Assembly (NCBI GenBank): GCA_003614675.1 | Contig: ML002232.1 | Span: 45,942 to 65,941 of the forward strand | Direction of reading: 5' to 3' | Length of the DNA: 20,000 nt | Origin: Dimargaris cristalligena | Taxonomy: Eukaryota | Shown here: positions 1 to 20,000 of the stretch, in pieces | Layout: each line of letters opens with the position of its first letter | Numbering within the stretch: the first letter of the stretch is position 1 | Notes under the pieces: model-generated | What the model was told of the DNA's origin: nothing | Databases searched by the model: none | Seen by the model: the letters and a program-made list of their open reading frames with translations, nothing else | Made by a program: the position numbers and the translations under genes

Positions 1-492
1 AAGGCCTCCGATAACTAAGCTAGATATTTTCTTTTGGCCGAGCTCATCTGGTCATCGGGCGAGAGAAACCAGCCCATTTACAAATCGGTATCAATTTACT
101 ATACGATGTCACCCGAAACTATGCTATGCACGCATTATTATATAGTAATTCATCGCTATTTCATATATTATACCGCCGCTTCGCTCCTCCGAGGTTGAAG
201 ACCCTATATGTAACAGTTTCCCCACTTTCATTCCAATTCATTCACGACCTCGCCCGCCTTGTCTACAACATATTCCTACCGCTTTGTATTGTTGCCAAAA
301 ACAACGCCCCCGGTCGTACGCCCGCCGTTTATTTGTATCAGGATTAATTCGGGGCTTTTCGCGGTCTGGGCTATTTCGCCCCCTATTCATCCCGTCGACT
401 GTAAACTTCCCACTGGGCGCATTTCCTCCGCTATTCGAGTCACACCGCTGGTCAGCCGAGCCCGACCCCATTCGTTCAATTTCGCCCATACC

Positions 493-1527
493 ATGCCTGC
501 GATCTTACATGTCCTTCGGAACGATCATATTATCCAAGATGGACCGGACCCGGTCGTTAACTACGACCGGCACTGGTTCAACACCACCAGTATGGCCATG
601 ATAGCCCTAGCTGGGACCCTCTTGATTCATATCAGTAACGCCGTCACATCGGTCCGACTCAACTTTAAACACCGTATCCCGTCTCTGTTTTTGGTCGCCA
701 TGATCCAGTCGCTGGTTGCCGTGGGCTGTCACTTCTGCCGCTCGTCCGATTTTTTTTTTGTCACCGACTGTCAGTTCAAGCCATACCTTAATAACTTCTG
801 CTACGCCCTTTCCACTGGTCTTATTATTGCTGGATTTAGCTGGCAATTGGCCAAAGCCACACCCTACTTCTGGTCTTTTATGTTCTTTGGCTTGCTTTGC
901 CAGGGCGCCAAGCATATCCCCGCTATTATCTACACCGTCCACATGACGGTGGGTACTGGATACTTTCAAGAGTGCCACTATGCCACGCCACCTTTTGATG
1001 CCTTTCTTTTTTTGATTAGCGAGATTATGGTTTACGCTACCATGATTCTGGCCTGGGCCGTGATTATACCCATCCGGGTCTATCGCCACAACCAGCCCTG
1101 GAAATCGGCAATCTATTACTACGGGGCCATTTATACGGTGGTGTGCTGTATCCTCGGCATGGCCATTCTTTGTATGATCATAACCGGCCACACCTTTGAC
1201 CTCCACTTGGAAGTATTTTTCCAGTCCAAGTGGGCCATCGAATCAATGGCCCTCACCGCTCAGTTGAAGCGCCTGCACCAGGAATTGCGCGAATTTCGAC
1301 GCAGCCAAGGTGACCAGCCCATTTCCGGTTTCGTCAATTTCAATTTGAAGCATGTGCGTACTCCCGGCAAACCGTCGCCGGGCGGTTCAAACACGAGTAC
1401 CCTGGCTAATACCATCAGATATATGCGGGACCGCGTTCGGAGCACGACTAGCAGTCTCGCCACTGGATCCGGGGGCACCTACAAAGCCCCATCGGAAATA
1501 GAATCGGCAACTACTAGCCGTTCGTAA
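493..1527 (+). CDS. Seven-transmembrane GPCR-like membrane protein, paralog A (344 aa, intronless)
   Basis: ATG at 493 (MPAILHVLRNDH...) is chosen over the upstream ORF start at 259 because similarity to the paralog at 3334 begins here and the upstream part looks like pyrimidine-rich UTR. Seven hydrophobic segments, a Cys before TM3 (TDCQFKPY), a Cys in the TM4-TM5 loop (GYFQECH), and a Ser/Thr-rich C-tail. Confidence 0.85.
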   Translation: MPAILHVLRNDHIIQDGPDPVVNYDRHWFNTTSMAMIALAGTLLIHISNAVTSVRLNFKHRIPSLFLVAMIQSLVAVGCHFCRSSDFFFVTDCQFKPYLNNFCYALSTGLIIAGFSWQLAKATPYFWSFMFFGLLCQGAKHIPAIIYTVHMTVGTGYFQECHYATPPFDAFLFLISEIMVYATMILAWAVIIPIRVYRHNQPWKSAIYYYGAIYTVVCCILGMAILCMIITGHTFDLHLEVFFQSKWAIESMALTAQLKRLHQELREFRRSQGDQPISGFVNFNLKHVRTPGKPSPGGSNTSTLANTIRYMRDRVRSTTSSLATGSGGTYKAPSEIESATTSRS

Positions 1528-3333
1528 CCATCAAACTGGTTCGGCCACCTTTAGGCTCAGGTAACCGATATCCAATTTGATGGATTTCGTCTTAATTTCA
1601 AATGTTTTTACTTTCCTATTTTGAGCTCCAACCTTGTTTATCAACCCGTAAACTCAGGCCACTATTTTCTATACCCACTCTTTACCCTAAATATCTAATA
1701 TAATCACATGCCAATTTTAATGACTAGCGGGTGGAGGTGTACGGGGAATGCAGTACTTGAGGATCCTCGCTTAAACCCAGCACTTGGTATGCGAGAAAGG
1801 CAAAAATTAATGTGATGTGGTGATGATTGCAGAGGTCAGCAACCTGACTCAATCAGCAACAGGGATGGTTGTCGGATACTTGCAGTCATCCACTCTAGGC
1901 AGGCCTAGAACGGTTGGGAGGCGAGTCCAGGAGGAGCAATGTGTTGCTGACCCTGCCCACAATACAGCCTGAGTATAGGGGGTCCTCTCCTGATTTACGC
2001 CCAGTAAGGCGCGGCTGAGAACTAATCAGGTGCCTCTTATTTATACTCCTGAAAAATACCGAGTTGGCCATACTACATAAATAATGAATCTGGTATCCAA
2101 ACTCATTTAACGTCTAATTTTGACGCCACGTTCTTGCCATTCTTAATTGTTCGTATTTTAGTACTAGCCTTCTCTGGCTGCTAGTCTATATATTAAGCTG
2201 GGATCTAGGCAGGAATCTGTTCCTATCACCCAGACTGACTCTGGGCCTTTAGCGACGGTTCATCGCTTCCTTATTTACACCGCCTCATATCAATACACAC
2301 CCGTGCCTCGGCTTCGACACACCATTTGCCTATTCTCTTAGGTACCATCTACCACAAGCTCCGCTTTAGTCATTGTGAGATCCTTGGTGCATCACATTGG
2401 CTATGGGATCCAGTATACAGCAACTTCCCCTCCCAGTCATCCTGTGTATGAGCTGATTCAGTCAACTGGTAAACAAGTCGGTGTCCATTTATATAATAAT
2501 TGCAGATGGGACTCAATCGGTGGCTACGCAAACGACACTGGCGTGGCGAGCGCAGGAGAGGAGCCTACTCCCACCCTTTCTTGTCCACACTCGTCCCCCC
2601 CAGATGGCTCACCACTCTCATGGGGAACAGAGTCGCTAGAAAAACCTATCAGGACGCAGATGAAATGAGTGCTGGTTCCCTTTTCAAAGTGGTTGAGGCA
2701 GCTGGGCCCAGTGTAAGCGCGCTGTACGAATCTGCAGTTGAACGATTTAAGTATTGGTTGTCTGCAGTCTAGTTCCTCATCTTCTTTTGTACAAATTGCG
2801 AGCATCACCCGTAGGAAAGTGGGGAAGGTGTAGCAATTTCTCCTGAAGCCGGTGTCTAGGCGGCTGGTGGTGGAAGGAGTTCGAATTCACTCGTGTGTTC
2901 AGCAGTATATCATTCTCTCCGGCTTATTACATCGACTATACCAGGAACAGATGTAAAAAAAACACAGAGAAGCCCGCATCGCTCTTCATCTACCCGCCGA
3001 GCTATGCTTGTAATATAAAAGAGGTTGGTGATCACTCCTCTTCTTACTGATTCCACGTCTGTGCCCTTTTGTTATTAACTCCAATTAACTTAATTATCCG
3101 TACTTTTTTTTATTCAATTGGCTTCTTTTATCCATTCCCGCTTCTCGGGTGCCCATGTTCTAATCGTATAAAGCTTTTCATCGCATACCTATGTGATTTA
3201 CTTTTCCCGGCCGCCGGTCGAATTGTCCGTATTTTGTATTTTCTGATAGTCCATCGACCATTACTTTGTCTATACTATATATATACATCTTCGGCCGTTT
3301 CTACTCTATCTACCACTCCATAGACCTACGCCA

Positions 3334-4368
3334 ATGTATATCCCGCAAGTCCTTCAGCCCCGGGCGGGTATGTACATTACGAATGGCACTGACCCTATTG
3401 TGAGCTACGACCGCGAGTGGTTCACAACCACCAATATGGGTATGATAGCCTTCGCTGGTACCCTATTAATCCACATCAGTAACGCCATGGTGTCGACTCA
3501 ACTTAATTTCAAGCACCGGGCCCCGTCCATGTTCACGGCGGCCATGTTCCAGTCCGTCATTTCCATCGGCTGCCACCTCAGTCGCGTGTCCGACTACTTC
3601 TGGGAAACCAACTGCAATTTCAAACCCTACTTCAACAACTTCTGCTACTGGTTCTCCACCGCCGTCGTCATGGGGGTGTATATATGGCGTATTGCCCAAG
3701 CCTGTCAGTTCTTCAATTTCGCCCTTTCGATTGGTCTGATTCTACAGGTTCTTAAATTCGCGGGCGCCCTGGCCCTGACCCTCGAAATGACCATGGGTAA
3801 GGGCTACTTTCAAGAGTGTCATTTTGCCGCCCCGCCCCAGATGTTCACCTATCTGCTGGGGTCCGAACTGCTCTGCTACAGTGCGTTGATTGCGGCGTGG
3901 TTCGCCCTCATGGCTTACCAGCGATGGGGGAAAAAATCACATTGGCGAAAAGCGCTGTTCCGGCACGGGGGCATCTACACGGTGGTCGGGTGTAGCTTCT
4001 GTCTGATCCTGGAATGTATGATATTGACGGGCAATACGTTTGGCATTTTGGTCGACGCCATCATGCAAATCAAATGGTCAGCCGAGTCACTGGCGCTTAC
4101 CCGCCAGCTCCAAGCCTACCACCATGAGATCCAGGGTCTCAACGACCCCATGTCTACCTCGCACGAAGCTAGAAGGCCGCCCCGTCGTCACCATCGACCC
4201 CAGCGCTCGCAAATCACGGATTCGGACGGTATGATTACCGCCAATAGTGGCAGTACGGCCATTGCGTTGGGCTCTAGTAGGCAACACAGATCGACCAAGG
4301 ACGAAAAATCCTTCTCCATGGCCAGTTTCCCCATGTCGGCGTCTCCGGATATCTCCATCGAAATGTGA
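3334..4368 (+). CDS. Seven-transmembrane GPCR-like membrane protein, paralog B (344 aa, intronless)
   Basis: Clean ATG..TGA ORF. Aligns by eye with 493..1527 across the 7TM core (DPxVxYDRxWF, AGTLLIHISNA, LNFKHR, CxFKPYxNNFCY, GYFQECH, IYTVV, QxKWxxESxALT). Ser-rich C-tail. Confidence 0.88.
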   Translation: MYIPQVLQPRAGMYITNGTDPIVSYDREWFTTTNMGMIAFAGTLLIHISNAMVSTQLNFKHRAPSMFTAAMFQSVISIGCHLSRVSDYFWETNCNFKPYFNNFCYWFSTAVVMGVYIWRIAQACQFFNFALSIGLILQVLKFAGALALTLEMTMGKGYFQECHFAAPPQMFTYLLGSELLCYSALIAAWFALMAYQRWGKKSHWRKALFRHGGIYTVVGCSFCLILECMILTGNTFGILVDAIMQIKWSAESLALTRQLQAYHHEIQGLNDPMSTSHEARRPPRRHHRPQRSQITDSDGMITANSGSTAIALGSSRQHRSTKDEKSFSMASFPMSASPDISIEM

Positions 4369-4770
4369 CACTGAATAGAAGATATATTTCCCCTAATTAC
4401 ATCGATCAACTCTGTATGACTCTTCCTAAGCCGCTACTACTATTTTGTACTAAACCGAAAAAAAAACAAAGGCTTCAAACGTGGTGACATGGGCACAGAG
4501 TATGGCGATATCAGTGAAAGATGTTTTGAGATGAGTCAGGATATACTGAGGCGGTAGGTGATAGTTATAAAAAGGTGGGTAAAAGTTGTTGCCAATTCAG
4601 GTGTGTATGTATACTGCCAGCTAGTGCGGCCTGGTGAGAACACAAATAGTGAACAAAAATTTGGCAGTAGTTATGGGGAACTATATTTTGGATAAAAGGG
4701 TTTATTTATAATAGGCGGCTTTATCGAGTGAAGTATATGGGGGGATTCGTTTATAAAAACATAACATGTA

Positions 4771-5378
4771 CTATTGGTCTTTGCCCTTGGGACCGTTCTT
4801 CTTGTCACTCCAAGACCAATTTTGGACGTTGATTTCGAATTGGTGTAGACGGTTAACGGCATTGTGAATTTCCGAATTCCAGGCGCTCTTAGTCCGGGGT
4901 ATTATACTATTGAAAAGGCGGTCTTTTTCGGTCCAATACACAGTTAGAATATGGGGGACGGCCGAGGAGTGGTCCACGATGTCATTCTTCGTGTCGTCGG
5001 AAGTATTCTATAATCCAGCAAGAATACCATGGTTAACCCCAATAATAGACAATGGTTGAAAGGGGAGGGGGGGTTAGTGGGGGAAGTGAGGTAAAATTAC
5101 AGGCATAGTCCCAAATGGGTAGAGATGGTGCTATAGCTAGAGTGGCCATTCCCTTGGGTTGGAACACGGCCAACCTGTCACAGCTTGGGGTCAGGCAGCA
5201 AGCCATTGGAACTTACATCGGGGGTGCCACCCATCTCCGTACGGAGATTGGCATTTACACGCTTGAGAAGCGACTGGTTTTCCTCTAACTTTTTCAGGAC
5301 ATCGACGCTGACGGCGTAGTAGGCACCAGCGGCAACAATGAGACCGCCAAGGAAGGACACCGAGCGAGAGGCAGCCAT
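4771..5378 (-). CDS. MIC12: MICOS complex subunit Mic12 (Aim5)-like protein, about 132 aa, 2 exons (5378-5217, 5007-4771)
   Basis: Exon 1 (MAASRSVSFLGGLIVAAGAYYAVS...GGTPD) has an N-terminal TM helix and ends at GAT|GTAAGT (phase 0). The intron 5216-5008 has a TTAAC branch-like site and a TAG acceptor. Exon 2 is in frame and contains KSAWNSEIHNAVNRL, matching the K-x-x-W-N-x-E-I-x-x-A-V motif recalled for fungal Mic12. Confidence 0.75.
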
Positions 5379-5967
5379 TGGGGGGGTTCGGGATGGTGAA
5401 GAAAGGTGAGAAATGAACCGTTGCAAGTAATCGTTGCGGTTTGATAGGAAATAGGTTAAGAAAGCAATGAAGCGGTTGGATTTGGTTGAATCGTGCTAGT
5501 AAGAGACAGGTATGAATGGGCCGGAATTGACCAATGCAAAGACTATAGGGTGGCGTGTAAAATTCAGCGAAGCAATTCCACTGTGACAGAGTATGAGTAA
5601 TAGTAACCACCCCAACCATAAATGCTCCCACATCCCGGGATTTATAATGAGCATCTTAATATGAACACAACCGGAGTGAGTGGTCCAATACAGCCGCTAG
5701 GCCTGTGCTCATATATAAGCCAAATTAGATAGCCGTTGTCCACATTCTATTGCTAATTTCTCCAAATTGAATTTAGTCATATTTATATAAAAATAACTAT
5801 TGGTTACTGAATTCTTCATTAAAAAGAGTAATGGTAAAGCTGAATGTTAAATAGAGCGGGTATGCGTAGTGAATGACATGTCATAATCACACCCGTAGAT
5901 AAAATGCTACGCACCCGGCGGTGTATTGTCACTAAACATTTCAAGCACCGACTCTTCCCCAATTAGC

Positions 5968-6933
5968 TTAGTGCCCCCACCAACTCAGTTTCTTAGTTTG
6001 CAACGGCTCCAGCTGCTGTTGGGGCTTTGGTAGTGACTTCTGTTGCTGAAGTTTGCCGCCATTCATGGCCAAGGTTTCTTCCCGCATTTGATTAGCCAAC
6101 CGCATGGCCTGGGTCTCGGGCTGGCGGAACAAATGAAGGGCCTCGGTTTCAAGAACCGTATCGCGGTTATACGGCTGGGTCGGCAGTGTAGTGATATTTT
6201 CAATCTCTTTCGGGTCCCGCAGAATTCTTTCCAAGGTGGCCAAAGTTTCCGCGGAGCAAACGACATTCGGGTGGTCGTTCAGTTTAAACAGGGGGCTGGG
6301 AGTTTGGTTTCCCACCGACCCTTCTTCTTCCTCTCCCTTCCACTCCTCATCGTCGGACCAGGAAGTCGTGGGCGGGTCCGAGGGATCCATAGCAGAGGAA
6401 TTCGTTTTGAAACACTGAAGGAGGGCCTCGGGGTCCACATTAGCCTCTTTCAAGACCTCAAGGACATCGCCAAAGAGGTGGTTGATACTTTCGTACTCCT
6501 CGGCTTCTTGACGAAGGCGGGTGCGAAGGTCAACCACGGGGAAATCGGATTGGGCTTCCGTTTGAACGGCCATATCACGGTACAGCTTGCCGTTTCGGGA
6601 GGTGCTGGTGGTGAGATCTGAGGGCCCGAGTCCCTCGCTAAGGACACGACCAGCTGGTTCGGCGGGGACTACGGGGAGTTGAGTTTTTTTGCTCAGCGGG
6701 ACGTATGCCAATCGGATGAATTTCATTTCCGGATTAGTGGCCAATCGGGCCATAGAGGGCGGTAGCTCATTTTTGGGGATGAAGGGCAATAACTGCGAAC
6801 GCAAGTGGTATGCCGAGCCGGGGCCGTCGGCAATAGACGAAGCGGCACTTGGACTGATTTGATAGGTGACCAAAATTAATGCGGTCCCGACCAGCGAAAG
6901 TCGGGTTACCAAGGTCGATAACTTGCCAAGCAT
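5968..6933 (-). CDS. Hypothetical secreted protein, 321 aa, no recognised domain
   Basis: ATG at 6933 (MLGKLSTLVTRLSLVGTALILVTYQISPSAASS...) gives a signal-peptide-like N-terminus; the upstream ORF extension is AT-rich and UTR-like. Acidic middle region, Gln-rich C-terminus, and TATA-like sequence around 7082-7093. Confidence 0.75.
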   Translation of the reverse strand: MLGKLSTLVTRLSLVGTALILVTYQISPSAASSIADGPGSAYHLRSQLLPFIPKNELPPSMARLATNPEMKFIRLAYVPLSKKTQLPVVPAEPAGRVLSEGLGPSDLTTSTSRNGKLYRDMAVQTEAQSDFPVVDLRTRLRQEAEEYESINHLFGDVLEVLKEANVDPEALLQCFKTNSSAMDPSDPPTTSWSDDEEWKGEEEEGSVGNQTPSPLFKLNDHPNVVCSAETLATLERILRDPKEIENITTLPTQPYNRDTVLETEALHLFRQPETQAMRLANQMREETLAMNGGKLQQQKSLPKPQQQLEPLQTKKLSWWGH

Positions 6934-8865
6934 TTTCGAAGTTGGCAAGGAGCGGTATATTGGGGTGCAAATAATAATATAAAATAAACTTAACGTTAAA
7001 ACTGATGTTCGGAAATGCCAAATATAAATAATTAAAATATCATGAAGGTTGTGAATAATAAGGAAATACAAAAAAAGGAGCTTATAATATAAAGGTATTG
7101 CTAGACAGAATAATAAAAACCTGTGCTCTTTAAAGTCATCACGGAGGGAAGGTGGCTCTGCTATTGCTAGCCAGGGCGAAAGCGGTGGATTTATTTATGC
7201 GCGAAGGAAGCTGGCGGGGAATGGGCGCCAGTAACTATTATTGTTACATATGTGTAACTCGGGAGCTAAGCCACCACAGGACTTGGGGAAAAACGGCACA
7301 GAAAGATGAGAGGGGAGGCTCCACAACTATTCATACGTACTCCGCCGAGATTGGGCTAACCATTGGCCATTTTCCTGCGACGCCCATGAAGTACTAGGGC
7401 CCCGTTGCTTTAAGGTCAAGGTCGCCGATTAACTCAATTAGCGTGGTCTTTACATTTTCTGTTCTATTAATACGGATCCCCTGATTTGAGGTTGGGTTGC
7501 GCTGGGGGGAGGAAGCTGTGCACCGTTTACACTTGTGTGACATTTCACTCCAATATCCTCAGCATTGGCCTTATTTGCCAGCCACATTAGTCCACTCGGC
7601 TGATTCTTCATACCATTCTCTATCCTACTCTAGTGTTGTTAGATGGCTGAAAAGCAGTGTTTCCGGTATAGTCCCGTCCGACATGCCATGCTTGATTAAT
7701 GGCGGTTGATATCCCATCCCGCTTATAGTTAAGACGGCAATTATGTGTTTAGCCTATTTTTACCCTACCAATGTACACTGTGATAGTCACCATTTTTATC
7801 AATAATGCAATTAATACTTTGCAATTATTTTATCGTCGATACATTTCTAACAATTTCACCTATTATTTGCAGTCCTCTGTATCTACTTTACGACACAATG
7901 AGCCTTTCTTTAGTATTAGAATTGACAAAAAAAAATTCGAAATCTTGGAAAGAAAACACAACAGTTGTCTACTCATTGACACTCATATTTCGGAGCTATC
8001 ATTTATTTAAATGTAGTATTTTTGTTTTTTGCTAGCAATGCCAAACCCCCCAGCCACTGTAATTACCTATTCCCTATGGTCCTACCCAGGGTCTACCATG
8101 AGTTTCAGCGCTTCCGAATCCAGCCAGTCTAAGCCCTCGAAAAACCCAAAACTTGTTGGCTGAAAGTCCTCCATTGCGACGTTGAAACAGCCAGAGAAGG
8201 AAGACATGGGCGTTTCACAGTTCCCTAAACCTAATACGTCGGGGGCGGCGTCACCCAACAATACATATGCGTGCTGACATGTTCAAGATCCCCAAGTTCC
8301 CTATATTATTTAATTTTGCCACCCCTGTTAATATATACAGATTTAAAACCTGCTTGGTTACACTCTACCCTTAACAGGGGAAGGTTTGCGGAAGGTACAG
8401 CAATAGAAAAGTTGAGACTGATCGATTAAGTGGTCCCCACTAATTACTTCAACATCATAGTGAAATGCAAGTTCTTCACAGGTCCTGTGAGAACTAGCCC
8501 AAACCTCACTTGACTCTCATCTGTGGATAGTATTTATACCCCTTAGTTAACTTTGGACATGGCTCTGATATACCGCTAAAGTCATTTTATAAGTAACCTA
8601 TTCCCTTCCAACAATTGATCTAATATAATTCGATAGACTGTTGTGGAAATATGGGCCAAGCCCGTCCAGAAAAGGGTTAAATTCATATATCCATGAGCCA
8701 GAGAAAAAAACTTGAATTTGGCGTAAATTAGAACACTCGGAGCTTAAGATAATAATGGTAATAAAAATAATAATAGATTCATTGAAGTTCAAGCTAATAC
8801 TGAATAGCTAGTCCCGAACAATCCTACCCAGCTAATCATAACTACATGGCTGATTTAATTAACCA

Positions 8866-11539
8866 TTAAGGCTCTTTGTCATTGAGGCGTTCCGGAAGCT
8901 GCAAATAAAACGGCTGATTCGTAATGTGACTATTAACACTAGGCCGGTCCATGTTGTTAGGATGGGGGTCTTGGAAGGAATAGCCAGTACCCTGACTGGA
9001 AACTGGGCTCGGTCGAATCCAGGGGCCATTGGCATTGGATGGGACCGGCACGGGCATGGTGTATGCTCCGGTGAACTGTTCCACATTAGCAAAGGGAGGG
9101 ATAGTGGGGGCCTGATTCGACGGATACGGGGCATGATTAGGAGAATCATTGACGGGTATGACCTCACTGATCGATTCGGTGGCAGCCTGGTTCAAGGAGA
9201 TGGAATGAACGGGTACATTCGGAGCCGGTATGGTCCAGTGTGAGTTCAGGGAAGTCTGCATCGGCAGGTCCTGGTTAACAGGGGTGAAGTCTTCATTCAT
9301 ATCTTGTTGAGAAGGCACGAAGACGCTCTCGGTTTCTCTATTCCAAGGGGACTGAAATATATACTCAACTGGTAAAGGCGGCCCCTGGGTAGAGAGCTCG
9401 GTTTTGTCCTCAACAAAAGAGGAGTGGTCATTCTCGGCTACCGTGTTTTTCGGTGGTTGCAAGAAAGACTCAACCGGTAGAGCCTGCTCCTGGACAGAGA
9501 GCTCGGTTTTGTCCTGGACAGAAAGGGGACGGTCATTCTCGGTTGCCGTGGTCTTCAGCGGTTGCAAGAAAGCCTCGACCGATAAAGGCTGCTCCTGGAT
9601 AGAGTGCTCGGTTTTTTCCTCGACAACAGGGGGGCGGTCATTCTCGGATGCAGTGTTCTTAAGCGGTTGCAAGAAAGCCTCGAGTGACAAGTCCTGGTCA
9701 GGGGTAGCGGGTGTGCCTCGGTCTTGAACGAAAGACGTGGGGGTGCGCTTGAGCTGCTTGCTCCCGAATGGCTGCAGGAAAGACTCGACTGACATGCTAT
9801 GACTATCGGTGGACGCCATACCCCGATCCTGAACGAAAGAGGCGGAGTCGGAAATTACCTTGTTCGGAACGTGGGTCTTTTCCGCGTCCAAATAACTGTT
9901 AGTCCCTCTAAGCTGCTCTTCCTCTGCCAATAATTCATCAGGCTCGTTAAAATAAGTCACTTCGACTGGCGACTGGGATTGTTCTACGGGTACGCTATAA
10001 TGCCAGGATGAAATACCATTACCGTAATATATACATCGGCAATACCATATGGGTGTAGTTAAGTGGGTTAGATATAATTTACATGGCGATTCCATCGGTC
10101 CAATCTATGTGCACACTTTGTGGCAGGATGGGACATTGCTTTAGGTAGCGGGTGTTTTAGGGAAAGTTGAATCCTCTAAAATCGAAGCAACGTCGCGTAA
10201 TCCATCGGAGATACCCTTAAGGGTGCAATTAAATCGTCGGCAACCGCCAAGTGATAGCTACGCTGGTCTGAGTAAATTAGTACGTGTGGCAGAAGCCAAA
10301 ATTCAGTAGTACTTACCTGGAGGTCGAATCCTTCGTCGATTCGCTAACTTGACGAGGAGGAATGAAGCCGGTAACGACGGGCGAATTAAATCCCACATGC
10401 TTTCCATTATCGGCCGAATTGCTTACGGAGGTGTCCTGGGCAGTAGTTTTGGAGTGCAACGTGGGAGAGCAGGGCAGCGGGCGGCCATTATTCCAGGCAC
10501 CTTGAGTACCCACCGGTGGGATGGTCTCGTCGTTGTTGCCATCCGCGCGGTTTACCGATTCAGTAGGCGAGTAGTTCGAATCATTGAACTCCATGGATTG
10601 GGGCAGCACGCGCCCAATATCACTGCCATTCTCGGAGCTCGATGCAATCTCCTCCATATAGTCGGTGAGTTCCTTCTGCAGGTTATCCAGAGACGCAGTG
10701 GTCTGCTGATTATTAGGAACAGGGATAGAGGCTGGTATCTGATTAGAGGGGTGTACCTCCCCCTCCAAAGAGTTGGCTTGGAAAGAGGTCCGTCCGGCCG
10801 GGCTTTCGGCATCCATATCCGGCTCGGATTCGGTAGCGGTCTCGTCGAGATAGATTTCACCCTCCACCAAATTTGATTCCTCCTCCTCATCCTGGTCTTC
10901 CGCATCCATGGGCAACGTGGAAAGGAGGACGTTATCCTGGTCGTCCACCAGAGTCAGGTATCCTCGGCTTCTCTCCTGACCATTCTTATCGGTCTCCAGA
11001 ATACAAAAGCCGGCCTTGCAGCGGTACTGGCGCCCATTTTTGCTCAAAACGCCCGTCCATTCGATATGGTCCGAGGCCGATAGGACTTCTTCTTCTTCCT
11101 CCTCCTCCTTTTCCGTCGAGGGTTCGTCATCCTCGCCTTCTTCTTCTTCGGCCTGTGGATCGCTGGCTTCGGCCACGTTCTCGGATTCTTGAACTTCAGC
11201 GCGGATAGACTCGAAATCATCGGTTTGAATGGCCGCATCGATTCCTACAACAGCCTTGGCCTTAGGTTGGATGGACTCGGGCACCGATTCCTCAGACTCT
11301 GCCGAAGATGACGACGGGTCGGGGGTATCCGCGGGCAGCAAGGGCTGGTAGTCACCAAATCCCACTATATACAGATTGTTGACATCCGACGGCATGGCCT
11401 CCCCCAGCCAGATCTTGGCGTCCGCGGTGGCCAAGAACGGCATGAAGATTTTGTTGGAGGGAATAGAAGCGGCCGAGGCCACCTGGAGTAGGGCTAGGCC
11501 CACCAGACCAATTAGGATGCGGGGCGTGGAGGCAACCAT
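8866..11539 (-). CDS. Hypothetical secreted acidic repeat protein, about 783 aa, probably 2 exons (11539-10317, 9994-8866)
   Basis: Signal peptide MVASTPRILIGLVGLALLQVASA-ASIP from ATG 11539. The first ORF ends at a perfect donor CAG|GTAAGT (phase 2). The acceptor TATAG|C at 9995/9994 is also phase 2 and joins in frame to the long 8866..10095 ORF (1223+1129=2352 nt, divisible by 3). Both halves are acidic and low complexity. The join is inferred; a shorter isoform or two separate genes are alternatives. Confidence 0.65.
9245..9845 (-). repeat. Coding tandem repeat, 105-bp (35-aa) unit, about 5-6 degenerate copies
   Basis: GGTTGCAAGAAAG recurs at about 9455, 9560 and 9665, with variants at about 9770 and 9350 (105-bp spacing). 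Protein units: LSLEAFLQPLKNTASENDRPPVVEEKTEHSIQEQP, LSVEAFLQPLKTTATENDRPLSVQDKTELSVQEQA, LPVESFLQPPKNTVAENDHSSFVEDKTELSTQGPP. Confidence 0.92.
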
Positions 11540-11833
11540 ACCGGGCGAATAACAATTAAGTGGCTTAAGCAATGGACGGGTTAATTAAATGTGAACTAAA
11601 ATAGGTATGCGTGCACACTCCTGTAAAAGGCTGGCAATCAAACTAGCGCACTGGGGCAGTATTTGCAGTGTAGTGCTATACCACGGGCGAGTCGTCGACG
11701 GGACTATTGGAAACTAAGCAGCGCTTGCTTTCATGCACTAATGGACGGATAAATTCGCAAATGGTAGTCAATTAGAAGTGGATATAATTAATCAAAGAAT
11801 GACCTCAACGGAATAGGGAGATGCCCTGTACCA

Positions 11834-11849
11834 ATATATATATATATAT
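11834..11849. repeat. (AT)n microsatellite, possibly the TATA element about 300 bp upstream of the secreted repeat gene
   Basis: The run atatatatatatatat is directly visible. The promoter role is inference. Confidence 0.6.
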
Positions 11850-13688
11850 TACAGAAGGCCGGTCTTGCCCCGTCTCTTGCCGTGGGGTATACAGCTCCGT
11901 TGGGTCAATTCCGGCTCAACTTGACCCCATGCTTGAACGGCACCCGCTTTTCCGGAATCATTGGTGATTTATGCCTACAGTTGAATATGTTATTTTTGTT
12001 TTCCCACCATTACGAGGTGTAGCCTTGCCTCCCCTTTCCTTCGCCTGCTAGCTCTTTCCAATATTGGAAATGGGTGAATATTGAAGAGTATAGCCTAGCT
12101 CGCTCTCCTTCTCCCCGCTAAAGTTGCACTGTGTCACTCAACCTGCCCCAGGGGCGTAGGTTTGTGAGACTGGAGAGTTGTGAAGACGTAGCGGGAGAGA
12201 GGGGGTCAGCAACCCTAGCACTTCCCGTGAAATTGAAGACTATGCATGGGGTTCAAGGAAATTTTCGGTAGGCGAAGCTAAAAGAACTAGTGCCAACCAT
12301 AGAGCGTATACCTTGGTCCTTTGGTCTCCCCGACATGCCTATGGGTAAAAGGAAATTGCCCGAGTTAATTCCGGCATGGAATACCACTGTTATGTTGCTA
12401 TTGGCATAGTGGGAAAATAGGTGACCGTCTAGGTAACCCACACGGTCACGCAAAACCTGTTCCTTTAAATGGTCGGTTGCTTAAAAGTCACCTGCTTGAG
12501 GTAACGCGCCCTGTTTCTTTGGGGTAGCTTTGGTGCACTTGGGCCCGTCAATTACTCACCGACCGTCGGCATTTATGCAATGCCTCCAGGGCACTAGGTA
12601 TAGAATACCATAGGACATGTGTTAGATAAGAGGGGCGCATTCAAAACGCATCGGTTTATGTTATTGGGAGTACTATATTAGCCGGATGTGGCTGTATTTC
12701 GGACTCCGACATTCGTCTATTGGGACAACAATGATAGAGTAATGACTAAAGCGGAGATCCCTCAGTGGACAGGGGTTACCCACCATGGTGCATGTTGCAC
12801 ATTTAACAACCCGTGAGCTGCTTTCGCGAGTCGCCGTCGGATTCGCCAGTTTCTCCAGCTCCCTTTTCATTACCATTGGTCTGCCACCTCTTGTAATAAC
12901 AGTCCATTGGAATCTCCTTACGGGTGGCAAAAGTATCAGGATATAAATCCAATATTGAAAGGTCAAAAAGGCCGTCTAGCCGAAGTTATGGCAGTAATAG
13001 GGGGTATAGTCTTAGCTTTATTGACATGCAATTAGATGGGTTTATATCAGGGAAGTGGCCAAGGTCTGCAAGACTACGTCCTAATGGGATACAGTCTCCT
13101 CTCGGAAAGTGTATAATCGGTTAACAGTAGCGCCAATCCCCATTTTTTAACTAAACAGCTGCAGTCTGTTAGAGCCTGTACTGGATAACCGGGCCACCTT
13201 TTGGCACACGGCTTACAGTAGCTAGCACCCCCTCCCGTTACGCCAGTTAATTCTATACTCATAACCACTAAGACCAACATCTCCAATACCACGTACACTA
13301 TCCATTACACTAGTGGCCATTGGCTCTATATGTTCAATAACCCATTCAAGTGAGCCAATTCGCTACATCGGATAAATTGCCACCTTCAAAAATAGTTCAA
13401 CTGGAGACTAAAAATAGGCCGATTTCATTCCATGAGCATCCTTTAATCACGCAAGACATCGGTTTAATACACAGAAACGCCCATCTAAGTCAAATTTCAT
13501 TGTGATAAAACCGGAAATCCTGACCTGACCAAAAGGGATAGCTGCAATGCCAAAAATTAATTATATTTATAAAATACACAAAATTACGGGTTGTTGTCGT
13601 TCTTTTTTTTTCGGATATTAATTTAGGAGCCTACAATTGGGTTGGAAAATGAAAAGAGACAGTTTCAAGCTAATTGGAAGCAATACTC

Positions 13689-16418
13689 CTAGTCACTCAT
13701 ATCCTCGATGGGGTCGTCCGAAAGGTCGCCGTGGGTGGGCTCGGCTAGGCCATCTAAAGGTAATTGAATAGACGCTGGTTGACTATCCATGAGATCTTCG
13801 GTACTACGGTCCTGGTCCGCCCAATCCTCGGCATCGGCGCACCGGGCTTCCCGGTTAGGCCGGGAACTAAACCGGCAAAGTTGATCCAGGTCCGCACAGA
13901 GTCGACCCAAGTCCCGTTCTACCGAAGGTAGAGGTGGTCTTGGTCGATGTAGCTGTGACTGGGTCTGCTGGATTCGGTTCTGTAGGACAGTATGCCAATA
14001 GGGGTACAGTTCCAGACAAGCGGTTTCGAGAGCTAGGGACGTTTTGGTTCCCCCGTAAGTCTCCTCGGCTGGAACACGCGTGCGCGCCTGGACCGTTTGG
14101 GCCACTGCTAGATTTTCCCGGCGCTGTTTAGCCACCGCCCAAAACTGCGGTTTACTCATCTGTAAGAGTCCCCCCACTCGCGGGGCGGGTCCGTCGGGTC
14201 CATCCGCGGGTGTACGCAGGGATTCCGCCAAACCCCGTACGGTGGTCAAGGCCTGGTAGGGACCACTGGTCATTTGGTGGGCCCAGCCTCCCTGCCCCAC
14301 CACCAACCCATCGGCATCGCTGAGCCGCTCACTCGCCAGGGCCGCGTCGTCGATATCCCCCGTAAAGGCCAGGTAGTTTTGGTGTAAAAAGAGGACAAAC
14401 AGGTCGTAGTCGACGGGTACGTGTTCCAGAATTGCTTCGGCCGGGGTTTCGGGTCTAGCGTCGCTTCCCGGAGATGTTGGGCGCCGCTTATTGTACAGGA
14501 CTTTACCCATGGCGTGGAACAAATCGAAACTGGATTCCCGGCCCCCTGATGGCCGCCCCGGTCGCGACCGCGATGATCCAGCAGATCCGGGCACCGGGGA
14601 CGAGGGTAGCGTGCGGCTAGTTAGTTGAAGCGTATTTAAGGCGTTTCGAATGTCACCGTGGCATTCCGCCACCACCATGGGCAAAACGGCCGATTCATTA
14701 AGTAACGGGCGGCGATTTTGGGACCATGGGTGGCAATGGCATTCGAGGGACCATATCCGTTTGAGGGCTTTAGTGAGGAGGGTCGGAGCAATGGGATTAA
14801 AGTTGATTCGCGTAACCAGGGGGGAGTCTAACACGTCTCTGGGGATGACCTGCCGGAAATTCTCGAGCGCCTCTCCAAAACTTCGTCCATTCCGCCCCGC
14901 CGGTCCGCCACTGGCCTCTTCCAATAAGCTATGGCGTGAAATGCACTCGCTGATGATTAGTACTAGGGGGAACGCACGCAATGGCCGGGGTGCAGTATAG
15001 TGACGCAGGCAGTCTTCGAAGACCCGTTTAGTAGCCGGTTGGGTCAAATTGGGGAAATCTTCAATGACGACTAACTGCTGGTTAGGCGGCTCGGGTGGCG
15101 TGGCGATGGGGGTAGCAATAGTAGCAGTTGGTGTGGCCATGGCCAGTGGGGTATAGCGGTCCGCTTTCCGAATGAACAGCTCGAATTTCCGAGCTAGGGA
15201 GTCGACTGCATGATGGTATAGGGGTTCGAAAAGGAAAGGGCCCCAGAAAATAGGCATCGTAAGTGTAATAATGGAAGCGGTAGAAAAATGAGATAGGGCG
15301 ATGGTATAGCTTAGTGGTACTGAATTGACTCAAATGCAGCGCTGCCGAAAAAACTCCGCAAGTACAATAAGTCCGTTTACCCAAGCCGAAGGGCGGTAAC
15401 GGAGTCAATTAAAGAGTGCCCTACGTAAGTGTAGATAATTACCTTCACCGGTGGCATACGATGTGTCATTGATATCTTGGGCCAAGTGTACGGGGTTGAT
15501 CCACTCCGATATCGGTATATCGAGCTGTTTAGCCACTAATCTGAGCGTGGTCGTTTTACCCACACCGGGCGGTCCAGTCAGAATCAGTATCCGTTTGAGC
15601 CAGGGCCGGGTACCTGAGGCCCTAAGTTCGACCAACGCCCCCTGTAGCCAATTCTGCACCTCAAGAATTTTACGCTTGTGCACCGCCAGATCCGTTACAT
15701 CTTGGGGGGCATACTTGTCTACCCAAAGTTCGGTGTCGGTCTTGGGGACGCCGTTGCCTTTGCCGCACCCGACCGGGGGGGATTCCAGATTAAGGGCGCG
15801 CGCGAAGAAATCCTGCGGGATCGACAGACTCCGGGACTGTAAACCAGCGGGATAGTTGGGCCGTGTAGGGGCCGACATTGCCAACGATGGCGACAGGGCG
15901 GACTCATCGGGGTTGAGCCCTATATTCCGAGGGGAATTGGATGGGCTGCTGAAGGCCCACTTGCTGCTAGTGATACTGGTTAAACGGGACCGGGTGGATT
16001 TAGCAACGGGTAATAAAATCGGGCGCTGAGTGGGTTTTTGTAGCCGGGCGGCGTCGGTGGTGACGGCTGGTTCCGAGAAATCCGCATCGTCGGAGCCGCC
16101 TCCTTCGACACTTTCATCGGCCGAACTGTCGGAGAGGATACTAATCACCGCCCGTGGTTTGGGACGAGTTCTTCGGGGCGGTGGGTCAGCGGAGTCTGCA
16201 GGTTCGTATGAAGAGTGGTCTTGGGATACCGACTTCGGTGCAAGGTCGGCTGGTGAAGTAGGGGGGGGTGGAGCCGTCGGGGTGGATTCGGAAGGATTGC
16301 GGGTTTGCGAGGGCTGCTCTTCAACTTTAGCTCGTTTTCGGGCTGGACTGGTTACCGTCGGACTTGGCTTATCCGTCACGACAGTGGACGGCCGTAGCCG
16401 GCGTTTACGCATTTGCAT
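13689..16418 (-). CDS. RAD17: Checkpoint clamp loader subunit Rad17 (S. cerevisiae Rad24), about 830 aa, 2 exons (16418-15443, 15205-13689)
   Basis: WVDKYAP..DLAVHKRKI, Walker A GPPGVGKTT, Rad17-type Walker B LVVIEDFP, INFNPIAPTLLTKAL, GDIRNALNTLQ, LFHAMGKVLYNKR, LFLHQNYL, and acidic tail DDPIEDMSD. Intron 15442-15206: GAAG|GTAATT ... TGCAG|TC, phase 1 on both sides. Confidence 0.95.
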
Positions 16419-16973
16419 GGCGGCTTGTAATGCCCAAGAAGAGGAACGAAAAACGAATAAGCAAGTCAAATAATAATAATGTGCCGGTAGGGAATGAACA
16501 AGGGGTCGGCACGTTTTTTTCCCACTGCGCACCGCCAGCAGCTAAGTTCTACCCTGGTTATGGGTAAACAGTGCCAGCGTGGAATGCGGAGGGCGTCGAA
16601 AAATAGTGTGGCACGACGTTCGGTTTAAAAATGGCCTGGCTGGAATCGGCAAAGAGGTTCCTCTCCCAGTCACATAAGTCTGGCAGTGGTTACGGACCAA
16701 CACCACGCCCAAGCTATATATACTTCCCACCTTTTCGCCTTTTATTGTACCCCCCCCCCCCTTCAGTCAGCCCCGTCCAAGTAGGCTCACAATAGCAGAA
16801 AGGAGAGAGTGTACGCTAAGTGGCGCAGTAGCAATTCCAACCCTCAAGCAGAGCAGTGGAAGCCTTTTGTCTAGCTAAAGCCCATTCACTTAACCAGACT
16901 CTTCTTCGCTGCCTTAGCAAGCTCTTCTGCTGTTAACTATATTATACAGTATTGTTCAGTCTTCGTTGTTCCA
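16419..16973. promoter_or_regulatory. Divergent (probably bidirectional) promoter region between RAD17 and SFR1
   Basis: 555 bp between two opposed start codons. Contains TATATATA at about 16715-16722 and a poly-C run at about 16750-16761. Confidence 0.5.
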
Positions 16974-18710
16974 ATGCCTGAACTGGATCCCCTCCCTCGG
17001 CCGGTGGGTACCTCCGGCACCGCCTCGATAAACCTGACCATAGTCGACGGTATACGCCAGCTCATCGACAAGGAGCTCCCTGCCGTACTGGCCCACACCG
17101 AGCAGCGTTTCCCCGAATATTGGGTTATAGCCGAGGACCTTCTGGCCGACCTATTAACAGACCACTTGGTAAGCCAATTCTCCTAAGCCATTATTGCCTT
17201 CGACATCAATAGTTCGCATCTATGAATGTGATGTGGGGCTTGCCGATAGTGGGCCAGAACCGCTGGATATTTTCCTGGCCGCAATAGATTTGTCGGCCGC
17301 CGCCTTTTCTCCTTAATAATATATATTGCTCTTATTATATTAATACGCATGGTCTATCTACCGGCCACAATTGGCCTAGTCTCAATGTGATAGTACCTCC
17401 GAAGAACTACTTTCAACTCTCATCGATCAAAAAATAGCCGTACGGCGACGGTATACACTCACGCCCGACCATGCCTGGTACCTCTACTTTATTCCCAAGC
17501 AACCAGGTAGGACTATGCCTGATTTCCTTGTAATGTTTCTGCCACAAGCCACCCAAACCTCCCGACACCTTTGCCTGCATTATAACGGTGTACCATGTGA
17601 GTGGAACGGGTATGCCATACAAATTATTTACTTAGCTTTACCCTCCCCCTTGGTATGTACAATGCAGTCGGTCCGCTGGTCGCAGAAGAGGCCCCTCTAT
17701 CTCCTATTACACCCAAATCCCCCCCAGTAACAAATGCCCGGCCTACGACAGATCCTGCAAAGATTAAAATTACCAATGCCGATACGACGCCCGTCCAACC
17801 TGTTGTTAAACGGTTACGGACATCCACTGGCGGCCGTTTGTCCAAACCATTTCGTTCACCACTTAGGGTTTCTGCCACCCAACAGCAGCCAGCCCAAAGC
17901 GCAGGTCCGCGTACCGTAACCGGGGATGCCTCCACTACTGTGCGGACGCCCTCGAGACTGACCCCACCAATGAGCAATATAGTCTCACCAAAACGACAGC
18001 TATTTGGGACCCGCACCAAATCCCAGATTCTCGCAAACCCCACCCTCACTACCGCGAATAGTAGAAAAAAAGAACTTGCCCTGAAATTAGAGGATATTGA
18101 AACCCAGCTCCGGAAAATCAATCTGGTCAAATCGATAATCAAACAGGTAATGTTGCCATGGTCCCATTGTATATATATATGTATATATATTAGCACTACC
18201 CCGACCCCCTCTCCCCCACTGAATATTGGTCATTTTCAAAGCGGGCGGTGGGTGGAACGCCTTTCTCGACCGGCAGCCGTAAATAACTATGATATTTACC
18301 TTTTCACCTGCTATTTACAATATCGAATATGATGATACGTACATATCGGTCAGAACGAATCCGATACCCTTGAAGATCTCATCGTTAAGTGGCGGACCGC
18401 GGCCCAAGACGCCCTGCGGTATTTGTTTGACCAAATGAAGGACATTAATCCGGAAACCCTCGGCTCCCTCGTGAACAATTCCACTCGGCCTTCCTTCCAG
18501 GATAACCACTACGGACCATCGTCATCGGATATGAATGAAGGGACCCGCGGAGACGCTACCGATTGTCCTCACCTCGAGTCGTCGGATTATGGACCACCTC
18601 CCCCCAGTACCCCCGCTGAGTCCACCATGAGCCTTAAATTTTTATTGGATATGATGGCCATTGACTATTCAACCATCGGTTATGATGAAGATGATGAGGA
18701 TTTTTGCTGA
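16974..18710 (+). CDS. SFR1: Swi5-dependent recombination protein Sfr1/Mei5 family, about 385 aa, 4 exons (16974-17168, 17380-17506, 17668-18146, 18354-18710)
   Basis: LSKPFRSPL, a coiled coil (LALKLEDIETQLRKINLVK), LEDLIVKWRTAAQDALRYL, and C-terminal MSLKFLLDMMAIDYSTIGYDEDDEDF are Sfr1/Mei5 hallmarks. Introns: TTG|GTAAGC..CCTAG| (phase 0), CCAG|GTAGGA..TGCAG| (phase 1), CAG|GTAATG..TCAG| (phase 0), all in frame. Exons 3-4 are secure; exons 1-2 less so (alternative ATG at 17655). Confidence 0.85.
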
Positions 18711-20000
18711 TGGACCCATTCCTTTAGACGTATGGGCATACCTATTGGACTGCCCCTGGCGACGACTCGGCTATTCGGAAATGAAGTGATGCAAATGATA
18801 TTGTATATTGATGTCTAATTAAAAAGCTGTATCATCCGCTGTTATGGGTAAGTCGCTTCGCGTATTTAGCATGCTTCTGTACCAATTTTTCCCAAGGGTT
18901 GATTGGGCCAGAATCCCGAAATTGTACAGGGAACAGCTTATAGCGTCGATGGAGGGCAGTGGTAGATGGGAAACCAGTCATCCTTGGCTCTTAAAATATC
19001 CCCAGATGACCCACCCGTCTGGGTACGCCTTGGCTCGCTCAATTACCCCCATGGTGTAAGCATTGGAAGTCTATGTTTCCAGTCCCATAGTGGCCATATC
19101 CTTGGTGTAATAGACCCGTTGCTTGGGGCATCGTTTTACACTGAATACCATTTTCTAAATCCTTAACTAAGTCGATACAACTAATTAGTCCTCCACCAAT
19201 GTCCCCTGGGGCCATTTCTGTTTCACTATAATCGTTTGAGTAATCCCTGCGAGACCTTGCGTTTTCCGCTTATTTATATTTTTATAATAGTGTCCATAGT
19301 TAAATAGGTATTGAGTGAAGGTGTAACCTGTGGCGTATTCCCCGTTTAAAATGACGAAGGCCAAGTTTGGCAACAAAAGGGTTTCTTTTCAAAGGGCTGG
19401 GTCTTCTGGTGGCTGATGTGGTGCTATGTAAGGGAGATAAAGTCGGCAAGAAATTTCGCATGTTCCTATTTACGCGTGGCTTTAATTCTGAATTCAACGA
19501 CTGGTCGATTAATGACTAAGGCACCAAGTAAAATTCAGATTAGCTACCGTTTTCATTTACCAGCCCAGTTGATACCACACGTCTGCCTTTTTTTTTACTA
19601 ATGAGACGACTTGGGCTGGTCTGAGAATCTTCGATTGCGTGTGTGTTACTCCGGCGGCACTAAGGGGAACCATCGGCCCAAAAAAAAGGGGGGGAGGGAA
19701 GGGCTACACCGAGGAAATTTGGTCCTACCCAGCCATGAGCAGGGTCATAATCAAGTAAGGCCCTCCATTTGAATATAAAAACCCAGATATCCCTTCGAAA
19801 CCCCCCAATTTGGTGTTAAGCAGAGCAACATTTGCTTTTAGACAGTTAAGTTTATACATTTCTTTTTTTATATAGATTGGGATATCTTTACCCAACTTTT
19901 CAATTGGGGTTTAATAGCGTGCGTGCTTCACTCTGTCAACTCAACCCCTCATTTCCTATAGTAGCTCGCCAGGCGTATTTCCCATTTAACCCTCTCGAAT

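Follow-up and report, generated by a model that had tools for sequence, protein, structure and literature searches.

Two neighbouring genes in a 20,000-nt stretch of the Dimargaris cristalligena genome (contig ML002232.1; the whole stretch is called the window below) each encode an orphan protein with a signal-peptide-like N-terminus and a glutamine-threonine heptad of the kind bound by the dynein light chain LC8, or Dyn2 in yeast. The question raised by this locus is whether the two products are effectors that address LC8 in another cell, as an earlier note on the DNA had proposed for an unnamed parasitic fungus. To our knowledge, nothing is known of host manipulation by haustorial mycoparasites of early-diverging fungi. 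The guess about lifestyle holds, since D. cristalligena lives as an obligate haustorial mycoparasite and has a stage that penetrates its host. The species is classed as an obligate biotrophic mycoparasite (PMC6784888), and the Dimargaritales parasitise other fungi by way of an appressorium and a haustorium (PMC9866270). Genome papers on these fungi, in the parts available, cover proteases, CAZymes and secondary metabolites, and the words secreted, secretome and effector occur nowhere in the 2018 genome paper (PMC6784888). The reading that we favour, with a probability of roughly 0.7, is that both products are lineage-restricted, acidic and largely disordered secretory proteins, unrelated in sequence, in which the LC8-type QT heptads would be incidental.

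Gene A is a single open reading frame. Its product, P0001, is identical to a predicted protein already on record, which was the only match among 2205 candidates. Mature P0001 has a net charge of -12, two cysteines and three N-glycosylation sequons. Its N-terminus presents, in order, K4 and R11, the hydrophobic core LSLVGTALILV and a possible cleavage site between SAA and SS; the Kyte-Doolittle maximum over 9 aa is 2.78, and the (-3,-1) rule places a site after residue 31. No second hydrophobic segment follows, the best later 19-aa window reaching 0.54 on the same scale. Residues 123-180 were also considered as an NDUFA6/Complex1_LYR-like segment, following a lone weak PDB match (7zm7_P, E 0.012, 18 bits), and this was rejected as a chance resemblance; no LYR family was retrieved from Pfam at E<=10 with residues 105-200 or at E<=1 with the whole protein.

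The second product had been put at about 408 aa. It is in fact a protein of 783 aa with a net charge of -88, encoded in two exons and carrying five 35-aa repeats. Joining 10317-11539 to 8866-9994 gives a sequence that is identical at 780 of the 783 positions (three differences) to P0004, the NCBI hypothetical protein H4R33_000975 of D. cristalligena from another assembly; this allele is the only other copy of the gene B protein, and heptad 2 is unchanged in it. The predicted intron has a GC content of 0.43, against 0.55 and 0.53 in the exons. At the N-terminus, R7 is followed by the core ILIGLVGLALLQV and a possible cleavage site between SAA and SI, with a 9-aa Kyte-Doolittle maximum of 2.84; the (-3,-1) rule allows cleavage after residues 22-25, and nothing hydrophobic follows (best later value 0.64). 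Heptad 2 directly precedes a strongly acidic stretch. Further on, each repeat opens with the core [SP][VL]E[SAY][FI][LF]Q, and TRF describes the array at 9373-9683 as 3.0 copies of a 105-nt period with 82% matches.

Table 1. Features of the two genes, with positions in the window, strand and the basis of each assignment.
Feature	Position	Strand	Basis
Gene A, single-ORF CDS, 321-aa orphan protein P0001	5968..6933	-	ORF; same sequence on record
Heptad 1, DMAVQTE, residues 120-126, Q at 124	6556..6576	-	ORF translation
Gene A signal-peptide-like N-terminus, residues 1-31	6841..6933	-	Hydropathy and (-3,-1)-rule heuristic
Gene B exon 2, residues 408-783, five repeats then P/N/Q/S-rich tail	8866..9994	-	Splice model
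Gene B five tandem 35-aa repeats, residues 475-650	9268..9795	-	Spacing of 35 between repeat starts
Gene B predicted intron, 322 nt, GTAAGT...TATAG	9995..10316	-	Predicted; agrees with NCBI protein
Gene B exon 1, residues 1-407 and 2 nt of codon 408	10317..11539	-	Splice model
Gene B small beta unit with Cys174 and Cys179, residues about 160-190	10970..11062	-	AF2 single-sequence model
Heptad 2, DAAIQTD, residues 101-107, Q at 105	11219..11239	-	ORF translation
Gene B signal-peptide-like N-terminus, residues 1-24	11468..11539	-	Hydropathy and (-3,-1)-rule heuristic

The orphan status claimed for both proteins was borne out, as no search retrieved a homologue. The sole phmmer match of P0004 among 1.84 billion representatives was P0004 itself, P0002 had no match among 8000 candidates, two metagenome scans yielded no relatives among 269 and 598 pattern matches, and the Atlas search returned no matches. 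No Pfam family exceeded its cut-off; the sub-threshold matches Exog_C, DUF2968, DUF2275 and DAM-like-phage1 all fell far under the cut-offs and were rejected. Neither protein has a confident fold: the AF2 single-sequence models average pLDDT 39.5 and 42.6, and the Atlas model of P0001 has a pLDDT of 0.40. The only part modelled with moderate confidence is the small beta unit of gene B, with strands at 163-167, 170-175 and 178-183 and pLDDT values of 66, 71 and 72 in its 10-residue blocks. Around both heptads, whose surroundings had been described as disordered-looking, pLDDT is below 50 in single-sequence models that are low throughout; a low-confidence helix is drawn at 113-127 across heptad 1, and heptad 2 lies at 31-40.

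Contigs from a sequenced sample cover 5900-10838 with one difference, an A>G at 10636, and none at heptad 1, and do not extend to heptad 2; they may come from the source sample itself, so this identity is uninformative on constraint. A second read sample matched the window by one 34-nt piece only, and another gave no match.

Both N-termini resemble signal peptides, as had been claimed, with basic residues, a hydrophobic core and small residues at -3 and -1, as judged by heuristic. The same hydropathy and (-3,-1)-rule assessment finds neither a transmembrane segment nor a GPI-type C-terminus in either protein, which is the layout of secreted effector candidates. The two proteins are thus probably secreted. 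With a cleavable-looking signal peptide, no membrane anchor of either kind and no confident fold, their release as acidic, largely disordered proteins appears most likely, and their function may well be extracellular.

The two proteins do not form a detectable family. The earlier note had spoken of an effector family, yet similarity is no greater than chance for the entire proteins, for the flanks and for the heptads. BLASTP between the two gave a best E of 0.15, and shuffles equalled their Smith-Waterman scores in 38/300, 217/500 and 106/1000 cases, the last of these for the region of the motif +/-30. The BLOSUM62 score of 24 for the heptad pair was reached by 286 of 300 shuffles. For the 34 aa downstream of the heptads, 7.3% of 30,976 real segment pairs score equally well, and for the 34 aa upstream 69% do so. 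Paralogy was therefore rejected on the results of BLASTP, shuffles and segment pairs, and by sequence comparison neither protein is related to the other. The window does contain true tandem paralogues, and these, in contrast, are 46% identical (E 6e-90).

A narrower relationship might lie in what follows the heptads. The statement that both are followed by DF...R.E..E.E is literally correct for the second protein; in the first, both elements are present, at residues 130 (DF) and 141 (R.E..E.E), but separated by 9 residues and not 3. The two genes could be very old tandem duplicates in which selection has kept only D-x-A-[VI]-Q-T-[DE] ... DF ... R.E..E.E, for a partner other than LC8 or for some step of processing, either along the secretory pathway or extracellularly. 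The genes are adjacent and on the same strand, tandem duplication is seen elsewhere in the window, and the layout recurs from a signal peptide whose cleavage region contains SAAS, through about 80-90 residues, to the heptad, DF and an acidic stretch with R.E..E.E; the heptads lie at similar distances, about 90 and 80 residues, from the predicted cleavage sites. A DF within 8 residues after the heptad occurs in 0.8% and 1.5% of whole-protein shuffles; for R.E..E.E within 32 residues the shares are 0.1% and 0.07%. However, the pattern was defined post hoc from the two sequences themselves, uniform shuffles understate the local richness in acidic residues, the tests for any similarity are not significant, the spacing between the two elements differs, and neither the protein databases nor the metagenome scans provided a third member. 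We consider a conserved module of this kind unlikely.

The heptads themselves lie exactly where the earlier note placed them and have the codons quoted there; the similarity of these codons follows from the identical amino acids and adds nothing. Across all six frames of the window nothing else matches [DK]xx[TVI]QT[DE], so that two matches are seen where 0.045 are expected, and the probability of at least two is 0.001; for the yeast Dyn2 consensus the corresponding values are 0.032 and 0.0005. The bare core [TVI]QT is not enriched in the window, with 11 occurrences seen against 11.7 expected. Per protein, the first pattern is expected 0.0028 and 0.0089 times (52/20000 and 184/20000 shuffles; joint 2.5e-5), and the yeast consensus 0.0018 and 0.0046 times (joint 8.4e-6). 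The local excess is real if the motif was fixed beforehand. Over about 250,000 scanned windows, a window probability of 0.0005-0.001 is expected to arise many times.

The fit to published LC8 ligands depends on the pattern chosen. The class LIG_Dynein_DLC8_1 of ELM, with which the earlier note proposed to check the motifs, has 0 matches in P0001 and 0 in P0004: its pattern, quoted as [KR].TQT in PMC3125787, is missed by heptads with M or A at -3 and V or I at -1, that is, with neither Lys/Arg nor Thr at these positions. The yeast Dyn2 consensus derived from the Pac11 and Nup159 sites is charged-X-G/S-(V/L/I)-Q-T-D/E, and yeast intermediate chains have G, A or S at -2 (PMC3727929). Both heptads match [DEKR]x[GSA][VLI]QT[DE]; with strict G/S at -2 each misses by one position, an alanine. 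In the natural metazoan LC8/DYNLL consensus of Rapali et al. (2011), [D/S]K x [T/V/I]Q[T/V][D/E] (PMC3078936), five of the six specified positions are present in both, the lysine at -3 being absent. Both heptads also follow the qualitative LC8Pred rules (PMC6607443): proline is absent ahead of the anchor, Asp stands at -4, position -2 holds a small residue and position +2 a strand-breaking acid.

This fit admits the reading originally proposed for the locus, in which haustoria would deliver both proteins into the host cytosol and the heptad would dock as a beta-strand in the groove of the host dynein light chain, dimerising the effector or competing with host clients, for example Nup159 or the dynein intermediate chain. 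The agreement with the yeast consensus (with Ala at -2) and with most Rapali positions, a joint chance probability of 8e-6 to 2.5e-5, the signal-peptide-like N-termini on both proteins and the obligate haustorial lifestyle speak for it. In published peptide tests with human LC8 (PMC6607443, Table 2), where only 7 of 19 high-scoring predicted peptides bound, all three with a VQT anchor were binders and none of the three with an IQT anchor, and a TMV peptide with DTSIQTE did not bind although it fits [DK]xx[TVI]QT[DE]. Such tests indicate that LC8 pattern matches often fail to bind. Each protein has one motif, against five in Nup159 and two in Pac11, and the two proteins have no family relationship. 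The compartment is also at odds with known clients. Both LC8 prediction studies, as far as their text is available, leave out secreted and extracellular sequence on the ground that the LC8 sites known so far are cytoplasmic (PMC3078936), and signal-peptide-like N-termini with no membrane anchor, on the heuristic used here, imply that neither protein would face the cytosol of the cell that makes it. Nothing is known on protein translocation from Dimargaris haustoria. Among the papers listed by our literature searches we found no LC8-binding effector of a fungus or oomycete, no cellular pathogen that mimics an LC8 motif and no short-linear-motif mimicry in fungus-on-fungus parasitism. Finally, selection of the motif was strongly post hoc, given the number of windows scanned and the many other motif classes that could have been flagged. 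Mimicry of an LC8 ligand is quite improbable for the two proteins.

Least probable is that the N-termini are not signal peptides or that starts or exons differ from our models, so that the proteins stay in the parasite cytosol, where a QT heptad could meet its own Dyn2, or that the genes are unexpressed: the gene models are predictions and the signal peptides were judged by a heuristic, the last 60 nt of the 322-nt intron hold no branch-point-like CTRAY and a shorter splice or read-through would end the gene B protein near residue 408-411, but the frames are long (321 and 408 codons with no stop) and begin at the first ATG, the recorded proteins agree with both models (321 aa for gene A; the 783-aa P0004 from the other assembly), heptad 2 falls within exon 1 under any splice model, and both N-termini show the classic order of a basic n-region, then a hydrophobic core 11-13 residues long, then a c-region rich in Ala and Ser.

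Our preferred reading, of unrelated secretory proteins with incidental heptads, would then run as follows. The adjacent, co-oriented genes A and B would each yield a product that enters the secretory pathway, and the most likely fate of both products is release outside the hypha or where parasite and host meet. Both could be candidate effectors in a generic sense, or interface or matrix proteins. The heptads would be chance matches in sequence rich in Q, T, D and E that never meet LC8, and they are most likely non-functional. As a counterweight, a coincidence of this kind is not trivial when the motif has been set beforehand. The host is itself a fungus and both heptads fit the fungal Dyn2 consensus; haustoria, which the organism makes, could plausibly serve for delivery. 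Were the heptads real ligands of LC8, they would offer a first molecular way into fungus-to-fungus protein delivery and a case in which motif mimicry targets one of the most conserved hub proteins of eukaryotes. If, as we judge most likely, the matches are due to chance, the value of the locus is modest: it provides two secreted proteins that are well delimited and restricted to one species, including the corrected 783-aa repeat protein, and a worked example of how readily a five-position linear motif arises twice in acidic, Q/T-rich sequence.

Among known systems, the closest in sequence are the Dyn2 sites of Pac11 and Nup159, whose consensus both heptads meet, with the alanine at -2 also found in yeast intermediate chains. 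These clients are cytosolic and carry arrays of two (Pac11) or five (Nup159) sites beside self-association regions (PMC3727929), whereas the heptads are single putative sites behind a signal peptide. With the metazoan LC8/DYNLL class (PMC3078936) the heptads have in common Q at 0, followed by T at +1 and an acid at +2 and preceded by Asp at -4 and a beta-branched residue at -1. The secreted chemokines CCL2 and CCL7 also combine an LC8-type peptide with a signal peptide, and their TQT peptides bind LC8 in vitro (PMC6607443, Table 2), so an LC8-competent sequence in a secreted protein needs no delivery story. They differ from the proteins described here in being folded animal chemokines, and they caution that a motif-competent secreted sequence may go unused biologically. 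Viral proteins are made within the host cytosol. The LC8 peptides of HPV E4 and rotavirus VP4 (PMC6607443, Table 2) resemble the case envisaged here in that a pathogen protein carries a docking peptide for host LC8, and the viral ones bind in vitro. The fungal proteins, unlike these, would first have to cross two plasma membranes and two cell walls, and no such route is known for Dimargaris. Secreted effector candidates of haustorial biotrophs are orphan proteins with a signal peptide and no Pfam domain. The two proteins differ from them in that the host is a fungus and in being large, very acidic and cysteine-poor rather than small and cysteine-rich, but they share with them a signal-peptide-like N-terminus, the absence of any family, restriction to one species and a haustorium-forming parasite as their source.

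The descriptive observation of the earlier note is real: both heptads lie where it placed them, in neighbouring orphan proteins with signal-peptide-like N-termini (by heuristic call) from a parasitic fungus. We put at about 0.70 the probability that the heptads are incidental, occurring in lineage-specific secreted disordered proteins. They are encoded by two long minus-strand ORFs, each with a hydrophobic N-terminus, DMAVQTE in the 321-aa gene A protein (P0001) and DAAIQTD in the gene B product, and their codons match those previously quoted exactly. The gene B protein had been taken as shorter, ending with a 408-aa ORF (P0002), but the stop codon of P0002 lies within a GTAAGT donor site. Splicing across a predicted GT..AG intron of 322 nt at 9995-10316 (GC 0.43 vs 0.55 and 0.53 in the exons) gives a two-exon model of 783 aa, which agrees with the NCBI-recorded protein P0004 ('hypothetical protein H4R33_000975 [Dimargaris cristalligena]', 783 aa) except at residues 235, 769 and 778. 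P0004 was the sole match for P0002 residues 156-408 when longer proteins were searched (1039 candidates). Contigs of sequencing run X3 carry a single A>G in exon 1; this substitution and the three residue differences mean that the recorded sequences come from no fewer than two slightly differing alleles or isolates. The spacer between the two genes is AT-richer (GC about 0.41) and lacks any ORF as long as 120 codons. An ORF antisense to gene A over the heptad region is probably a by-product of sense-frame composition.

Features of the window discussed in the text
Feature	Position	Strand	Remarks
Gene A CDS	5968-6933	-	321 aa, P0001
DMAVQTE	6576-6556	-	P0001 residues 120-126
P0001 match to 7zm7_P	6394-6567	-	P0001 residues 123-180
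Antisense ORF	6043-6621	+	192 codons
Gene A-gene B spacer	7000-8860
P0002 ORF	10313-11539	-	408 aa
DAAIQTD	11239-11219	-	P0002 residues 101-107
Gene B exon 1	10317-11539	-	two-exon model
Gene B exon 2	8866-9994	-	two-exon model
Tandem 35-aa repeats	9268-9795	-	five, exon 2, residues 475-650
A>G in X3	10636		gene B exon 1
Tandem paralogue 1	493-1527	+	344 aa
Tandem paralogue 2	3334-4368	+	344 aa
Rad17/Rad24-type gene	13689-16541	-	split over two ORFs
Rad17 P-loop domain ORF	15405-16541	-	E 1.5e-23
RAD24 helical bundle ORF	13689-15329	-	E 4.4e-7

The repeats of gene B (TRF: period 105, 3.0 copies, 82% matches, 9373-9683) share a conserved core, [SP][VL]E[SAY][FI][LF]Q, with an acidic or T-rich linker after it. 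These repeats stand out far more than the QT heptad does and are possibly the real functional module of the protein, whose mature form carries a net charge of -88 (-12 for P0001).

At the N-terminus of both P0001 and P0004 lies a single hydrophobic segment, with basic residues before it and an Ala/Ser-rich stretch after it, and candidate cleavage sites under the (-3,-1) rule fall at SAA|SS (after residue 31) and SAA|SI (after residue 24), respectively; the signal-peptide call is thus a heuristic one, combining hydropathy with that rule. Beyond the N-terminal segment, the Kyte-Doolittle score of a 19-residue window never rises above 0.64 in either protein, so both lack a membrane anchor and a hydrophobic C-terminus. 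Homology searches returned only the proteins themselves, P0001 among 2205 candidates and P0004 by phmmer against 1.84 billion representatives, and the description of the pair as signal-peptide-bearing orphan neighbours was right or nearly so. None of 8000 scored candidates was a near-length homologue of P0002, in a search crowded by poly-Glu words; of the 269 and 598 pattern matches in two metagenome scans, none was a relative. For the two proteins, Pfam yielded no family above cut-off and Atlas no usable match. P0004 had no match in the PDB, and P0001 had one weak match, 7zm7_P (E 0.012, 18 bits), a B14/NDUFA6-like subunit of complex I. That alignment pairs IQT with the heptad VQT and contains an RTR[LI]RQE run, and an LYR tripeptide occupies P0001 residues 117-119. 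Pfam detected no LYR match in P0001, and since it gives no backing we treated this lone match as chance rather than kinship. Single-sequence AF2 models were poor throughout (mean pLDDT 39.5 and 42.6), with pLDDT below 50 at both heptads; a predicted small two-Cys beta unit at about residues 160-190 of gene B is the only part to reach about 70.

The two proteins had also been proposed to form a family, for which sequence comparisons provided no support. Their best BLASTP alignment (E 0.15) lies away from the motif, and Smith-Waterman scores were equalled in 38 of 300 shuffles for the whole proteins, 217 of 500 for the mature N-terminal parts and 106 of 1000 for the motif +/-30 residues. The heptad pair ranks 8th among 213,852 heptad pairs (BLOSUM62 score 24), and a pair at least this good arose in 286 of 300 shuffles. 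Set against 30,976 real pairs of segments taken from these proteins, the 34 residues downstream were equalled or bettered by 7.3% and the 34 upstream by 69%. The shared downstream pattern 'DF...R.E..E.E' is literal only in gene B; in gene A, 9 residues separate DF from R.E..E.E. Taken singly, DF appeared in 0.8% and 1.5% of uniform shuffles and R.E..E.E in 0.1% and 0.07%, for elements defined post hoc in locally acid-rich sequence. We judge a module common to both proteins, serving another role, to be improbable, even if it is the best placed of the alternatives. True tandem paralogues do occur in the window: two proteins with 46% identity over 267 residues (E 6e-90), both apparently 7-pass membrane proteins with several long hydrophobic stretches, match no Pfam family at E<=0.01 and may represent an undescribed membrane-protein family of D. 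cristalligena. Further along, with genes A and B between it and these paralogues, lies a Rad17/Rad24-type checkpoint clamp-loader gene, presumably with an intron or frame change between its two ORFs.

For a pattern fixed in advance, the heptads exceed chance locally. Per-protein expectations for [DK]xx[TVI]QT[DE] are 0.0028 and 0.0089 (52 and 184 of 20000 shuffles; joint probability 2.5e-5), and the six-frame count of this pattern in the window is 2 vs 0.045 expected. With the yeast Dyn2 pattern, [DEKR]x[GSA][VLI]QT[DE], the expectations are 0.0018 and 0.0046 (joint 8.4e-6) and, over six frames, 0.032. The [TVI]QT core is not enriched in the window (11 seen vs 11.7 expected). At the per-site rate of about 6e-6 to 1e-5, a proteome assumed to span a few million residues would hold a few tens of matches by chance, with only a few of them in the secretome. 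The pair was chosen in a survey covering about a quarter-million windows, where any linear motif was eligible; with a per-window P of 0.0005-0.001, chance would be expected to produce such pairs somewhere in it.

D. cristalligena belongs to the Dimargaritales (Kickxellomycotina). The guess of a parasitic fungus proved correct, because Dimargaritales, which attack Mucoromycota and some Ascomycota, enter by appressorium and haustorium (PMC9866270) and the D. cristalligena genome was sequenced as that of an obligate biotrophic mycoparasite (PMC6784888); a host-interacting stage is therefore described for the order. Other members of the order with assemblies named in PMC9866270 are Dimargaris xerosporica, Dispira and Tieghemiomyces. 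A host may be, for example, Cokeromyces or another Mucorales species. Among the publications that our literature search listed, none described an LC8-binding effector from a fungus or oomycete, and none dealt with linear-motif mimicry by mycoparasites.

That both heptads truly mimic LC8/Dyn2 ligands is a still slimmer prospect than a shared module. Numbering around Q = 0, they agree with the natural consensus [D/S]K x [T/V/I]Q[T/V][D/E] (as given in PMC3078936) at five of its six defined positions. They also obey the qualitative rules stated in PMC6607443: the anchor is not preceded by proline, position -4 is Asp, position -2 is small and position +2 is acidic. Neither, however, matches the ELM pattern, [KR].TQT as quoted in PMC3125787, a check that the earlier note had suggested. 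Moreover, in Table 2 of PMC6607443 only 7 of 19 predicted high-scoring peptides bound LC8, VQT anchors doing so in 3/3 cases and IQT anchors in 0/3, and a TMV peptide with DTSIQTE, an exact fit to the pattern originally proposed, was a non-binder. In the same table, CCL2 and CCL7, which are secreted chemokines, have TQT peptides that bind in vitro; a motif-competent secreted sequence alone is therefore no evidence for delivery. Both prediction studies search only disordered sequence inside the cell, the sole setting in which known sites occur (PMC3078936). AlphaFold is reported to predict LC8 sites well (PMC12057147). Least probable, narrowly, is that the gene models are wrong or the proteins non-secreted, given the near-identity of the gene B model to P0004 and N-termini that fit the heuristic call.

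Among known systems, the likeness in favour of mimicry is to yeast, and it matters because the host is a fungus. Reported Kd values for the yeast sites are 0.6 uM (Pac11 pep2) and 13-18 uM (Nup159). The consensus from the Pac11 and Nup159 sites is charged-X-G/S-(V/L/I)-Q-T-D/E, and yeast intermediate chains have Gly, Ala or Ser at -2 (both as reported in PMC3727929); the two heptads fit this Dyn2 consensus, with Ala at -2 allowed as in those intermediate chains.
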